In this document: positions 1 through 64,000 of the stretch, one piece after another | Position numbering within the stretch: position 1 is the first letter of the stretch | Layout: each line of letters starts with the position of its first letter | IMG/VR virus record: IMGVR_UViG_3300046820_002290 | Coordinates: 27,973-91,972 of that record | From: a virus | Length of the DNA: 64,000 bases | Direction: 5' to 3' (one strand) | Notes under the pieces: model-generated | What the model was told of the DNA's origin: nothing | Databases searched by the model: none | The model's input: only the letters and a program-made list of their open reading frames with translations | Position numbers and translations under genes: made by a program

Positions 1-2251
1 TGATCAACCGATTTATTTGTCTCTGTCTACCTCTCTGACCCCGGACATTCAGCCGGCTTATGACAGCGACTTGGGGCTTTGGTATTTTCAAACTCCCTCG
101 GACCTTGTCAACACAACGGGTTTGACGGCTTACCTTGCGTGGGCCAACAGTAATGCTACCCAAGCAAATAACTACCAACTTGAAGTTATCCTTCAACCGT
201 GGGTAGACCCTTCGGATTGGAATTCTATCCGCACCCTAGACAATTTCCGAGGGGTTTGGGGGAACAAGGGAGGAGATTTACCCTTTAACTTCGTGTTTGA
301 CGCTTTGAGCATCCACGGTTTCAGCGAGCGTGATTCCGTTTATCTGCCCGACGTAACAACCTCTCTGGATTTCAACGACATCGTTAATTATATTTACTAT
401 CAAAAAACCACGATATCTGAGTTGGCCCCTGGTGCTGCTAAAGTGGGTGACCTGTGGTGGAATGACGTAACGGGTGCTTTATCTGTTTGGCTCCCAAACG
501 AGAGCGGTTGCGAAGGCTGGGTAGAAATTGACTATCGGCAACAGCCTCGCCAGACCCCGGCTCCCCAGGTTGTCTATCCCGATGTTCCCACTTTTCAAGC
601 TAACTCCGGCTCCCTTTCCGTGGGTACTGTGGTTCGGATTAATGATATCACCGGTCTAACTGTTTCTGATAATGTGATTGGGGTTCAGGGGACATTAACT
701 GCCCCCGGCAGTTTGGTGCTTCATAGGGATTCTGCCGCTCCCTACTGGACGCCAGACGAGTTCGGCTATGCCAGTGTAACTAACTTTGAGCAAGATGCGG
801 AGTTGCTTCCTTACAAGGTTCCCGTAACTATTTACGACGCAACGGGACTGGCTCCGTCCGGGTATTCATACACCGTGAACAACCTGAGCATAACTATCGG
901 AGGTGATTACGAGGTGCTTCTAATGAAGTACTACACTAACACCACTTGGGAAATCTACCCGGACTCCCTCCTGAAGTACATTGCTTACTCTGCCCTGTTT
1001 GGTTCCCCCCTGCAAGGAGAAATGTGGTGGGATTTCGCCAACTCAGACCCAAATACCCGTGCGGCGGCAATTTATTACGGGAATGCATGGATTGCTGTAA
1101 ATACTCATCCCCTGAGTGGTCCTCCGTCGCCGGTTCTCAATCTAGGTACCGTCCTTTTCTACTGTGACGGAGTTCTTGTCTCCGTGACCGGGGGAACCGG
1201 AGTCTACATGACAGACGACTATATTTTCACATTAGTTTTTGATGCGGGGGCAGGAAAGTATGACATCACTTACCAGCCACGCACCTTTGTTGGACGAGTG
1301 CAGCTACCTGCCATTACTATTTCCGACTCCCTTACAACTACTTACCGCGCAGACATTACCAACTTGGTATTTAGTGGTCTGACCTACTACATGAGCCCCA
1401 ATGTTTATAACGCAGAGACCCCCCTACGGTTATGGAAAGCCCAAGCCCTTCAGGTTGCTGAAACAGTGGCTCATCTAGAGGAAAACAACTACATTAACCC
1501 TTTGCTCGCGGATCTAAATAATGGCCCTGGTCCCGAAAACTGGGAGAAATACTTTGTGCGCCTACCTCTGGAATACGGCCGTGATGAAGCGGTGTGGCAG
1601 AAAGTTGCTCTAACATGTCAGAATTTTGGCTACTGGGGGTCTAGCGTTGAACCTGAGCAAATGCGGTGTCCTCCTGAGGATGACCTTCCGGCCATTTACG
1701 AAGAGCTCTTCCTCTACGATCAACCGGTGCCAGACTACACTTACGTTTACTCTGAACCCTACCTTTACTCTAACATTGCTTACTTCAATTCCGTAGAAAG
1801 CGGTGAGCTTCAAAACTCCGGCGTCTACCCCTCGACGGACGTTGAGTTCGATGAATTTTCAGAAGCTGAAATCATTGAGTATGAGCCCCTACACAATAGG
1901 CAGGCAGATGTCACATCGCCAGTTAATCGGGGTTACGGCGAATGGTTGGGGGAATACGTAAACGTGAACCCCTGCATTCCTTTGACAGGGTTCTTCGATA
2001 CCGATTTACTCAGTGGTGGCGTTACGCCCATCGCGGCCCCCGTTTGGGATGCTTCTATCTATAAATTTGCTCCCACTTGTGCGAACGCCAAAGAGAGCTA
2101 CGCTGTGGATGCAAACCATTATAAAATTTCTTACAGCTACTTTGTTGCTGACGCTTCTGCTGCGGAAGATCCTTTCTTTGATATTGCCCAAGAAGCCGCT
2201 TGGCGCTATCCGGTCACTCAATCAAAAACCCTGTATCTCACTCCGCGCTAA
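1..2251 (+). CDS. Large virion structural protein (tail/baseplate-associated), 5'-truncated by window edge
   Basis: Frame of ORF 17..2251 is open to the window start. Contains GDLWW/GEMWWD...W modules also seen in fibre-associated proteins here; lies among tail genes. Confidence 0.5.
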   Translation, partial: DQPIYLSLSTSLTPDIQPAYDSDLGLWYFQTPSDLVNTTGLTAYLAWANSNATQANNYQLEVILQPWVDPSDWNSIRTLDNFRGVWGNKGGDLPFNFVFDALSIHGFSERDSVYLPDVTTSLDFNDIVNYIYYQKTTISELAPGAAKVGDLWWNDVTGALSVWLPNESGCEGWVEIDYRQQPRQTPAPQVVYPDVPTFQANSGSLSVGTVVRINDITGLTVSDNVIGVQGTLTAPGSLVLHRDSAAPYWTPDEFGYASVTNFEQDAELLPYKVPVTIYDATGLAPSGYSYTVNNLSITIGGDYEVLLMKYYTNTTWEIYPDSLLKYIAYSALFGSPLQGEMWWDFANSDPNTRAAAIYYGNAWIAVNTHPLSGPPSPVLNLGTVLFYCDGVLVSVTGGTGVYMTDDYIFTLVFDAGAGKYDITYQPRTFVGRVQLPAITISDSLTTTYRADITNLVFSGLTYYMSPNVYNAETPLRLWKAQALQVAETVAHLEENNYINPLLADLNNGPGPENWEKYFVRLPLEYGRDEAVWQKVALTCQNFGYWGSSVEPEQMRCPPEDDLPAIYEELFLYDQPVPDYTYVYSEPYLYSNIAYFNSVESGELQNSGVYPSTDVEFDEFSEAEIIEYEPLHNRQADVTSPVNRGYGEWLGEYVNVNPCIPLTGFFDTDLLSGGVTPIAAPVWDASIYKFAPTCANAKESYAVDANHYKISYSYFVADASAAEDPFFDIAQEAAWRYPVTQSKTLYLTPR

Positions 2252-2252
2252 C

Positions 2253-2260
2253 GGGTAAAA
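2253..2260 (+). promoter_or_regulatory. GGGTAAAA putative late promoter
   Basis: Exact motif, 30 nt before start. Confidence 0.7.
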
Positions 2261-2282
2261 CCCATTAAACGAAACTATCACG

Positions 2283-2585
2283 ATGGCTACTAGGCGGCGC
2301 CCTTCCGGATTCACGGAGCAAGAAAAAGAAGAAGCGGCAAGTATCTCCGAATTTCTTGACGACAGTGTGAACGAAATTCTCGAAACTCTTTCGCGCGAAG
2401 AAGATGTGGACGCCGCCCCCTTTGCCCCCTCGGAGATAATTCCGACTGAAGACGTGGGCCCTCGATTTTTGCAGGAAGTTGTCACTCCCGCAGCTCAAGA
2501 GTCAACTGACACGGTAAGCCCCCTCCTTCAACCGCCGCCAAAACGCCACCCACGCAACATCCCGAAGTTTTCTCGTTATAAGTAA
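2283..2585 (+). CDS. Hypothetical acidic protein
   Basis: 100-aa ORF, ATG 30 nt after GGGTAAAA motif. Confidence 0.6.
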   Translation: MATRRRPSGFTEQEKEEAASISEFLDDSVNEILETLSREEDVDAAPFAPSEIIPTEDVGPRFLQEVVTPAAQESTDTVSPLLQPPPKRHPRNIPKFSRYK

Positions 2586-2587
2586 CT

Positions 2588-3385
2588 ATGCGCCCCCCTA
2601 AACTTCGCTCAACCCCCCTTGTCCAAAGCCTGGCTCTCTTGCAGCAACAAGCGGAAGCGAATATGAAGTTTGCCGGCTTACCTCGGGGCACATTGCGTGG
2701 AACCATTTGCGATGTAGATGATCCGGAGAATAGAGGCCGGGTTTGTGTTATTTTTGATGACATGAACCCAAATATCCCTCAAGTATCCGGAGCGGGTGAA
2801 TGGTCTAAGGAACGGGTAGGCGAAGAACCTGACCGGTCACACTGGTTGGATGTGACTCCCGCTTTCAAGGGTAGGCAGCCAAAAGGTTTGGTAGGAAAAC
2901 GAGTAAATATATCCCCGTCCAACGGCCAATACACTATGGCGTTGGCGGGAGACGTTGTTTACGATCCTCAGATGCTTGCTAATGGGGAAAAGTTAAAAAT
3001 GCCAAACAACTCGTCGATGACGAGATTGCCTATTTACACTTCGGGTGATTTACCTCCTGCGTCTGAAGAGAATCACGGGTGCATGGTTGTAGAAATGAGC
3101 GGGCCTATGGATTCAGATTGGCTGTGCGTTTGCCTGAAACGTCAGGGGTCGTATTATTGGGTTCGCCACATTGACATGGCCCACGGCCACGCAGGTGAAA
3201 ATGACGGTAAGCAAGAGGGAGTTGACACTGGCGGAGACGCCGAACAACCCGTCAATCAACAAGCTGTCTGGGACTTTGTTTTCCCTACCACGGGAGGGGA
3301 AATGCAGAAGTATTCCAAATACGGTACAAACCCTCGACCCAATCCTTTTGGAGGCGAGGCAAAATGGTACGATCCCCCTAAATAA
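2588..3385 (+). CDS. Baseplate central spike protein (gpV/gp5/VgrG-type OB-fold)
   Basis: LRGTICDVDDPENRGRVCV...SHWL resembles the gp5/gpV N-terminal OB motif; distal HGH resembles the HxH metal-binding spike apex. Confidence 0.7.
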   Translation: MRPPKLRSTPLVQSLALLQQQAEANMKFAGLPRGTLRGTICDVDDPENRGRVCVIFDDMNPNIPQVSGAGEWSKERVGEEPDRSHWLDVTPAFKGRQPKGLVGKRVNISPSNGQYTMALAGDVVYDPQMLANGEKLKMPNNSSMTRLPIYTSGDLPPASEENHGCMVVEMSGPMDSDWLCVCLKRQGSYYWVRHIDMAHGHAGENDGKQEGVDTGGDAEQPVNQQAVWDFVFPTTGGEMQKYSKYGTNPRPNPFGGEAKWYDPPK

Positions 3386-3387
3386 CT

Positions 3388-3633
3388 ATGAGTACACCTA
3401 CTTCCTACAGTCTAACCTACCCGGACCCTTGCACACAAGAGATTGGTTGTGGGCAAGGACCTTGTCTAGGTAAAATTTTGTTTAATCCGCGCCCGCAAAA
3501 CTTCTGCGAAGACGTTACCATCCAGAAAGATTTATATGTCGTTCCGGATTACTTATTTGTAGGAGGAGCCCGCTATAAACCAACCACAGTGGTAGCAAAT
3601 AATGGCACCTTTGTAGTACTGGCGCAAGGCTAA
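3388..3633 (+). CDS. Small hypothetical virion protein
   Basis: 81-aa ORF tightly coupled to neighbours (TAATG overlap with next gene). Confidence 0.55.
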   Translation: MSTPTSYSLTYPDPCTQEIGCGQGPCLGKILFNPRPQNFCEDVTIQKDLYVVPDYLFVGGARYKPTTVVANNGTFVVLAQG

Positions 3634-4454
3634 TGGCAATCCGTCGTCCCTCAATCTCATCGCCTGATTGGCTCTTTCAGGATTTCCTCTACCAAGAGGC
3701 TTCGGGTCTTGGGGGGTCCGAATTGCGCTATGTGCAAATCAAGTGGGACGGTGAGCCCTATACCCGTATATCTCAGTCCTTTGACTACAGCGACCCGCCG
3801 TATGTAGGCTCCGAGCAACGCGGTGGTAGCATTGTGGGTCAGATTGATTACGAAGTCAATGCCTCTACGCGCCTTGTCACCATTTACTCCTGGGCGGTCA
3901 ACTGGCGAGATGAGTGGCCATTGCGTCTCGGCGTTAACTATTTGGGGCAGTGTCTATATCCGGCCTCTAAGGGTTTTCAGGTCCGAGTTGCTGGTAATGA
4001 GGTTTATACGTCTGCTGGCGAAGCTCTAGAAAAACCAAATCAGTTTCCCTACGCATTCTGGGTATCGGAGCAATACGACCCCCTAACTAACCGACCCGAT
4101 GATTATTTATTGCGGTTTGGTAGAGCTCTAACAACTCAAGAAAACCCGGTCCCTATCGTCTATGGTTTTGACTCCTTTGTCCAGGTAACGGTCCCAGACA
4201 CCTACATTCTGGTAACCGTAACTTCTGCGGGGGTCAACCTTCAAACTCCTCTCTACTGGAAGGTAACCGGGGATATTACTCCCGCACTTTTAGTGAGTGG
4301 CTTCACCGAAGGTGTCCTCCTGGTGAATAGTAGCCAGGAGTTTTTGAAGCTTTCGCTCGTTCGGCCGGTCCCCACTGGTCCGACCGGAGCCATTGAGTTT
4401 TATGCTGATGCACAGTATACGACCCTTCTCGGAACGACGACAGTAACCCTGTAA
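3633..4454 (+). CDS. Hypothetical virion protein
   Basis: 273-aa ORF in structural operon. Confidence 0.6.
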   Translation: MAIRRPSISSPDWLFQDFLYQEASGLGGSELRYVQIKWDGEPYTRISQSFDYSDPPYVGSEQRGGSIVGQIDYEVNASTRLVTIYSWAVNWRDEWPLRLGVNYLGQCLYPASKGFQVRVAGNEVYTSAGEALEKPNQFPYAFWVSEQYDPLTNRPDDYLLRFGRALTTQENPVPIVYGFDSFVQVTVPDTYILVTVTSAGVNLQTPLYWKVTGDITPALLVSGFTEGVLLVNSSQEFLKLSLVRPVPTGPTGAIEFYADAQYTTLLGTTTVTL

Positions 4455-4456
4455 CC

Positions 4457-4464
4457 GGGTAAAA
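4457..4464 (+). promoter_or_regulatory. GGGTAAAA putative late promoter
   Basis: Exact motif, 33 nt before start. Confidence 0.7.
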
Positions 4465-4489
4465 ACTGTTATCGTAAGAGCGTAGCGCG

Positions 4490-5572
4490 GTGGCGATCCC
4501 CCAAATTAAAGAGATTACGGTACCCAGCACCTCCACAGTGATGCTGTGGTTTGACGGCCCCCTAGACAGCAAAGTTCCGGTGCCGGTAGGGTGCTTTACG
4601 GTTAACTACGGCAACTACGGAGTTACTACCGTAAACTACGCCTCTGACACAATGATTACCCTGGAGCTGGACTCGTTCCTGTCCCCGTGGGACGAAGTTT
4701 TTGTCTCCTACGAACCGCCCTTAGACCTCAAGCAATGTCTGCGAGGACCGGTTCCCCCCACCGCCAACGATGTTGTCGTCAAGAGGAATGCGGTCCGAGC
4801 TTTTTATCGTGTTCCCGCACGAAACCAACTTGCGCCTGACGAGAAGACGGACGGAAGTCAGGTTCAGGCTAACTTGGGTCAGACTATTGGCGGATTTGGT
4901 TTCCCATACCAAAACCGCTCCGGCGTAATGACCGAGCACAAGTCGGACCCCAAGTCCGCTAGCCCGGATGACTTTATTGTAGCTTATGGCCTGAAGGAGG
5001 CGATTCAACTTACGAACATTGATGACGCAGCTGCTACCACGGTAAATGTGGCCAAGCTCCGGATGGCAATCCAGGACGCTAACTCGCTGATTGATAGCTA
5101 CATTGAGCAAAGTGGCAAAGCGGGAATGGTTCTCATTACCAGCAACCGTCGCCGCACCGCACTCATTATTGCTCGTTACTATCTTGACACGGTTCGTCGC
5201 CGTGAGGATGTAAAGCAAGATTACGAAACTGCGTTGAAGCAACTTGCCGCCGAAATGCAGATGACTGCTATTCGGGCAGGTAATGGCGATAGTGCGATTG
5301 ATACTCCTGCGGGCATTATGCGCTCGTGGCGTATCCCACAGCGTTACAATATGGTGTCCGGCAAAGGTTTGTCCGGCTTCGTTACCGATACTGCGGGGGA
5401 CCAAGCACCTGACTACAGGATAGGATATGGTGCCATCGGGCAAAATGACGACCAGCCCAACTGGCTGAACGGTTCCAACTACGAAGAGCTCACCGGAGGT
5501 ACTCCCCTAATCGCCGAACCAACTGATGCAGGCGGCTTACAGATCGATGGCAACCAGGGCTGGGGTCCGTGA
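4490..5572 (+). CDS. Mu gp36-like (DUF1320) head-tail adaptor with N-terminal SwmB-like Ig domain
   Basis: DDFIVAYGLKEAIQLTN...AIQDANSLIDSYI...IIARYYL...DYETALKQL fits the Mu gp36 family; N-term VMLWFDGPLD..VP..FTV...ITLEL...VFVSYEPP resembles SwmB repeats. Confidence 0.7.
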   Translation: MAIPQIKEITVPSTSTVMLWFDGPLDSKVPVPVGCFTVNYGNYGVTTVNYASDTMITLELDSFLSPWDEVFVSYEPPLDLKQCLRGPVPPTANDVVVKRNAVRAFYRVPARNQLAPDEKTDGSQVQANLGQTIGGFGFPYQNRSGVMTEHKSDPKSASPDDFIVAYGLKEAIQLTNIDDAAATTVNVAKLRMAIQDANSLIDSYIEQSGKAGMVLITSNRRRTALIIARYYLDTVRRREDVKQDYETALKQLAAEMQMTAIRAGNGDSAIDTPAGIMRSWRIPQRYNMVSGKGLSGFVTDTAGDQAPDYRIGYGAIGQNDDQPNWLNGSNYEELTGGTPLIAEPTDAGGLQIDGNQGWGP

Positions 5573-5599
5573 TTTACCTGAGTGTTTGATTGCTATATT
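5573..5599 (+). promoter_or_regulatory. Putative sigma70/early-type promoter
   Basis: TTTACC-N15-TATATT with TGn extension. Confidence 0.45.
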
Positions 5600-5608
5600 A
5601 AAAACAAA

Positions 5609-6235
5609 ATGTTTCACACAGTATATTTATCTTTTGAGGACGGTAAAGTAGGGCGCGATTACATCGGTAAGCACAGCAGTGAGGACCCGTACGATGATTA
5701 CCTGGGGTCTTATAGAGACAAGTCCTTTGATCCGTCAGGGAAGATTATACTAGAATACGCCAAGACGGAGGAGGGTGCAGTAGAAGCGGAGGTCCGTTGG
5801 CAACAAGTTTTTAGAGTGGCGGAAGACCCTCAGTTTGCGAATCAATCTTATCAAACTAATAAGAAGTTCGTGTTAGACACTCGGGGAGAAAAACATCCAC
5901 TATTCGGTGCAAAGAGACCTGACACACGGGAGCGGAACCTTCGGGATAACCCTTCAAAAAAGCCCGAGGCAGCAGCAAAAATCGCCGAAGCTGCCCGCAG
6001 GAGGAAGGGCAAGGATTCAGAGGAAACTCGACGAAAGAAAGGGAAAAGTATAGCTAACCGGGTGAGCGAAAATCCAAACTACCAGTCAGAGTGCGGGTCT
6101 ATAGCGGCTTCTTTGAGATTTTACGATCCTGATCACCCTGAGTTAGGTGCTCAGAATGCGGGTAACTTGGTGCAGATGCAGAAACGCAGGGGATATCCAC
6201 ACGGCCCAGAAAACAGGAAGGCGGTAACCGGGTAA
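5609..6235 (+). mobile_element. Free-standing GIY-YIG (Seg-like) homing endonuclease
   Basis: MFHTVY...DYIGKHS..DPYDDYLGS catalytic domain plus basic C-terminal DNA-binding region; its TAA lies inside the GGGTAAAA motif. Confidence 0.8.
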
Positions 6236-6237
6236 AA
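6230..6237 (+). promoter_or_regulatory. GGGTAAAA putative late promoter
   Basis: Exact motif containing upstream stop, 33 nt before start. Confidence 0.7.
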
Positions 6238-6262
6238 CTAGGGTGATCAACGCCTTAATGTA

Positions 6263-6733
6263 ATGGCTGCGTCTTTCCCCCCGAATCCATCGGTGGGACA
6301 ACTATATACCAGCAATGGTAGGACTTGGAAGTGGACAGGAACCCAATGGACTGCGCAAGCAGTCACCACACCAACCTCTGCACCGGTGTATGTAAGTGTC
6401 TCCCCACCACCCAACCCTATCCAAGGCTCGCTTTGGTACGACAGCAATAACTCTTATCTCAACATCTGGTATACCGACCTCAACGGCGGCGCTTGGATCT
6501 CAGTGACCCCATTCCCTGAGGACACCATCGATCAGAACGGTGGCGTCTTCCAGGGACCCATCTACGCGCAATACGAAATCCCCAACAACCCTTCCGCCTT
6601 CATCACAGTAGGCTATTTCCAAAACCAGCTTGTGGCCTACCTTACCCAGGAAGGCTATATGAGGGCTGGCAACGGCATTCAACTTGACACCAACGGTCAA
6701 ATCCTCTCCATCGACTCCGGACTTCTCGTTTAA
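6263..6733 (+). CDS. Small fibre-associated structural protein
   Basis: FPPNPSVGQLY...WKWTGTQW and GSLWYDS...W modules; similar N-terminus in 46660 and 53946. Confidence 0.6.
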   Translation: MAASFPPNPSVGQLYTSNGRTWKWTGTQWTAQAVTTPTSAPVYVSVSPPPNPIQGSLWYDSNNSYLNIWYTDLNGGAWISVTPFPEDTIDQNGGVFQGPIYAQYEIPNNPSAFITVGYFQNQLVAYLTQEGYMRAGNGIQLDTNGQILSIDSGLLV

Positions 6734-6737
6734 TACC

Positions 6738-9700
6738 ATGGCACTTACCGTTCAAAACCTCCGCGCAGTTGGCACTGGTGTCGAGCCTGCGTCTCTCCTC
6801 CCCGGTCAGATTGCTTTCAACATTACCGACAAGGTCCTGTATGTTGGCGATGGTTCCAGCTTCAAGACCTCTTTCGACGGCACTCAGGTGGCCGGCGTTC
6901 CCGGCGAAGGCTGGTATGCAATGCCGATGGACTTTGCCTCCCTCGGTGACTATTATGTTGCTAACCCTGGCTACTGGGGCGACGTTCCTACCGACCAGCA
7001 AGTTTTAACCTGGAGCACCGCTCTCAATCACCCCATCTGGATCACTGGAACAGGTGGTGGCGGAAGCCAAGTTTATGTGGTGAGCAATGCGAATGTTGCG
7101 GCTGCGTCCGGCGCAACAACTAGCGACAAGATTTCAGCAGCTATTGGCGTTGCTTCTCCCGATGAGGGCAATGTCACCATCGTCACCGGTCTGCCCGACG
7201 ATGTTTACGAAGGACTTTACTTCTTTACCACTGAGTGGGTGAAGGGAGCTGCATACGCTTATCCGAGTGCCTCCGAAGTCATCTACGACAACACCGCACA
7301 CCCGACTCTGACTGCGACCGTACAGGGCGCCATCGACGACCTGGATGACGGACTGATTGCAACAACCGCAATCGCGAATACTGCAAACAGCACTGCAACT
7401 TCGGCTCTGGCTATCGCCTCCGCCGCACTGCCGAAAGCAGGCGGTACGATGACCGGAACCATCGTCGCCCAGAACATTAACGTTCAAACGAGTTACGGGG
7501 TTCAGTTTAACTCAGGAGTTAACGGAACCATTACCGGAATCAACGACTCGATCAATGCAACTTCTTCCACAATCGCTGCTTCTGGAACCGCAGTAAAAAC
7601 CGCTTACGACATTGGCGCCGCCGCTCTTGCTCGCTCTGGCGGGACGATGACCGGTGCCATCACGTTTGTCGCTGGTCAGACTTTCCCGATTTCCGGCATC
7701 CAGATTGCTTCCACCTCCCAGCTCGGCGTGGTGCAAATCGGCACTAACATCAATGTAACCGGTGGCGGCACCATTAGCGTTAACTCCGCCAGCACCTCCA
7801 CTCCTGGTATCGTTCAGCTTAACGATACTCTCTCAAGCTCTTCCGTAACAGAAGCCCTCACCGCTCGCGCTGGCGCTGACCTTCAAACCCAAATCACTTC
7901 TCTTTCCGTTGCCTCGAACATTGACCTCGGTGGTTCTCTGGATTGCACGGTTAGCCCTGGCGGCACGATCGACTCCGTTACCGCCGCCGGCACTGCGGCT
8001 GGCCTGTTCGTAGGAAACCCACTTCCTGCACCAGGGCCAGGAAACGTTGATGTCTATGTGATTGTTACCACGGGTTCTCTCTCCTTCAGTCCCACCGGGG
8101 GCGGTGGCCCTTACGCTCCCGAAAACGGCGACTGGTTCCTTTCCAATGGTACGCAATGGCAATACCTTGGCGTTGGAGCTCGCCCCTCTTATGCCTCGAC
8201 TTCTACCGCTGGCATCATTCAGCTCGGTTTCCCTGCGGACACACAGGCGGGCGTAAATAACACTCTTGCTGTTACACCTTTTACTCTACAGAGTAAAGTA
8301 TCCGACAGCACGAGTACCACAAGCTCAACCACGATTGCTTCCAGCACCGCTGTCAAGGCTGCTTACGATTTGGCAAACGCCGCTCTGCCGAAGGCAGGTG
8401 GAACGATGACCGGGGATATCACCCTGTCTGGAGCTGGGGTTGGCATCGTATTCAATGACGCCTCCACAGTTGAAGCCATTAGCGACAGCGTTGCGACCAC
8501 ATCCAGCGTAACTGCCGCTTCTAGCACAGCTGTCAAGGCTGCCTACGATTTAGCCACCACCGCAAACACAACAGCAAACGCCGCTCTACCTAAAGCAGGT
8601 GGTACCATGACAGGTGCCATCACATTTGTTGCAGGGCAAACCTTCCCGGTCTCTGGCATCCAGGATGCAACGACCGTTCAAAAAGGCGTTGTGCAAATTG
8701 GAACCAACATTGATGTTTCCTCTGGAACCATTAGCGTCAAGAGTGCCTCCACAACGCAGGCTGGCATCGTTCAACTCAACAATACAAACTCATCTACGTC
8801 AACTACACAGGCGCTTACTGCCAACCAAGGTAAGTTGCTTCAGGATCAAATCAACGCTCTTTCTACTTCCAACAACCTGACCTTTGCTGGCACAATCGAC
8901 GGTTCCACTGGCTTGATGCTCACGGTGACAACCGAGGGTGCCTCCGTTGGATTCACCGTTGGGGCGGTTCTTCCCTCGCCTTCGGCAACAATCAACGAGT
9001 ACTTTGTGATCGCCAGCGTGGCAGGCACAATGACTCCTCCTGGTGGTGTTTCCACTCAGGTTTATGTCGGTGACTGGTGGTTGGCCTCCTCGACCACTTG
9101 GACTTATATCGCCGCTGGTTTCCAGCCGCCCTACGCATCCACTACTACTCCGGGTCTGGTTCGCCTTTCCACAAACGCTGAGACGCAAACTGGAACTGAC
9201 GCTACCGAGGCCGTCACCCCTGCTTCACTCCAGAGCAAGGTTTCCGACTCCACCTCAACAACCTCCAGCACGACCATCGCGTCCAGCACCGCTGTTAAGA
9301 GTGCTTATGACTTGGCAAATGCTGCGGTGCCCAAGTCCATCTACTCGGCCCTCGGCGTCATCGCTTCCGGGACAGGCGCCGGAACTGTTGGTGGTCTAGC
9401 CCTGGGCACCACCGGTCAGTTCCTTGCTGCCAACACAGCTTGCGGTGGCGGTATTGAGTGGTGCACACTGTCACTCGCCTGCATTCCTTGCTCTGCTTTC
9501 ACAGCTGCTGGTCAACTCCTGGCTGGCACCGGGTCCAGCGCCTTTACTGCTCTCAACGTTGGCTCAAACGGTCAGTTCTTGACTGTGGATAGCACTTGCA
9601 CAGGGGGAATCAAGTGGGTAACTGCCAATGGCGCTAACATCTGCGGGTTCACCTGCGCACTCACGCCTTTCAACACTGTCATCGGTGCAACCGCTGGTGC

Positions 9701-11222
9701 ATTGCTTACCGGCTTGTCCGTGGCGAACACCGCCATCGGCTATGCTGCTCTCGATGCCGAAACAGTAGGGGACTTTAATACGGCCATCGGTCACAATGCC
9801 CTGACCGCTCAGAACGGCCCCACCGGTAACACTGCCGTAGGCGGCAATGCAGGTGCTCAGATTGTGGGCGGTGCTTGCAACACCTTGATGGGTTACAACA
9901 CCGGGGATGCCCTCACAACTGGAAACAACAACACCGCTCTGGGCATGAATGCCCTCGGCGCCACTATTTCCGGAGGCAATAACGTTGCCGTGGGCATGAA
10001 CGCCCTCGCTACTTCCACGGTTGGGTGTCAAACTGCGGTTGGCTACTGCGCCTTGGCTTCTGCCACAACCGGTATTCAGAACACCGGACTGGGTTACTTC
10101 ACTCTCAACAACTTAATCGCCGGTAACCAGAACACCGCTGTTGGCTTCGCTGCTGGTCAGTTCACGAGCGGAAACTCCAACACCTACCTCGGTTACAACT
10201 CCGGTAACGCGGTAACAACAAGCTCGTTCAACACGATGGTTGGCTGGGAAGCTGGCGTAACCACGACCAATAACGGCAACAACACTTACGTTGGCGCCTG
10301 TTCAGGTAGGCTTCAGACAAGCACCAATAACACCGCCGTCGGTACCTGCGCTCTGGCTAACACTGGCGTCAATAACAACACTGGTGTTGGTTTTGCTGCC
10401 GGGGCCGCTCTGACTACGGGTAGCAGCAATACCTTCGTGGGTGCCACTGCTGGTGACAACGCCACCACGGCTGACAACGCGGTTGCCGTTGGATACAATG
10501 CTCTGGGTGCTGCACACACACCTAATGGCACGGTTGCCATCGGTGCTAATGCTCTGGCTGCCAACACAAGCGGCGCTTGCAACACCGCTGTTGGTTTCAA
10601 CGCCGGTACCGCCGTCACGACCGGTAGCAACAACACCATGCTCGGTTATGCCGCTGGCGATACCGTCACCACGGGTACTCAGAACACCTTCCTCGGCTCT
10701 GGCTCCGGTGGCTTGGCTGCTACTACTTCCGAAGGTAACACGGGTGTTGGTTTCAGTGCCTTGGGCCAAGGTGTCTTGTCGGGTGCTTACAACGTCGCTC
10801 TCGGCAACAACGCTGGTCTGTCGGTAACTTCCGGTGCCATCAACACCCTCGTTGGTTTCTCCGCTGGCTCCGCTATCACGACCGGTGGTAGCAACACACT
10901 GGTGGGCCGCTACGCCGGTACCGCCGCTCTGGCTAACAACGTCGTTCTCTCTGACGGCGCTGGCACCATTCGCTTCCAGTCCAACTCCTCAGGCGCTATC
11001 AGCCTGGGTGCTGGCGGGTCTTACGGCACTGCGGGTCAAATTCTTGTCTCCGGTGGCTCTGGTGCAGCTCCAACTTGGTCTTCCTCCCTCCCACAAGTTA
11101 CAGCTCCCACTGCATCTACGGATGCTGGTACACAGGGTCAAATCGCTTCTGACGCAACCTACTTCTATATGTACACTGGTGGCCGCTGGCAACGTGTTGC
11201 CTGGGATGCCACTGCCTGGTAA
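6738..11222 (+). CDS. Long tail fibre protein
   Basis: ~1495 aa, T/S/G/A-rich; ASTxxxGxVQL fibre repeats, LPKAGGTMTG repeats, long NTAxGxxAL beta-roll repeat region; ATG 6738 preferred to TTG 6684. Confidence 0.85.
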   Translation: MALTVQNLRAVGTGVEPASLLPGQIAFNITDKVLYVGDGSSFKTSFDGTQVAGVPGEGWYAMPMDFASLGDYYVANPGYWGDVPTDQQVLTWSTALNHPIWITGTGGGGSQVYVVSNANVAAASGATTSDKISAAIGVASPDEGNVTIVTGLPDDVYEGLYFFTTEWVKGAAYAYPSASEVIYDNTAHPTLTATVQGAIDDLDDGLIATTAIANTANSTATSALAIASAALPKAGGTMTGTIVAQNINVQTSYGVQFNSGVNGTITGINDSINATSSTIAASGTAVKTAYDIGAAALARSGGTMTGAITFVAGQTFPISGIQIASTSQLGVVQIGTNINVTGGGTISVNSASTSTPGIVQLNDTLSSSSVTEALTARAGADLQTQITSLSVASNIDLGGSLDCTVSPGGTIDSVTAAGTAAGLFVGNPLPAPGPGNVDVYVIVTTGSLSFSPTGGGGPYAPENGDWFLSNGTQWQYLGVGARPSYASTSTAGIIQLGFPADTQAGVNNTLAVTPFTLQSKVSDSTSTTSSTTIASSTAVKAAYDLANAALPKAGGTMTGDITLSGAGVGIVFNDASTVEAISDSVATTSSVTAASSTAVKAAYDLATTANTTANAALPKAGGTMTGAITFVAGQTFPVSGIQDATTVQKGVVQIGTNIDVSSGTISVKSASTTQAGIVQLNNTNSSTSTTQALTANQGKLLQDQINALSTSNNLTFAGTIDGSTGLMLTVTTEGASVGFTVGAVLPSPSATINEYFVIASVAGTMTPPGGVSTQVYVGDWWLASSTTWTYIAAGFQPPYASTTTPGLVRLSTNAETQTGTDATEAVTPASLQSKVSDSTSTTSSTTIASSTAVKSAYDLANAAVPKSIYSALGVIASGTGAGTVGGLALGTTGQFLAANTACGGGIEWCTLSLACIPCSAFTAAGQLLAGTGSSAFTALNVGSNGQFLTVDSTCTGGIKWVTANGANICGFTCALTPFNTVIGATAGALLTGLSVANTAIGYAALDAETVGDFNTAIGHNALTAQNGPTGNTAVGGNAGAQIVGGACNTLMGYNTGDALTTGNNNTALGMNALGATISGGNNVAVGMNALATSTVGCQTAVGYCALASATTGIQNTGLGYFTLNNLIAGNQNTAVGFAAGQFTSGNSNTYLGYNSGNAVTTSSFNTMVGWEAGVTTTNNGNNTYVGACSGRLQTSTNNTAVGTCALANTGVNNNTGVGFAAGAALTTGSSNTFVGATAGDNATTADNAVAVGYNALGAAHTPNGTVAIGANALAANTSGACNTAVGFNAGTAVTTGSNNTMLGYAAGDTVTTGTQNTFLGSGSGGLAATTSEGNTGVGFSALGQGVLSGAYNVALGNNAGLSVTSGAINTLVGFSAGSAITTGGSNTLVGRYAGTAALANNVVLSDGAGTIRFQSNSSGAISLGAGGSYGTAGQILVSGGSGAAPTWSSSLPQVTAPTASTDAGTQGQIASDATYFYMYTGGRWQRVAWDATAW

Positions 11223-11231
11223 TTAAGGAAA

Positions 11232-11453
11232 ATGGCCTCAGTCTCTCAAATCAGGTTACAGAAGGAAATCAACGTAAAATATACCGGGGGAGAGCCCATC
11301 CTCCCCCAGGAGCCAACTCCCTTGCCAGAGCCGATGCTCGTGATCGGGGGTCAACCCGTGCCCGACGGTACGGATTTTGGCGTTGTAAAAGTGGAAGAAG
11401 GGGAATTGATTATCGACCCCGACGACTTCAACGTTGACTTCAAGACTTTTTAA
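11232..11453 (+). CDS. Small hypothetical protein
   Basis: 73-aa ORF between fibre genes. Confidence 0.55.
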   Translation: MASVSQIRLQKEINVKYTGGEPILPQEPTPLPEPMLVIGGQPVPDGTDFGVVKVEEGELIIDPDDFNVDFKTF

Positions 11454-11455
11454 TG

Positions 11456-11463
11456 AGGTAAAA
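11456..11463 (+). promoter_or_regulatory. AGGTAAAA variant late promoter
   Basis: One mismatch, intergenic, 47 nt before start. Confidence 0.5.
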
Positions 11464-11502
11464 GTAACGTAACCCACGACACACACATAGCTTTTTGAAA
11501 AA

Positions 11503-12477
11503 ATGGTTAACAATCTTCAGTTTCTTCGCAGTCTGAACGCCGGCACCTCGCCCGCCTCTCTGGCTGCTGGCCAAATTGCTTTCAACCTGCCCGATCAGAA
11601 ACTCTTCGTTGGTGACGGCACTGACACCATCAAGCGCCTTGATGGTACCACCGAGTCCGTGCTCCTGGGCGAGGGTTACTTCGAGAGCGACCTGAGCCTG
11701 GTGTCTTCCAGCGCCTATACCGATCAAAAGATCGCTGATCTGGTTGATTCGGCCCCTGAGCTGCTTAACACCCTTAACGAACTGGCTGCGGCTATCGGCG
11801 ACGACGCAAACTTCGTCACCACCATCACCACCGCTGTCAGCGGTGTTCAGAGCAACCTGAATACCGAGGTTTCTCGCGCTCAGTCTGCTGAGGCTTCCCT
11901 TAGTGCTGCCCTGAGTGCCGAGATCTCTCGCGCCCAGTCTGCCGAAGGCGTTCTGACCGCCGACCTGGCTGCTGAAGTTGCCCGCGCAACCGCCGCTGAA
12001 GGTGTCCTGACCAGCGACCTCGCTGCCGAAGCCGCTCGCGCTCTGGCCGCCGAGGGAGCTCTGTCCGCTGACCTGGCCACCGAAGTCTCACGTGCCCAGG
12101 CTGCCGAAGGTGTCCTGACCAGCGACCTCGCCACCGAAGTGGCCCGTGCAACTGCTGCTGAAGGCGTTCTGACCGCTGACCTGGCTACCGAAGCCGCTCG
12201 CGCTCTGGCTGCTGAAGGCGTCCTGGCTGCCGGCCTGGCCACTGAAACCTCACGTGCCCAAGCCGCTGAAGGCGTCCTGACTGCCGACCTGGCTTCAGAG
12301 GTTGCTCGTGCAACCGCCGCTGAGGCTTCCGTGCAAGCGGCAGCTGACGCTGCTGTCAACTCCGAAACTGCTCGCGCTCTGGCTGCTGAGGCTGCCCTGA
12401 GCGCTCGTATTGCTGACATCGAAAACGGTATCGACCTTGGTACCTTCGGTGGTGGTGGTCAGGCCCAACAGTTCTGA
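11503..12477 (+). CDS. Alpha-helical coiled-coil fibre/whisker protein with 18-aa repeats
   Basis: N-term paralogous to the 6738 fibre (PASLxxGQIAFNxxDxxLxVGDG); LVDSAPELLNTLNELAAAIGDDANF motif; ten ExxRAxAAE repeats. Confidence 0.75.
   Translation: MVNNLQFLRSLNAGTSPASLAAGQIAFNLPDQKLFVGDGTDTIKRLDGTTESVLLGEGYFESDLSLVSSSAYTDQKIADLVDSAPELLNTLNELAAAIGDDANFVTTITTAVSGVQSNLNTEVSRAQSAEASLSAALSAEISRAQSAEGVLTADLAAEVARATAAEGVLTSDLAAEAARALAAEGALSADLATEVSRAQAAEGVLTSDLATEVARATAAEGVLTADLATEAARALAAEGVLAAGLATETSRAQAAEGVLTADLASEVARATAAEASVQAAADAAVNSETARALAAEAALSARIADIENGIDLGTFGGGGQAQQF
11866..12417 (+). repeat. Coding tandem repeat, ~54-nt unit x10, with a 3-unit higher-order period
   Basis: Units such as EVARATAAEGVLTADLAT, cycling RAQ/RAT/RAL. 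Confidence 0.9.
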
Positions 12478-12495
12478 TTTCCACTTCGGTTTTTC

Positions 12496-12522
12496 GACCC
12501 TCGCTTCGGCGGGGGTCTTTTT
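12496..12522 (+). terminator. Rho-independent terminator
   Basis: GACCCTCGC-TTCG-GCGGGGGTC-TTTTT after the 12477 stop. Confidence 0.9.
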
Positions 12523-12538
12523 GTAGGCGGGTGTGCCG

Positions 12539-12546
12539 GGGTAAAA
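12539..12546 (+). promoter_or_regulatory. GGGTAAAA putative late promoter
   Basis: Exact motif just after a terminator. Confidence 0.7.
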
Positions 12547-12573
12547 GTTACCAGAGCAATAAACCACTATAAT
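12547..12573 (+). promoter_or_regulatory. Putative sigma70/early-type promoter
   Basis: GTTACC-N15-TATAAT. Confidence 0.4.
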
Positions 12574-12591
12574 AGCTGAAACTCTGTTAGT

Positions 12592-13266
12592 ATGGCCCAC
12601 AAGGATTCCCCATCGCTAGACCACATTGACCCGCTCTGGGAAGAAGGGCGGGATTATCAGTTAGTGTGCGGATGGGACTGTAAGAGAAACTGGCGGGAGT
12701 TGACTTATTCAGAAAACTCCGTCAAAGGTAACCGGTTCCTTCCGTGGAGGTATAGCAAAGATGGGATCGGGACGAAACCTGTGGAAACTGGTGATTGGTG
12801 TCAGTTCTACAATCCCTTGACCCAGGACTGGGAACTGATGGAGTTCGAGGGAGAGCGGTGGTGGGAGTTATCCAGGGCCTACGATGCTCGCCACCGCAAC
12901 ATGACGAAAATAAGCTCTACCATTCTTGCTATGCGAACGGAAGAGGGGAAGAAAAAGGGTGGGTACGCGGCTGGGGCGTTGGCTGTCGAGCGGGGCGCAT
13001 TTGACCTCGACTCCCCCAACTGCATAAAAACATGTGAGACTTTGAGTGCAGCCGGCAAAATTGGCGGAAGAATCGCCGGAGCAAAGTGCCGAGACGAAGG
13101 CATTGGTTGGTGCGGGGCAGATGAAGAAACTCTGAGGGATTGGAAACGGGCAGGTGGGCGAGCATCAAAAGGAATGCTTTACTGGAATGATGGGACAAAA
13201 AATAAACGAGCCCGTGAATGTCCAGGCGAAGGATGGGTTCGCGGGAGGATTAAAAAATGGAGTTGA
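12592..13266 (+). mobile_element. Free-standing HNH-type homing endonuclease
   Basis: LDHIDPL...VCG...NWRELTYSENSVKGN beta-beta-alpha-Me pattern; C-terminal WNDGTKNKR...PGEGWVRGR module. Confidence 0.7.
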
Positions 13267-14477
13267 ATAGCCTAACTCGCATCGAGCAGTTTATGGTGGA
13301 TGCTCTGATTGCTTCCCCCCTTATCCCAATTGGTGTAAACGTATTGCGTCTCGCAGATGTCATAGATCGCGAAGGGGTGGTCTCGCAAACTAACAACATT
13401 GTTGTCCGATATACAGGGGCTACAAACACGGTAAAAAACAGGATACCGATGGTATTTGAAAGGACACTTCGGTTCGAGTGCAATTACTCGTGTCAGAATT
13501 ATCTGACCTCTTCCGGCCACGATTTTGCCACACAGCTTATTACGGGGGCATTCATAACCCTAAATGGCTCGGTTCCAGGTGGAGCATACGTGCAAGCCAT
13601 TGAACCTTTTGTCTGTGTGAGCGAAGACTTTACGGGTTTATCCGATCAGTCTCAGTACACTTACACCCAGGTTTGGCAGATTATCATTGAGGAGGCGTTG
13701 CCAGTAATTGCTTTAGATCCCTGCGTCCAACGTGGCGATTGCCGTCAGATCTTCCCAGCCCTTGGTGTCGAGTCTAAGCTACCTCTTGGTGGCATTCTCG
13801 ATGACACCACTGGGGATATTTACGTTCCCGCATACGACTGTGATGGTCAACCACCGGAGGATTACGATGCGTGTTATGGGATAAAATGGAGTAACGAACT
13901 GACACAAAGCGGTAACTGGGTCTTTATTTGTGACCCCGATTGCGTCTTCCTAGAGGATCCTCTCGGTCAACCGATTTATCTTCTCTCTAACAATAGTTAC
14001 ACTGAAGACGGTCGCCTCGTTGTGACAATCTTCGACGCGGATACAAAGGAGCCTATTCGGGAAGTATTCTACTGCAACACAGGTAAGAAACTGGCTCGAT
14101 ATGCAGTGGAGCTCTGGAACGATACGGTAAACAAGATTGGCCCAATCTCATCCAAAGCAGTGAAAGATGCAAGCTGGTATCAGAGTATGAACTACGGTGA
14201 GTTCGCTGTGGTTCTTGGCGGATATCAGTTCATCTACGTGGATCCCCTCAATCCCGATTCCCCTCAGCTTTACGTTGACGGTGGGGTTCTCATCGGCGTC
14301 CAGATGCAAACATTTATTCAGACTCCTAAGGGTAGATTTTATTATGTGGGACAGTCTCCGCAAGGAAAAGGATGGCTTTTAGAAGGGACATTTGAATTAG
14401 CTTCTGTAAACTCCCTGTGGCGCTTGGGCTGTCTCCCGTGCACGGACGGTATAAATTCTCCGCAGCAACCTTGCTAG
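13257..14477 (+). CDS. Mu gp37-like tail terminator/neck protein with C-terminal extension
   Basis: First ~140 aa (IEQFMVDAL...IVVRYTG...ERTLRF...LNGSVP...SEDF...YTY) resemble the Gp37 family. Confidence 0.55.
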   Translation: MELNSLTRIEQFMVDALIASPLIPIGVNVLRLADVIDREGVVSQTNNIVVRYTGATNTVKNRIPMVFERTLRFECNYSCQNYLTSSGHDFATQLITGAFITLNGSVPGGAYVQAIEPFVCVSEDFTGLSDQSQYTYTQVWQIIIEEALPVIALDPCVQRGDCRQIFPALGVESKLPLGGILDDTTGDIYVPAYDCDGQPPEDYDACYGIKWSNELTQSGNWVFICDPDCVFLEDPLGQPIYLLSNNSYTEDGRLVVTIFDADTKEPIREVFYCNTGKKLARYAVELWNDTVNKIGPISSKAVKDASWYQSMNYGEFAVVLGGYQFIYVDPLNPDSPQLYVDGGVLIGVQMQTFIQTPKGRFYYVGQSPQGKGWLLEGTFELASVNSLWRLGCLPCTDGINSPQQPC

Positions 14478-14484
14478 AGGCAAA

Positions 14485-14643
14485 ATGCAATCGGCTCAGC
14501 AACTCTGGAACAGTTACCATGCCGCAGTCAAAGCGGGTAACATTGATTTAGCGAATAGGATCTTACGATCCCTACAAAACTACAAAGGGAATCCGCCTCC
14601 CGCAAAAGGCGGATGTGTTAAATGCCGTAGGAGGCTTTATTAA
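14485..14643 (+). CDS. Small basic protein (52 aa) with C-terminal CxxC; not in ORF track
   Basis: Manual translation MQSAQQLWNSYHAAVKAGNIDLANRILRSLQNYKGNPPPAKGGCVKCRRRLY; fills the gap and has a TAATG overlap with the next gene. Confidence 0.6.
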   Translation: MQSAQQLWNSYHAAVKAGNIDLANRILRSLQNYKGNPPPAKGGCVKCRRRLY

Positions 14644-14927
14644 TGGCTGACTCTAAAGAAAAAGAAGCAATTGTGCGCCAAAAGGAGTTTCTGGCGGAAG
14701 AGGCTCTCAAGGTAGCCAACGAGGCTATCGGTCTTCTTCAAGATCAAATGTCCGAATGCTCTACGCGAGACCTTGTGCAAATTTTCTCTGCTTCCGTGAA
14801 AGCACATCGGGAAATCACTGAGGATATCGTGATTCTTACGAAGCCCGAGCCCGCTTCTGAACAGTCCTTAGCTCGTGAGTATGACGGCAAGGTTGAGGAG
14901 CTTTTGAAGCGCATCTCGAACTTCTAG
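14643..14927 (+). CDS. Putative terminase small subunit
   Basis: 94-aa helical protein immediately upstream of terL; position only. Confidence 0.4.
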   Translation: MADSKEKEAIVRQKEFLAEEALKVANEAIGLLQDQMSECSTRDLVQIFSASVKAHREITEDIVILTKPEPASEQSLAREYDGKVEELLKRISNF

Positions 14928-14928
14928 T

Positions 14929-16680
14929 ATGCGCCCTATAATCACTAAAGCCAGTTTGCTTGATGAGCATAGCACTTGGCGAAAATACATTCGAGGCATC
15001 CAGGAATTGATTGTGATGGAGGCTCCGGCATCCATCATCGAGGAATATAAGTATAAGGCTGCTCAAAATTGCTTCCTGGCATTTGCCGATATCATGAAGA
15101 AAGGCGACCTTAAAGTGGTCGCGTTCCACGAAGTGATTGCGTCCGCGTTCGAGGATCTTGCCAATAAACGGTATCGCCGTTTGATCGTATCGTGTCCTCC
15201 ACGATCCGGAAAGTCAATGCTGGCGTCGATGTTTGTGGCGTGGTTGCTAGGTCGTGACCAAATGACCCAGCATATTATTGCGTCCTACGGCCAACAACTA
15301 TCCGGTAAGTTTCATAAAGACACAATCGGGTACCTGAAACACCCGGAGTTTAAGAAGATATTCCCGGACTGGAAGGGGTTCTCCCCCGACTCCAAATACG
15401 ACATGCTTGGTGGCGGTTACATCCTGCCTACCTCCGTGGGCGGTGTGCTTACTGGTTTCACTGCGGGAACGACTAACATTACGAGTCCGGGGGTGGGGGC
15501 TATGATTGTGGACGACCCTCTCAAGGACTCGACTTCCACTGCCGCACTTGAAGCGTTGGAATCATGGTGGGGCGAACAAGCGAGTACTCGACGCACCAAC
15601 AACTGGTGTCAAATGGTAATCGCGACTCGATTCCACCAACATGACTTGCACGGTGTGCTACTAGAGGCAGACGGTGAATATGATGAAGTTGAGAATCCGA
15701 ATGGTTGGCGCTGGGTTAACATTGCTGGACTGATTGAAACGGCAGAGCAACGAGCGAACGACCCTCTTGAACGTGACCTCGGTGAATCTCATTGGCCTTC
15801 AAACACTGCCTTCACGGTCGACATGCTCATGGCTCAGAAGAAGACCATGGGTTCATTTGCTTTCGCGGCTCTCTACCAAGGCAACCCCGTTGCGGCAGAA
15901 GGTCAGATTATCCGGGATAGTTGGATCTCCCGCATTGAGAAACCCGATTGCCCAGAGTTTGACTTAACTTGGTTGGCAGTTGACTGTGCATTCTCTGAAA
16001 AAGAAATGGCAGACGAGACTGCTATTTGCGTAGCGTCTATTTCCCACCGTTTTCCCGGCAAAGTCTATATTCGCGAAATAATCACAGGCAGGCTAGGTTT
16101 TCCAGACCTTATTGCCAAAGTAAAGCATTTATACTCGTTCTACGACGCTCGAGTTCTCTGCATTGAAAAAGCAGCTTCGGGTCAGTCCTTAATTCAGATG
16201 CTCAAGAAGGAGGCGAAGATTCCGATCGAGGAAATGAAACCGCTGAAGTCTAAGACCGTGAGGCTACAGGCAGTTGCCCCACTTATGGAATTTGATCGGG
16301 TCAAGTTTGTCGAGGGGGACTGGATTGACCCCTTTATTAAAGAGTTGACTACTTTCCCTTTCACTAAACACGATGACCGAACTGACGCTTTCACATGGGC
16401 GCTTACGTATTATTCCATGAAGTTAGATACGGTAGATCGGGGCCTCCAGGATGCAATCATTCAAAATAAACGCTTCTTTGGCGAGCTGACCCGGCCCGGT
16501 TTTGGCAATCAGAATGTTTTCCCCAACCTCAGTCGGGGTCGTTTACGTATGTTCCCTGCGGATCATAATTATAACGATCCTGATTACGATTCCGTGAGCG
16601 GGGAAGCGGATCCCCGATCTTCTTTTGCCAGAGGAGTGAGAAGTGGGCAGCGTAACATTGGGTGGGATACAGAGTTGTGA
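14929..16680 (+). CDS. terL: Terminase large subunit
   Basis: Walker A PPRSGKS, Walker B MIVDDP, nuclease LAVDCAFS and HDDRTDA motifs. Confidence 0.95.
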   Translation: MRPIITKASLLDEHSTWRKYIRGIQELIVMEAPASIIEEYKYKAAQNCFLAFADIMKKGDLKVVAFHEVIASAFEDLANKRYRRLIVSCPPRSGKSMLASMFVAWLLGRDQMTQHIIASYGQQLSGKFHKDTIGYLKHPEFKKIFPDWKGFSPDSKYDMLGGGYILPTSVGGVLTGFTAGTTNITSPGVGAMIVDDPLKDSTSTAALEALESWWGEQASTRRTNNWCQMVIATRFHQHDLHGVLLEADGEYDEVENPNGWRWVNIAGLIETAEQRANDPLERDLGESHWPSNTAFTVDMLMAQKKTMGSFAFAALYQGNPVAAEGQIIRDSWISRIEKPDCPEFDLTWLAVDCAFSEKEMADETAICVASISHRFPGKVYIREIITGRLGFPDLIAKVKHLYSFYDARVLCIEKAASGQSLIQMLKKEAKIPIEEMKPLKSKTVRLQAVAPLMEFDRVKFVEGDWIDPFIKELTTFPFTKHDDRTDAFTWALTYYSMKLDTVDRGLQDAIIQNKRFFGELTRPGFGNQNVFPNLSRGRLRMFPADHNYNDPDYDSVSGEADPRSSFARGVRSGQRNIGWDTEL

Positions 16681-16732
16681 CCGGGATTCAGCCAACCCCG
16701 TAAAAAGTTGCTGTTGTTTACAACAGATTACC

Positions 16733-16921
16733 ATGGCTATTCAACCGAACCCTGACAACGTCCCCAGCATGATGCAAGAGGACTTCGGAACTAAAGTTTT
16801 GATTACGGATCTCGCCGCTGATCGTTATCTAGAGCAAGCGGCCAAGCATGGCACCGAGCGCTACCGTAAATGGTGTGGCGGACGAGACGGATTTGATGAT
16901 TTTGCGGAACGCTTACATTGA
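16733..16921 (+). CDS. Small hypothetical protein
   Basis: MAIQPNPDN..., 62 aa from ATG 16733. Confidence 0.5.
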   Translation: MAIQPNPDNVPSMMQEDFGTKVLITDLAADRYLEQAAKHGTERYRKWCGGRDGFDDFAERLH

Positions 16922-16966
16922 TTGGCTCCTGGAAAAAGACGCCTGGTGGACGATGTAGTGGCAACC

Positions 16967-16974
16967 GGGTAAAA
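16967..16974 (+). promoter_or_regulatory. GGGTAAAA putative late promoter
   Basis: Exact motif, 32 nt before phoH. Confidence 0.7.
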
Positions 16975-16998
16975 CTAAGGGTCGGTCGCAGTCCTCCA

Positions 16999-17817
16999 AT
17001 GCCCGATTCCATATTTCAAGGGGGTGAGTGCAATGTAGAACTCATTGGCAACAAAGTGTATGACCTACCCACCGATTGCTTCCAGTTACTTAACATGCTC
17101 ACTTCCCGTGAAAAGCGCAAGAACCGTCGCGCTGAATCCGCTCAAATGCTAGAAAATTCTTACTCCAAGGGGATGGATGTTCAACCCCCCAAATTCTTGA
17201 CATGGCGTCAGGAGGAGTTGTGGAATTGCTTCAAGAAGAATACCGTTACAATAGGCTTCGGGTCAGCCGGTACAGGCAAAACCCTTATAGCCCTACATTA
17301 CGGTCTTTTCGGAATTGCTCAAGGGCAGTTTGATAAAGTTTACTACGTTCGTAGTGATGTTGGTGTGGAGTTCCAACGCGGGAGAGGTGCTTTACCTGGC
17401 GACCTGTCGGAGAAAATTGCTCCGCTGATTGCCCCTGTCTTAGATAATCTACCCTGCATTATGCGTTCCCAAGGAGCAGCAGAATACCTCCTCAATAAAA
17501 AAATTATTGAGCCAGTTTTGCTTGAGGACATTCGGGGAAGATCTCTTAATAATGCGTTCATCATTGTCGATGAAGCACAAAACTTCCTTCCCTCTCACGT
17601 GAAAACTTGCCTCTCCAGGGTGGGTAAAGATTCAAAAATTTGCCTCATCGGTGACACAAAACAGACCGACCTCGAAGTTTTCCGTCGGGAGAACGGTCTT
17701 GTTGATGCCATTCACCGCCTCCGCCAACTTGCCGAAGTTGACGTTGTGGAGTTTCAAAAAGAAGACATTGTGCGCAACTCTGTAATTGCGCATATTCTAG
17801 ATCGGTATGATGATTAA
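16999..17817 (+). CDS. phoH: PhoH family ATPase
   Basis: GSAGTGKT, RGRSLNNAFIIVDEAQN, GDTKQTD, DIVRN motifs; ATG 16999 is 32 nt after the GGGTAAAA motif. Confidence 0.95.
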   Translation: MPDSIFQGGECNVELIGNKVYDLPTDCFQLLNMLTSREKRKNRRAESAQMLENSYSKGMDVQPPKFLTWRQEELWNCFKKNTVTIGFGSAGTGKTLIALHYGLFGIAQGQFDKVYYVRSDVGVEFQRGRGALPGDLSEKIAPLIAPVLDNLPCIMRSQGAAEYLLNKKIIEPVLLEDIRGRSLNNAFIIVDEAQNFLPSHVKTCLSRVGKDSKICLIGDTKQTDLEVFRRENGLVDAIHRLRQLAEVDVVEFQKEDIVRNSVIAHILDRYDD

Positions 17818-17832
17818 TCCCCGGAGGGAAGC

Positions 17833-18165
17833 ATGAGAAAGGACACACGCTTTAGGCGCCCTGAACGACAAGAAATTGAATCTCGGCTTCCCCAAGGGAT
17901 TTTATCCGACCCGCAAGCGCTAGGTGTGTGGAATATGATGCTGAGGGGAGATGACCCCTCCGACATCGCCCACACCTATCGTTCTTTCCGAGACAGCTCC
18001 TATTGCACAGTTCCTCGTGAGCATCTCCGCTCGATGCGGGATACCATGATTACGGCAATGAGGGAAGCTAATCGCCAAGATCCGAAACCGCGCAAAGAAA
18101 AGAAAAAAGGAATCCATTACAGTGCAATGCCAGACGGCTGGATGCCGCGTCGTACGTCAGCTTAA
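17833..18165 (+). CDS. Hypothetical basic protein
   Basis: 110-aa ORF with GGAGG upstream. Confidence 0.6.
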   Translation: MRKDTRFRRPERQEIESRLPQGILSDPQALGVWNMMLRGDDPSDIAHTYRSFRDSSYCTVPREHLRSMRDTMITAMREANRQDPKPRKEKKKGIHYSAMPDGWMPRRTSA

Positions 18166-18167
18166 TC

Positions 18168-18521
18168 ATGAACGCTAAGAAAGAAATCGAACGTCATCGT
18201 CTCCCGTGCGGGCCAATGGCGGTTTCAATTGAAGGCGTCTGCCGTCGCCGTCTCCGTGACAGTATGGATGCGTTACTGGACAGGTTGACACAAGAGACTC
18301 ACCCTGAAGGTGTAGATATAGATATTCTTGAAATGGACGAAGAGGTAGAAATTCCAGAACCGGAAGAACCGGAGGAAACCGATGAGGAAAAGAAACAACG
18401 CTTGATCCGGGAAGGAAAACTTAAAGTTGACGTTAAAAAAGAAGTGCAAAAGTACGAAGAGAAACTGTTCGGCAATTCGAAAATGCTGCAGAATGGATCG
18501 GGTAAGATTAACAAACGGTAA
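18168..18521 (+). CDS. Hypothetical protein
   Basis: 117-aa ORF, operon spacing. Confidence 0.6.
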   Translation: MNAKKEIERHRLPCGPMAVSIEGVCRRRLRDSMDALLDRLTQETHPEGVDIDILEMDEEVEIPEPEEPEETDEEKKQRLIREGKLKVDVKKEVQKYEEKLFGNSKMLQNGSGKINKR

Positions 18522-18530
18522 CTAACCAAC

Positions 18531-18866
18531 ATGACTAACAGGATCGGTGGCGATTTTGACGCGGAAATCATTGAAGCATTTCGCGCAGCTTACGCCCAAC
18601 AACTTGCGTCTCCTGATCAAGATGAGATTGCTAACAACTCCGGCCTCCCCACCAACGTTGTAACAAACACTTCTCCCTGGATCGAGCATACCGGCTTGTG
18701 GAAATATCCCAGTGGCAAAGGGCCGGAGGAAGACCTCAAAACACCGTTCAATCCCAATGATTATCTCTCTGACGAGGTGCTGGACGGAGATGGCGAGATT
18801 GAAGAAATGAGTGACGAGGAAGTAATAAACTTGGTGAACGAAATTACCGGGGACGAAGAGGAATAA
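18531..18866 (+). CDS. Hypothetical acidic protein
   Basis: 111-aa ORF; GGGTAAGA variant 31 nt upstream. Confidence 0.6.
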   Translation: MTNRIGGDFDAEIIEAFRAAYAQQLASPDQDEIANNSGLPTNVVTNTSPWIEHTGLWKYPSGKGPEEDLKTPFNPNDYLSDEVLDGDGEIEEMSDEEVINLVNEITGDEEE

Positions 18867-18869
18867 TAA

Positions 18870-18877
18870 GGGTAAAA
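18870..18877 (+). promoter_or_regulatory. GGGTAAAA putative late promoter
   Basis: Exact motif, 31 nt before start. Confidence 0.7.
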
Positions 18878-18900
18878 CCGATTAACCAAGCCGGTAAGCC

Positions 18901-19518
18901 ATGGCATCTCTACGGTCGCAGGAGACCTTACAAAAAGAATACGACCTACAGGCCGAGTACACCACTCGCATTAACCTGGAACTCCAGCGAGGCTCTATTC
19001 CTAACTACAAGGAAACCCTGGAAGATTACGCTGTTTTTGCGAATGTTTTGCGCAAAGTGGCGCCCGAGAAAACCCTCGTTTTACTCCACCCTCGCCCAGA
19101 AATCATTCTGCAAGCCGAGAGCGAAGGGTACGAGGTGTCTTTGTTCATAAGTGGCCGGATTTGGCTCTTTAAGGTGAACAAATCGGTTCACTATATTCTG
19201 CCTCCGGAACTGGCTGCCGGGGCTGGTTTATTGCTTAAGCGTATGTGGGATGCCACTATCCCTTGTCTGCCAGAAGGTTTTATTATTCGTGGCAAGATTG
19301 ATCGACGGGATCCGAAAGAAGAAACCGAAGCACGAACAAAAATCCAGCAAAATCTTGGGTTCTCTCTCCCTCAGATCGATGATTTTGTATATGGGGTAGT
19401 TCGTGATAAAAAACTCCACCCCATTACGCTGGAAGAAGTGATTACGTTGACGGGGGAAGTCCCCGATCACCTGGACCAAAAGTTTAATGTCCGTAAGATT
19501 GATTGGCCGGGAGCCTGA
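18901..19518 (+). CDS. Hypothetical protein
   Basis: 205-aa ORF after GGGTAAAA. Confidence 0.65.
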   Translation: MASLRSQETLQKEYDLQAEYTTRINLELQRGSIPNYKETLEDYAVFANVLRKVAPEKTLVLLHPRPEIILQAESEGYEVSLFISGRIWLFKVNKSVHYILPPELAAGAGLLLKRMWDATIPCLPEGFIIRGKIDRRDPKEETEARTKIQQNLGFSLPQIDDFVYGVVRDKKLHPITLEEVITLTGEVPDHLDQKFNVRKIDWPGA

Positions 19519-19520
19519 GC

Positions 19521-20234
19521 ATGTTTGGTTCTTCTTTTGATTTTAGTGGCGTAACCCTTCCGGGAGTCGGGGGAGGGATCAACGCGAGCAACGCTATCAG
19601 TGGCGAACAGCTCAAGAAAATGAACGACTCCGGTAAAAAATGGCGTCCAGGCCCCGACGGTATGGGTATGTCTCATCACAATGAAAGCATTTTGAAGATG
19701 AATGCAGAGCATCGCGAAAAGCGTGCCAGTCTGGTAAACCGCGATTACAACGAGAACGCGGACAGCAAAGATGCGATGAAAGAAATTTTTGATCGCAAAA
19801 AGTCCAGAATGTCCTCTTTCAAAGAGATGAAACGGGGCGAGTATGGATTCTCCGAGGGCGACTCCCAAGATAGCGAGCTTCTGAGCATGCCCCTCCCCTC
19901 CTTCAAAGATCACACCTGTAAGGGAGCTGGCTGCCCAATTTGCGCCAACAACAAGCAAAAGGATGCAGAGTACCGTGAGTGGTCAACAGAAAAGCGCAAG
20001 GCCCTTAAGGAAGGAAAAGTGAAGGGCTCTTTTGCAGGGCCAGACATGAGCTTCCCCATAGCTAGCCCGGTGGATGTGGCCGCCGCTTGGGCATCTGTGG
20101 GTCGTGCCTCTAACCCCCGCGCAATCATGCGCAATATCATCCGAATCGCAAAACAAAATGATTGGGAGTCGGGTCTCCCGGAATCCGTCAAGAAACGTCT
20201 GGCAGCCGGAGAATCAGGTTTACCAACGGAGTGA
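19521..20234 (+). CDS. Putative head-associated protein
   Basis: C-terminal FAGPDMSFPIASPVDVAAAWASVGRA...IIRIAK...LP module resembles one seen in phage head-morphogenesis proteins. Confidence 0.5.
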   Translation: MFGSSFDFSGVTLPGVGGGINASNAISGEQLKKMNDSGKKWRPGPDGMGMSHHNESILKMNAEHREKRASLVNRDYNENADSKDAMKEIFDRKKSRMSSFKEMKRGEYGFSEGDSQDSELLSMPLPSFKDHTCKGAGCPICANNKQKDAEYREWSTEKRKALKEGKVKGSFAGPDMSFPIASPVDVAAAWASVGRASNPRAIMRNIIRIAKQNDWESGLPESVKKRLAAGESGLPTE

Positions 20235-20237
20235 GCC

Positions 20238-20570
20238 ATGGGGATGGAGCTATTGGGGATTGTTGCATCATTTGCGACAATCGTTTCTGGTTTTGGCTGG
20301 CTCATGGAGCGGAGCGCCAAACGATCTGAACGAATGTTCATGGAAACCCACTCTGCTATCACCAAAGTCGAAACTAACGTTGAAAACATGGAGAAAGCTT
20401 TCACCGATTTAAGGGTGCTTCTACCAACCAACTTCGTAACAAAGCAGGAGCTTCTGCAACATATCCAGGGTGAAGAAGCTTGGCATAACACAACATCTGA
20501 GCGCCTTCGCCAAATCCAAGAGGAAATCCTCGCCTTACGCTATCATTCGAACAACAATGGACATCACTGA
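20238..20570 (+). CDS. Single-TM membrane protein with coiled coil (holin-like?)
   Basis: N-terminal hydrophobic LLGIVASFATIVSGFGWLM followed by amphipathic helix. Confidence 0.5.
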   Translation: MGMELLGIVASFATIVSGFGWLMERSAKRSERMFMETHSAITKVETNVENMEKAFTDLRVLLPTNFVTKQELLQHIQGEEAWHNTTSERLRQIQEEILALRYHSNNNGHH

Positions 20571-21126
20571 ATACGACTGGGAACGTTTGGCAGGCTTAGG
20601 TTTTGCCGAAAAAGCTAAAGAAGGGCTGAAGTCCGCCTGCTGGAAAGGCTATGAAGCCATCGGGATGAAGACCAAAAACGGTCGTAAAGTTCCAAATTGC
20701 GTCAAAGTGAAATCAGACTCAGAGCACGGCGAGGGAGATATTGCCACTGCGGAAATGACTCCGAATTACTTGCCTAAGGAACCAGGAAAAGGCGACGAGA
20801 AAAACCCGCAGATGGGTGAGCAAAAGATTCGTATGCCCCGTATGGAGGAGATTACTAAGTCTTCTAATCGCAATGGGCATCTGGCAATGGCTGCTGCTCC
20901 CAATTATGTAGAGGCCGAGGACTTCTTTGAAGGTATCAACTCCATGGAGCCGAATGCTGCTATGGCAATCAATCAGCTCCGGGTGATGCGGGAAAAGATT
21001 GATATTATGCTTGGCATCCTTTACCCGGATGATAACATGGAGCCTTGGATGTCCACCAAACTGGCAATGAGTGCTCAAAACCTGGCCTCCGTAGCCGACT
21101 ACATGCGTTTTGGAGCAGAAGCATGA
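20557..21126 (+). CDS. Cyanomyovirus-like hypothetical protein (CWKGY...VPNCV module)
   Basis: CWKGYEAIGMKTKNGRKVPNCV and MAINQL...MEPWMSTKL...VADYM modules recognisable from aquatic myovirus proteins. Confidence 0.6.
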   Translation: MDITEYDWERLAGLGFAEKAKEGLKSACWKGYEAIGMKTKNGRKVPNCVKVKSDSEHGEGDIATAEMTPNYLPKEPGKGDEKNPQMGEQKIRMPRMEEITKSSNRNGHLAMAAAPNYVEAEDFFEGINSMEPNAAMAINQLRVMREKIDIMLGILYPDDNMEPWMSTKLAMSAQNLASVADYMRFGAEA

Positions 21127-21257
21127 ACCCACAACTTCACCATAAGTGGAATTCTGAGCGTAATCCTAGCCGAGGGTCAGATCGCGAAGGAGCTCAAATC
21201 CTTGAAGAAGACGTTGCCAAAAACAAAGTAATCTTAAAACAAGACAAGCCGAGATAA
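21123..21257 (+). CDS. Small hypothetical protein (44 aa)
   Basis: ATGA overlap with upstream stop; fills the gap. Confidence 0.4.
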   Translation: MNPQLHHKWNSERNPSRGSDREGAQILEEDVAKNKVILKQDKPR

Positions 21258-21259
21258 CT

Positions 21260-21613
21260 ATGTTTGGAAATTTCCCAGAAGATCTTCTAGATCAGTTCAA
21301 GCGTGATTACGCCGAAAGGCAAGCAATGGCTATAGGCTACCCTCAGCAGTCTTTTGCAGACAAAAGCTCAATGCCCTGTAACAAGCCGCGTGCTGAGACT
21401 CACAACGGCAAATCTCACGTAGTGAAGGCATGTGAAGGCGGGAAAGAGCGGCTGATTCGCTTCGGTCAAGCCGGAGTCAAAGGGTCTCCTAAGAAAGAAG
21501 GGGAATCAGAATCTTACCGTAAGCGCCGTGAGTCCTTCAAAGCGAGACATTCCAAGAATATTGCTAAAGGAAAGATGAGCGCTGCTTACTGGGCTAATCG
21601 AGTCAAGTGGTAA
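21260..21613 (+). CDS. Conserved basic phage protein (RRxSFxARH...SAAYWA family)
   Basis: KSHVVKA...LIRFGQ...RRESFKARH...SAAYWANRVKW. Confidence 0.65.
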   Translation: MFGNFPEDLLDQFKRDYAERQAMAIGYPQQSFADKSSMPCNKPRAETHNGKSHVVKACEGGKERLIRFGQAGVKGSPKKEGESESYRKRRESFKARHSKNIAKGKMSAAYWANRVKW

Positions 21614-21616
21614 CAA

Positions 21617-21624
21617 GGGTAAAA
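21617..21624 (+). promoter_or_regulatory. GGGTAAAA putative late promoter
   Basis: Exact motif, 33 nt before start. Confidence 0.7.
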
Positions 21625-21649
21625 CCCACTATAACGTCTCCGTCCGGCA

Positions 21650-22171
21650 ATGCGAAAGGACTCGATCAATAATGAGGCTATTGAAAAAGCCTATCTCATC
21701 TACAAAGAGCACGGTCATCAAATTGTTGACTACGATTTCTCGCATCCGCCAACTGACTACAAGCGGAACACAGTCGAGGAGCCCGAAGTAAACAGCAAGC
21801 TGCGCGACGCTTTCAACGAGCTTCTTCCCGCAAACGTCATGCAGGGAGACAAGTACGAAGACCTGGAGAAGCAAGCTCATGCCCTCAATCTTCGTATCGA
21901 CAAACAGCAAGACAAACTGCGTGTGTGCCGTATGCGCGGAAACTTCCAAGAGTTTCACCGCTGCATGCAGGAAATGCAGGAAATGATTAAAGAAAAAGAG
22001 CGTCTTGACGCCAAGATGGCAGTAGCAGCCCCTGGCGGCAATGCAGGACAAAAACAAATGGAAGATTACAATCGCACCCACGAGCAAGAAAGTTCCTATT
22101 CCGAGATGGAAGATCTCGGCGCTCAAATTGCTGCTCTCGAGGAAATGCTGCAGGAATATCTCGAGCAATAG
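21650..22171 (+). CDS. Hypothetical coiled-coil protein
   Basis: 173-aa ORF after GGGTAAAA. Confidence 0.6.
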   Translation: MRKDSINNEAIEKAYLIYKEHGHQIVDYDFSHPPTDYKRNTVEEPEVNSKLRDAFNELLPANVMQGDKYEDLEKQAHALNLRIDKQQDKLRVCRMRGNFQEFHRCMQEMQEMIKEKERLDAKMAVAAPGGNAGQKQMEDYNRTHEQESSYSEMEDLGAQIAALEEMLQEYLEQ

Positions 22172-22179
22172 GGGTAAGA
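22172..22179 (+). promoter_or_regulatory. GGGTAAGA variant late promoter
   Basis: One mismatch, intergenic; same variant at 18500. Confidence 0.5.
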
Positions 22180-22224
22180 GTGTAGCAACGTGTCTTCACA
22201 CGCTACACTACTTGCTCTTTAGCC

Positions 22225-25200
22225 ATGTCTGCCACAAAAATTATATTCAAGCGTTCCAGTTTACTTGGTAAGCGTCCAACTGACGCCAACCTGGAGCCAG
22301 GAGAAATTGGCCTTAATACAAACAGTAATGATCCCGGCCTCTTCTTCGAAACGAATAATGGCAGCGTAGTCAAGGCAGGGCCTACCGCTTATTTGGCGGA
22401 GGCACCCACACAAACGCCAGCGCGAGGCGAGCTGTGGGTAGACCGGGATACCAAAGCTATGAGCATCGGTGATGATGCTGGAAAATGGCAAAAAGTTGCG
22501 GCTCCCTACCTTGGTGGAACCGACGGCCTTACCGTGTTTGTGGCACCAGAGTTCCCTAATGCTACGGATTCTCTGGCCAATGATGGTCAAACGGTCCCGT
22601 TTATTACTATCAACCGGGCTATATTAGAAGTAACAAAGAATATTATCCAAGATGCCCTGAGTGGAGTTGCTACTGGCAATAACCGTTACCTTATTATTCT
22701 TGCTCCTGGACAGCACTGTGTGGTCAATCGACCAGGTGTAAGCACAACAAACTTCACTGTTAATTTCTCTAACCCTTATCAAGAAGTCACCCAAGACGAT
22801 CTGGCTCAGTTTAACCCTGAGTCGGTGGGTGGTCTCATTTTACCTCGCGGTGTCTCCATCATTGGTCTGGATCTCAAGAAGTGTGAGATTCACCCCACAT
22901 ATGTCCCCAAGTACACCCACCCCGCGTTCCCGCCTGGATACCGTCAGCAAGTTAACGGACCTGAATATTCCAATCAACCCTTGTCCTCCATCTTCCGGTG
23001 GTCTGGAAACACCTACGTTTCCAACTTTACTGGTCTCGATAAAATTGACTATAGGATTGGAACTCAAGTCTTTAAGCAAGATGGGACAAACTGGGCCATC
23101 ATTAAGACTGAGCGCCCCCACGGTTTAGATTTCAACGATTTTGTACAAATCAATTACACTGATTCCACCGACCAAGCCCCCAATCTTTTCTTGCCAGGAG
23201 CTTACTACGTAAATCCGATCAACAGCTACGAGTTTTTGGTATCTGGCGGACCTTGGGGAGGGGCAAATCAGAATCCAGTGCTGGCGGCCAACATGCCGTC
23301 TTCCTATTTTTCTACCGAAATCGGACCGACATCCAAATTCAGAATCTGGAATATCTATCCTTACTACATTCCTGCTGATGGGGAGAGCTATGAGTTTTCT
23401 TCTTACTCTCACCATCGCCTTAGCTTCATTAAAAACGCTTCCCTTGAACAACTCAATAACTTCTACATTAAGGTCCAGAAGGCTTTCCCCGGTGTCTTCG
23501 GGGGACAAGTTAATACCGATCTTGTTTCTCCTGCCGAGTACGAAATTGTTGCACCCGCAATAAATGATTACCCTAACAACCTTCCTGCCAACAGCACAGA
23601 CAACAGCTCCCCGTATCAGAACTCAGTCAACCATAGGTCTGACTACGGTATGGCAAATGGGGATTATGACGGTAACCTCGTAAGCGGATTTAAGTCGGTT
23701 ATTGTTAACGCTTCCACAGCCGTGATCCTTCAAAAAGACCCGGCGGCTTACTCGATCTACTCCAGCACACCCCAGGATTGGATTCAGCTAACTGAGTATA
23801 CTCAGCAGAGTCTTGGGGGTGCAGATTTGATTACCTCCATCCCAACGCAGAAACAGCTCGAAATTCTTAATAACGCTAACATCCCCAACATTCGCTATTA
23901 TTACACTACTCTCACGGTAACTGACCCAGACTCCGGTGCGCAAAAGAGCATCGGGGTGCCCGACCCTGACAATGACTTCCGTCATTTCGGCTTCCGAATT
24001 GAAGGGCCTAACTCCTACATGCAGGCCCAATCTACTTACACCATCGGTGCTGCTATCGCATGCTGGACAAAATATGGGGCAATCATGTCCCTCACCAACG
24101 CCACTACCAACTTCGGGTCCGTGGCATTCCAGGCCGAAGGCTTTGCGGGTTTGGGCACATTGGGTGGCGCCAATACCATCAACAAAGGCTTCCTGCTTTC
24201 CGGTATCGTTCGCCCTTTACGGTTGCTTGAAGATTCGGTAGTAAGCGATGAGCAGAAACGCATTTTGTTCCTCGGAAGCAAAGTAGTGGGCGTTGGAACA
24301 GACCCCCTGGATCCCGGCGTTCAGCTCATCTACCTGCAACGGCCTTTCGACCCAGCGTCTATTCTACCCTTCTCCCTCAAACCTGGTTCAGCCGTCTACA
24401 CATCAGACGGCGTTTGTAGTTTCCGCGCCTTTTTCGTCACGGACGGTACGCCAACTTGTATTCTGAGTGCAAGTGCTGGTCAAAACCCATACTCGGAGTT
24501 TGGAGCTATCCTTCGCGTGCGGTCTTCAGACTCTACCATCCCCGGCGGAGCGGTAAACAATCTGGACATTCCCTACATTCGGCGCTATGTTGACCCTCGC
24601 ACCCCCGCCGAAAAATCTTACGGGTTTTACACTCAGTCTACTAACCCAACGAGCCAAGCGCCGCAGCTAGGGTCTGTGTTGCGTCTTAACCAGACGGGTC
24701 AAAACCTCTCCAACTCCATTAAACGCAACTTCCAGTTTGACCCTGGCATTTACGGCGGCATTGCGCAAGTTTTCACCGTAGACTATGTGGAGACAGAGCA
24801 GTACTCGGTGTCAGCAAACTTTAATTACAAAGTAGCCGATGCCTCTCAGGCAGTCAATTACGTGGTCTATGCGTCTCTGACAGATGCTACTACACCGTGG
24901 GTTCAATCAGTTCCGTCGGATCCAACAGATTTCACCAGCGATTTTGTCCCTGCGTACAACCCTCAGGGCAGTTACATCACCTATCAAAACAAAAACTACT
25001 ACGCTGCGGAGAACAACCTTTGGACTTCCCTTTACTACGAAACATCCTTTAATGCTCTAAACGGCCCTACGAAGGTTTCCCCTGATAAGAGCGACTCGCC
25101 CTTCGTAATCACTAGCGTCCTCGAAAACGCTGAGCTTGTCGCAGACTCGTGGCAAGGTGTTGTTCCCGACCCTTACTATGATTACTATGTGAATGGGGTG

Positions 25201-27159
25201 CCCGCACCCTACAATGTCAACCTGTCCTACATGCGTGGCGCCGTAGTTCCTTACACAGAATTCGCACCGCAGTTCCAGGTGGATGATGACGACAGCTCTC
25301 CCGATCTAGGTATTATTTTCAAGAGGGAGCCGATAGATGCTTCCCAAACTCCGATGGTGACCGCATCCAAGGTGATGCAAACCGCCATCCCTATGTCTTC
25401 CCCCTTCGTAGCTTCCCCCACCCGTGGGCGTCCCGAGATCATTCAGTTCGAGGTTCTCCAAGTCCAGCAAATCATGCTGCCTAAGGAAGGAGTCAGCATT
25501 CTTCAACTTACTAAAACAGGTGAAGACTGGGTGGAATATGTGCGGGTAGTTTCGGTTAATTCGAATGTCATTCAAGCCATTCGAAACTATTACCCTGAAT
25601 ATTCACAAGGAAACCTCCCGATACAGTGGCCCGCAGGCACTACCGTGAAAGTTTGCGTTAGCACGGGTTATCCGGAGCCCTCTATCTATGACCCCGATTG
25701 GGCTGTAACCAAGGCGACCATGTTCCGCTTCTTCCAGCTGATGGGTTATGCTCCGAGCAAAGTGGCATCTTACTTGACCCCTCGCTACTACGGGGAGAGA
25801 AATCTGCAGATTAACTCTTTACCTTTTTCCCCTATCGGCGGCTACGCAAACATCACCACTGCGTGGCCAATCGAGTTTAACAACCCGTCTGCCATCATCG
25901 CTAACACTCACACCTGGGAGTATGTGGGTTACTTTGATTATTCTCGAGGTCTTCCGAAGTATCAAGTCAATGAGATTTCCAAGAAACTCTCTTACGACTA
26001 TTTATGCACAACCTCCTGGGGTGGCCGTCTTACCGTCATGGGTGCTAATGAGACTGGGCAACTGGTTTTCCTGGGCCCCGTCAGAGAGGCGCTCACAGGA
26101 CAATTCTATGTCACAGAGAGCCCACTCTCGTATGCCGCCGACCGTCAAGTTTACCGCACTCCCGACCCCGTGGCATTCCCCAACCCAGTCTTGGTTTACT
26201 CAGTCGACGACATTTCGGGAGGGTTCAACGGGGTGGACAACACGTTCAACCTTACTCGGGGCGGCTACAACATCCCGACTTCGCAGCTTTCTACTTACGG
26301 TGTGTTCGTCTTCCTCGGCGGCGTGGTCCAAAAACCGGGAGAAGCTTACTCCATTCTTGGCGAGTCCGCTGGCGTCACGATCCCTCGAATCGTCTTTACG
26401 GAAGCCCCTCTCGCTGGCACCAGCTGCGACATTCGCATCGTTTCGTCGGACGACGCAGAAGAGACTGTGGAAGTTGTGCCGTTTGCTTTGAGCCCCGCGT
26501 TTGACGGTGCACAGACAACCTTTGCAGCTGGCCCCTCAGAACCTACGTTATCCAACCTTAACGCTTTTGTTTTCTTGGGCGGCGTTGAACAAACTCCGGG
26601 AGGTGCCCCCCTGCAAAACTCCCCTGCTTACACCATCCTGAGCAATCCCACCTCGGTGGCCTTCACCGGTTCGCCTTCCGCCGGCACAGTGCTTGACATG
26701 CGTGGAATCCTTTCTGGATCCCGTTACCGGAACGCCGGGGTGTCCACTGTGTTCGTATCCTCTGTTGACGACATTTCCACTCTTTTCAACAGCACTCAAA
26801 CGAAATTCCCTCTTACAATTGGCGGCGTAGCACTTGATCCTAATAAAGTGAACGCCCAGAATATGTTTGTAAGTCTTGGTGGCGTCATGCAGATTCCGGT
26901 CACTCAAGCCGGAGACCCACTGGCCGGCCTTGCGTACACCGTTGGCGTGGACTCGGTGACAAATGTTCTTGAGATCACATTTGCAACTCCCCCGGCCATC
27001 GGCACTCTTTGCAACATCAGGGTCATCACCTCTGACGAATTCCTGACTTGCCCGCTTCCCTCTGAACTGCTGGACAACTCCCTGCAGGATGGCCCAGGAA
27101 TCATCATCAATGATCAAAACCAGATCATTTCGATTGATCCGGGATTAATTCAACCCTGA
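22225..27159 (+). CDS. Large cyanophage-like tail fibre/baseplate protein
   Basis: 1644 aa; VFVAPEFPNATDS..NDG..PFITINRA, HTWEYVGYFDYSRGLP and three C-terminal DDISxxFN/FDG...VFLGGVxQ repeats. Confidence 0.75.
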   Translation: MSATKIIFKRSSLLGKRPTDANLEPGEIGLNTNSNDPGLFFETNNGSVVKAGPTAYLAEAPTQTPARGELWVDRDTKAMSIGDDAGKWQKVAAPYLGGTDGLTVFVAPEFPNATDSLANDGQTVPFITINRAILEVTKNIIQDALSGVATGNNRYLIILAPGQHCVVNRPGVSTTNFTVNFSNPYQEVTQDDLAQFNPESVGGLILPRGVSIIGLDLKKCEIHPTYVPKYTHPAFPPGYRQQVNGPEYSNQPLSSIFRWSGNTYVSNFTGLDKIDYRIGTQVFKQDGTNWAIIKTERPHGLDFNDFVQINYTDSTDQAPNLFLPGAYYVNPINSYEFLVSGGPWGGANQNPVLAANMPSSYFSTEIGPTSKFRIWNIYPYYIPADGESYEFSSYSHHRLSFIKNASLEQLNNFYIKVQKAFPGVFGGQVNTDLVSPAEYEIVAPAINDYPNNLPANSTDNSSPYQNSVNHRSDYGMANGDYDGNLVSGFKSVIVNASTAVILQKDPAAYSIYSSTPQDWIQLTEYTQQSLGGADLITSIPTQKQLEILNNANIPNIRYYYTTLTVTDPDSGAQKSIGVPDPDNDFRHFGFRIEGPNSYMQAQSTYTIGAAIACWTKYGAIMSLTNATTNFGSVAFQAEGFAGLGTLGGANTINKGFLLSGIVRPLRLLEDSVVSDEQKRILFLGSKVVGVGTDPLDPGVQLIYLQRPFDPASILPFSLKPGSAVYTSDGVCSFRAFFVTDGTPTCILSASAGQNPYSEFGAILRVRSSDSTIPGGAVNNLDIPYIRRYVDPRTPAEKSYGFYTQSTNPTSQAPQLGSVLRLNQTGQNLSNSIKRNFQFDPGIYGGIAQVFTVDYVETEQYSVSANFNYKVADASQAVNYVVYASLTDATTPWVQSVPSDPTDFTSDFVPAYNPQGSYITYQNKNYYAAENNLWTSLYYETSFNALNGPTKVSPDKSDSPFVITSVLENAELVADSWQGVVPDPYYDYYVNGVPAPYNVNLSYMRGAVVPYTEFAPQFQVDDDDSSPDLGIIFKREPIDASQTPMVTASKVMQTAIPMSSPFVASPTRGRPEIIQFEVLQVQQIMLPKEGVSILQLTKTGEDWVEYVRVVSVNSNVIQAIRNYYPEYSQGNLPIQWPAGTTVKVCVSTGYPEPSIYDPDWAVTKATMFRFFQLMGYAPSKVASYLTPRYYGERNLQINSLPFSPIGGYANITTAWPIEFNNPSAIIANTHTWEYVGYFDYSRGLPKYQVNEISKKLSYDYLCTTSWGGRLTVMGANETGQLVFLGPVREALTGQFYVTESPLSYAADRQVYRTPDPVAFPNPVLVYSVDDISGGFNGVDNTFNLTRGGYNIPTSQLSTYGVFVFLGGVVQKPGEAYSILGESAGVTIPRIVFTEAPLAGTSCDIRIVSSDDAEETVEVVPFALSPAFDGAQTTFAAGPSEPTLSNLNAFVFLGGVEQTPGGAPLQNSPAYTILSNPTSVAFTGSPSAGTVLDMRGILSGSRYRNAGVSTVFVSSVDDISTLFNSTQTKFPLTIGGVALDPNKVNAQNMFVSLGGVMQIPVTQAGDPLAGLAYTVGVDSVTNVLEITFATPPAIGTLCNIRVITSDEFLTCPLPSELLDNSLQDGPGIIINDQNQIISIDPGLIQP

Positions 27160-27162
27160 ACA

Positions 27163-27170
27163 GGGTAAAA
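27163..27170 (+). promoter_or_regulatory. GGGTAAAA putative late promoter
   Basis: Exact motif, intergenic. Confidence 0.7.
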
Positions 27171-27220
27171 GTTGCTATCAACCTTCAGGGTCTACCTGAT
27201 TGTAGTGACATTTAGTCAAA

Positions 27221-27727
27221 ATGGCAACGAACAAAGTTACACCCATTCAAGTCCTTCGGTCTGAAGTCCTTAACAAACGCCCCGATCCAACTAAAATGTT
27301 GGCGGGGCAACCTGCGGTAAATATTGCCGCCGCACAACCGGGTTTATTTTTTGCCGATGACACTGGCAACGCCCTCTTCAAGGTGGGGCCTTGCACTGTA
27401 GGCACATTGCCCCCGAATGACCCTTTGATCGCCCCTGTTGGGGCCCCCGGTAACACGGTTGGAGAACTTTGGTTGGACCTGAACGGAGACCCCCCGTTGT
27501 TCCCAGGCCCTGTGCTTAAGGTCTGGGATGGTGTTAACTGGGTCAACTGCTTCCCGTCGCCAACGATTTACGCAACTCCGATTATCTCAGATACGGCACC
27601 CGCTCTGGTTTCCCATCCAAATGGGACTCTGTGGTGGGACTCAAGTAGCGGTCTCATGTATATTCTTTACCAAGATACCGCTGGAACACGCCAGTGGACA
27701 CAAGTTTCTGGCAACCCCGTGCCTTGA
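27221..27727 (+). CDS. Small fibre-associated protein
   Basis: N-term paralogous to 22225 (RSxxLxKRP...PGLFF...KxGP...GELW). Confidence 0.65.
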   Translation: MATNKVTPIQVLRSEVLNKRPDPTKMLAGQPAVNIAAAQPGLFFADDTGNALFKVGPCTVGTLPPNDPLIAPVGAPGNTVGELWLDLNGDPPLFPGPVLKVWDGVNWVNCFPSPTIYATPIISDTAPALVSHPNGTLWWDSSSGLMYILYQDTAGTRQWTQVSGNPVP

Positions 27728-27730
27728 GCC

Positions 27731-27738
27731 GGGTAAAA
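27731..27738 (+). promoter_or_regulatory. GGGTAAAA putative late promoter
   Basis: Exact motif, 39 nt before start. Confidence 0.7.
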
Positions 27739-27769
27739 CCAATTAACAGGACCCGAGAGCGAAGAACTA

Positions 27770-30700
27770 ATGGCCGGCATCCCCCCGTTTAATTCACAGG
27801 ATCCAATCCCAAACACTCCCTTTTATAACCCTGACGCAAACCGTTATAACCTGTCCTACCCAACAGGACAACTGGTCTTTGGTAGCTATTTGTTTGTAGA
27901 CTACACGACTGGTAACGTATATATTTCCCCCAACCCTCCAAATAACGGTACTGTCCGGCAAGTTACTGCTGGTGCAGGTCTTGAGACATCCCCTGCCTCG
28001 GGTATCACAACTGCTGGAAGCATCGGTCTTAAGGCGATTTCAACTTTAACTCCGGGATCCTACACCTATCCGACCGTGGCGGTGAACGGATATGGTCAAA
28101 TCACCCTGGCCGCTAACGGTAATCCTCCGCTGGTTACCCTGGTAGGCACCGCCCCCATTTACGTTACCGGTACAAACCCGATCCGCAACGTAGGGATCCT
28201 GCAAGCAAGTCTTGCTGCTCCCGGCGCAGTGCAGCTGACGGATGACGTATTTTCGACAAGTACAATCACGGCTCTTACCGCACTCCAGGGATACAGCCTG
28301 GGGTCCCAAATGTCGATCATCGGGTCTTCTTTGGCAGGGCAGTATTTTGCTGGTGCCATCAACCCTGCGACAGGGAATCTCACTTTCGTTTCCCCTGATG
28401 GATTAGCAGCGGGTGGTCTAACAGTTGGAAGTCCTCTTCCTGCTGCCTCAGCAACTTACAAGAAAGCCTACTTCACCATTACAGCAGACGGCACATACAC
28501 ACCCCCTGGCGGTGTTGCCACAGCGGTGGTAAAGAACGACCGTGTTTACTGCATCAACAACACTTGGCAGATTATTCTCTGCGGGCAGCGCCTTGTACCC
28601 GCATCCACCACGGTATTCGGCACAACAGTACTTTCTACCGCTGCTGAAGTCCAAGCTCTCACTGAACCCAACAAATCTGTTACTCCGGCTGGTCTCACCA
28701 TTATGGTAGCTTCGGAGACCCAGGTAGGTTTTGTCGAGCTTGCTACCGACGCTGAGACTCAGGCATTTACCGACAACACTCGTGCAATCACGTCCTCAAA
28801 CCTCGGAACTCTCAATGCAACTACCGCCACTCGTGGACTTGTTCTTCTAAGTGACTCGGTTTCGGACCCGTCGGTGACAAGCGCACCGACCGCAAACGCT
28901 CTGAAGACATATGTTGATTCCTCGCTAGATACTGCCACGGTAACAGCCAAAGGCGATCTGATTGTTGGTCTCGGATTTGAGACCCCCGGTATTCTCCCTC
29001 TGGGCGACAACGGTTCGGTTCTTACCGTTGACGATACCAAGCCCACGCAAGGAAGCATGGACTGGACTAGCCGTGATTCCCTTAACTCCTGGCCCGTAGG
29101 TTCTATTATTTGGCAACTGGCTACCACCCCCCTTGGCGGCGTGTGGATGGAGTGCGACGGTCGCCTTCTCGACGCAAGCATCACAGGGCCTTACTACAAC
29201 CTTTACGAGCTAATCGGTACCACTTACAACCAACCTGGCGACGCTGCTGGTTTCTTCCGAGTTCCTGATCTTCGCGGCATGTTCGTTCGTGGCTGGAGCG
29301 GTGCGGGCCCCAACCCCGTTCCAACGGCTCTCGACCCTGCTCGTACATTTGCCAGCACACAGAGCAGTGCGTACAAGCAGCACCTGCACACGGTCACTGA
29401 TCCTGGTCACATTCACGACTTTGACCTCATTCAGCACCAGCACACGAGCAATTCTTCGACTGTTCAACACCTTCACGGTGCAACTAGCAACCATTCCCAC
29501 AATCTCGACGGATTTCCGAATGCGGAAGTTGTAGGAGATCAAGCGGGATATTACGATGGAAACGCACAGTGGGGGGCCCCTTCGGGACCAAATTCAAACA
29601 GCCCGACAACAGGTATTATTGTTAATAACTCTCTTACCGGTATAACTCTTCAGAGTAAAGTTACAGGTATTACGGTTAACACCGTAACCACCGGCCTCAC
29701 CGTTGACAACTCTCCCCCGACGGCTCCAGTACCTGACGAGACTCGCCCCTACAACATTGCCCTGCTCCCTGTAATCAAGTACGGCAACGTTCCTGCTGGC
29801 CCTACGCCGCCTACGCCAACACCCCCCGTTCCGACTTACGTCGTCAATACAACGCCTACGGCAGCTACCGAAAATACCGTTATCACGACGACCATCACAA
29901 CAGCCAACGTGTCGAATGGCACTACCCTGTACTGGCAAATGTCAGGAACGGGGATCGTTGGCGCATTCTTCACCTCTGGCAGCTTAGTCGGAAGCACCAC
30001 GGTTGCAGCAAATTCCGCCTCGTTCACTCAAACTCTGGCTGCCTCGCTGCCTGGACCGGGCCCTTACACCCTGTCTATCGACATTTACTCCGATTCCGCA
30101 CGCTCCGTGCAGGTGGGTACCACCAGCCTTGTAATCGCGATTACACCTGGCGTAACCCCGAGTACACCTCAACTCGGTTCTTACATCGACCTTTGGCAGT
30201 ATCGAAACACAGACGCTACCTATCCGTTCACAGCAAACAGCGGCCTCAACCCTGTTGTTCGTGCAAGTAACATCTCTGCCAATGCTCTGTCCTTGTTGAA
30301 CAAGTTCTACCTGCTGGCTGAAGTTCAAATCAATGGACTTGACAGCAAGCTTTACTTCGGTGCCCCAACAGGGTTCCCTGCCGCTGCGCAAGTTCTCAAC
30401 GCCGCTGGCACAGACTGGAACACCAACACCGGTAGTGCTAACGGCACCTATGTGAGCCCCACAAACCCTGATTACACCTACTCGGCTTGGGCTCTCAAGA
30501 ACACGAATGCCTACATGGATACCCAGTCGGTCTCTAAGGCTAACTTTATGTTGTCAATCGGCGGTTACAACCTGTCCAATAACATGGACCTGGCAGGTGC
30601 AAGTGTAGCCCAGGCAAATGCCGCCGCTGCTCAAATCGTTACCCTGATGAACCTTTGCGGTGCCAAAGGTGTCGACATTGACTACGAACCGGTGGGCATC

Positions 30701-31426
30701 ACTTGTAACCCTGCGCGTATGGCAACGCTGATGCAAGCCATTTACAACGCTGTCAAGGCTTACAACGCTTCCTACGAGGTTCATCTGACTCTGATTCCGT
30801 CCCTGTCGGTTGCTGACCCTGACCTGAAGATTGCTACCGCAGTCGCCTGCCAAGCTTACGCCGACCAAATCAACGTTATGACTTACGATGATCCTAGTAA
30901 TCTCAGTCAGCCTCTGTATGAACCCGGTGGAGTCACTGTTTACAACCATACTGGCGTAGCCCGCTCGGTTCAAAGTATTCAGTGGTTCATCGACGCCGGT
31001 GTCTCCCGCTCGAAGCTTGGTATGGGTATTGCCCAGTACGGCCGCAATACCTCCAATCCTTCGGCTGCATTCAACGCTGCTAACCCAGTGCCTTACAGCC
31101 AGATTGTTGCCTCGGCAAATGCCGCTGGTCAAATCACAAACTCCTTCCCTCTTGGCCGCTACTTCGGTGCCGTCAAGATTCAAAACCCTGCCCCAACAAA
31201 TCAAACCGACTACTACAGCCCCACTTACACAGCCCTCTGGGGCTTCGACTCGGTGGACACCATCCAAGACAAGGTCGAGTCCGCTTCGGATATGGGTCTC
31301 CGTGCCGTGTTTACCTGGCAGATCTCCAACGACTACGCCGATCCCGCATCGCCGAATCCCCCCGGAGACGCACGAGCCAACTTCGCTCTGCTTGCCGCCG
31401 CCCGCGACGCCATCACGAATCTGTAA
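27770..31426 (+). CDS. Tail fibre with tail-collar domain and C-terminal GH18 glycoside hydrolase
   Basis: PIPNTPFY N-term; collar PVGSII..W..CDG...FRVPDLRGMFVRGW; HxH repeats; GH18 motifs LSIGG, GVDIDYE, INVMTYD, KLGMGIAQYGR, VFTWQISND. Confidence 0.85.
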   Translation: MAGIPPFNSQDPIPNTPFYNPDANRYNLSYPTGQLVFGSYLFVDYTTGNVYISPNPPNNGTVRQVTAGAGLETSPASGITTAGSIGLKAISTLTPGSYTYPTVAVNGYGQITLAANGNPPLVTLVGTAPIYVTGTNPIRNVGILQASLAAPGAVQLTDDVFSTSTITALTALQGYSLGSQMSIIGSSLAGQYFAGAINPATGNLTFVSPDGLAAGGLTVGSPLPAASATYKKAYFTITADGTYTPPGGVATAVVKNDRVYCINNTWQIILCGQRLVPASTTVFGTTVLSTAAEVQALTEPNKSVTPAGLTIMVASETQVGFVELATDAETQAFTDNTRAITSSNLGTLNATTATRGLVLLSDSVSDPSVTSAPTANALKTYVDSSLDTATVTAKGDLIVGLGFETPGILPLGDNGSVLTVDDTKPTQGSMDWTSRDSLNSWPVGSIIWQLATTPLGGVWMECDGRLLDASITGPYYNLYELIGTTYNQPGDAAGFFRVPDLRGMFVRGWSGAGPNPVPTALDPARTFASTQSSAYKQHLHTVTDPGHIHDFDLIQHQHTSNSSTVQHLHGATSNHSHNLDGFPNAEVVGDQAGYYDGNAQWGAPSGPNSNSPTTGIIVNNSLTGITLQSKVTGITVNTVTTGLTVDNSPPTAPVPDETRPYNIALLPVIKYGNVPAGPTPPTPTPPVPTYVVNTTPTAATENTVITTTITTANVSNGTTLYWQMSGTGIVGAFFTSGSLVGSTTVAANSASFTQTLAASLPGPGPYTLSIDIYSDSARSVQVGTTSLVIAITPGVTPSTPQLGSYIDLWQYRNTDATYPFTANSGLNPVVRASNISANALSLLNKFYLLAEVQINGLDSKLYFGAPTGFPAAAQVLNAAGTDWNTNTGSANGTYVSPTNPDYTYSAWALKNTNAYMDTQSVSKANFMLSIGGYNLSNNMDLAGASVAQANAAAAQIVTLMNLCGAKGVDIDYEPVGITCNPARMATLMQAIYNAVKAYNASYEVHLTLIPSLSVADPDLKIATAVACQAYADQINVMTYDDPSNLSQPLYEPGGVTVYNHTGVARSVQSIQWFIDAGVSRSKLGMGIAQYGRNTSNPSAAFNAANPVPYSQIVASANAAGQITNSFPLGRYFGAVKIQNPAPTNQTDYYSPTYTALWGFDSVDTIQDKVESASDMGLRAVFTWQISNDYADPASPNPPGDARANFALLAAARDAITNL

Positions 31427-31429
31427 ACC

Positions 31430-31437
31430 GGGTAAAA
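31430..31437 (+). promoter_or_regulatory. GGGTAAAA putative late promoter
   Basis: Exact motif, 42 nt before start. Confidence 0.7.
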
Positions 31438-31471
31438 CCCCTTAACTTGCCTCCTCAACGATATAACGAAC

Positions 31472-33490
31472 ATGGCCATCGTTCCGTTTAACCCTAATAA
31501 CGAAGTCATCCCGATTCCCAATAACCCGTTTTATTGGCCCCAAGAATCGGCGTTCCAGACCCCGCAAGGTCCCCTTATCTTTGGGGCAGGCTTCTCCGTT
31601 GATTACAATACCGGTGTCGTAAGTGTTGATCCGGCACCTCCGGCGTCCACGGGTACGGTAACTTCTGTTACCGCTGGCGCTGGCTTGATCACAAGTCCTT
31701 TCGCCGGTATTACAACAGTCGGTCAAGTTTCGCTCGCAACTGTCCCCGGCGTTGTTCCCGGAACTTACACTTATGCGGCGTTTAGTGTTGACTCTTATGG
31801 CCGCATCACATCGGCTGCAAGTGGAGTAGCTCCCGTTCAAACACTAAGTGGAATCTACCCAATCAACGTTACTGGAGCTGCGCCCTCCCTTACTGTATCA
31901 ATCGCTGCCGGAACTACCGCAAACGCGGGTGCCGTTCAGCTGGTTGACAACGTAAGCACCCCGTCCAACACACTCGCCCTGACTGCCAACCAAGGGTACC
32001 TTCTTCAAAACCAAATCAACGCAATTGCTGGAACAGCCAACATCCAATTCCTGGCTGGTACTCTCAACGCTGCCACAGGTAATGTTGTTACTGCGACTGC
32101 CGAAGGTAACACCGCAGGCATCTTGGCTGGTAGTCCCCTGCCTGCCGCAAGCGGCACAAACATCGGTGCTACTCTCCTGATTACAACTGCCGCCACCTAC
32201 ACACCTCCTGGCGGTACTGCGGTTAGCGTAGTTCCTGGCGACCAACTCCTGAGCGACGGCACAAACTGGGTTTACTTCCAGACCGGTTTCCGTGCTCCTT
32301 ACGCCACCACCACCACTGCCGGCATCGTTCGTTACGCCACTGTTGCTGAGACACAGGCACTGGCCGATAATACCATTGCCGTGACACCTTTTGGTCTGTC
32401 CGGAATGGTTGCCTCGACCACTCAGCGTGGTTTCGTTGAGTTGGCTGACGCTGCAGAGACTCAACTGCTTGCCGACACCACTCGTGCTGTCACCCCTGCA
32501 GGACTCGGTACTCTTCAGGCTACCACAACTTCTCGCGGTATCGTTCAACTGAATGATACACTGACAAGCACTTCGACCACGCTGGCCCCAACTGCTCGTG
32601 CGCTCAAACAAGCTTTCGATGAGTCGATTCACAATAACATTATTCAAGCTAACGGCGATCTAATCGTTGGCCAAGCTGCTGCAGACCCTCAAATCCTTCC
32701 AAAGGGTTCGAACGGTCAGGTTCTCACGGTAGACAATACCGCTTCCTTGGGTGTATCTTGGCAGACGCCAATCGCCCCTGAGTCCACTCCGGTTGGCTCG
32801 GTGTGCTGGTTCACAACTGATGATCCTGCCAAGCTCCCCGTGGGCTGGTTGGTTGCAGATGGCTCTTCTTACGGTGTTGACTCTTCCAACCCCTACTATC
32901 CGCTGTACCAAGTAATCGGTACAACTTTCACCCCTCCCGCCGATCCTCCGGGAACTTTCCGTGTCCCCGATCTTCGCGGTCAGTTCATTCGTGGTTGGAA
33001 CGACGCCGGCACTCAAGGTCCTGGAAACCTGGATCCCGGTCGTGCTTTTGGCTCCTGTCAAGCAGACGCCTATCAACAGCACTCACACTCGGTAACTGAT
33101 CCTGGCCACATCCACGCGATTACTGATCCGGGCCACAACCACCTTATTACTGATCCTGGGCATACGCACACTGTTACCGATCCCGGTCATAGCCACCAGT
33201 TCAATGTCCCCAACTCCGAAGTTGTGGGCGATCAAGCTGGCTTCTACGACGGTAACAACAAGCGAGGGAACAGAGGTGCGGGCACTACAAACAGCAGTGC
33301 AAATGTTTCTATCAACAACGCAACAACAGGCGTGACAATCAACACCGCTCTCACCGGTATCACCCAAACAATCATCTGCACCACTGGACTCACAGTTAAT
33401 AACTCTCCCGCCAGCGCTCCGGTTCCCAACGAGACTCGTCCTACAAACTTCTCACTACTCCCTATCATCAAGTACCGGGATCCTGTCTGA
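31472..33490 (+). CDS. Tail fibre with tail-collar domain and TDPGHxH repeats
   Basis: Paralog of 27770; collar motif FRVPDLRGQFIRGW; four TDPGHxH repeats; ends ETRPTN. Confidence 0.85.
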   Translation: MAIVPFNPNNEVIPIPNNPFYWPQESAFQTPQGPLIFGAGFSVDYNTGVVSVDPAPPASTGTVTSVTAGAGLITSPFAGITTVGQVSLATVPGVVPGTYTYAAFSVDSYGRITSAASGVAPVQTLSGIYPINVTGAAPSLTVSIAAGTTANAGAVQLVDNVSTPSNTLALTANQGYLLQNQINAIAGTANIQFLAGTLNAATGNVVTATAEGNTAGILAGSPLPAASGTNIGATLLITTAATYTPPGGTAVSVVPGDQLLSDGTNWVYFQTGFRAPYATTTTAGIVRYATVAETQALADNTIAVTPFGLSGMVASTTQRGFVELADAAETQLLADTTRAVTPAGLGTLQATTTSRGIVQLNDTLTSTSTTLAPTARALKQAFDESIHNNIIQANGDLIVGQAAADPQILPKGSNGQVLTVDNTASLGVSWQTPIAPESTPVGSVCWFTTDDPAKLPVGWLVADGSSYGVDSSNPYYPLYQVIGTTFTPPADPPGTFRVPDLRGQFIRGWNDAGTQGPGNLDPGRAFGSCQADAYQQHSHSVTDPGHIHAITDPGHNHLITDPGHTHTVTDPGHSHQFNVPNSEVVGDQAGFYDGNNKRGNRGAGTTNSSANVSINNATTGVTINTALTGITQTIICTTGLTVNNSPASAPVPNETRPTNFSLLPIIKYRDPV

Positions 33491-33511
33491 TTAGCCCGAA
33501 CCCCAAACCAC

Positions 33512-33519
33512 GGGTAAAA
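33512..33519 (+). promoter_or_regulatory. GGGTAAAA putative late promoter
   Basis: Exact motif, 37 nt before start. Confidence 0.7.
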
Positions 33520-33548
33520 CCAGTCAAGCTGAAGATTTGGTCGTCACT

Positions 33549-35867
33549 ATGCCCGCCTTACCCGTTGATTTCGATCCGTACAATCCGATTCCAAACGGAC
33601 CGTTTTACTCCCCCCTAACCTATTACCTGCAAGGTCCGGTTGGCCCTTTGGTAGTTGGTTCGGGTCTGTCCGTCAGTCTGCAAGGTGTAATCAGTGCCAC
33701 CGGTGGTGGCGGTGGTGGTGGCACAGTGACTTCCATCACTGCCGGCCTAGGTCTGACCGGCGGAACCATCACTGGCTCGGGAACTATCAGCCTTGCTCCT
33801 AGCGGCGTGGTCGCTGGCGCTTACACCTACCCTGCGCTTTCGGTAGACTCTTTCGGGCGTATTACGTCCATCATGAGTGGCAGCCCCGTTACCAGCATCT
33901 CTGCTAGCGTTCCCCTGCTTCTGACTGGCTCCCCCACTTCCCCAACTATTTCGATCCAGCCTGCGTCTACTTCGCAAACAGGATCCGTACAACTCAATAA
34001 TACGACCACCAGCACCCTTACCAACCAAGCCCTGACCGCTGCTGCTGGTAAGAGCCTGCAAGATCAAATCAATGCCGTTGCACAAAATGCCAACGGCCTG
34101 GTTCTGGCTGGCACTCTAAACGCTGCTACTGGCAATGTTGCCAACGCAACTACCGCTGGCGTTTCCGCTGGTTTTACCGCTGGTTCCCCTGTTCCCGCTG
34201 CTTCGCCGGCAATCAATGATTACTATGTAATCGTCACCACTGCTGCCGCTTCTTATACTCCGACTGGCGGAGCTACCATCACTGGCGTAAACGTTGGTGA
34301 CTACATCCTGTGCTCCAGCGGCGCTTGGACCATCCTGCGTGTCGGACCCATCACAGGTGCTTACGCCACAACAACCACCGCTGGTGTGGTTGAACTGGCG
34401 ACCTCCGCTGAGGCCATCACCGGTACCGATCCAAACGCAGTTCTGACTCCGTTCACTGGTACTGCTACTTACGTTGCCCGTAAGTGCTTCACCGGTCCTG
34501 GTCAGATTCTGGCAAGTAACGGTAACGCAACTTATGCCGCTCTTGGATCGGGCATTGACGGTCAAGTTTTGACCGCTGACTCTTCCGCTCCCCTCGGCGT
34601 CAAGTGGGCACCTGGTGGTGGTGGTGGTGGTGCCAGCATTAACATGAGCTTCCTGGCTCCGATCACTGGTACTACCAACCCCTACAGTGGTGGCGTCGTG
34701 GCAGTAGGTATCAATACTGCCTCCACAACTGCTCTGGGTGCTGTCCAGCTAGCTGACACTGCCGCCACTCAAGCTGGTGTATCTCCTTCCCTTGTGGTAA
34801 CTTCGCTGGGCGCAGCAAGCACTTACATCCCTTTCTGCGACTTTACGGCAAAAGGTCAACTGATTGTCGCCTCAGGTCCCAATGCTTACGCCATGGAGCC
34901 TCCTGGTGCTGACGGTCTGGCTCTGGTGGCTTGCGCCGCTTGCGCCAATGGCGTTACTTATGCCAACCCTCTGGCTGTTGCGACTCCCTCTACTCTTGGT
35001 GCGTTCAAAGGATTCGCTGCCGGTACCGGTGGCAACCTGTCCCTTGGTGGCTCCGCTCTAGCCGGCATCGGCGCTGGTGTCGCTAACACTGCCCTCGGTG
35101 TTCAATCTGCCACCACCCTTACCACCGGTAACGGTAACACCGTAGTTGGTAATGGCGCTCTTGCTCTTGATACCACCGGTAGCTGCAACGTGGCGATGGG
35201 TGTTTGCGCCCTTTACTCCACTGTTGGCGGCGAAGGTAACACCGCTCTTGGTACCGGCGCTGGCGCCACGATGACCAGCGGTGACTTCAACGTTCTGATT
35301 GGTTTCTGCGCAGGTGACGTAGTAACTACGGGTTGTTACAACATCGCCATCGGTGCCAACGCAATGGGCACCACGGCCACAACCGGTTGCAATAACGTTC
35401 TGGTTGGCTGCGGCGCCGGTAACAACGTCACCACCCAGAGCAATCAGATTGTCATCGGTGCGGGCAACTCCTGCACAACAGGAACCGCAAACGGCGGCGC
35501 AACATTCGCGTTCGGCGGTGGTTGCTCCATCTATGCCGCAGCTCAAGCTGCTGGCACAGCCGTCTGGACTTCTGTGTCCGACCAAAGCCTAAAGGAAGAC
35601 GTTGCTGACTTGGCGCTGGGCCTCGACTTTGTGGGTCAGCTTCAGCCACGCACCTACACCTGGAAGGCAGACGGTGGCAAGTCCGCTGGTTTCATCGCTC
35701 AGGAAGCTGCTGCTGTTGTAGATGCTCACGGCGCCGATTATCTCGGTTTCGTTGACAAGTCTAACGAACTCTGGGGTGTTGGTCCTGCCGCTCTCATTCC
35801 AGTCCTGGTGAATGCCATCAAGGAACTGAAGGCCGAAGTAGATGAACTGAAAGCCAAACTTGGCTGA
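33549..35867 (+). CDS. Tail fibre with C-terminal intramolecular chaperone (peptidase S74)
   Basis: SDQSLKEDV..LGLDFVGQLQPRTYTW..GFIAQE..LIPVLVNAIKEL; NTALG repeats. Confidence 0.85.
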   Translation: MPALPVDFDPYNPIPNGPFYSPLTYYLQGPVGPLVVGSGLSVSLQGVISATGGGGGGGTVTSITAGLGLTGGTITGSGTISLAPSGVVAGAYTYPALSVDSFGRITSIMSGSPVTSISASVPLLLTGSPTSPTISIQPASTSQTGSVQLNNTTTSTLTNQALTAAAGKSLQDQINAVAQNANGLVLAGTLNAATGNVANATTAGVSAGFTAGSPVPAASPAINDYYVIVTTAAASYTPTGGATITGVNVGDYILCSSGAWTILRVGPITGAYATTTTAGVVELATSAEAITGTDPNAVLTPFTGTATYVARKCFTGPGQILASNGNATYAALGSGIDGQVLTADSSAPLGVKWAPGGGGGGASINMSFLAPITGTTNPYSGGVVAVGINTASTTALGAVQLADTAATQAGVSPSLVVTSLGAASTYIPFCDFTAKGQLIVASGPNAYAMEPPGADGLALVACAACANGVTYANPLAVATPSTLGAFKGFAAGTGGNLSLGGSALAGIGAGVANTALGVQSATTLTTGNGNTVVGNGALALDTTGSCNVAMGVCALYSTVGGEGNTALGTGAGATMTSGDFNVLIGFCAGDVVTTGCYNIAIGANAMGTTATTGCNNVLVGCGAGNNVTTQSNQIVIGAGNSCTTGTANGGATFAFGGGCSIYAAAQAAGTAVWTSVSDQSLKEDVADLALGLDFVGQLQPRTYTWKADGGKSAGFIAQEAAAVVDAHGADYLGFVDKSNELWGVGPAALIPVLVNAIKELKAEVDELKAKLG

Positions 35868-35889
35868 GTGCAAATAAAATAAGAAAGAC

Positions 35890-35913
35890 GGGGAGGGAAA
35901 CCTCCCCATTTTT
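35890..35913 (+). terminator. Rho-independent terminator
   Basis: GGGAGG-GAAA-CCTCCC-CA-TTTTTT. Confidence 0.85.
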
Positions 35914-35925
35914 GTAGATAGCAAC

Positions 35926-35933
35926 GGGTAAAA
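35926..35933 (+). promoter_or_regulatory. GGGTAAAA putative late promoter
   Basis: Exact motif just after a terminator. Confidence 0.75.
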
Positions 35934-35958
35934 CCAGTTATACGAACTTGTGGTGACT

Positions 35959-38900
35959 ATGGCGCTTCCGATTCGCCCGAACAACCCAAACATCCCCATT
36001 CCAAACAGCACGTTTTCTTCTCCGTTAAATCTATATGTATCGGGGCCATACTTCCCGGTGGTCATGGGTACGGGAATTGACATCAATAATAATTCCAAAG
36101 TAGCCGACCTCAATAACGCAGGCCTTCTTGAGTTCAACGGGGCTGTCGGAGATGTCAACTTATTAGCAGGCCCCGGAATCGCTGTTACCGAAAACGGCGG
36201 AGACTTTACGATCGACAACATCGGCGTTTTGGGCCTTGTAGCTGGAGGAAACGTCCAGATTTCCGAAAGTAACGGAATATACACAATTAGTGCAAGCGAT
36301 GCTCAAACAGGAACCGTAACTTCTGTTGGCACAGGAGTTGGGCTTACTGGAGGGCCCATCACCACTTCCGGCACAATTTCTCTCGATGTTTCCGGAGTTA
36401 CCGCTGGTTCCTACACCTACCCTAACATCACGGTTGATGCTTACGGTCGTGTTACCGTCGCGTCTAACGGCGTTACTCCCCTAACTGCGATTAACGGCAC
36501 AGCACCTGTTCAAATCACGGGGACTGCCCCGACCCTGAATGTCGCCGTTGCAAATGCAAGCACGGTAGCCCCTGGTGTTGTTCAACTTAACGACACAACC
36601 ACAAGTACCTCTACAACCCAGGCACTCACGGCAGCCCAAGGTAAGAACCTTCAAGATCAAATTGATGCTCTCCCTGGCGGAACTGTTACCAGCGTTACCG
36701 CAGGGACTGGCTTGTCTGGGGGGACGATCACAACGTCTGGAACCATTGACCTGGCAAATACGGCAGTAACCGCAGGTTCATACACAAACGGTTCTTTCAC
36801 AGTAGACGCCCAGGGGCGCCTTACTGCTGCTTCAAGTGGGACTCCCCCCGTCACCGCAGTTACCGGTACTGCTCCGATCGTTTCCACCGGCGGTTCAACT
36901 CCTGCCATTTCTCTTGCCAATACCGCAGTAACTCCTGGATCTTACACCAACGGCTCGTTTACTGTTGACGCTCAGGGGAGACTCACCGCTGCCTCTAGCG
37001 GCACTGCTCCCGTCACCGCAGTAACTGGAACCTCCCCCATAGCAGTAACTGCCGGAGCTACGCCCGTTGTTAGCATCGCTGCAGCCTCAACAACTGCCGC
37101 TGGCGCTGTTCAGCTGAACAACACAACCTCAAGCACGTCTACTTCGCTTGCTTTGACTGCGGCTCAAGGTAAGAGTTTGCAAGATCAAATCACTGCTCTT
37201 TCGGTTTCGTCTAACATTATACTTGGAGGGACATACAACGCCAATACCGGTGTTGTTGACAGCGTGACTGCCCAGGGCACCACTGCTGGACTTGTCGTTG
37301 GAAATGCCCTTCCCGCAGCATCCCCTGCTAACAACGAAATTTTCGTAATCGTTGACGTCCAGGGTTCCACGGGTCCTTCCGGCACTCCTCCGTATCACGT
37401 CGGAGACTGGTACCTGTCTGATGGCACCACCTGGCAGTTCCTTAACGTAGGGTATCAACCAGGTCAGGCCACCACTCTGTCTCAAGGCACGGTGCAGCTT
37501 GCTACGAATGCTCAAGTTCAAGCAGGGACCGACTCCAGCAATGCTGTAGTTTCCTCCTCGCTCCAGAGTAAACTATCCGATAGCGTCTCCACAGTTTCCT
37601 CAACAACTATCGCCTCTAGCACAGCTGTGAAGACAGCCAACGATGCTGCAGCGGCCGCTCAGGGCGACGCAACTCAAGCCCTGGCTGATGCCGCAAGTGC
37701 CCAGGCAACTGCTGACGCCGCACTGCCTCTGGCTGGCGGATCGATGACCGGTGACATCACTTTCAATGCCGGCCAAACTTTCCCAGGCACCGTTGGCGAT
37801 CTCGACTTCCAGGCAAAGGGTGACCTGATTTCTGGGTTCGGGGTTAACTCTTTTGGAATCACAGCGGTAGGTGCAAATGGCCAAGTTCTCTCGGCTAACT
37901 CAGCTTGCGCGTCCGGACTGGAATGGACTACCCCTAGCAGTGGACCTTCCCCCGCGACCCCTACGGTAGCAGGATTGCTGACAGGTTGCGCCGATGGTGT
38001 CCTGAGCACAACTGCAGTCGGTAACAACGCACTCTTGTCCCTGACTAACGGCGTTTGCAACACGGCCATTGGTTTAGACGCCGCTTGCAGCCTTACGACG
38101 GCCTCGGATAACACGGCTTTAGGATCTTCCGCACTTTGCTCAGTCACTACCGAAGGCGAAAACACGGCAGTGGGTGCCCGAGCTTTGATTCTTACCTCCG
38201 GAGGCAGCAACAGTTCTTTAGGCTCACGCGCAGGGCGGTGTATAACAACAGGGTACGGAAACACGGCAGCCGGCAGGTCTGCTCTGGAGTATACTTGTGG
38301 AGGAAACTATAACTCTGGCTTTGGTTTAAGCGCCCTTCGTAATGCTTGCGGTAGCTATAACGCTGCAATAGGTTATCAGGCGGGATACAAGTCCGACGGT
38401 GACTACAACGTCTTCATTGGCGTAGATTCCGGCACTCAACTATTGACAGGTGCTTGCAACATTTTCATCGGTTACAATACGGGTCTCAGCGTAACCAGCG
38501 GGTGTGATAACGTTATCATTGGCCCTAACGTAGACCCGGGCGCAGACGTGAGTCAGTGCTTGTTAATCGGAACCGGAACATACAACTGGCTGAGCGGCGA
38601 CTCCACTGGTGCGGTAAAGCCTGGCGCGGGCGTTATTGATTGCTCAGGGTCGTGCGGAACATCCGGCCAGGTCCTGATGTCCAACGGCAGCAATGCCATT
38701 TGCTGGGGAACAGTGACAAGTTGCCCAGGAACCGTAACTTCAGTCACCGCTGGCACTGGCTTGACTGGAGGAACCATTACCTCTTCTGGAACAGTAGCCC
38801 TCGACACTACTTGTGTTATTCAACCTTCGGCCCTCACCGCAAAAGGCGACATCATCACCGCCACCGCTGCAAGCACACCAACGGCTCTCGGAGTTGGCAC

Positions 38901-39393
38901 AAATGGCCAAGTTCTGACCGCTTGCTCGGCTTGCTCCACGGGCCTTGTCTGGGCCACTCCGACAGGCGGAAGCAGCCCGGTAGAGACATACAACACACTG
39001 ATCACATTCAACCCTGGTGATAACAACCAGGCTATCATCGGGTGGGAGTCCGAGCGAGGGGGCAGCGAGAGCTATCTCCTCTCGGGCAATGTATCCGCGA
39101 TGGCCTACATTACCATTGGCAGTGGGACTAACGGGGCCACCCCCGAAGCGTGGGCGATGATTATGATTTCATCGATGGGGGGAGAAGGGTTGTCTCAAAT
39201 AATTGCTCAAGACAACACCGGAGGTAACTTCTACATTATGCCTTGGGTGTACCCGGCCTTCAGCGATACAACTATTGTGTATACTCCTCAGCCCTCTGTC
39301 ACTGTGGCTACAACCTACATTGCAAACGTGTCTCTAAACTGGTTCGGAGGATTCCGTTACCAGCCTATCGTCTACGGAACCCCTGCATCATGA
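35959..39393 (+). CDS. Tail fibre protein
   Basis: PIPNSTFSSP N-term; GTVTSVTAGTGLxGGTIT repeats; 54-aa internal duplication (36751, 36913); NTAxG repeats. Confidence 0.85.
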   Translation: MALPIRPNNPNIPIPNSTFSSPLNLYVSGPYFPVVMGTGIDINNNSKVADLNNAGLLEFNGAVGDVNLLAGPGIAVTENGGDFTIDNIGVLGLVAGGNVQISESNGIYTISASDAQTGTVTSVGTGVGLTGGPITTSGTISLDVSGVTAGSYTYPNITVDAYGRVTVASNGVTPLTAINGTAPVQITGTAPTLNVAVANASTVAPGVVQLNDTTTSTSTTQALTAAQGKNLQDQIDALPGGTVTSVTAGTGLSGGTITTSGTIDLANTAVTAGSYTNGSFTVDAQGRLTAASSGTPPVTAVTGTAPIVSTGGSTPAISLANTAVTPGSYTNGSFTVDAQGRLTAASSGTAPVTAVTGTSPIAVTAGATPVVSIAAASTTAAGAVQLNNTTSSTSTSLALTAAQGKSLQDQITALSVSSNIILGGTYNANTGVVDSVTAQGTTAGLVVGNALPAASPANNEIFVIVDVQGSTGPSGTPPYHVGDWYLSDGTTWQFLNVGYQPGQATTLSQGTVQLATNAQVQAGTDSSNAVVSSSLQSKLSDSVSTVSSTTIASSTAVKTANDAAAAAQGDATQALADAASAQATADAALPLAGGSMTGDITFNAGQTFPGTVGDLDFQAKGDLISGFGVNSFGITAVGANGQVLSANSACASGLEWTTPSSGPSPATPTVAGLLTGCADGVLSTTAVGNNALLSLTNGVCNTAIGLDAACSLTTASDNTALGSSALCSVTTEGENTAVGARALILTSGGSNSSLGSRAGRCITTGYGNTAAGRSALEYTCGGNYNSGFGLSALRNACGSYNAAIGYQAGYKSDGDYNVFIGVDSGTQLLTGACNIFIGYNTGLSVTSGCDNVIIGPNVDPGADVSQCLLIGTGTYNWLSGDSTGAVKPGAGVIDCSGSCGTSGQVLMSNGSNAICWGTVTSCPGTVTSVTAGTGLTGGTITSSGTVALDTTCVIQPSALTAKGDIITATAASTPTALGVGTNGQVLTACSACSTGLVWATPTGGSSPVETYNTLITFNPGDNNQAIIGWESERGGSESYLLSGNVSAMAYITIGSGTNGATPEAWAMIMISSMGGEGLSQIIAQDNTGGNFYIMPWVYPAFSDTTIVYTPQPSVTVATTYIANVSLNWFGGFRYQPIVYGTPAS

Positions 39394-39959
39394 TCTGGAA
39401 CAACGCCGAGTTTTACACATCCGTCCTAATGGTTGAGCTGGAAAAGAACGTAAAGTTCCAGGACAGCCCCATCGCTCTCTACGGACTTCTCACTTCCTTC
39501 CAAAGTCCCGCTTTCCGTGATTCCACAGTGAGGGATTTTCTGGAGTCTTTCTCGTCGGTGCAAAATAATATCGGCATCGAAATCGACAGAGTAGAAGAAG
39601 TAATCACCAAGCTTCCCGCAATCTTCGTCTTCCCTAACAAAAAACTAAGCCACTCGCAAGTGCTGGAAGTAGTCAACCAACACCTGGAAACACCCTATGA
39701 GCCTGTAAACAAGGACTTCCGTGCCCTGGGATTCTTCCCATCTCGGGAGGGGTGCCCGGTCCGTGAAGTCTCCGCTGAAGGAATCGTTTACAACAACAAA
39801 GAAGTTTATGGTAAAGAAGGGACAGGCGAAATCCCTGAGTGGGGCATTCCCCTGGTGGAAGAAGCAAGCAAGTTCTGTGACGCTAAGTACAACCACTACA
39901 AGGTAACAGATAAACCCCCCACGCAAAAAGTGTACATCCACGCTAACAATCTCTTCTAA
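39390..39959 (+). CDS. Hypothetical protein
   Basis: ATGA overlap with the fibre stop; 189 aa. Confidence 0.6.
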   Translation: MIWNNAEFYTSVLMVELEKNVKFQDSPIALYGLLTSFQSPAFRDSTVRDFLESFSSVQNNIGIEIDRVEEVITKLPAIFVFPNKKLSHSQVLEVVNQHLETPYEPVNKDFRALGFFPSREGCPVREVSAEGIVYNNKEVYGKEGTGEIPEWGIPLVEEASKFCDAKYNHYKVTDKPPTQKVYIHANNLF

Positions 39960-39961
39960 CT

Positions 39962-41584
39962 ATGGCTAACTTTAGAATTGGTGGCATCCCGGGCGGCTTC
40001 GACATTTCCGCAGCGGGGGAAATCAGCCCCAGGACCGTACTAGATCAGAACGGGTGTGCCGGAACCGCTGGGCAAGCCCTAACTTCCGATGGACTCGGAG
40101 CACTTACTTGGGCTACAGTTGGTGGCGGTGGTGGTAGTGGCACCGTCACAAGCATTACTGCTGGAACTGGCCTTACTGGGGGAACAATCACAACCTCCGG
40201 CACCATTGCCCTCGATACCGCTTGCGTTCTAAGACCAGCGGATTTCACGGCGAAAGGGCAGCTAATCGTGGGAAATGGCAGCGGTTTCTGCCATGTTCTG
40301 TCCGCTGGCACCAACGGTCAATACCTGGTTGCCAACTCCTCGATCAACCCTGGCGGACTTGTTTGGTGTACATTCCCAGGAATCTGCTCCTCTGCCTACA
40401 CCGCCAAAGGCGCAATCCTGTCCGCCTCCGCTGCCTCCGCCCCATCAGCTCTCGCAGTAGGCGCTAACGGCACGGTACTTACGGCAGACTCAGCGTGTGC
40501 TCTAGGAATAAAATGGGCTGCGGCGGCTGGGGCTTCGGCCGCTACCCCAACAGCTGCTGGAACTGTGTTCGGCTGCACTATGTCTGCAGGGTTGCTTAAC
40601 ACGGCCCTCGGAAACAATGCTCTGGCAGCTCCCGGATCTTTTGGATGCAACACCGCCGTCGGATACTGCGCCTTAGCATCTTCCACCTCTGCATATTTCA
40701 ACACAGCTGTCGGCAACTGTGCTGGAAAAATCGTAAGCGGCACCAACAACACTTTCGTAGGAAACCGTGCTGGCGGTGCTTTTACAGCTGGGGGTTTCAA
40801 CCAAAGTAGTGCAACTGCTATTGGTGCGGGTGCCATGGCAAACTCCACCGGCGCTGGTTCCACAGTCGTAGGGCAGAGCGCAGGAAACTACATGAACGGA
40901 AACTATAACGTCGGTGTAGGGACGTCAGCCCTTCACGGAAGTTTTTCGGGAATGACCGGCGCCTTTAACATCGGCATCGGGGATTTTGCCGGGTGTGGAC
41001 TTTCTACAGGCTGCTGTAACATTGCCATCGGATTCCAAAGTCTGACGGCTGCGGACACCGCTGTGTGTAACACAGGTGTAGGTTTCCAAACTCTTTGTAA
41101 CGTTACCTCTGGAATCAACAACATTGCTATTGGCCCAAACTCAGGCACTGTTATCAGCGGGGACACTAGCGGCATCGTCAACTTGACGACAGAGTCAAAT
41201 CGCATTGTGATGGGCAACTTCAACCACACTTGTGCTCAAATCAAGATTGGCTGGACCGTAACCTCAGACGTTCGCGACAAAGCTATCGACCCTGTAGGAG
41301 TACCTTACGGACTCTCCTTCGTCAAGCAGATTACCCCAATCTCCTACTGCTGGTGTGATCGCACGACCGGTGAAATTACCGAGGATCGGAAACGTTTCGG
41401 ATTCAGTGCCCAAAACATCTGCGCTCTGGAGACCGAAACCGATCACCCTGTCATCGTTAGTGCCGATGACCCCGAGCATCTGATGATTACCGATCAGGCG
41501 CTGCTGCCAGTTCTCGTCAACGCAATCAAGGAACTCTCAGCCAAAGTCGAAGCACTCGAAGCAAAGCTGGCGGCCCACGGGTAA
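39962..41584 (+). CDS. Tail fibre with S74 chaperone
   Basis: TSDVRDK...GLSFVKQITPISY...RFGFSAQ...LLPVLVNAIKEL; stop codon lies within GGGTAAAA. Confidence 0.85.
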   Translation: MANFRIGGIPGGFDISAAGEISPRTVLDQNGCAGTAGQALTSDGLGALTWATVGGGGGSGTVTSITAGTGLTGGTITTSGTIALDTACVLRPADFTAKGQLIVGNGSGFCHVLSAGTNGQYLVANSSINPGGLVWCTFPGICSSAYTAKGAILSASAASAPSALAVGANGTVLTADSACALGIKWAAAAGASAATPTAAGTVFGCTMSAGLLNTALGNNALAAPGSFGCNTAVGYCALASSTSAYFNTAVGNCAGKIVSGTNNTFVGNRAGGAFTAGGFNQSSATAIGAGAMANSTGAGSTVVGQSAGNYMNGNYNVGVGTSALHGSFSGMTGAFNIGIGDFAGCGLSTGCCNIAIGFQSLTAADTAVCNTGVGFQTLCNVTSGINNIAIGPNSGTVISGDTSGIVNLTTESNRIVMGNFNHTCAQIKIGWTVTSDVRDKAIDPVGVPYGLSFVKQITPISYCWCDRTTGEITEDRKRFGFSAQNICALETETDHPVIVSADDPEHLMITDQALLPVLVNAIKELSAKVEALEAKLAAHG

Positions 41585-41586
41585 AA
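41579..41586 (+). promoter_or_regulatory. GGGTAAAA putative late promoter
   Basis: Exact motif containing upstream stop. Confidence 0.7.
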
Positions 41587-41612
41587 CCACTTATCGCTAG
41601 GTAGTTTGTCAG

Positions 41613-42914
41613 ATGGCATTGCCCGTCCCCCCAACACTCAATAATCCCATCCCAAACAACCCATTTTATAGCCTTCCGGCATACATTACCAAGGGTGCGT
41701 ACTACCCGATCACAGTAGGGGCCGGTCTGAGCGTCGATCCCGCCACAGCCGTCATCACCTCAACCGGTGGTGGCGGTGGTGCTGTATCCAGCATTATTGC
41801 TGGGTCGGGAATTAGCGTAAACGCTGCTACAGGCAATGTCACGGTTACCAACACAGGTGTAACAAATATCACCGCAGGCACCGGTATCTCCATCTCTGGC
41901 GGGACCGGTAACGTAACCATCAACTCGCTTACGACCGGGACGGTTCTGGCAGTTAATACTGGCGCTGGCCTTACGGGTGGCCCGATTACCACCTCCGGCA
42001 CCATCGATCTTAGGACCACCGGGGTGGTCCCAGGCACATACACCAACCCCACCCTTAGCGTTGACGGTTACGGTCGGATTTCTTCGGCATTAAACGGAAC
42101 TTCCGTTGGTTCGGTAACTGGTACTCTACCTATTACGGTAACCGCCGGTGCCAACCCCGTCGTGGCAATCAATCCGGCATCCACCGCAAGCTGCGGTGCA
42201 GTCTTGCTTTCGGACGCAGTCAATAGCACATCTTCGGCAACTGCTGCAACATCGTTGGCCGTAAAGACAGCTTACGACATTGCCATCGCAGCCATTCCCA
42301 AGAGTTGCATCACTGGCGTTGGCACCCTGATTACCGGTACCGGCCCGAGCACTCCGGTGGCTCTCCCGGTTGGCACCAACGGGCAGATTCTCGCTGCGTG
42401 TTCTTCCTGCGTTGGCGGCTTGTATTGGGCGAGCACAAATGTGCCCCCGTTTGGCACTCCGAACTACGGCTCCTTCCTTAACACTGGTACCCAGACTATC
42501 GGCACAGTGAACGTGCCGCAACCTGTCACACTCAACACGACTGTTGCCGCAAGCGGATTCACTCTGATCGGTGGCTCTCAAATTACGGCAACAAACGCCG
42601 GTATTTACAATCTTCAGTTTTCAATTCAGCTCGTTGTTACTACCGGTGGTGGCGGCATCGCTGAGATCTGGCTTGTGAAGAACGGGGTTGCAGTGCCGAA
42701 CAGCAATACCCAGTTTGCTGTCAAGAATACTAACGAAGCTGAGTTTGCCGCTCTGAACTTTGTGGAGAGTCTGGCTGCGGGCGATAACTTGCAGCTGTTC
42801 TGGGCTACAGATGACATTCACGTACAACTCATCTCGTATGCTGCGGGCGCCAACTTCGCAGGAGCGCCTGCGATTCCAAGTGCCATTGTCACTGTGGTTC
42901 CAGTCGGCGCCTGA
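41613..42914 (+). CDS. Fibre protein with C1q/BclA-like C-terminal head
   Basis: PIPNNPFY N-term; YGSF...QITATNAGIYNLQFSIQ...LAAGDNLQLFW jelly-roll pattern. Confidence 0.7.
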   Translation: MALPVPPTLNNPIPNNPFYSLPAYITKGAYYPITVGAGLSVDPATAVITSTGGGGGAVSSIIAGSGISVNAATGNVTVTNTGVTNITAGTGISISGGTGNVTINSLTTGTVLAVNTGAGLTGGPITTSGTIDLRTTGVVPGTYTNPTLSVDGYGRISSALNGTSVGSVTGTLPITVTAGANPVVAINPASTASCGAVLLSDAVNSTSSATAATSLAVKTAYDIAIAAIPKSCITGVGTLITGTGPSTPVALPVGTNGQILAACSSCVGGLYWASTNVPPFGTPNYGSFLNTGTQTIGTVNVPQPVTLNTTVAASGFTLIGGSQITATNAGIYNLQFSIQLVVTTGGGGIAEIWLVKNGVAVPNSNTQFAVKNTNEAEFAALNFVESLAAGDNLQLFWATDDIHVQLISYAAGANFAGAPAIPSAIVTVVPVGA

Positions 42915-42918
42915 TAAC

Positions 42919-42926
42919 GGGTAAAA
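42919..42926 (+). promoter_or_regulatory. GGGTAAAA putative late promoter
   Basis: Exact motif, 39 nt before start. Confidence 0.7.
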
Positions 42927-42957
42927 CCAGTTTACGAGGTCGCCCTGTCGCTAGAAG

Positions 42958-44685
42958 ATGTCTTTAATCACTCCCATCCCTAACGGTCCGTTTTATTCTT
43001 CTCCATCGTATTACGTAAACTCTCCCCAGGGCTTCCTCATCGTTGGGAGTGGCCTTTCGGTTGCTCCTGATGGCACCTTGCTATCGGCGTCGAGTGCGGG
43101 TGGTACCGTTACCGGTGTTACCGCTGGCGTCGGCCTCTCGGGTGGCACAATCACTCTCGCAGGCACCATCAACCTGGTTCCCGCCACGAACTCCACTCTC
43201 GGTGGTATCAAGGTCGGTGCCAACCTGATTGTTGCTCCTGACGGTACGCTGTCGGCGTTGCCCCCAGGCACAGGAACTGTAAATAATATTACTCTCGGCA
43301 CAGGACTCATCGGCGGTGGTGGTGGCCCTGTCGTCAACATTTCGTTGGCTCCCGCCTCCAAGACCCAGTTCGGTGGCGTTGTCATCGGTAACGGTATTGA
43401 CGTTGTTGGTGGTTTGATTTCTCTGAGTGCTGCTACCACAGCAGCGGTGGGTGGCGTCCGCCTGGCAACTTCTGCCGAGGTTATTGCTGGTACGGACGCT
43501 AGCAAGGTTGTTACGCCTGCAACTCTGGCGGCAAAGACAGCCACCTTGCTGCGGCCGGGAATCGTACAGCTGTCGGACAGCGTAGCTATCGCTGATAGCA
43601 CCAAGGCTGCCACGCAGACTGCGGCGTTCACTGCAAATGCCGCTGCCGTAGCCGCTCAGGCAACTGCCAACGCAGCGCTGCCAAAAGCTGGCGGGGTGAT
43701 GACTGGCGTCATTACGTTCGCCGCTGGGCAAACATTCCCCGGTGTTGCTTTCCCGGTTGCTACTGCCAACTCGCTCGGTGTAATCTCCGCTGGCCCTGGC
43801 CTATCGGTTAATGCCTCTGGCGTTCTCAGCACGGTCAATAACGGAACTGTAACTGCCGTGACCGCAGGGGAAGGTCTCGGGGCTCCTGCAACTGGTAACA
43901 CCATTTCTACATCGGGCACACTTCGTGTCGTTCCCCCTAGCACAGATGGGACCAAGATTGGGGGTGTGAAGGCTGGCACCAACGTTTCAATTGCCTTTGA
44001 CGGAACCCTTAGCGTCCCTGGCTCCAACTTCATCGCAAGTAATAACCCCTATCTCTTCAATGGCTATGTCTGGCCTGCTCCGTTAGCTTCGCCCTCATTG
44101 CCTTTCCCTGGAGTCAACGGTCAGGTTCTGACTGTTATTGACAATGTTGCGGGGACAATCGGATGGACTAGCACAGGCACTCTGCAGTCGGTTGTTGCTG
44201 GTCCGGGGCTGACCGTCACTTCTACGCCGACAACTGCTACAGTTTCTTTGACGACGGTACCATCTATTACTGCCGGGAATTTTGGTGGGACCACGCTCAT
44301 ACCCACGCTGTCAGTCAATCAGTATGGGCAACTTGTTTCTGTAGGTGAGGCAAATTGTTACCCGCCTTTCCTTCAGGCCACGGTTACGGCTCCGCCTTCG
44401 CTGGTTCTTGACTTCACCACCAATAATACTAATTGGGAATACACTCTGCAAGGAAACACTACAATTATCAACCCCGTAAACGCTCAGTCGGGCCAAACGG
44501 GATATTTACTCCTGCGTCAAAATCCGCTGTCCCCTTACACAGTTACTTGGGACTCAAGCTGGAAGTGGGCTAATTTTGCCCCTTACGCAGGAAACCCTAC
44601 TCTGGCTGCCGTGGACATGATTCAATTCGTGGTTGTTGATCCTAACTATGTCGTTGTTACTGGCCTGATCGAAAACATAGGGTAA
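42958..44685 (+). CDS. Tail fibre protein
   Basis: PIPNGPFY N-term; PATxxxLGGIKVG repeats; stop codon lies within GGGTAAAA. Confidence 0.8.
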   Translation: MSLITPIPNGPFYSSPSYYVNSPQGFLIVGSGLSVAPDGTLLSASSAGGTVTGVTAGVGLSGGTITLAGTINLVPATNSTLGGIKVGANLIVAPDGTLSALPPGTGTVNNITLGTGLIGGGGGPVVNISLAPASKTQFGGVVIGNGIDVVGGLISLSAATTAAVGGVRLATSAEVIAGTDASKVVTPATLAAKTATLLRPGIVQLSDSVAIADSTKAATQTAAFTANAAAVAAQATANAALPKAGGVMTGVITFAAGQTFPGVAFPVATANSLGVISAGPGLSVNASGVLSTVNNGTVTAVTAGEGLGAPATGNTISTSGTLRVVPPSTDGTKIGGVKAGTNVSIAFDGTLSVPGSNFIASNNPYLFNGYVWPAPLASPSLPFPGVNGQVLTVIDNVAGTIGWTSTGTLQSVVAGPGLTVTSTPTTATVSLTTVPSITAGNFGGTTLIPTLSVNQYGQLVSVGEANCYPPFLQATVTAPPSLVLDFTTNNTNWEYTLQGNTTIINPVNAQSGQTGYLLLRQNPLSPYTVTWDSSWKWANFAPYAGNPTLAAVDMIQFVVVDPNYVVVTGLIENIG

Positions 44686-44687
44686 AA
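44680..44687 (+). promoter_or_regulatory. GGGTAAAA putative late promoter
   Basis: Exact motif containing upstream stop; precedes pseudoknot A. Confidence 0.7.
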
Positions 44688-44693
44688 CCTGAC

Positions 44694-44746
44694 GGGTTGG
44701 TTGGTTTTCTTTAGCGAGTTTTCCAACCTTCCCAATAAACTCGCTA
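44694..44746 (+). ncRNA. Putative pseudoknot/switch 5' leader RNA of endonuclease gene (copy A)
   Basis: GGTTGG/CCAACC (+GGG/CCC) interleaved with TAGCGAGTTT/AAACTCGCTA; same architecture with compensatory changes at 61260-61307. Confidence 0.65.
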
Positions 44747-44754
44747 CCAGTATT

Positions 44755-45579
44755 ATGCAACCACGTATTTATACGTACAAGATCACGTTTGAAGAGATTC
44801 CTCACTGGTATTGGGGAGTGCATAAAGAGAAGAGATATAGCGATGGGTATATGGGCTCTCCCGTGACTCATAAATGGATGTGGGATTTCTATACGCCGAA
44901 GATTCAGATTTTGGAGTTCTTCCCTTACACAGAAGAGGGATGGAAGCAAGCAAACTTAGTTGAAGACAGATTGATTAAACCAGACTTAAATGACCCGCTC
45001 TGTCTAAATGAGGGTTGCGGAGCTCGAGTTTCCAGGGAAGCCGCACAGCGTGGTGGATACAAGATGAAAGGAGTTCCCAAGACCGGTGAGCACCGCAAGA
45101 AGATAGGTGATGGCAACAGGGGGAAGAAAAGAAGTCCAGAGTACTGTCAGGCTCTTTCCGAACGGAATAAGGGAAGAATTTTAACCGAGGAACAAAAGGC
45201 TCAACGAAGTGCATCCATGCGTCAATTCTACCAAGAAAATCCCGAGGCTAGGCAGAAAAAATCAGAAGAGGGTAGTCAAAGAAAGTGGTATCACAACTCT
45301 GCAACGGGGGAAACTCGCCATTGTGTAGAGGCCCCTTCTCCTGAATGGAAAGAGGGTAGACCAATTGAATACTTAGGGGCCCCATGGTGGACGGATGGCA
45401 AACAAAATAGAAGGTCTCTTGAAAAACCGGGGCCCGAGTGGGAGCGAGGTATAAGCAATCACCCGAGTAAAAGGCGATTCCGGTGCACACTAACCGGGTT
45501 TGTTTCTAGTTCCGCCGGACTCACAAAGTATCAAAATTCACGGGGGATTGACACCTCAAATCGCGTTCGCGTTGAGTGA
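44755..45579 (+). mobile_element. Free-standing GIY-YIG-like homing endonuclease with NUMOD3-like repeats
   Basis: IYTYKITF..WYWGVH..DGYMGS, CLN; EHRKKIG..NRGKKRS repeats; W..DG..N.R...PG..W..G modules. Confidence 0.8.
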
Positions 45580-45607
45580 TTTACCAGCGGTCGCATTAAG
45601 CTAAAAT
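45580..45607 (+). promoter_or_regulatory. Putative sigma70/early-type promoter
   Basis: TTTACC-N16-TAAAAT before the GT9 gene. Confidence 0.45.
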
Positions 45608-45628
45608 CACATTACACATCAGCAACCA

Positions 45629-46564
45629 ATGTCCGACAAAAAATACTCGATCTTTACCCACCAGGGTGGATTAGGGAAGTCGATCGCAGCAACCGCTGTG
45701 GCCCAAGCTATCAAGAATAATTTCAAAGACAGAGAACTCATCGTGGTCACACCCTGGCCGGAGTTGTGGGTGAACCTCCCGTTTGTTTACCGGGTTTTTC
45801 CACTCGGCAACACCAGTTACTTTTATGAAGAATTCGTGAGAGACAAGGGTTCTCTCATCTTTGGTAATGAACCATATTACACGCACACCCACATTAATCA
45901 TGAGCTCCCGCTTGCAGAAAGCTGGTGCAAGATGTATCAAATAGAATTCAAAGGCGAAAAGCCGATGATTCGTATCAACAGTGAACAACGTAAGGCAATC
46001 CGTAACTTTTACGAACCCAAGTTCGAGGGTAAAGACCTCCTGATTCTTCATTGCTGCGGGGGCCTCTATCAAAATGAGAAAGCGTTTTGCTGGCAAAGGG
46101 ACATGCCTTATGAGGTAGCCACCAAGGTCGCTAAGCATTTTCAACAGAAGGGAATGTATGTGATGCAGATCACACGACCAGCAAGTTACAAAATCCCGGA
46201 CGTATTTGTGCGAAATGAACAATTATCGCAGACTGAACTCGTAGGCTTGCTGGAACTGTCTTCCAAGCGTCTACTCATTGATTCGAGCCTTCAACACGCT
46301 TCAATGGGCCTCGGTTTACCCTCAGTTGTTCTTTGGAACGCAACCGATCCCTTGCTATTCGGATATCCTTTCCACACAAACATCGTAGCCAAACAGAAAC
46401 CTCACAAGCCATTGCCTGGCGCATTTTTGTTTGATTATAGCTTCGATGGTTCAGAAAATGAGTGGCCCTATGAGGAAGGGGACGAAAAAGACTTGTTTAA
46501 TGTAGACGAGATTATCTCAGCCTTGGAAGCTCAAACTAACGAACCCAAAAAAGGATTCGCATAG
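45629..46564 (+). CDS. Glycosyltransferase, GT9 (heptosyltransferase)-like
   Basis: GGLGKSIAAT...IK...ELIVVT and IDSSLQHASMGLGLPSVVLW motifs. Confidence 0.7.
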   Translation: MSDKKYSIFTHQGGLGKSIAATAVAQAIKNNFKDRELIVVTPWPELWVNLPFVYRVFPLGNTSYFYEEFVRDKGSLIFGNEPYYTHTHINHELPLAESWCKMYQIEFKGEKPMIRINSEQRKAIRNFYEPKFEGKDLLILHCCGGLYQNEKAFCWQRDMPYEVATKVAKHFQQKGMYVMQITRPASYKIPDVFVRNEQLSQTELVGLLELSSKRLLIDSSLQHASMGLGLPSVVLWNATDPLLFGYPFHTNIVAKQKPHKPLPGAFLFDYSFDGSENEWPYEEGDEKDLFNVDEIISALEAQTNEPKKGFA

Positions 46565-46588
46565 TTTGCTTCGCAAACCTGACACCAC

Positions 46589-46615
46589 GGGAGCCGCAAG
46601 GCTCCCTTTCTCTTT
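46589..46615 (+). terminator. Rho-independent terminator
   Basis: GGGAGCC-GCAA-GGCTCCC-TTTCTCTTT. Confidence 0.85.
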
Positions 46616-46621
46616 GGCAAC

Positions 46622-46629
46622 GGGTAAAA
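46622..46629 (+). promoter_or_regulatory. GGGTAAAA putative late promoter
   Basis: Exact motif just after a terminator. Confidence 0.75.
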
Positions 46630-46659
46630 CCCCCATAGCACCTAACCCGTTTGCATAAT

Positions 46660-47148
46660 ATGCCCGCCATCGTCTTTCCGCCATCGCCGGCACTCAACGA
46701 TGTCTACCCCTTGGACCCCGGCACTTCCGGAGTCACCCAATACAAGTGGGACGGCACCAAGTGGGTAGCTGTGCCCACTGCAATCAACCTTGGCTCCCCA
46801 AACCAAGGCGCCTTTAACGATTATCAATGGCCGCCTACCGCAGGTGCGGCTGGGCGCCAGTTGACAACGGATGGCCTCGGCAACCTGACATGGAGTGGCG
46901 AAGCCGATGTGAGCATCCAGGCTCTTGGCCTCTCCACATTGATTGACGGAGTTTCGAGCACCTACACATTGACCGAACTCGGCACCCCAACATTCTTCAC
47001 TCCGACCCCCTCTACCAACATCGTGGTCTTCCTGGGCGGCGTACCGCAGACGCCCACAGGATACTCAGTGACTGGCAACCAAATCACTTTCACCGGTGTG
47101 CCGCCGGCTGGTACGACTTTCTACGGAATCTCGAACGTTGTGGTATAA
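46660..47148 (+). CDS. Small fibre-associated protein
   Basis: FPPSPALNDVY..YKWDGTKW; VFLGGVPQTP module shared with 22225. Confidence 0.65.
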   Translation: MPAIVFPPSPALNDVYPLDPGTSGVTQYKWDGTKWVAVPTAINLGSPNQGAFNDYQWPPTAGAAGRQLTTDGLGNLTWSGEADVSIQALGLSTLIDGVSSTYTLTELGTPTFFTPTPSTNIVVFLGGVPQTPTGYSVTGNQITFTGVPPAGTTFYGISNVVV

Positions 47149-47162
47149 ACTTGACGGCAGTA

Positions 47163-47170
47163 GGGTAAAA
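47163..47170 (+). promoter_or_regulatory. GGGTAAAA putative late promoter
   Basis: Exact motif, 41 nt before start. Confidence 0.7.
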
Positions 47171-47203
47171 GCAGTTTACAGGAAATAGTTTGGAGTTAGC
47201 TTC

Positions 47204-48169
47204 GTGGCTTTGACTCGTGCTCAGCTCTTGAGTGGCGATGGCTCACAAGGATTTGTTCTCCCTGGACAAGTACAAGCAGTCACCGCCGGAACAGGCGTAA
47301 CAATCTCTCCCACAGGTGCTCTGTCGATTAATACGGCAGACCCGGCATTCAACGCATTTATTCGTACTAACGCCGCTGGGGCTTTTAACGGTTATGTCTG
47401 GCCCGCTGGCCCTGGCACGGTCGGTCAGCAACTAACACTGGCTGCAGGCAACGCTCTTGTGTGGAGCGACTCCGACGGCATCCCCTGGACGACCCTCGGT
47501 CAGCTTGTCGTAGGTACGGGCGTAGGCACCGACATTCTGCTTAATGCAGGGGCAGACACTGCGGTGTTGATGGCGGATTCGAGCACTGCCAGCGGCCTAG
47601 CATATAGCGACTCTGTGACGAGCGCGATGCAGGTTCCGTCAGGCACCACTCTGCAGCAGCCTGCCACTCCCTCGATCGGTCAACTTCGCTACAACACCGA
47701 CCTTGACCAGTTTGAAGGATACCTGGGCGCTGTTCCGGCGTGGGCTCCGATTGGCGGTTCTCTCAATCCGGCCACCCTCGCAGAAGCTGCCGCCGGTGTC
47801 TTAACCACCGTCTACTCTTCCCCCGAAACCGCTGTACCGAAAGATGCCTCCGGTATGACCGGTGCTGCCATCCTCCCAGCAGGTACATCCGCACAGCAAC
47901 CGGCAGCCCCGGTCGACGGGATGTTCCGTTTTAATACCACCAACGATGCGTTTGAGGGATACGGTCAGAATCTGACTTCTTGGGAACCGCTGATGCCCAC
48001 GGGTGCGGCGACCGATAAGACTGTTTACCTTAACAACCAGACAATTACAGCGAACTATACCATTCCTACGGCACCCATTATCAAGAATGGTCTTTCCGCT
48101 GGACCCATCACAATTTCCGCTGGCGTCACCGTCACAGTGCCTGCCGGTCAGGCATGGTCGATTGTTTAA
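47204..48169 (+). CDS. Fibre/adhesin connector protein
   Basis: VPKDASGMTGAAILP..G..RFNT module shared with the next three adhesins; C-term ITANYTI..NGLSAGPITISAGVTVTVPAGQAWSIV. Confidence 0.7.
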   Translation: MALTRAQLLSGDGSQGFVLPGQVQAVTAGTGVTISPTGALSINTADPAFNAFIRTNAAGAFNGYVWPAGPGTVGQQLTLAAGNALVWSDSDGIPWTTLGQLVVGTGVGTDILLNAGADTAVLMADSSTASGLAYSDSVTSAMQVPSGTTLQQPATPSIGQLRYNTDLDQFEGYLGAVPAWAPIGGSLNPATLAEAAAGVLTTVYSSPETAVPKDASGMTGAAILPAGTSAQQPAAPVDGMFRFNTTNDAFEGYGQNLTSWEPLMPTGAATDKTVYLNNQTITANYTIPTAPIIKNGLSAGPITISAGVTVTVPAGQAWSIV

Positions 48170-48187
48170 TCCCGTCTTTACCTGAAC

Positions 48188-49588
48188 ATGGCTACTCTTC
48201 AAGTTACAAATTTACAGAATACGGCGGCGACCGTTACCAACGTATCCCTACTCGCTGACGGGACGACAACCCTGGTTCTTAACTCGACGGGAACCGCACG
48301 CACTGGCGGCATCCGCTACAATGCAGGCAGCCTGGAAGTTTACACTTCCGGTGGAGTCTGGGCGCCTATCGGTGGTGGTGGAGGTGGCGTTAGCAGTGTG
48401 ACTGCTTCAGCCCCCCTGGTCTCCAGCGGCGGCGCAACCCCGAATGTTACTGCAACTCTGGCTACTGCAGCTCAGGCGGCGGCTGGAACTAGCAACGTGG
48501 TTCTTTCCACGCCCGAGTTTTCAGTGCCGAAGGATGCTTCCGGCATGACTGGTGCGGCAATCTTACCGTCAGGAACTGACCTGCAACGTGCTGCGATTGC
48601 CAGCCCTGTGGTCGGTATGACCCGCTTTAACACCGATAGCGGGTATGAGGAGGTTTATACCGGAGCAACTAAGGGTTGGCGCTCACTGGATTTCCTATAC
48701 GTCCCTGACCCTTTACCGGCGGACTTAACTATCTCCGCAAACACTACTCTGTCCGGGGTTATTAACTGTAATAACTTCACAGTAAACGCTGGCGTTACTC
48801 TTACAGTTGGTAGCCAGTCCCTCATCATTTATTGCGCCGGTACTGCTACGATTAACGGCACCGTAAATGCAAATGGTGCAGGACCGGTTGGAGGACCTCC
48901 AACTTTCAATAGCGTTTCTTCTGGCTCACTAACTGTAAATGGAGCGTACGGGGTTGGTCCGGGGCAAAGCCGAAGAACTTACAACCCTAGTGACTTTTTA
49001 CCGGGGTCGGGGGGTAATTCTGCCGGTCTTGAGCTAGGGGGCGGTTTTGGAGCGGGTTCAGGAGGTACGAACGGAGGAGGCACCGGTGGTGGAGGATTTG
49101 TCGTCCGGGCTGCCGGCAATATTACCGTATCCGCAACTGGGGTCATTACGGCAAATGGGACTAGCGGGGGTTCAACCGTCGGCGGAAGTAGCGGTTTTTA
49201 CGTAATTCCAGGATCTGGTGGCGGGTCTGGGGGAGCTGTAATCCTGCATTCTGACAAAAACATCACAATGGCGGGATCCATCTCCGTTCAAGGCGGTAGT
49301 GGAGGTGCTGGAACAACAACTTATTCTTCCAACCCTGCCGTAGGAGGTGGAGGTGGAGGTGGAGGTGGTTTTATCATCCTACAAGCTGGCGGAACGCTCT
49401 CAAACACGGGGACTACCTCCCTCACCGGTGGCGGTGGCGGGACCACAAATAATATTGCAACAGGATTTGGTTTGTCTGGCTCCCCAGGAGCCTCGTACGG
49501 GGGTGCCGGGGGCGGCGGTGGTGGATCTGGCGTAAACGCCACAGCGGGTGCAGCCGGTCAATACCTTACTTCCGGAAGTCCTTTTTAA
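48188..49588 (+). CDS. Glycine-rich adhesin (cassette 1)
   Basis: Conserved N-term followed by many polyglycine runs, reminiscent of T-even gp38-type adhesins. Confidence 0.65.
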   Translation: MATLQVTNLQNTAATVTNVSLLADGTTTLVLNSTGTARTGGIRYNAGSLEVYTSGGVWAPIGGGGGGVSSVTASAPLVSSGGATPNVTATLATAAQAAAGTSNVVLSTPEFSVPKDASGMTGAAILPSGTDLQRAAIASPVVGMTRFNTDSGYEEVYTGATKGWRSLDFLYVPDPLPADLTISANTTLSGVINCNNFTVNAGVTLTVGSQSLIIYCAGTATINGTVNANGAGPVGGPPTFNSVSSGSLTVNGAYGVGPGQSRRTYNPSDFLPGSGGNSAGLELGGGFGAGSGGTNGGGTGGGGFVVRAAGNITVSATGVITANGTSGGSTVGGSSGFYVIPGSGGGSGGAVILHSDKNITMAGSISVQGGSGGAGTTTYSSNPAVGGGGGGGGGFIILQAGGTLSNTGTTSLTGGGGGTTNNIATGFGLSGSPGASYGGAGGGGGGSGVNATAGAAGQYLTSGSPF

Positions 49589-49591
49589 GCC

Positions 49592-50389
49592 ATGAAATTA
49601 CTCATCCTCTTTAATAATCAACCGCTGATCTATGATGTTGAAAGCAGCGAAACAACTCAAGAAATTTTATCATCATTAGGCGTCAGTGATCCCTCCTTGT
49701 ACCAGGAGTTTTCAGAATCTGATTTTGATCCCGCCTGTTACAGTTTTGTTTCAGCATTCTCCCTAGCCGAAGGTGTAGTTTCCTTCAATCTGCCGGACGC
49801 CAAGGTTCAAGCTAGCAACACCGTCAAAGTCCAGCATGCCGCAACCGAGCAAGCCGTAACCGCAGGTTACTCCGACACCGTTATCGCATCTCAATCCGGC
49901 CTCCCCGAAGGTGACCGTTTGCCAGAGATTCAGGCTGTTATCAGCGAAGTTAACTTCCTCGCCTACCAACTCTCGGACAACCTCGCCAAAATCGACGCTG
50001 CTACCGACGTAGAAACCGTTTACAACATTGTACAACAGCCTTCTGGCATCATTAATACCGGTCGTGGCGGTGACGGTCAGGCTGGTCCTTTGGATCTCAA
50101 CCTGTCGTACTTCCCCGAACTTAACGATATGCCTGGCTACACTCAGGCTGATCTCGAGTTGTTTATCCCTGGCACCAACACCGTAATCCCCTACGACCCC
50201 GAGCTTCCGGCACCTTACACCTTTGATTCTGCGGGTAACTGCTTTAAGAACAACGACTGGCGCCTAGTCATTCGTTACGCTGGTGGCGGAGCTGTGTTGC
50301 GGACCATCACGGTTGAGGAAGGTAATAACCAGGACGTGGCATGGACTTATAACCCTGCTATTCCCGGTGGTGGTTCACATTCGGCCTAA
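49592..50389 (+). CDS. Putative fibre assembly chaperone (cassette 1)
   Basis: GVSDPSLYQEFSESDFDPACY..AFSL..GVVSFNL, paralogous to 51947; follows an adhesin. Confidence 0.55.
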   Translation: MKLLILFNNQPLIYDVESSETTQEILSSLGVSDPSLYQEFSESDFDPACYSFVSAFSLAEGVVSFNLPDAKVQASNTVKVQHAATEQAVTAGYSDTVIASQSGLPEGDRLPEIQAVISEVNFLAYQLSDNLAKIDAATDVETVYNIVQQPSGIINTGRGGDGQAGPLDLNLSYFPELNDMPGYTQADLELFIPGTNTVIPYDPELPAPYTFDSAGNCFKNNDWRLVIRYAGGGAVLRTITVEEGNNQDVAWTYNPAIPGGGSHSA

Positions 50390-50390
50390 G

Positions 50391-50548
50391 TGCGGTTAGC
50401 GTGTTGGGTTGCCTAACGGCAACCAGGTCGGGTGCTACGCACCCTCCCGCAATTTTCGCAAAATAGTTTCAAACATTTCTCGCACAAAATCCGAGGAGGA
50501 GTGCGCAGCACTCCGACTGGTTGCGAAGCAACCCAATCGCCCACCGCA
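50391..50548. repeat. REPIN/MITE-like inverted-repeat element made of mini-hairpins (element 1)
   Basis: Left arm GGTTGCC-TAAC-GGCAACC, GGGTGC-TAC-GCACCC; right arm GGAGTGC-GCA-GCACTCC, GGTTGC-GAA-GCAACC; arms are imperfect reverse complements. Confidence 0.8.
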
Positions 50549-50575
50549 AACCACCAGCAAACACACTCGACGGCA

Positions 50576-50583
50576 GGGTAAAA
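50576..50583 (+). promoter_or_regulatory. GGGTAAAA putative late promoter
   Basis: Exact motif, 39 nt before start. Confidence 0.7.
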
Positions 50584-50614
50584 CCAACCTAACGGTCCAA
50601 TCACGCGAAATAAA

Positions 50615-51937
50615 ATGAGCTTGCTCTCAGTATCTTCGATTTCCAACCCGAGTGCACCCCAAGCGAATATCTCGCTGAATGCAGATGGCTCGGTGACGTT
50701 GCCTGTTTATACCGGGAGCAGCGCACCGTTGCTCTTCCAGGCGGGGACTCTCTGGTACAACACCACTGGCCCCGCTCTGCAAATTCGTAACCCTGCAAAT
50801 ACCAGCTGGGTGTCTCTCACGCCTCCGGTTGCGGCGACGTTGGCCGAAGCTGCTGCGGGCACGTTGAATACGGTTTATTCCAGTCCGTTGACTTCCGTTC
50901 CGAAAGATGCGAGTGGGATGACTGGAGCGGCTTTGCTACCAACTGGAACAAATGCTCAGCGCACCGCTATTGCGACGCCAGTCGCAGGCATGACTCGTTT
51001 CAACACGGATTACACTCCGGATTCGCTCGAGGTTTACAACGGCACCAACTGGCGTCAAGTTGCTTACGTGCCGAATCCGACTCTGCCTGCTGACTTGACG
51101 ATTTCGGCAAATACAACTCTTACAAACTCGACTTACGTTGTTAACAATCTGACGATTGCCGCTGGCGCTACTGCAACCTTAAGTTCTCAGTCCGTGGTAT
51201 TCATTTGTTATGGCGATGTTAATATTGCTGGGACAATTAATGGTAGTGGGAGTGGTCCCACTGGTGGATTTGCCGCTGCGAGTGGCGGCACCAGTGTTAC
51301 CCCGGTAATTGGGGTCAATATTGGGTCCAAGACCCCAGGGGTTGCTCTTGGCGCTGCGTTACCTTATCAGCCTTTAACAAGTTCAACGGGATCCGGTGGA
51401 ACATCCGGGCAAGTTTTTAGCGGTGCTGGTGGCTTAGGGTTTTCTTCCGGCGGGAATGGAGGTGCGGGTATTCTTATTCGCACCTTAAAAAATGCGACAA
51501 TCACTGGCTCCTTACTTTCGACTGGAACTGCGGCGTCTACCCCAGTCGCTAATGCACCGGTAGGAGTTACAGGTGGAGGTGGAGGGTCTGGTGGCGCCGT
51601 TGTGGTCCATGCTGCCGGGTTAATTAACTTTAGTGGAGTAATTGACGTTTCTGGTGGAGCTGGCGCAGCGGGCGTCATAAATGGAGTCGGAGTCGGAATG
51701 AATGGCGGTGGTGGTGGTGGTGGTGGTTATGTTATTTTAGAGGCTGACTCTGGTTTAACAAATACTGGTACAATCACTCTGACTGGGGGAGCTGCTGGTG
51801 CAACAGCAGGAACTGTAGACGCAAACGGCGGAGGAAACGGCGGATCTTACGGGGGTAAGGGAGGACAACACTACCAAGGCCCAGGACCCACAGCAGGAAG
51901 CGCAGGCGTATTCGCAACAGCAGGAAGCCCTATCTAA
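50615..51937 (+). CDS. Glycine-rich adhesin (cassette 2)
   Basis: Paralog of 48188 (LPADLTISANTTL shared; ends GSPI vs GSPF). Confidence 0.65.
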   Translation: MSLLSVSSISNPSAPQANISLNADGSVTLPVYTGSSAPLLFQAGTLWYNTTGPALQIRNPANTSWVSLTPPVAATLAEAAAGTLNTVYSSPLTSVPKDASGMTGAALLPTGTNAQRTAIATPVAGMTRFNTDYTPDSLEVYNGTNWRQVAYVPNPTLPADLTISANTTLTNSTYVVNNLTIAAGATATLSSQSVVFICYGDVNIAGTINGSGSGPTGGFAAASGGTSVTPVIGVNIGSKTPGVALGAALPYQPLTSSTGSGGTSGQVFSGAGGLGFSSGGNGGAGILIRTLKNATITGSLLSTGTAASTPVANAPVGVTGGGGGSGGAVVVHAAGLINFSGVIDVSGGAGAAGVINGVGVGMNGGGGGGGGYVILEADSGLTNTGTITLTGGAAGATAGTVDANGGGNGGSYGGKGGQHYQGPGPTAGSAGVFATAGSPI

Positions 51938-51946
51938 TTTCGAGCT

Positions 51947-52408
51947 ATGCAAAAAGTTATTGTCATCTACAACGGGGCTTCTCAAGTTTGTCCCCTGCTC
52001 TCCGAGCAAACAGCGGAGTCAATCGCTGCCAGCTATGGCGTTACCGACCCTGCTCTTTACAAAGAGTTTGCTGAATCGGATTTTGATACCGCCTGCTACG
52101 GGTGGTCCAATGCTTTCACCCTTACTAACGGGGTGGTTAGTTTTGATCTGAACAAAGCAAAACAACTTGCGGAAGCAATTGTTAATCTCCAAAGTAACGA
52201 AAAAGCCAAGGAAATTCTGGCCGGTCTCAGCTACGACGTTTATATCGCTCAGTGCTCCCTCCCTAAAGAGCAACGAATCGCAAAGTATCAAGCTGCCATT
52301 AACGCTAATAATGCTCTCGCCATTGAGACCGAAAATCGCGAACAGGCTATTTACGCCGCTAGCACCATCCAAGAAGTGAATGCGATTGTGTATCCGCCGA
52401 AGGACTAA
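51947..52408 (+). CDS. Putative fibre assembly chaperone (cassette 2)
   Basis: Paralog of the 49592 N-terminal region. Confidence 0.55.
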   Translation: MQKVIVIYNGASQVCPLLSEQTAESIAASYGVTDPALYKEFAESDFDTACYGWSNAFTLTNGVVSFDLNKAKQLAEAIVNLQSNEKAKEILAGLSYDVYIAQCSLPKEQRIAKYQAAINANNALAIETENREQAIYAASTIQEVNAIVYPPKD

Positions 52409-52432
52409 TCGCCAACGGCAATAACCGCAACA

Positions 52433-52440
52433 GGGTAAAA
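52433..52440 (+). promoter_or_regulatory. GGGTAAAA putative late promoter
   Basis: Exact motif; context CAGGGTAAAACCAnCCTAACGGTCCAA shared with 50576. Confidence 0.7.
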
Positions 52441-52471
52441 CCACCCTAACGGTCCAAATCTCTATATCCCA

Positions 52472-53428
52472 ATGAGCACTCTCTCAGTCTCTCAGATTCA
52501 GAATACGGCGAGCCCTACGACGAATATCGTCGTGAATGCCGACGGCTCCGTCACGCTCGGTTTGTATCGAACGACTGGCGTTGCGCCAGCGCCGGTCCAA
52601 ACTGGAACCTTGTGGTATGACGTTGGCGGCGCCGGTCTGGTAATCTGGGACGGTGCTGCTTGGGTGAGTGCAGGCGGTGCCGTTAGTAGCGTGTCTGGCA
52701 CAGCCCCGATTGTTTCTTCAGGTGGCGCCAACCCTGTAATTTCGGCAACCTTGGCCACGGCGGCGCAGGCTGCGGCGGGGACGAGCAATGTAGTGCTTTC
52801 TACGCCCGCGTTCAGCGTGCCGAAGGATGCGGCGACAATGACTGGGGCTGCGATTCTACCTGCGGGAACGGACGCACAGCGTGCTGCGATTGCCAGCCCT
52901 GTTGCCGGGATGCAACGGTTTAACACCACGCAAAACTCGATGGAGTATTACGACGGGACTAACTGGCGTGGTCCTTATGAGTATATCCAATCGGCAGGTT
53001 GGTTTGGGGGGAGCCCTGGGGCGATCGCGCAGCAGTTTGTTACCAGCAACACGGAAGCAACTTTCAACCTTAACGCAATTACATTAACCCCAGGAACCTG
53101 GTTAGTAGCTCTAAATTTTTATGCTCAGTGCAGCCCGAATAATCCGGCCGGAGTGTTCTCAATCAACGTAACTTTCCCTTACGCTGCTACCGGTGGGCTT
53201 GCAGATCCTAACATTATCTGGTGCTCCAAACCGGATGGACCGTTTTTCAGGTCAATATTGACCAGTGCCACCCCCTATGAGCTCGACACAGTAATAGCAA
53301 TGAAAGTGGGCCCAGGAAACGTGACCCTGAATCAAATCAAAGGAAGTTGGGGCGATCTGGGATCTTCAGGCGCTGGCCCGCACGACCTTAAGATCAATGC
53401 CTGGTTCACCGCAATGCGAATTGACTGA
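52472..53428 (+). CDS. Adhesin/fibre tip protein (cassette 3)
   Basis: N-terminal half shared with 48188/50615; unrelated C-terminal domain. Confidence 0.65.
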   Translation: MSTLSVSQIQNTASPTTNIVVNADGSVTLGLYRTTGVAPAPVQTGTLWYDVGGAGLVIWDGAAWVSAGGAVSSVSGTAPIVSSGGANPVISATLATAAQAAAGTSNVVLSTPAFSVPKDAATMTGAAILPAGTDAQRAAIASPVAGMQRFNTTQNSMEYYDGTNWRGPYEYIQSAGWFGGSPGAIAQQFVTSNTEATFNLNAITLTPGTWLVALNFYAQCSPNNPAGVFSINVTFPYAATGGLADPNIIWCSKPDGPFFRSILTSATPYELDTVIAMKVGPGNVTLNQIKGSWGDLGSSGAGPHDLKINAWFTAMRID

Positions 53429-53437
53429 TTTAACACC

Positions 53438-53686
53438 ATGAATTACGTAAAAGCTCCTACACCCGGTCGAGTCGTTCGTTACCGTGGTGAGTCCCTGTCT
53501 GACCCCGACTGGTTTGCAGAGGATGTTTCCGCCGATGAGTACGAAGGCGATTACGAATCCCTTGAGAACTACGATGCTCCGGGCAAGCCCTGGGACCCGA
53601 CCCGTTTCCCCAAGCCAACTGCCGCAGAGAAGTTGGCCGCAGCTGGTCTTACAGTAGACGAGCTCAAAGAATTGCTCGGTCTCTGA
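53438..53686 (+). CDS. Small fibre partner/chaperone (cassette 3)
   Basis: Ends AAEKLAAAGLTVDELKELLGL, a tail typical of small phage fibre-adjacent proteins. Confidence 0.55.
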   Translation: MNYVKAPTPGRVVRYRGESLSDPDWFAEDVSADEYEGDYESLENYDAPGKPWDPTRFPKPTAAEKLAAAGLTVDELKELLGL

Positions 53687-53699
53687 TTACTGTTAGCGT

Positions 53700-53903
53700 C
53701 TTCTGTTTGCTTCGCAAACGGTCGGCGCTTCGCGCCTCCGCGAATCTTGCCTCTGGCTCCGGCCAGGGGCTTTTTGCTATCTGCCAAAAATCGCGGGAGG
53801 GTGCGAAGCACCCGACCTGGTTTGCGTAGCAAACCCAACACGCCACCACCCTTATGTTGCCTTGAGGCAACCTATAACGCCTTTGGGTTGCCTTGAGGCA
53901 ACC
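53700..53903. repeat. REPIN/MITE-like mini-hairpin element (element 2) plus two GTTGCCTTGAGGCAAC palindromes
   Basis: GTTTGC-TTC-GCAAAC, GGCGC-TTC-GCGCC ... GGGTGC-GAA-GCACCC, GGTTTGC-GTA-GCAAACC; 53786-53843 is a near reverse complement of 50399-50456. Confidence 0.8.
53749..53775 (+). terminator. Rho-independent terminator inside element 2
   Basis: GCCTCTGGC-TCCG-GCCAGGGGC-TTTTT. Confidence 0.75.
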
Positions 53904-53912
53904 TTAGCCCCA

Positions 53913-53920
53913 GGGTAAAA
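53913..53920 (+). promoter_or_regulatory. GGGTAAAA putative late promoter
   Basis: Exact motif, 33 nt before start. Confidence 0.7.
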
Positions 53921-53945
53921 CCTTCCTAACAGACCCCGCCGCAAT

Positions 53946-55004
53946 ATGCCCCTCCTTACCTTCCCAGTGCCAGCCTCTGACGGCCAACTGTATCCGGCAA
54001 CGCCTTTACCTGGCGAGAATCAGTACCAGTACGACGGACCGAACCAAACTTGGCGCTTGCTGGGAACGGCCACTGGTGTAAGCGCAGGGACTTACGGAAA
54101 CGCCAGCAACGTCGGTCAATTCACGGTAGATGCCACAGGGCGGATTACATCCGCGCAGAATGTTGCCATTGCAAGCGGTGGTATCGGTACAGTAACGCAA
54201 GTTGATACGGGGCTCGGGCTGATTGGTGGCCCAATAACAACCACTGGTATTATTTCCGCATTGCAGGCAACCCCTGTAAGCGAGGGAATCGTATTTGGAT
54301 ATACTGACGGGATATCTGTTTCGTTGGGGGTGAATGCTCTACTTAGTATTTCCGGGGGAATAAACAACACGGCCATCGGCAATGACTCGTTGCTTAACAA
54401 TGGGTCCGGCAACAACAACACTGCAGTAGGAGCATCTGCTCTCTGCGCAAATACGGGGGGATCTCTAAACACCGCCGTTGGCGTAAGCTCTCTGAAGAAT
54501 TCCTCTGGAACCCTAAACACGGCAACAGGGTTCGGTGCCTTAATTAATAGCACTATCGGATCAAACAATGCTGGTTTCGGTGCTGATGCTGGTTTCCGAT
54601 TGACGACGGGAGCCTGCGACACCGCACTCGGGACTTACTCCCTGTTTAACACAACGACTGGAAGTCAAAATGTAGGCGTTGGCTATAGCGCGGGATGCAA
54701 CATTACGACTGGTTCTCAAAATGTTGCGATTGGCCCCAACGTTACGGTTGCTTCGGCAACGGGAAACTGCCAACTTGCCATCGGTTTCTCCGCTACTGAC
54801 AACTGGCTGACTGGGGATAGTACCAAGGCGATTAAACCCGGTGCGGGTATCCTGGACTGCACAAACTCTACCGGAGCGGCAGGACAAGTGCTCATGTCCG
54901 ATGGCGCCAACGCAGTTTGCTGGAGTGGCGGGGTCACAGGCATCTACACGTTTGGTACTTGCACAGTTGTCATTACGAATGGTATTATTACCTCGGTGAC
55001 TTGA
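53946..55004 (+). CDS. Short fibre protein with NTAxG beta-roll repeats
   Basis: NWLTGDSTKAIKPGAGILDC shared with the 35959 fibre. Confidence 0.75.
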   Translation: MPLLTFPVPASDGQLYPATPLPGENQYQYDGPNQTWRLLGTATGVSAGTYGNASNVGQFTVDATGRITSAQNVAIASGGIGTVTQVDTGLGLIGGPITTTGIISALQATPVSEGIVFGYTDGISVSLGVNALLSISGGINNTAIGNDSLLNNGSGNNNTAVGASALCANTGGSLNTAVGVSSLKNSSGTLNTATGFGALINSTIGSNNAGFGADAGFRLTTGACDTALGTYSLFNTTTGSQNVGVGYSAGCNITTGSQNVAIGPNVTVASATGNCQLAIGFSATDNWLTGDSTKAIKPGAGILDCTNSTGAAGQVLMSDGANAVCWSGGVTGIYTFGTCTVVITNGIITSVT

Positions 55005-55061
55005 TAAGGATCCTGTCGCTTGGCAGGTGCTGTTAGTTGTCTTCCTCATTACAGAGAAAAA

Positions 55062-55817
55062 CTAGAAGTCAAGTGACATGCAATCAGGGTCATCAGATTT
55101 GAACGACCCTAGCAATTCGGGCGGTGTGCAGTAATCTCCAGCACCTTTGCTTCGGTTTGCAGATGCCAACGTGAGGGAGTAGCGGGCTTTGGCCATGTGC
55201 CATGCCACCCACTCCTGCCACAGTTGGCTATCAGTGAAGACCTTTGCGGTGGGTGGTCCTTTCAAAGTAATATCCGTATATTTCAAACCTTTTTCCGAAA
55301 GGAAGCAATCGGCAATTTCGGAGAAGGTCATTCCGACGTGATCAACATCTGTTTTCTGCCCGGGGATGATCTTCTTGCCAGATATGCTGCAGATTAGCGG
55401 TAATTGGCACGAATCCCGGAAAGCCCGCAACTGATATGTTACGGCAAACCTCATCGCAACCCGCACGTTATTGAAATGTTTCTGCTCAGGCGTCGCCGTT
55501 GTAGCAATTTTCTTAGTGGGGTATAATGCTGACACCAACTTGGCTTTGGGAATTGGCTGCTGGCTGCCACCTCGCTCCAACGATAACATTTTCACCTTCC
55601 TACCTCCCGCAATTTCAAGATTGCGTAGATATACCAAGGTCTCGGAATCGTTCGCAAGCTTCCCCCACTGGTCAGTAAGGCGGCAACAACGCAAGACAAA
55701 ATCGCGGGCTTCGCCAATAAGCCTGGAGTTGGCCCTGTGGTTCGTGATAATGCGCCCAAGCTTCTGATTAAACTCTGTTTTTGTTAATCCGAAAGTATCT
55801 TTCCCAAGGGTTGACAT
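55062..55817 (-). CDS. Basic protein with HNH-like C-terminal motif (possible nuclease)
   Basis: Only convincing minus-strand gene; CSISG...DVDH..TFSEIADCFL...W..WH...ANRSKG. Confidence 0.5.
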   Translation of the reverse strand: MSTLGKDTFGLTKTEFNQKLGRIITNHRANSRLIGEARDFVLRCCRLTDQWGKLANDSETLVYLRNLEIAGGRKVKMLSLERGGSQQPIPKAKLVSALYPTKKIATTATPEQKHFNNVRVAMRFAVTYQLRAFRDSCQLPLICSISGKKIIPGQKTDVDHVGMTFSEIADCFLSEKGLKYTDITLKGPPTAKVFTDSQLWQEWVAWHMAKARYSLTLASANRSKGAGDYCTPPELLGSFKSDDPDCMSLDF

Positions 55818-55844
55818 GGTAGTAGGTTATAAATAATATGTAAA

Positions 55845-55852
55845 ATTTACCC
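55845..55852 (-). promoter_or_regulatory. GGGTAAAT variant on minus strand
   Basis: 35 nt before the ATG of the only minus-strand gene. Confidence 0.45.
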
Positions 55853-55873
55853 GTGCCCCCAGCCAACTATACT
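55846..55873 (+). promoter_or_regulatory. Putative sigma70/early-type promoter
   Basis: TTTACC-N16-TATACT at the head of the DNA-metabolism block. Confidence 0.5.
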
Positions 55874-56269
55874 GCAAACAGTCGCAAAGTCCCCGGTGGT
55901 TTGAGCTCCTCTATAATTCGTCGCCGAGACGACCTTCGCCTGCTTGAAGGTACCCAGGTTCGGGTTTCCGCCCGCGTCAAGGAACTACGCAAGCATCCAA
56001 AACGCCGCGACCTTCACTCTTTCTGCTTGGTGAATGTTTTTGTCAGCCCTGTGCCAATGGGTGAAACCATTTACCTGTCCCACATTTTTGTTCTCAAACG
56101 TCAGTTTAAGAAGATTGGTCGTGTACCTAACCTCAATGAGAGGGTCACATTTATGGCCACTGTGTATAGTTACAGAAGACTCGGAGGCAATTCCCATGAC
56201 CGTGGCCTCTACAATTCAACAGATTATGGACTACTACCCGTGAGTTATGAAGGTAACGATTGTAAATAA
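55853..56269 (+). CDS. Hypothetical basic protein (start may be TTG 55901)
   Basis: First ORF of the DNA-metabolism block; GTG 55853 lies within a putative promoter. Confidence 0.55.
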   Translation: MPPANYTANSRKVPGGLSSSIIRRRDDLRLLEGTQVRVSARVKELRKHPKRRDLHSFCLVNVFVSPVPMGETIYLSHIFVLKRQFKKIGRVPNLNERVTFMATVYSYRRLGGNSHDRGLYNSTDYGLLPVSYEGNDCK

Positions 56270-56483
56270 ATTCACGCCGCAAGGCCAAGAGTTTTACGAG
56301 TGGTGGTTGGCAGATGGGCCCGACGGCGTCGAAGAAGTTCACGGCTATGCCACCGACTTGATTACTTCCTTCTCGAAAATACTAGAATGGCATGAGCGGA
56401 TTGCCTCCGATTACGCTCAAGAAGTTATTTCAGAAATTGAAACCGCAAAACAATTTATTCAAAACGATGAAACCCACGACTGA
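56247..56483 (+). CDS. Hypothetical protein
   Basis: 78-aa ORF overlapping both neighbours. Confidence 0.55.
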   Translation: MKVTIVNKFTPQGQEFYEWWLADGPDGVEEVHGYATDLITSFSKILEWHERIASDYAQEVISEIETAKQFIQNDETHD

Positions 56484-57087
56484 AGCCTTAGCCGAATACA
56501 AAGACGCCGCCAGTAGGTGGGCTCAAGAAAGGCTTGCTGATGCCAACACCGTGATTTTGGATCTTGAGTCAACTGGACTCTTGCGAGAGGATCCCGAAAC
56601 CGAGATCGCCCAGATTTGCATTACAAACACTAAGGGGAGACAACTTTTTTCAATGCTGTTGAAACCGTGCGCACCCATGTCAGACAAAGTGATTGGGATC
56701 CACCACATCTCAAATGAGGAAATAGTAAATCAACCGATTTTCCCACAAATTGCAAAAATAATTTCTTTTGTCCTTCGGGGCAAGCATGTAGTAGCGTTTA
56801 ATCTGGAATTCGACTGGAAACTTTTAGTGCATATGTTCCAAAAGTACGATCTCCCAAAACCTGAGGTAGTGGGATTGTCTTGTGCGATGGACCGTTATTC
56901 AGAATGGTGTGGGGAATGGAATGCAAAACGTGATGGGTTTAGGTGGCAAAAACTCCCCAACTTTATTGGAGACGTTAGTCACGATGCCTACAACGATTGT
57001 AGAAACACCGTCAAAGTTATGGAAAAAATGACAGGGATGTTTGATGAGGGTAAATTGACGGCAGAGGATATAGATCTCGATTTTTAG
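56467..57087 (+). CDS. DEDDh 3'-5' exonuclease (DnaQ-like)
   Basis: ILDLESTGL, AFNLEFD, HDAYNDC motifs. Confidence 0.9.
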   Translation: MKPTTEALAEYKDAASRWAQERLADANTVILDLESTGLLREDPETEIAQICITNTKGRQLFSMLLKPCAPMSDKVIGIHHISNEEIVNQPIFPQIAKIISFVLRGKHVVAFNLEFDWKLLVHMFQKYDLPKPEVVGLSCAMDRYSEWCGEWNAKRDGFRWQKLPNFIGDVSHDAYNDCRNTVKVMEKMTGMFDEGKLTAEDIDLDF

Positions 57088-57095
57088 GTAATCCA

Positions 57096-57794
57096 ATGTT
57101 TCACACAGTCTATAATTCGTATGAGTCTAAACCGGAAGGGAGAGATTATATTGGCAAACACAGTACGGAAAACCCTTATGACCAGTATATGGGGTCGTTC
57201 TTGGATGAGAGTTTTGACCCGGACTTCAAAATTATCATGGCGTACGCAAAAACACCAGAAGGGGCTACTTGGTTTGAAATAAATTTTCACAATGTGTTTA
57301 ATGTTGGAGCAAATCCAGAATTTGCGAACCTCGCAAAAGCAGCGAAAATTAAGTTTGACAGGACGGGAGTAAAAAACTCTGCTGAAACCAAGTTAAAGAT
57401 TAAAAAATCTTGGACTGAGGAAAGAAAGCAGAGTATTAGAGAAAAAAGATCAGGCGAAAATCACCCCCTTTGGGGAACTACTCTTTCGGCAAAAACTCGA
57501 AGAAAAATGAGAGAAGCCAAGTTAGGTAAATCAAATCCAAGTGCTACTGAGAAACTTAAGGGAAGAAAACGTCCAGAGCATTCTAAGAAGATGTCTGGCG
57601 AGGGTAATCCCAAAAGCAAGAAAATAGAAGTCACCTACCCGGAAGGCAACATAGAGATTTTCCCATATGTAAAACTTGCAGCAAAAGCCCTAGGGTATGA
57701 CGCCAACACTTTGGGAAAATGGGCCTCTAAAAACTACGTACCTCGCAAGGGTAGGTTAGCTGGTTACGCCTTTCGTTACGTACAGGACTTCTGA
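57096..57794 (+). mobile_element. Free-standing GIY-YIG homing endonuclease with NUMOD3-like repeats
   Basis: MFHTVY...DYIGKHSTENPYDQYMGS (paralog of 5609); SAETKLKI, SGENHPLWG, SAKTRRKM repeats; C-terminal HTH-like AAKALG. Confidence 0.85.
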
Positions 57795-58405
57795 TGGACA
57801 CTCGGCTAACAGACGACGGTTTCTTCTGGATGCGTGACGGTGTACTTTCACCCGAGTTCTGTCAAGATCTTATCTCAAAGTTTGAAGCTTGTCCGGATAA
57901 GGGCCCAGGAAACACACTAAGTGGTTACAACTCAAACTCCAAGATTTCCACAGATCTGATGCTTTCAGGGCATCCCGACTTTCGGGAGGAGGATCAAACT
58001 TTATATCTGTCTCTGCAACTAAACAGCCGGGATTACCTCGACCAAATCGCCTATAGACCTTGGAAAGGTCCCTATGGAGACACCGGATACAACATTCAAC
58101 GCACACTGCCAGGCGAATACTTCAACTGGCACACCGATTTCTTTGCGGATCCTTGGGCTAACTTTGTCAGAGTCTATACTTTCATCTGGTACCTGACGGA
58201 TGTAACTGGTGAAGGGGGCCACACAGAGTTTGCCAATGGCTTGCGAGTGCAACCGAAGGTCGGACGCATGCTGTTCTTCCCCGCAGAGTTTAGCAACATG
58301 CACCGGGGGGTTGCCCCTGAGACCGATACCAAGTACATCGTAACGGGGTGGATGCACCAGCCGATTCATCCTCAGTTTACACCAATGCCTTCCCCACTAC
58401 AATAA
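57794..58405 (+). CDS. 2OG-Fe(II) oxygenase (prolyl-4-hydroxylase-like)
   Basis: WHTD, FIWYLTDV..GGHTEF, LFFP...HRG...KY. Confidence 0.9.
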   Translation: MDTRLTDDGFFWMRDGVLSPEFCQDLISKFEACPDKGPGNTLSGYNSNSKISTDLMLSGHPDFREEDQTLYLSLQLNSRDYLDQIAYRPWKGPYGDTGYNIQRTLPGEYFNWHTDFFADPWANFVRVYTFIWYLTDVTGEGGHTEFANGLRVQPKVGRMLFFPAEFSNMHRGVAPETDTKYIVTGWMHQPIHPQFTPMPSPLQ

Positions 58406-58425
58406 ACCGTTATTTACTACCAGCA

Positions 58426-58674
58426 ATGACCCCCGACTACGGAACCTACCGTCTGTCTTACACGCCTCCCGAAGCCGATGGGGACGAGGAGTATCCCCTC
58501 ATCGCTATCGAGATGAGCACTAGCGGTGACACAAACGTGGACCAAATGCTGCGATTCTACGAAGCTTTTCTCGCAGCCGCAGGCTATCCCATTGACGGAG
58601 AACTTCAGGTCGTTCAACGAGAAACCCGAAGCTACGACTCCCGGTTCACTACTATCAGTTCGCAGTCTTGGTGA
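58426..58674 (+). CDS. Hypothetical protein
   Basis: MTPDYGTY..., TGATG overlap with thyX. Confidence 0.55.
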   Translation: MTPDYGTYRLSYTPPEADGDEEYPLIAIEMSTSGDTNVDQMLRFYEAFLAAAGYPIDGELQVVQRETRSYDSRFTTISSQSW

Positions 58675-59459
58675 TGGAAAATAATAATTGTTGGTTCATT
58701 GAAGGTTCGAGCAAAGCGCGATTGGTCTCGGTGACTCCGGACCCGGAAGGTGTACTTGGCTACATTGCTCGTGTAACCTCAAAGGATCAAACCAATCCAA
58801 ATGTTGAACGACTCCTAAAGTACTGTGCCAAGCACGGACACTGGTCGGTGTTCGAGCAAGCGACAATGACGGTTGAGGTTGTTACCCCGCTGGCTATTGC
58901 GGTCCAACTTCTCCGTCACCGCAGCTTCTGCTTTCAGCAGTTCTCTGGCCGATACGAAGATCAGCAGGAGATGGTTAAGCACACCGCTGACTTAACTTCC
59001 TATAACAATCTCTTTTACATGCCCGAGGAGGCTCGGGTTCAAGACCCGAAGAACCGGCAGAATTCCATTCCTGCCACAGACCCTGCGTTGACAGACGCAA
59101 TGTGGGCAACAATGTCCACCTCGTATATGGTCGCTCTTCAGTGCTACAATGACTTACTCCAGCGAGGCATCGCGAAAGAAATCGCACGGTTCGTACTCCC
59201 AGAAGGCGTTTTTAGCCGTCTGTATGTTACTGGGAGTTGTCGGAGCTTTATCCACTATATTGGTGTTCGTGATGACGAGGGTGTTGCTCAGTACGAGCAC
59301 TGTGAACTCGCCCGGTGTATCAGGTCCGTCTTTGCAACGCAATTTCCAACCGTGAACGCTGCTGTTTTTAACTCTGAGCGCCCACCCGTAGAGATCGAAC
59401 TTGAAGAGGCAAAAGCAGAGATCGCTGTCCTGAAGGCCACGCTTCGAGGTAAGCTATGA
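58674..59459 (+). CDS. thyX: Flavin-dependent thymidylate synthase
   Basis: GHWSVFE, QLLRHRSFCFQQFSGRY (RHR-X7-S), EIARFVLP. Confidence 0.95.
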   Translation: MENNNCWFIEGSSKARLVSVTPDPEGVLGYIARVTSKDQTNPNVERLLKYCAKHGHWSVFEQATMTVEVVTPLAIAVQLLRHRSFCFQQFSGRYEDQQEMVKHTADLTSYNNLFYMPEEARVQDPKNRQNSIPATDPALTDAMWATMSTSYMVALQCYNDLLQRGIAKEIARFVLPEGVFSRLYVTGSCRSFIHYIGVRDDEGVAQYEHCELARCIRSVFATQFPTVNAAVFNSERPPVEIELEEAKAEIAVLKATLRGKL

Positions 59460-60073
59460 GAAAGTCAGGGGTATTCACTGACTGGCTCTATGAGTGGGAC
59501 GTTCCCGAAAATGTTCTCGAGATTTCCCTGAGTCACGCTCAGAAGGCCACCTATTACAACGGTGTAAAAAACCAAACGTCCTACCCCGAGCAGTTTTTCG
59601 GGGATGACTTTGACCCAGTTCGAGATTGGGTAGATGCCAGACTGCACGAAATTAAACTCGATCTCGATCTGGAATGCGAGTTTCTTAAGTCCACTGTCTT
59701 CTGGACCACCAAGAGTGAACGAGGCCAGTGGCATCACACTCATAAGCACGGTTTCTCAGTCGTTAGCGGTATAATCTATCTGACCCCTTCGGGCTCACAA
59801 ACTTGGTTTAGCAGAGAAAGTGTCTGGTCTCCGGATTACACTGGCATAGCCATCCACAACCAGGAAAAAAGCACGCTCTTCTTCAAACGCCAGACCGAAG
59901 TTGGCAAAGCCATCTTCTTCCCTAGCGGGGTAATGCACAGTGTCACCGAACACGACCGAACAGAACCCCGTCATACATTATCATTTAACAGCTACGTTTC
60001 CGGCCAAATCGGAAGCTACTCAGACATCCACTCTCGTCGTCTCCTCAACCTCACTGTCAATCAAAAGCAATGA
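59456..60073 (+). CDS. Putative 2OG-Fe(II) oxygenase (TIGR02466-like)
   Basis: HHTHKH.FSVVSGIIYL, FFPSGVMHSV, RHTLSFN. Confidence 0.85.
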   Translation: MRKSGVFTDWLYEWDVPENVLEISLSHAQKATYYNGVKNQTSYPEQFFGDDFDPVRDWVDARLHEIKLDLDLECEFLKSTVFWTTKSERGQWHHTHKHGFSVVSGIIYLTPSGSQTWFSRESVWSPDYTGIAIHNQEKSTLFFKRQTEVGKAIFFPSGVMHSVTEHDRTEPRHTLSFNSYVSGQIGSYSDIHSRRLLNLTVNQKQ

Positions 60074-60288
60074 TTACCGCTAATCGTCAATCCATTACCG
60101 GTCACTGGAAGATTATGGCTGATTACCCGTCAAAAGACGGGGACTACATGGTTGTTTTCCGTAGGGAGGACGGAGGCATTGGAGACCCTGACATTTGGAG
60201 TTTCCAGCGAGGGGAATGGGAACCCCTCTTCGGTTACACCCCTGACTCTGAGCCTGAGTATTGGCTCGATATTCAAATGCCCCAATGA
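60070..60288 (+). CDS. Small hypothetical protein (DUF551-like)
   Basis: W...DYP..DGDYMV...W...PEYW pattern. Confidence 0.5.
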   Translation: MITANRQSITGHWKIMADYPSKDGDYMVVFRREDGGIGDPDIWSFQRGEWEPLFGYTPDSEPEYWLDIQMPQ

Positions 60289-61253
60289 TGGAACGTCCTA
60301 AGTTTGAAAACATAATCGAGATAAATACCAATCCCAGCGCTCTCTGGGTTATTGACTACAATGTCATGGTTCACGATATATTGAACTGGTATGTCTCTAA
60401 AATCGAAGGCTCTTTCTCTAAGGAAGTTGAAGCCAAACTGGTTAAAGGTGTCTGGGCTCTTTACGTAAACCGAGGCCCTCAGTTTCTCCCTAGAAACTCC
60501 TATCGCACAATCTTAGTTGCTGACTACCGTGATCCGGAAACTTCTAATTACTGGCGCGACGAATTTATGCGCGAGTCTGAACAAGTTCAACAAGCTTGGG
60601 CTGACTATGCGGAACAGCAAGGAGTTGATAAGGACTCCTTACGGACCAACTATAAGGGAACACGTGGCGCTAAGACAGAGTCTTTCTGGTTTGTTTACAA
60701 CATCGGTAAAGACTATTGTCAAAAATTCTTCCCGTGGTACTGGCAGCTTGGGTACGAGGCTGACGACCTTTCGGGATCAATTGCTCGACTCAGTCGAACT
60801 TCTGAAAAAGATTCGGTGATCCACCGCAGACAAATCCTTCTGCACACTTGTGACAGAGATTGGGCACAACTGATTGACGATGAGAATAAAATCTACTTCT
60901 CGAACTCACGCTGGTGCCGCCCAAACGAGCGGATCCAAGAGCAACTTCAAAAGGAAGAAGGAGTCCTTGAGTGGGTCGAATACAAGATGAAAGTGAAACT
61001 CAAGCACCCCTCGGAGATGGCTGTGCACAAGTCGATCCAAGGTGACATGGGCGACAATGCCGTCAAGGGATCGCCCGTGGAGTTGTACGACCTAATTTAC
61101 CCGCACCCGAAGTGGAACATTGATGAGTTGCTCTGGACCGAGGAGTTTATTGAGTCGATGAATAATCCTGAGCCCACAACAAGGCATGACCATTACGAGC
61201 AGACTATCCGCCAATTTGCAAAAATCTCTCTAGAAGTACCAATTAGGGTATAA
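60285..61253 (+). CDS. 5'-3' exonuclease / flap endonuclease (T4 RNase H-like)
   Basis: VIDYN, YWR, YKGTR, YEADD, DRDWAQL, GDMGDN. Confidence 0.85.
   Translation: MMERPKFENIIEINTNPSALWVIDYNVMVHDILNWYVSKIEGSFSKEVEAKLVKGVWALYVNRGPQFLPRNSYRTILVADYRDPETSNYWRDEFMRESEQVQQAWADYAEQQGVDKDSLRTNYKGTRGAKTESFWFVYNIGKDYCQKFFPWYWQLGYEADDLSGSIARLSRTSEKDSVIHRRQILLHTCDRDWAQLIDDENKIYFSNSRWCRPNERIQEQLQKEEGVLEWVEYKMKVKLKHPSEMAVHKSIQGDMGDNAVKGSPVELYDLIYPHPKWNIDELLWTEEFIESMNNPEPTTRHDHYEQTIRQFAKISLEVPIRV
61246..61253 (+). promoter_or_regulatory. GGGTATAA variant late promoter
   Basis: One mismatch, contains upstream stop; precedes pseudoknot B. Confidence 0.55.
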
Positions 61254-61259
61254 CTTTAA

Positions 61260-61307
61260 GGGGTTGGTGATTTCCTCGCGAGGGTTCTCACCTCCCCAAA
61301 CCCTCGC
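61260..61307 (+). ncRNA. Putative pseudoknot/switch 5' leader RNA of endonuclease gene (copy B)
   Basis: GGTGA/TCACC (+GGGG/CCCC) interleaved with GCGAGGGTT/AACCCTCGC. Confidence 0.65.
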
Positions 61308-61317
61308 AAAGTTTAGA

Positions 61318-61869
61318 ATGAATAAAGAAGTCTCCATCGTGAAGGTGGATTTTAGACCGTACAGGAAAATAGCTCAGGAGAACTGGGGACTTACGGATGA
61401 ACAGATGCAGGGAATGCACGTTCATCACAGAATACCCGTTTCTCGCGGGGGTACAAATGATCCCAGTAATTTGTACGTCTGTAGCGCTTGGTTTCATATG
61501 GGCGTCTGGCATGCTGAAGACGGATTTAACAGCCTAATCCCTCATGCTGTGCAGGGAGGTAGGGTAGGAGGTAAGAAATCCCGTGTTGGCCCCATCTCTT
61601 ACGAAAGAAAGTTTGGAATATTTGGGCTTGACCCGGACAAAAAGAAGGAAGCAGAAGTAAAAGGCGGTAGATCCACTTTTGAACAAAAGACGGGTTGTCA
61701 TGCACCTGAATTCAAGGGAGTAGGAGCCAGAAAAACCAATTCAACCTACTGGGAAGATCCGGATCACCCTGAGCTTGGTATATTGCAGGCCGGTCCGTTA
61801 GCTCGAAGACAAAAGGCGCGGGGCTTACCGCACGGCAAGGAGAACCGCAGAAGAGTAAAGAGCGATTAG
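61318..61869 (+). mobile_element. Free-standing HNH homing endonuclease
   Basis: HVHHRIPVSRGGTNDPSNLYVC..FH...WH; C-term DPDHPELG module shared with 5609. Confidence 0.85.
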
Positions 61870-61876
61870 AAACACA

Positions 61877-61884
61877 GGGTAAAA
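61877..61884 (+). promoter_or_regulatory. GGGTAAAA putative late promoter
   Basis: Exact motif, 30 nt before start. Confidence 0.7.
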
Positions 61885-61906
61885 CCAATCAGACTAAGGT
61901 TCAAAT

Positions 61907-62563
61907 GTGGACGCAGCGTACCAGGCAAAATATCTCGGCATGGCTCGCCTCCTTTGGCAGGCAAGCGAGGGGGATCCTTCTCGGATCCCTGCGGATTATG
62001 CTGGGTATCTTGACCATGTTTACAATGATGGGGATATCTCTCTGGTTGGTTGCCTCCCTTTAGTGGAGGATTATTCTGAGCTCGAAGATTTTGAAATTGA
62101 CGAAGCTATCGAAATGCTGGGCAAGGTCAATCCAGGTGACTGGCCTGACGTAGGAGACATTGAAGGAGTTTCCATGGAGGAGCTCCTTCATGTTTATGAT
62201 GAAGATGCCTCTGAGTTTGACTTCGTAGAAGACAACTTGGGGACAGCTGAAAAAGTAGAGCAGGTTCTTAGCAAGGTTATATCGAGTGTGTTCGGCGACA
62301 AGGTCTCAACAATACGTAGTGAAAAAGGCTATTTCGCCAGCCCTAAGAACAACTTCTTGCAGGAAGACGACGGCACCTTTGCGGGAACCTTCATGCACGA
62401 TGGGAATAAATTTGTGTTCGAGATAGCCCCAGCTGAAGATGGCTGGATTTGCACATACCGAATGCACTGGAATGACTTAGATAAACTACCCCCGCTTCAT
62501 GACGAAGACGATAGTAATAAGAATGACTACACGAGACGTGTTCGCCATCGTGGCTGGAAATAG
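61907..62563 (+). CDS. Hypothetical acidic protein
   Basis: 218-aa ORF 30 nt after GGGTAAAA. Confidence 0.6.
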   Translation: MDAAYQAKYLGMARLLWQASEGDPSRIPADYAGYLDHVYNDGDISLVGCLPLVEDYSELEDFEIDEAIEMLGKVNPGDWPDVGDIEGVSMEELLHVYDEDASEFDFVEDNLGTAEKVEQVLSKVISSVFGDKVSTIRSEKGYFASPKNNFLQEDDGTFAGTFMHDGNKFVFEIAPAEDGWICTYRMHWNDLDKLPPLHDEDDSNKNDYTRRVRHRGWK

Positions 62564-62573
62564 GAGGTAGCAT

Positions 62574-64000
62574 ATGGCATCCCAAGGCGGCGTATTAGCC
62601 ACGGTAGGCATCACCCCTTCCTTCATCACGCAGTTGGCCACGCAAACGGCATCAAACGGCGTCCCCCAAGCACTTGGCCAAGTCTGGCAAGGATCTGGCC
62701 AGTCGTTTTTTGGGTCTGCGGGCCAGGCACTTGGTGGCGCACTCGCAGGGTCCGCAGTTAACATTGCTTTGAATTCAGCGCTAGGGACGAATGTTGTTGG
62801 CCCTCAGGGTTTGAGTTTGACCTCCGGTGCTAACATTTTAGCGTCGACCATCACCCCCTATGTGACAGGAGCCGTTGCGGCCGGGATAAACCAAAGTATT
62901 AATAACAGTTTGAAGTCAGCAGGGCCTTTCGGCCCGATTCTGTCTAACATTGGCACTTCCTTAGTCAACCAGACATTTAACGGAATCACAAATGCCATTA
63001 CGGGGGCCACCACTCCCGGCACCGGCAATGCGACTAACTATAAGATGTTCCCCGGGGCAGACGGCATTGGAGAAGTTCCGGCGGTTTATAATGATGGGGG
63101 AGCTTACACCTTAACGGATATTGTCTTCTCTCTGCAACCTGCCAACCAGGGGCCACAAGCATTCGGGGACAGTCAAGCAGCTAATGACCCCAAAACTGCT
63201 ACAACCGCAGCCGTCACGCAAGTGGCAGGGGATTCAGGGTCCGTGACATCTTCCGCCGGAGCCACCGCTAATGCCGCTAAAGCCGAAAAAATGGCGCAAG
63301 GAACCTCGGGGACTACGGACTACGATAGAGCGATTCTTCGTTTCATGTCAAAAGGTACTCCCACCTCTGAGGCGGAAATTGCCAAACTCAATACTGAAGA
63401 ACTTACCGCTCTTAATGATACTCTAAACGCTACGGACGGCCAAGGTCTAGAGCCTCTACCCGCAGCGGGTTATTTTGGGTCTTGGTCCTTCATCACCGCA
63501 CCTGAGAACATTGAATGGGATGTGGCAAACGCCTCCAACCGTGTGGATATATTTGGAACCAATAATCCGCCGGTGGTTGCAGGCACAAAGGGCATGCGCG
63601 ATTTAACTCTGGGCAATGCTTTAGTGGAGGGTTTTGTCCGTGGGGTTTCTCTGGAAGGAAAAATTGCGGCTCTTGAAAAGCTGATGAATTACAAGCTTAA
63701 TTCTTCAGACGGGTTCGTGTCAGTTCCTGTTTACCAAGTTTGGGCAAGTGAGAAAAGTTATGGCGGGTCCGAAGCTTATTACATAATTAAAGACGTGAAA
63801 ATCAAGGAGACAATGCGCGACCTGAAAGGAAATGCAACTCGCGCGTATGTCGACATATCTCTAACGCAAGTTCCGGCATACCAAGTTAACTCCGGGAGAG
63901 ATCAAGCCAGTGCAACCACTGCAGGCGCTAAGTCGGGTTTGCTGGCCAAAGTTAAAGAACAAGCTGGGACAACAGCGACTTCAGGTGCCACGTCCAACGC
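62574..64000 (+). CDS. Tail protein with GpU/tube-initiator-like domain, 3'-truncated; not in ORF track
   Basis: Manual translation MASQGGVLATVG... is open to the window end; AGGAGG upstream; WSFITAPENIEW...IKDVKIKETMRDLKGNATRAYVDISL resembles GpU-like proteins. Confidence 0.6.
   Translation, partial: MASQGGVLATVGITPSFITQLATQTASNGVPQALGQVWQGSGQSFFGSAGQALGGALAGSAVNIALNSALGTNVVGPQGLSLTSGANILASTITPYVTGAVAAGINQSINNSLKSAGPFGPILSNIGTSLVNQTFNGITNAITGATTPGTGNATNYKMFPGADGIGEVPAVYNDGGAYTLTDIVFSLQPANQGPQAFGDSQAANDPKTATTAAVTQVAGDSGSVTSSAGATANAAKAEKMAQGTSGTTDYDRAILRFMSKGTPTSEAEIAKLNTEELTALNDTLNATDGQGLEPLPAAGYFGSWSFITAPENIEWDVANASNRVDIFGTNNPPVVAGTKGMRDLTLGNALVEGFVRGVSLEGKIAALEKLMNYKLNSSDGFVSVPVYQVWASEKSYGGSEAYYIIKDVKIKETMRDLKGNATRAYVDISLTQVPAYQVNSGRDQASATTAGAKSGLLAKVKEQAGTTATSGATSN

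Follow-up and report, generated by a model that had tools for sequence, protein, structure and literature searches.

A homing endonuclease that is made too sparingly will not spread, whereas too much of it harms its carrier. To our knowledge, solutions to this problem have been worked out only in T4-type phages of proteobacteria, and they combine Shine-Dalgarno masking with nested promoters. Pseudoknots that serve as translational operators are known from the 5' leaders of T4 gene 32 mRNA, E. coli rpsO and the alpha operon, where they bind the product of their own gene. RNA structures that limit the translation of T-even endonuclease genes are established; single hairpins sequester the ribosome-binding sites of I-TevI, I-TevII, I-TevIII, segB and Aeh1 mobE, in combination with a nested late promoter (PMC2988022). 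The seg43(25) gene of Aeromonas phage 25, a T4-like phage of a proteobacterium, has a Shine-Dalgarno sequence and a single, very stable hairpin that lies just upstream of the ribosome site and excludes it (PMC2988022). A dual-promoter endonuclease cassette of T4-like cyanophages, which we observed in L067-L078, B3 and S-SRM01, spans about 100 nt; between its hairpin and the hairpin's target lie an intrinsic terminator and a second TATAAATA promoter.

In the 64,000-nt stretch of viral DNA analysed here (the window; positions 27,973 to 91,972 of IMG/VR record IMGVR_UViG_3300046820_002290), two endonuclease genes are preceded by an element of about 55 nt, best explained as a leader RNA that comes with the free-standing homing endonuclease cassettes found in S-CBWM1-like (Aokuangvirus-like) cyanophages of fresh water. 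The features of its two copies, A and B, are as follows.

44680 to 44688, + strand: copy A box GGGTAAAAC, a putative promoter-like motif; strand bias of GGGTA[AT]AA
44694 to 44704, + strand: copy A, 5' arm of S1 (outer GGG, UU internal loop, inner GGUUGG)
44705 to 44711, + strand: copy A, loop 1 (7 pyrimidines)
44712 to 44721, + strand: copy A, 5' arm of S2 (10 nt)
44722, + strand: copy A, L2 (1 nt)
44723 to 44733, + strand: copy A, 3' arm of S1 (CCAACC, UU, CCC)
44734 to 44736, + strand: copy A, L3
44737 to 44746, + strand: copy A, 3' arm of S2, ending 8 nt 5' of the ATG, with no Shine-Dalgarno after it
44755, + strand: copy A, start codon ATG
44755 to 45579, + strand: homing endonuclease A, 274 aa, type I; PHROG 314 match, GIY-YIG-like N-terminus
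61246 to 61254, + strand: copy B box GGGTATAAC
61260 to 61270, + strand: copy B, 5' arm of S1 (GGGG, UU, GGUGA)
61271 to 61277, + strand: copy B, loop 1 (UUUCCUC)
61278 to 61286, + strand: copy B, 5' arm of S2 (9 nt)
61287, + strand: copy B, L2 (1 nt)
61288 to 61297, + strand: copy B, 3' arm of S1 (UCACC, U, CCCC)
61298, + strand: copy B, L3 (1 nt)
61299 to 61307, + strand: copy B, 3' arm of S2, ending 10 nt 5' of the ATG
61318, + strand: copy B, start codon ATG
61318 to 61869, + strand: homing endonuclease B, 183 aa, HNH, type III; PF01844, E 5.7e-5
61877 to 61885, + strand: second box, directly 3' of the HNH gene, serving the downstream gene

The strands follow one another in the order S1a-S2a-S1b-S2b, with S1 as the 5'-proximal hairpin and S2a inside its loop, where it is the partner of S2b at about -9 to -20 from the start. 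The sequences of both copies, their interleaved stems, the 7-nt pyrimidine loop 1 and the 1-nt loop 2 are exactly as an earlier, sequence-only reading had claimed, and the identical spacing that it reported also holds: the distance from the box's first G to S1 is 14 nt in 12/13 copies, A and B among them, and CTCGC lies 10 nt before the ATG in A and B (9-11 nt in the other copies). The gap between box and S1 is fixed at 5 nt in 12/13 copies, and the spacer that fills it occurs in nine sequence variants. The AUG and the 8-11 nt preceding it fall outside both helices in every state in 13/13 copies, none of which has a Shine-Dalgarno sequence before the start codon. Loop 1 is all pyrimidine and every copy is oriented as its gene; in copy A, the 3' part of loop 1 can pair alternatively with the GAG of S2a, so that a small hairpin forms at the apex of the S1 state. 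The stretch between S2a and S2b is just 12-15 nt long and contains no box, leaving no nested promoter, and the one sigma-70-like match, at 44729-44756, is of a kind expected at chance frequency, with a predicted start that would fall after the ATG.

Like the T-even hairpins, this is a cis RNA structure in homing endonuclease leaders (13/13 here) beside a putative phage-specific late-type promoter, and it is presumed to keep a selfish nuclease scarce while leaving neighbouring genes undisturbed. Unlike them, it comprises two interleaved helices rather than one hairpin, contains no Shine-Dalgarno, leaves the start codon outside its helices, has no promoter between its arms, so that every transcript would have all four strands, and belongs to one conserved leader family common to different nuclease families. 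Its position, just upstream of the ribosome site and excluding it, and its high stability recall seg43(25). With the dual-promoter cassette it shares a box followed after about 5 nt by a hairpin with an arm or loop complementary to the stretch before the start, the S1a-S2a-S1b-S2b order and a place in front of homologues of nuclease A, but its gap is 1-3 nt, its box is different, there is no sequence similarity and no terminator is called. A separate small RNA, one of the roles initially suggested, is disfavoured here by the lack of a terminator between the arms. The putative H-type pseudoknot in the 5' leader, followed by an unstructured A/U-rich run to the start, resembles the arrangement in gene 32, rpsO and the alpha operon; autogenous binding of a protein product is unlikely, however, because the products differ while the leader stays the same.

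In the 92-kb genome the + strand has 31 occurrences of GGGTA[AT]AA and the - strand has 0; in Synechococcus phage S-CBWM1 the two strands have 34 and 1. Boxes of the GGGTAAAAC type are putative promoters, with transcripts predicted to begin at S1 or 1-2 nt before it. The box contains the stop codon of the upstream gene in both copies, a fibre gene at A and a 5'-3' exonuclease gene at B. Most other box-led leaders measure 30-42 nt from box to ATG and are unstructured (MFE about 0), whereas the two endonuclease leaders measure 72-75 nt with MFE of -17.5 and -18.7. The element is present in 2/31 box-led leaders of the 92-kb genome, both preceding endonuclease genes. Downstream at locus A lies a phage gene that lacks a box and must therefore be transcribed through the element. 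Our literature search found no description of the box or the leader.

Thirteen copies are known: 2 from this genome, 9 from metagenomes and 2 from IMG/VR (L066 and L211). All 13 end 8-11 nt 5' of a homing endonuclease ORF, at no fewer than (>=) 4 insertion sites, and the association is exclusively with endonuclease genes of several types. Travel with endonucleases regardless of their family, as originally proposed, is thereby borne out by 11 further copies, all before nucleases, which carry four N-terminal types (I, PHROG 314; II, PF01541 GIY-YIG; III, PF01844 HNH; IV, NUMOD3 GIY-YIG-like). Public collections were searched for the element by exact-pattern scans. The 13 metagenome pattern loci comprise the 9 copies and 4 chance matches; in IMG/VR, the GGGTTGGT...GCGAG...CTCGC pattern gave 62 loci, of which 0 are real, and a box-free pattern gave 10 loci with an unrelated conserved motif, plus L066; the scan of prokaryote genomes gave a single match (L202), a candidate at pattern level only. 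The diverged copy L211 was found via its protein alone, and a covariance model blind to it still gives it 37.4 bits (E 1e-6). BLAST of the element against isolated phages returned only 24-nt chance matches, and covariance model R1 gave no convincing match either in S-CBWM1, B3 and S-SRM01 or on 30 contigs from close relatives, whose capsid proteins are 93-99% identical, its match in S-CBWM1 falling within a sugar-nucleotidyltransferase gene. That the RNA belongs to no known family also stands as far as Rfam 15 is concerned: the whole window has 0 matches at gathering score, and five copy-bearing loci searched at E <= 1 gave only tRNAs and chance matches elsewhere, none at the element. The family has few members and does not extend beyond one environmental phage group.

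Nuclease A had been read as a GIY-YIG enzyme; its identity as a homing endonuclease holds because of its PHROG 314 match, which covers the same profile region as that of a clear GIY-YIG paralogue, but it has no Pfam GIY-YIG match, nor any Pfam match at all, and a PDB sequence search with it as query returned nothing useful. Endonuclease B has 507 homologues. The claim that A and B are unrelated is right in that BLAST detects no similarity between them, and needs qualifying in that mosaic relatives link the two. The element is missing from 2/4 endonuclease genes of the 92-kb genome and from most HNH homologues elsewhere; a third nuclease gene of this genome has a true terminator in its leader.

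Comparison of loci shows, at the level of sequence, that the element is mobile between sites and between phage families. Locus B is empty in two relatives, which have a single box at that site, is occupied here by an HNH gene in a cassette flanked by two boxes, and holds a type IV nuclease with the same leader in L192. The L066 copy belongs to a T4-like (B3-like) cyanophage, where homologues of B3 gp143 and gp144 flank it; in that phage family the box is no regulon motif and is no commoner than chance would give. Nucleases that share the leader can differ in their DNA-binding parts or show no detectable relationship in them (A versus B; L066 versus L184). Identity between orthologous type I loci reaches 94.8% over the leader and 87.6% over the 150 nt that open the ORF, as against about 50% for the upstream DNA and 35-63% for the later part of the ORF. 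Such joint conservation of leader and ORF start could mean recent spread, not selection.

Evidence for both helices comes from the homologues. Across 12 aligned copies and 17 pairs, 182/182 pair cells are standard (100%) and 5 pairs have changed on both sides, 3 and 2 across the two helices, which upholds the compensatory changes first seen in both stems between A and B. Slid-partner controls give only 40-58% standard pairs, and 0/500 shuffles reach the observed pairing or covariation score. The thirteenth copy, L211, has a wholly different and still complementary S1 of 9 bp including one G-U, and its S2 shows one A-U replaced by G-U and an outer pair of a third Watson-Crick type. Independent lineages are few (five S1 forms, four S2 forms), and the double changes derive mostly from one split, between A-type and B-type leaders. 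Since 12/13 copies contain Watson-Crick pairs only, the preference for an RNA-level over a DNA-level reading rests mainly on L211 and strand asymmetry. Single-sequence folds are not striking (z-scores: whole leaders, -1.5 and -1.05; S2 cores, -2.45 and -3.64), so the argument for better-than-chance structure rests on the homologues.

The interleaved order is that of an H-type pseudoknot, each helix is supported by covariation, and loop geometry does not vary between A-type leaders, B-type leaders and L211. With only the inner S1 (5-6 bp), L1 is 7, L2 is 1 and L3 is 6-8 nt; with the full S1 (9-11 bp), L3 shrinks to 1-3 nt, which geometric loop-length rules make too short for full S1 and S2 together. 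Full S1 and S2 would thus be sterically incompatible and inner S1 and S2 plausibly compatible, in agreement with the initial suggestion that the RNA is a short-S1 pseudoknot or else a two-state switch. Estimated energies are -15 to -19 kcal/mol for the S1 state and -11 to -15 kcal/mol for the S2 state, and a crude estimate for the pseudoknot, -19.5 to -22.6 kcal/mol, is the lowest of the states. By nearest-neighbour calculation S1 alone is about 1-6 kcal/mol more stable than S2 alone, by 3.7-5.9 kcal/mol in A-type leaders and L211 and by 0.8-3.0 kcal/mol in the B-type. Two observations speak against a brake: the S1 hairpin forms first, is more stable than S2 alone and would leave the start region open; and repression is not obvious from the architecture, because the AUG and the 8-11 nt upstream are unpaired in all states and there is no Shine-Dalgarno to mask.

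We favour, with moderate confidence, a portable cis-acting leader RNA whose pseudoknot or two-state fold would limit or gate translation of the nuclease, and a translational brake or switch is our best guess at its function. The leader may fold as an H-type pseudoknot of inner S1 (5-6 bp) and S2, or a long S1 hairpin with the start region open may alternate with an S2 state in which the start region is paired. The most likely effect would be to block the place where ribosomes land, and possibly the 5' end as well, such that nuclease translation would be held down or gated while transcription into the downstream phage gene could carry on. We further infer that both helices may form together and that the effect would be translational repression. 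A bolder extension, which we put forward as a tentative and on balance doubtful proposal, is that the two-state or pseudoknot RNA is a sensing device that would read an input and set nuclease translation accordingly, a self-contained 'expression governor' of selfish genes. Candidate inputs would be whether a transcript started at the box or came by read-through, a ribosome that terminates upstream, or some factor of phage or host, and such a governor would move with selfish genes across nuclease families, sites and phage families without needing a Shine-Dalgarno. A more radical variant would be an exonuclease-blocking pseudoknot, by analogy with viral exonuclease-resistant RNAs.

A role in mRNA stability or processing rather than as a translational brake is, in our judgement, improbable. 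The 5'-end hairpin or pseudoknot might shield the nuclease mRNA from decay that depends on the 5' end and is carried out by RNase E or RNase J, or the fold might act as a barrier that stops a 5'-to-3' exonuclease after cleavage of long late transcripts. The fixed start of S1 5 nt past the box in 12/13 copies, which would put a hairpin at the predicted 5' end, would suit such a role, as would a start region that is unpaired in all states and the lowest crude energy for the pseudoknot; but S1 alone would suffice for it, leaving the covarying S2 unexplained, and one would expect restraint rather than enhancement of a selfish nuclease, the known phage precedents being repressive (PMC2988022).

A DNA-level element seems unlikely to us, whether an I-TevI-like autorepression operator overlapping the promoter or a recombination or landing sequence for cassettes hopping between box-led junctions. 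I-TevI autorepression is a precedent (PMC2988022), the element adjoins a promoter-like box, 12/13 copies have only Watson-Crick complementarity, the locus B cassette sits between two boxes and nuclease ORFs have been swapped behind the same leader. Yet the autoregulatory operator considered in the sequence-only reading is disfavoured by the different or undetectably related DNA-binding parts of the proteins that this leader serves; a protein operator would have no need of two interleaved inverted repeats; the changes keep intramolecular complementarity and not sequence, the G-U pairs of L211 being mismatches in DNA; and the copies share a uniform gene orientation and an all-pyrimidine loop 1. 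Equally unlikely is a hitch-hiking relic, conserved only through recent cassette spread and with stems that have no present function. The joint conservation of leader and ORF start between far more diverged flanks would fit this, as would a small family in one environmental phage group, but pairing survives every observed change in both helices, including the complete replacement of S1 in L211, the geometry stays constant from A-type to B-type to L211, and the leader is kept when the ORF behind it is exchanged.

We give very little weight to a transcription attenuator or terminator insulating the nuclease gene from strong box-driven or read-through transcription: stable G+C-rich hairpins do follow the promoter-like box directly, and true terminators occur in the leaders of related T4-like cyanophage nucleases and of the third nuclease here, but neither helix is followed by a U-tract (S1 by AAU or A, S2 by an A-rich tail), the terminator scan, which also served to reject an intrinsic terminator, calls neither copy A nor copy B, and the boxless gene downstream at locus A must be transcribed through the element. 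Other identities were rejected outright: a frameshift or read-through signal, as an X XXY YYZ heptamer is lacking, the upstream stop varies in position and frame relative to the box among A, B and the metagenome copies, and the box is generic to about 30 genes; a group I intron remnant, given no Rfam intron match and an empty-site comparison that shows a purely intergenic insertion; and a riboswitch, again with no Rfam match.

If the reading as a translational brake or switch is true, cyanophages whose late messages lack Shine-Dalgarno sequences would possess a compact, portable alternative to the T4-type solutions, in which one device serves both GIY-YIG-type and HNH enzymes and is carried across phage families. 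At about 55 nt, and with a diverged third form beside its two natural sequence types, the RNA offers a testable model of how 5'-proximal structure may control Shine-Dalgarno-independent initiation in cyanobacteria. The leader is a candidate new RNA family, and it could be used as a marker for mobile nuclease cassettes in metagenomes.

Our analysis describes a putative leader RNA, built of two interleaved helices (S1 and S2) and known in 13 copies, that ends 8-11 nt before an endonuclease ORF in every one of them. The source genome holds only two of these, copy A and copy B, and re-reading both stretches reproduced the sequence-only reading exactly.

Features of the two loci (window coordinates)
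44680, + strand: copy A box, GGGTAAAAC
44755, + strand: copy A start codon, ATG
44755-45579, + strand: ORF A, PHROG 314 'homing endonuclease' (E 1.7e-18)
61246, + strand: copy B box, GGGTATAAC
61318, + strand: copy B start codon, ATG
61318-61869, + strand: ORF B, HNH endonuclease (PF01844)

Each box is followed by a 5-nt spacer, the G-rich 5' arm of S1, a 7-nt all-pyrimidine loop, the 5' arm of S2, a single nucleotide, the C/U-rich 3' arm of S1, a further 3 nt (A) or 1 nt (B) and the 3' arm of S2, from which 8-10 A/U-rich nucleotides lead to the ATG; no Shine-Dalgarno sequence precedes the ATG of either copy. From box to ATG the two copies show 78% column identity, and their similarity ends upstream of the box. 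Because the spacer keeps its length in 12 of 13 copies while occurring in nine sequence variants, it seems to matter where S1 lies with respect to the putative transcript start. The S1 arms also look like a Shine-Dalgarno/anti-Shine-Dalgarno pair (window 61288-61297; the metagenome loci L184 and L193; L211:646-682). In B-type copies the 3' strand of S1 has the sequence UCACCUCC, the core of the 16S rRNA 3' end, and in L211 GGAGGAGGG pairs with CCUUCCUCC; A-type copies do not conserve this feature.

The window makes up the final 64 kb of a virus record consisting of one 91,972-bp contig (CheckV completeness 41%), with nearly all genes oriented on the + strand. Among isolates, Synechococcus phage S-CBWM1 (genus Aokuangvirus) is the closest, its capsid protein being 66% identical, and S-TIM5-like cyanomyoviruses are more remote relatives. 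The lineage is common, since the capsid is encoded at at least 308 loci in IMG/VR, from which 80 with 93-99% identity were retained. The + strand of the source genome (window span 2253-61884) carries the motif GGGTA[AT]AA 31 times, and the - strand lacks it altogether; the counts by strand are 34 versus 1 in S-CBWM1 (NC_048106.1), and in the T4-like cyanophages B3 and S-SRM01 the motif is no commoner than chance or control frequency. This box, of which our literature search found no description, looks like a putative lineage-specific late promoter; a short second element (TAAC, TTAC or TATC) often lies about 4 nt 3' of it. Ordinary box-led leaders typically place the ATG at 30-42 nt and are almost without structure; in the two endonuclease leaders the distance is 72 and 75 nt, with minimum free energies (MFE) of -17.5 and -18.7 kcal/mol. 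An exception, unrelated to the endonuclease leader, precedes a tail sheath-like gene (1313 aa; genome 9990-10089, L085): there the box lies an unusual 99 nt from the ATG, and the leader is structured, with an MFE of -19.2 kcal/mol.

One copy alone is not convincing, because single-sequence folding is unremarkable (leader z-scores of -1.5 and -1.05); the S2 cores score -2.45 and -3.64. Strict and box-free patterns run on IMG/VR gave a single true copy, L066, everything else being chance or unrelated matches, whereas the successful pattern, with the box, outer GGG, CCCAA and CTCGC fixed and the variable parts of S1 and S2 left free, returned 13 metagenome loci, 9 of them real. The diverged copy L211 was reached by a protein-guided search with HNH relatives, and R1, a covariance model of three copies that never included it, scores it at 37.4 bits (E 1e-6). 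Searches with R1 found no convincing copy on thirty contigs of close relatives or in S-CBWM1, B3 and S-SRM01. The element had not been recognized as a known RNA family, and comparison with Rfam likewise gave no matching family. By-catch of the pattern scan was a conserved sequence, about 60 nt long and unrelated to the element, that nine viral contigs from IMG/VR share (L174, L176-L183); T-rich sequence comes first in it, then ATGCGAGG, then A-rich sequence and last CCCAACAAACCCAACACACT.

Support for both helices comes from a MAFFT alignment of 12 sequences, L211 being considered separately, in which the S1 and S2 columns stay in register and standard pairs fill all 182 cells (17 pairs, 12 sequences). 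Both sides have changed in three pairs of S1 and in two of S2, which bears out the compensatory changes first read from copies A and B. None of 500 shuffles matched the real alignment in pairing or in covariation score, and sliding the partners by 1-3 columns left 40-58% pairing. Inner S1 takes four forms (GGUUGG/CCAACC, GGGUAG/CUACCC, GGUGA/UCACC and GGUGG/CCACC), S2 varies from UUU/AAA to GGUU/AACC, and depending on the copy it has A-U, G-C or U-A as the outer pair. In L211, S1 is wholly different (GGAGGAGGG/CCUUCCUCC, 9 bp with one G-U) and one A-U of S2 has become G-U; independent change events are few, and L211 alone has non-Watson-Crick pairs.

The ORFs behind the 13 copies fall into four N-terminal nuclease types.

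Nuclease types behind the leader
Type I: A-like, six copies
Type II: classic GIY-YIG (PF01541), L066, L184 and L193
Type III: HNH, copy B, L187 and L211
Type IV: NUMOD3-bearing, GIY-YIG-like, L192

Leader subtypes are shuffled among nuclease types, A-like leaders preceding types I and II and B-type leaders types II, III and IV. The proposed association with endonuclease genes irrespective of nuclease family is supported. BLAST detects no similarity between the A and B nucleases. The GIY-YIG label given to ORF A needs qualifying: this ORF has no Pfam match even at E = 1, but aligns to that part of the PHROG 314 profile which a clear GIY-YIG paralogue of the source genome also covers, and its relatives are free-standing genes of T4-like cyanophages. 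The proteins are mosaics with common linker and C-terminal pieces; in this region the L184 GIY-YIG enzyme shares 30% identity over ~170 aa with HNH enzyme B and up to 59% over 46 aa with type I enzymes (L189 and L194 compared), and the L066 and L184 proteins have only their N-terminal 88 aa in common.

The S1 state is a long hairpin (-15 to -19 kcal/mol) with outer GGG/CCC, an internal loop, an inner helix of 5-6 bp and an apical helix of 3-4 bp in which GAG(G) of the S2 5' arm pairs with the 3' part of loop 1, leaving ~21-24 nt single-stranded before the AUG. S2 alone gives -11 to -15 kcal/mol, and a pseudoknot of inner S1 and S2 gives -19.5 to -22.6 kcal/mol as a crude estimate from stacking energies and Dirks-Pierce-type penalties. 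The pseudoknot geometry is invariant (L1 = 7, L2 = 1, L3 = 6-8 nt). Since full S1 with S2 would leave an L3 of only 1-3 nt, which cannot span 9-11 bp, the choice posed earlier between a short-S1 pseudoknot and two alternative states stands. The likeliest mechanism, one we are somewhat readier to accept than to doubt, is a leader that acts in cis, as a pseudoknot or a bistable fold, and would limit or gate nuclease translation; the earlier interpretation is supported as far as computation reaches.

Against this reading, the element may instead be an mRNA stabilizer or exonuclease barrier, or a hitch-hiking relic. Comparing the orthologous type I loci gives 94.8% identity for the leader and ~50% for the upstream DNA, while ORF identity falls from 87.6% in the first 150 nt to 63% and then 35%, a profile that would fit selection and also recent spread of the 5' part of the cassette. 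A DNA-level operator or recombination site is a further rival; as the nuclease's own operator, the autoregulatory role suggested earlier, it is unlikely because the same leader serves proteins with different DNA-binding parts. A transcription attenuator or intrinsic terminator fares worse, as there is no U-tract, a terminator scan calls neither copy, and the gene downstream at locus A lacks a box, which means that its transcription has to pass through the element. A recoding signal is rejected for want of a slippery site and because the upstream stop is variably placed relative to the box, and an intron remnant because the insertion, compared with empty sites, is purely intergenic.

T-even phages mask the ribosome site of I-TevI, I-TevII, I-TevIII, segB and mobE in stable hairpins of the early and middle transcripts; late in infection the site is exposed by means of a late promoter inside the hairpin, and I-TevI is also a repressor of its own late promoter (PMC2988022). 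T4-like cyanophages place a ~100-nt leader cassette before their relatives of nuclease A (L067-L078; L082:1380-1490 in B3; L083:1385-1490 in S-SRM01). It combines a late-promoter-like box, a hairpin with an arm or loop complementary to the sequence leading up to the ribosome site, an intrinsic terminator and a second TATAAATA; by eye, the complementary arms covary between loci. The present element keeps principle and strand order, but it has no nested promoter, terminator or Shine-Dalgarno; it is about half the size, has another box and forms a single conserved sequence family across nuclease families. It is not a member of the T4-type mask. Two more endonuclease genes of the source genome are without the element.

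Endonuclease genes without the element
Genome 22051-22569: third endonuclease gene, sigma-70-like promoter abutting a terminator hairpin
Window 57096-57794: fourth homing endonuclease gene (PHROG 314, NUMOD3), no structured leader, starting 8 nt 3' of the stop of the preceding gene (56392-57087)

Another leader design, at L086:1990-2060 (genome 21990-22060) and just before the HNH genes of L208 and L210, serves other endonuclease genes: a sigma-70-like -10 TATAAT adjoins, or sits in the loop of, a terminator hairpin whose terminal T-run is followed at once by the start codon. Transcripts reading through from upstream would there be terminated or masked, and the gene's own transcripts would be without the 5' arm.

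All six type I copies lie 3' of the same fibre gene. The L184 copy precedes a homologue of window ORF 49592-50389, at a junction unoccupied in the source genome, and L192 places its type IV nuclease at exactly copy B's site. That site (61246-61885) reads box-leader-HNH-box in the source genome and is empty in two relatives (L171 in G003, L172 in G002), with a single box between the exonuclease and the downstream gene. Three states are seen there, namely empty, HNH nuclease and NUMOD3 GIY-YIG-like nuclease, with the same leader before both nucleases and a box on either side; this suggests that ORFs may be replaced inside the cassette, or captured repeatedly at box-led junctions. The L066 cassette (695-1620; IMGVR_UViG_3300036985_003929) is flanked by homologues of gp143 and gp144 of Synechococcus phage B3, the latter present in B3 and absent from S-CBWM1 and relatives of the source genome. 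Upstream of the cassette, some 75 nt (~25 codons) from the start of the gp144 homologue occur a second time, with many synonymous differences; this duplicate ends at a stop codon within the box and looks like an insertion footprint or a recoded cleavage-resistant target. Given the B3-type neighbours of L066 and the control frequency of the box in B3 and S-SRM01, the cassette has entered another phage family together with its box.

Follow-up and report, generated by a model that had tools for sequence, protein, structure and literature searches.

The closest described counterparts of the structures reported here are the promoter-early stem-loop (PeSL) cassettes of T4-type phages (Arbiol et al. 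2010, PMC2839356; Comeau et al. 2014, PMC4122927). Like the modules of this study, PeSLs are conserved intergenic motifs of ~100-150 nt that combine a terminator stem-loop with a promoter, are concentrated in a variable gene region where they flank accessory or variable genes, and appear as exchange points between otherwise unrelated sequences. In both cases, where one phage has two motifs with a cassette between them, a relative has just one motif, and crossovers are marked by chimeric motifs (PMC2839356, PMC4122927).

The window analysed here, a stretch of 64,000 nt, was taken from a 92-kb contig (IMG/VR record IMGVR_UViG_3300046820_002290), a fragment, ~41% complete, of an uncultured relative of Synechococcus phage S-CBWM1. 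Two structured spacers of ~150 bases in it, E1 and E2, can be understood as members of a conserved family of boundary modules between fibre genes. With a probability of roughly 60%, judged from sequence features, they are composite terminator-plus-promoter boundary modules whose hairpin arms act as cassette seams. As parts of this reading, the modules would operate like PeSL cassettes with an added symmetric hairpin layer, not as REPINs or MITEs, and would belong to an S-CBWM1-related, mostly freshwater cyanophage lineage.

Module layout and occurrence

The usual order is a stop codon, a beta arm, an intrinsic terminator, an alpha arm, a promoter-like GGGTAAAACC box and the next gene. Each arm spans roughly 60 nt; the beta arm consists of two 5-8-bp mini-hairpins joined by GGTC, and the alpha arm mirrors it. 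E2 follows this layout, and E1 presents an inverted interior and a decayed terminator. The features of the window are as follows:

46564-46578, + strand: solo H1-type mini-hairpin GTTTGC-ttc-GCAAAC, abutting the stop of ORF 45629-46564
46589-46616, + strand: intrinsic terminator GGGAGCC-gcaa-GGCTCCC with T-rich tail, then a GGGTAAAACC box at 46622-46631
50391-50548: element E1, between tail-fibre genes; two inverted arms, four mini-hairpins
50393-50452, + strand: E1 left arm, alpha type in forward orientation, chimeric
50407-50424: E1 left-arm H1, GGTTGCC-taac, then linker AGGTC
50430-50444: E1 left-arm H2, GGGTGC-tac; inner flank TCCCGC
50453-50489, - strand: E1 interior, matching relatives in reverse orientation only
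50490-50547, + strand: E1 right arm, alpha type; outer flank CAATCGCCCACCGC
50498-50514: E1 right-arm H3, GGAGTGC-gca, then linker GACT
50519-50533: E1 right-arm H4, GGTTGC-gaa
50576-50585, + strand: GGGTAAAACC promoter-like box, 30 nt before the ATG of 50615
50615-53686, + strand: fibre-like cassette(s) from E1 to E2; genes 50615-51937, 51947-52408, 52472-53428 and 53438-53686
52409-52432, + strand: possible, weak scar of a lost module, GCCAACGGC, like the beta-arm outer flank of relatives L022 and L028
52433: GGGTAAAACC box inside the cassette region
53691-53844: element E2, between tail-fibre genes; two inverted arms, four mini-hairpins
53691-53748, + strand: E2 left arm, beta type; inner flank TCCGCGAATCTT
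53705-53719: E2 left-arm H1, GTTTGC-ttc, then linker GGTC
53724-53736: E2 left-arm H2, GGCGC-ttc
53749-53775, + strand: E2 intrinsic terminator GCCTCTGGC-tccg-GCCAGGGGC plus TTTTT, with one U.G wobble on the sense strand
53786-53844, + strand: E2 right arm, alpha type; inner flank AAAAATCGCGGGA, outer flank CAACACGCC
53799-53813: E2 right-arm H3, GGGTGC-gaa, then linker GACCT
53819-53835: E2 right-arm H4, GGTTTGC-gta
53856-53903, + strand: two H1-like palindromes GTTGCC-ttga-GGCAAC in a 31-nt direct repeat
53913-53922, + strand: GGGTAAAACC promoter-like box, 33 nt before the ATG of 53946

The first-pass annotation had described the two elements at the borders of fibre-like gene cassettes, and its sequence statements were all reproduced: the stems, the left (A)GGTC and right GAC(C)T linkers, the inverted similarity between E1 and E2 (84% complementarity of 50416-50466 with 53777-53827), one solo hairpin at 46564, and two further palindromes, at 53856 and 53886. 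The loops of these two palindromes break the T..C/G..A rule of the family. The remnant proposed near 52409 shrank to a weak, ~10-nt resemblance to a beta-arm outer flank, and the canonical terminator of E2 and the GGGTAAAACC box after every element were added to the description.

A sense-oriented terminator was found inside 10 of the 12 full elements, separated from the beta arm by a conserved spacer of 9-13 nt, and the distance from alpha arm to GGGTAAAACC box was variable (9-77 nt). The box occurs 28 times on the + strand of the contig and 0 times on the - strand, and in S-CBWM1 9 times forward and once in reverse. The box is best described as promoter-like and the E2 interior as terminator-like, and together they would insulate separately promoted fibre cassettes from each other. 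In L028 and L042 the alpha arm has no preceding terminator; an alpha arm could be transcribed via read-through or, in these two, for want of an upstream terminator.

The arm family comprises 31 unique arms from the window, one IMG/VR contig and ~15 related metagenome contigs. A sequence profile search of the 92-kb contig, as had been proposed, returned exactly four arms, those of E1 and E2, all in one 3.5-kb stretch; beyond the window only one further IMG/VR contig carried arms, and a search of 185,579 prokaryote species genomes found none. In S-CBWM1 the box is present and arms were not found, indicating that the arms are dispensable for basic gene punctuation. Solo arms and decayed copies were seen in L022, L040 and L024, and the arm copies within a genome are old and diverged, with compensatory changes, not near-identical.

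Mini-hairpin structure and a possible RNA-level role

RNA folds of the two elements gave z = -6.5 and -9.6, with 0/200 shuffles as good, and every arm alone folds into its own two hairpins as DNA on either strand. Across 30 units, Watson-Crick pairing was complete over stem positions 1-6 (H1) and 1-5 (H2) counted from the loop, with up to four pair types per position. The H2 core was 100% paired; 17 changes were double-sided and none one-sided, and its covariation reached 0.69 vs 0.16 when shuffled (0/500 shuffles reach 0.69), bearing out the earlier view that these are real repeats whose stems change in compensation and whose loops are of the GNA type. The loops read T-N(1-2)-C in 59/60 cases and G-N(1-2)-A on the opposite strand. 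U.G pairs were found in 0/330 mini-hairpin pairs vs 13/114 in terminators (Fisher p = 9e-9), a Watson-Crick-only pattern that is no proof of a DNA role, since short 5-7-bp stems may shun wobble for stability alone. Within one element the stems of the two arms usually differ and do not covary, and therefore local hairpins, not a long helix, are kept.

These mini-hairpins are maintained as nucleic-acid structures, most likely formed in DNA. Structure at the DNA level is favoured because both strands are kept foldable and the loops fit the d(C-GNA-G)/d(C-GNNA-G) rule of extra-stable mini-hairpins, whose DNA forms are far more stable than RNA (PMC13037366). A purely RNA-level function, with the arms as 3'-UTR or intercistronic stabilisers, RNase E/RNase III processing sites or termination helpers and recombination as an incidental by-product, is unlikely, even if it would suit several observations: the beta arm stands right after stop codons and just ahead of a bona fide terminator, conserved AU-rich spacers (AAUCUU, AAUUUU) lie next to the hairpins, a long RNA hairpin can form from the whole element with the z values given above, and the alpha arm of L028 and L042 comes after a gene, no terminator standing between them. 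However, inter-arm complementarity is not kept, so that a long RNase III-type helix is not selected, and the alpha arm, downstream of a canonical terminator, is yet as conserved as the beta arm (98-100%). The lack of G.U pairs in the mini-hairpins, vs 11% in the neighbouring terminators, also speaks against it; moreover, beta arms read as sense RNA have U..C loops, for which no stabilising role is known, and such mini-hairpins are much weaker as RNA than as DNA (PMC13037366).

Probable exchange of fibre cassettes and inversion of the E1 interior

The arms are far better conserved than the surrounding genes. For example, the E2 beta arm is identical to that of L022 at the syntenic junction over 44/44 nt, and the upstream genes are unrelated. 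Similarly, the arms of L029, L031 and L044 are 93-100% identical, the upstream CDS 40-73% and the downstream CDS, over its first 200 nt, 58-64%, and near-identical arms (E2 right arm vs L042 and L028) precede non-orthologous genes in different phages. High arm identity next to diverged genes could be due to strong purifying selection alone, without exchange.

Comparison of relatives revealed that L036, L030 and L033 carry a 49592-like gene, one module and a 53946-like gene, vs E1, cassette and E2 in the window; the 3.3-kb cassette is not present between the homologous flanking genes. With these flanking homologues only 40-65% identical, either an insertion or a deletion could account for the difference. 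The cassette genes 50615-53686 are tandem paralogues of 47204-50389. The spacing between two full modules, which flank single genes, is 3.3 kb in the window and 0.9 kb in L030, and the arms of one module are split by ordinary genes in L028 (about 1 kb) and by a GIY-YIG homing endonuclease gene in L026. It is only when reversed that the E1 interior matches the elements of L036 and L030 (their 'X' segment and terminator tail), and it is therefore inverted relative to gene direction, its functional + strand terminator being gone.

From these comparisons, the arms would act as homology linkers for cassette exchange, duplication and deletion and, being inverted repeats, could let the module interior flip between them, E1 offering an instance. 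The modules thus look like seams for gain, loss and swap of fibre cassettes, not jumping elements. The recombination role suggested in the first-pass annotation holds to this extent, given the mosaic junctions, the single module vs module-cassette-module arrangement and the inverted E1 interior; the mobile-element part is not supported.

The same inversion raises the question of an unseen site-specific recombinase that would use the arms as integron attC-like or shufflon/invertase-like sites in programmed inversion or exchange of the E1-E2 cassette. The E1 left and E2 right arms are inverted repeats bracketing the cassette (84% over 51 nt), and they resemble attC as structured palindromic sites with conserved flanks. 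This explanation is barely plausible: no tyrosine recombinase was found on the contig, the core-site order is GTT...AAC vs RYYYAAC...GTTRRRY in attC, the cassette genes all run in genome direction and bring + strand promoter boxes of their own, and the arms vary among copies more than is usual for recombinase core sites. Unlike Gin/Cin or the shufflon, inversion here would yield no new fusion proteins, because the sites are intergenic.

Comparison with mobile elements, initiation sites and phage modules

REPs and REPINs share with these modules an extragenic position, short imperfect palindromes arranged as an inverted doublet with spacer, and solo as well as doublet forms. The locus had first been framed as a non-autonomous REPIN/MITE-like element; on this reading its ssDNA hairpins would be moved by an HUH enzyme (RAYT, IS200/IS605-type) or another transposase, with its gene in the part of the genome beyond the sequenced 41%. 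Mini-hairpin loops of the DNA type would suit HUH enzymes as substrates, the palindrome-built arms recur nearly identical ahead of non-orthologous genes and as solo or decayed copies, and with a contig so incomplete a dedicated enzyme could be encoded elsewhere. Nevertheless, mobility of this kind is highly improbable. As already noted for the window, no cognate enzyme is visible; Y1 transposase (Y1_Tnp), integrase and tyrosine recombinase were not found on the 92-kb contig either, and this, together with four arms in 92 kb and diverged copies, leaves the framing unsupported. It is further at odds with the database searches (0 copies in prokaryotes, one other IMG/VR contig), with arms separable by ~1 kb of genes, with arm types always tied to stop codon and terminator or to the promoter box, and with the lack of visible target-site duplications in E1 and E2. 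Moreover, no RAYT and no GTAG head motif were found here, copies are very few and reside in a phage genome, and REPINs keep a long hairpin whereas arm-to-arm pairing is not conserved in these modules.

The arms also share C-G-closed G-N(1-2)-A loops and short GC-rich stems with the d(GCGNAGC)/d(GCGNNAGC) sites of ssDNA, namely the G4/St-1/alpha3 origins, ssiA of RSF1010 and the N4 vRNAP early promoters (PMC13037366, PMC8567376), and, like ssiA/ssiB, occur as hairpin-bearing inverted pairs on complementary strands (PMC8567376). Strict Watson-Crick pairing on both strands and a broad, weak cumulative GC-skew minimum at ~46-54 kb would be compatible with primase entry sites, origins or N4-type hairpin promoters. 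Such initiation signals are very unlikely, however, the modules standing in a terminator/promoter context between structural genes, with a GC-rich terminator in the centre in place of an AT-rich unwinding region or iterons. Their close spacing around single genes makes origins implausible, the alpha arm to box distance varies, and with the GNA strand as template synthesis would run into the terminator or antisense to genes. The contig yielded neither a single-subunit RNA polymerase nor a RepB'-type primase, a weak negative.

Modules of coliphage RB43 are likewise ~150-170 nt long, with two GNA/TNC mini-hairpins on each side of the centre, and number two per genome, as here; in RB43 one copy separates rnh from gene 55 and the other separates gene 3 from ORF200. 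They have no sequence similarity to those described here and differ in their stems (only 2-4 bp, unlike 5-8 bp), their AT-rich centre (vs a GC-rich terminator), their position between divergent genes and their opposite strand polarity, + strand GAA loops lying on the left arm in RB43 and on the right arm here.

PeSLs come with mini-circle and reporter data, whereas the boundary modules are described from sequence. The PeSL promoter is sigma70-like and early, and PeSLs lie among early ORFans; in contrast, the GGGTAAAACC box is lineage-specific and precedes structural (late) genes, the modules being placed between tail-fibre cassettes. Finally, PeSLs have no counterpart to the two inverted Watson-Crick GNA-type arms, which here allow interior inversion.

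Source contig and the paired mini-hairpins

The window covers bases 27973-91972 of an IMG/VR viral contig of 91,972 bp (CheckV completeness estimate of about 41%), in which nearly all genes are placed on the + strand and the large terminase (14929-16680) presented 56% identity to that of Synechococcus phage S-CBWM1 (Aokuangvirus), its top match among isolated phages. Between about 6.7 and 55 kb the window carries mostly fibre-like genes, the large ones with Pfam fibre repeats, collar, GH18 and S74 chaperone domains, and beyond 55 kb it carries DNA-metabolism genes (DnaQ-like exonuclease, ThyX, FEN-like nuclease, and HNH and NUMOD3 proteins). The elements under study are placed in the fibre region:

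50391-50548: E1, intergenic element before a 3.3-kb fibre-like cassette (genes 50615-53686)
53691-53844: E2, intergenic element after the same cassette

The genes flanking E1 and E2 had no Pfam domains and showed only weak PHROG matches, to tail-fibre or virion proteins. Searching 50,697 phage records by blastn with 49.5-54.5 kb as query retrieved nothing, and the gene at 49592-50389 was without relatives in IMG/VR.

Each element contains two arms, each composed of an outer mini-hairpin (H1 or H4), a linker and an inner mini-hairpin (H2 or H3). Every hairpin, loop and linker described in the first-pass annotation, and every inverted relation, was recovered at its position. RNA folding against shuffled sequences gave z = -6.5 for E1 and z = -9.6 for E2, and a single arm folded as DNA, on either strand, formed its two mini-hairpins by itself. 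Short perfect hairpins were about twofold enriched across the whole contig; a sequence profile of the unit retrieved exactly four arms in 92 kb, the E1 and E2 pairs, all within 50.4-53.9 kb.

The family was searched by means of a degenerate pattern for the double-hairpin unit in IMG/VR, in metagenome contigs and in one genome per species for 185,579 prokaryote species. Copies elsewhere, for which the first-pass annotation had proposed such a search, were found in relatives: one further IMG/VR contig (L022) and about 15 true metagenome contigs, several of them from freshwater-lake sets, giving 31 unique arms in all. The prokaryote genomes yielded only three chance matches (L045-L047), which ruled out an origin from host REP sequences. 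Arm-specific IMG/VR scans gave chance matches only, and a strict H2 pattern a single one (L021). A search of Rfam at E <= 1 retrieved no family, ruling out CRISPR-repeat mimics and known RNA motifs.

The pairing of these arms was nearly without fault. In 30 of the 31, all pairs at loop distances 1-6 (H1) and 1-5 (H2) were Watson-Crick, with up to four pair types per position and no G.T; the remaining arm (118-176 of metagenome contig L029) presented one non-Watson-Crick closing pair and belongs to a visibly damaged element. RNAalifold on a MAFFT alignment of the unit reported no pairs, since stems of differing length had been misplaced in it; pairing was assessed instead with structure-anchored counts and with gap-free alignments of the cores. 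In the gap-free H2 core all cells were paired, with 17 double-sided and no one-sided changes, and its covariation score of 0.69, against 0.16 in shuffles, was reached by none of 500 shuffles. A sequence-only profile that ignored pairing found no additional full-length arm with imperfect stems except decayed copies in contig L024, indicating that stem perfection is not a selection artefact. This more distant contig has, at 860-950, a group of imperfect hairpins of H1 and H2 type (e.g. GTTGCC-taac-GGCAAg and GGCTGC-tcc-GCgCC) that appear to be decaying family copies.

The loops followed a strict rule, 59 of 60 reading T-N(1-2)-C, that is, G-N(1-2)-A on the opposite strand. The sole exception, in contig L030 (768-830), was an outer hairpin with the loop 'tac' where all others presented 'gta' on the same strand; its neighbour hairpin obeys the rule, which suggests a loop inversion inside the palindrome. 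Moreover, within an element the stems usually differed from one arm to the other (H1/H4, H2/H3), as in E2 (GGCGC versus GGGTGC), each local stem being perfect; therefore, the local hairpins were kept and the long arm-to-arm helix was not, which ruled out an RNase III-type inter-arm helix. A closing helix of the outer GCG with the inner CGC of the unit was seen in DNA folds but is not conserved in several copies. At 53729-53744, and at the same site in L022, L029, L031 and L044, a 6-bp hairpin (TTCGCG-cctc-CGCGAA) overlaps H2 and its inner flank; this alternative was seen in arms before a terminator (beta arms) with the GGCGC stem, is mutually exclusive with the H2 fold and may be incidental.

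The first-pass reading of E1 and E2 as REPIN- or MITE-like mobile elements appears quite improbable in view of these data. REPINs would be expected as dispersed, genome-wide copies, whereas only the four clustered arms were present, and the arms are inverted, yet the compensatory inter-arm pairing of a long REPIN hairpin was not kept. No target-site duplication flanks E1 or E2, the copies have diverged where MITEs would be near-identical, and the arms are tied to a module layout, an unfavourable context for either type. No transposase was found on the contig, which is about 41% complete. The earlier observation that the window holds no cognate transposase or recombinase extended to the whole 92 kb, in which neither the Y1 (RAYT) transposase PF01797 nor the integrase PF00589 had a match.

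Module layout, terminators and the promoter-like box

The arms occurred in two types, arranged around a terminator and followed by a promoter-like box:

Beta arm: outer flank GCGTTCTCT, inner flank TCCGCGAATCTT; after the stop codon, 9-13 nt before an intrinsic terminator
Alpha arm: inner flank AAAATCGCGGGA, outer flank CAACACGC; after the terminator, 9-77 nt before the GGGTAAAACC box
53749-53775, + strand: intrinsic terminator in the E2 interior, among the best matches of an independent scanner (53749-53770)
46589-46616, + strand: intrinsic terminator, among the best matches of the same scanner

The spacing of 9-77 nt to the box ruled out the alpha arm as a fixed-geometry promoter element. 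A site-specific recombinase system, including one with integron attC-like sites, is highly improbable: the outer flanks read GTTAGCG...(G)CAAC, opposite to the RYYYAAC...GTTRRRY order of attC, and PF00589 was absent from the incomplete contig.

A stem followed by a T-run in gene orientation was present in 10 of the 12 full elements, and a GGGTAA[AG]A box was found downstream of nearly all oriented right arms, L032 being the exception. The scanner reported no terminator in E1, and U-runs were absent from the mini-hairpins themselves. U.G pairs accounted for 13 of 114 pairs in terminator stems against 0 of 330 in mini-hairpins (p = 9e-9), and the G.U wobbles of the terminators occurred in the sense orientation only, so that the terminators resemble RNA structures of the sense strand, and the mini-hairpins are kept pairable on both strands. 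The terminators of the group (window 12490-12530 and 53749-53775; L022, L027-L044) have in common a CCTC(C/T)GG...CC(A/G)GGGG stem, in which a U.G wobble, with U in the 5′ half, is nearly always present, and to judge by this stem they look homologous to one another, beyond analogous.

Origins, ssi-type initiation sites and N4-type promoters have a hairpin chemistry in common with the arms, and the inverted geometry matches that of ssiA and ssiB of RSF1010 (PMC8567376), whereas the modules presented neither iterons nor an AT-rich centre, their centre being a GC-rich terminator, and lay just 0.9-3.3 kb apart; the RepB′ primase PF16793 was also absent, a weak negative on an incomplete contig. The cumulative GC skew showed a broad minimum at about 46-54 kb, a weak hint of an origin. 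The hairpins would fit an N4-type promoter as well (5-7-bp stem, G-N-A loop closed by C-G), but if the GNA strand served as template, the transcript would be antisense or would head into the terminator, and many of the loops are of 4 nt instead of the expected 3. The T7/N4-type single-subunit RNA polymerase PF00940 had no match on the incomplete contig, control genomes likewise giving no signal. Signals of any of these kinds are thus considered improbable.

The box, as GGGTAAAA[ACG][CT], had 28 occurrences in the whole contig (window 2253-61886, e.g. 50576, 52433, 53913), every one of them on the + strand. All were intergenic, as a rule 25-45 nt ahead of a start codon and often 1-4 nt past the previous stop; (G/T)(C/T)AAC(C) commonly preceded them, and no Shine-Dalgarno sequence was evident. 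In S-CBWM1 the box was found nine times in forward and once in reverse orientation, for example before PhoH-like and BNR-repeat genes. The box is probably a lineage-specific, perhaps late, promoter or leader signal. No arms were found in S-CBWM1 though the box is present; therefore, the arms are a sub-lineage addition outside the basic punctuation.

Probable cassette exchange at the module junctions

Contig L022 is syntenic with window 45.6-61.3 kb, its flanking proteins being 55-65% identical. At its junction before the homologue of gene 53946, the beta arm was identical to that of E2 in 44 of 44 nt, and the upstream genes were unrelated. Similarly, one locus was available in three versions (L029, L031, L044), among which the arms shared 93-100% identity. 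Identity was 40-73% over the closing 150 nt of the gene upstream (a different gene in L031), and for the gene downstream 58-64% over its first 200 nt and 90-94% over the following 200 nt. Alpha arms near-identical to those of the window also stand before non-orthologous genes in L042 and L028, and in L028 the two arms stand about 1 kb apart, with ordinary genes in between.

The comparison of relatives for empty sites, also proposed in the first-pass annotation, revealed a single module without the cassette in L036, L030 and L033, placed between a 49592-like and a 53946-like gene where the window has E1, the 3.3-kb cassette and E2. The cassette genes were paralogous to the genes upstream of E1 (48188-49588 versus 50615-51937, 41% over 419 aa; 49592-50389 versus 51947-52408, 38% identity).

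E2 is a canonical module, with beta arm, terminator and alpha arm, then two extra H1-like palindromes and the box. Both palindromes (53856-53903) read GTTGCC-ttga-GGCAAC and lie within a 31-nt direct repeat; they are similar to the H1 of E1 but violate the T..C/G..A loop rule. E1 is alpha/alpha with a chimeric left arm, and its interior matched those of L036 and L030 in reverse orientation only (scores 61 and 67 versus 32 and 24; 38/41 nt), the match taking in the tail of a terminator that now faces the wrong way. Such an element would be expected from recombination or template switching between inverted arms and later decay of the useless terminator. A comparable loss of one arm and half a terminator was seen in L029.

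In L026, a GIY-YIG homing-endonuclease gene (982-1785, - strand; Pfam E = 2e-9) lies between the beta and the alpha arm of a single module (1881-1946, 917-978), and in L029 the module has a homologue of window ORF 44701-45579 immediately upstream. Free-standing homing endonuclease genes seem to favour module junctions. The NUMOD3-motif and HNH proteins amid the DNA-metabolism genes (57096-57794, 61264-61869) are further candidates of this kind.

Of the mobile or recombination reading in the first-pass annotation, comparative sequence supported exchange, duplication and deletion at cassette borders together with inversion of the module interior; the REPIN/MITE identity was not supported, for reasons of copy number, divergence, inter-arm pairing, context and the lack of an enzyme on the incomplete contig.

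Proposed boundary modules and known systems

The best fit to these comparisons is a composite boundary module that would insulate separately promoted fibre cassettes and supply conserved homology for their exchange. The terminator and promoter-like box would provide the insulation, the conserved arm homology would allow cassettes to be exchanged, duplicated and deleted, and the module interior could be inverted.

As for the mini-hairpins, DNA-level structure is the more likely reading, at about even odds, because of the loop rule, the Watson-Crick-only pairing and the alpha arm, which is as conserved as the beta arm despite lying behind the terminator. The loop rule agrees with that of the DNA mini-hairpins GCGNAGC and GCGNNAGC, which are exceptionally stable and far weaker when made of RNA (PMC13037366). 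A purely RNA role in stability or processing, which the folding scores would allow, is unlikely in the face of the same features. It is also conceivable, and proposed here with little confidence, that the GNA arms are DNA-level cis signals, extruded from duplex or formed on transient single strands and read by a putative phage protein (nuclease, nickase, primase or recombination mediator) that actively starts recombination or repair at cassette borders. If so, the modules would constitute a dedicated structure-guided shuffling system for receptor-binding cassettes, with terminator and promoter riding along, as opposed to passive homology.

Tail-fibre cassettes set phage host range, and the way in which they are swapped so cleanly has been explained only in part. 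In the present sequences the seams can be seen, in the form of a small, structured and strongly conserved module with its own terminator and promoter-like box. Relatives with arms, half-arms and no arms, together with S-CBWM1 in culture (box, no arms), offer a natural experiment in which it can be tested whether the hairpins raise recombination or change termination.

Two known systems can be compared. Phage RB43 (NC_007023) harbors two symmetric modules (32540-32740 and 103640-103840) with GCGAAGC-type mini-hairpins either side of an AT-rich centre, one of them between rnh and gene 55 and the other between gene 3 and ORF200. Unlike E1 and E2, they are flanked by divergent genes and have 2-4-bp stems and an AT-rich centre; their sequence is unrelated and their strand polarity opposite. 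The closer parallel is with the promoter-early stem-loop (PeSL) cassettes of T4-type phages, for which the same behaviour is described: where one phage has a gene bracketed by two motifs, its relative has just one motif (PMC2839356, PMC4122927). As far as sequence can tell, E1/E2-type modules would likewise join a terminator stem-loop to a downstream promoter-like box, and they are likewise conserved at several junctions of a variable region, with presence or absence of cassettes between relatives. PeSLs carry a sigma70-like early promoter (-35/-10, AT-rich upstream), whereas here a GGGTAAAACC box precedes structural genes and no sigma70-like site was found within or adjoining E1 or E2; therefore, the modules are not PeSL members by sequence and would be PeSL-like in their working. 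They also differ in the kind of genes flanked and in their symmetric mini-hairpin arms. With these modules the PeSL idea would reach beyond the early accessory genes of T4-type coliphages, both to structural receptor-binding genes and to a cyanophage lineage that is unrelated and poorly studied, and would gain a symmetric layer of DNA-type mini-hairpins.
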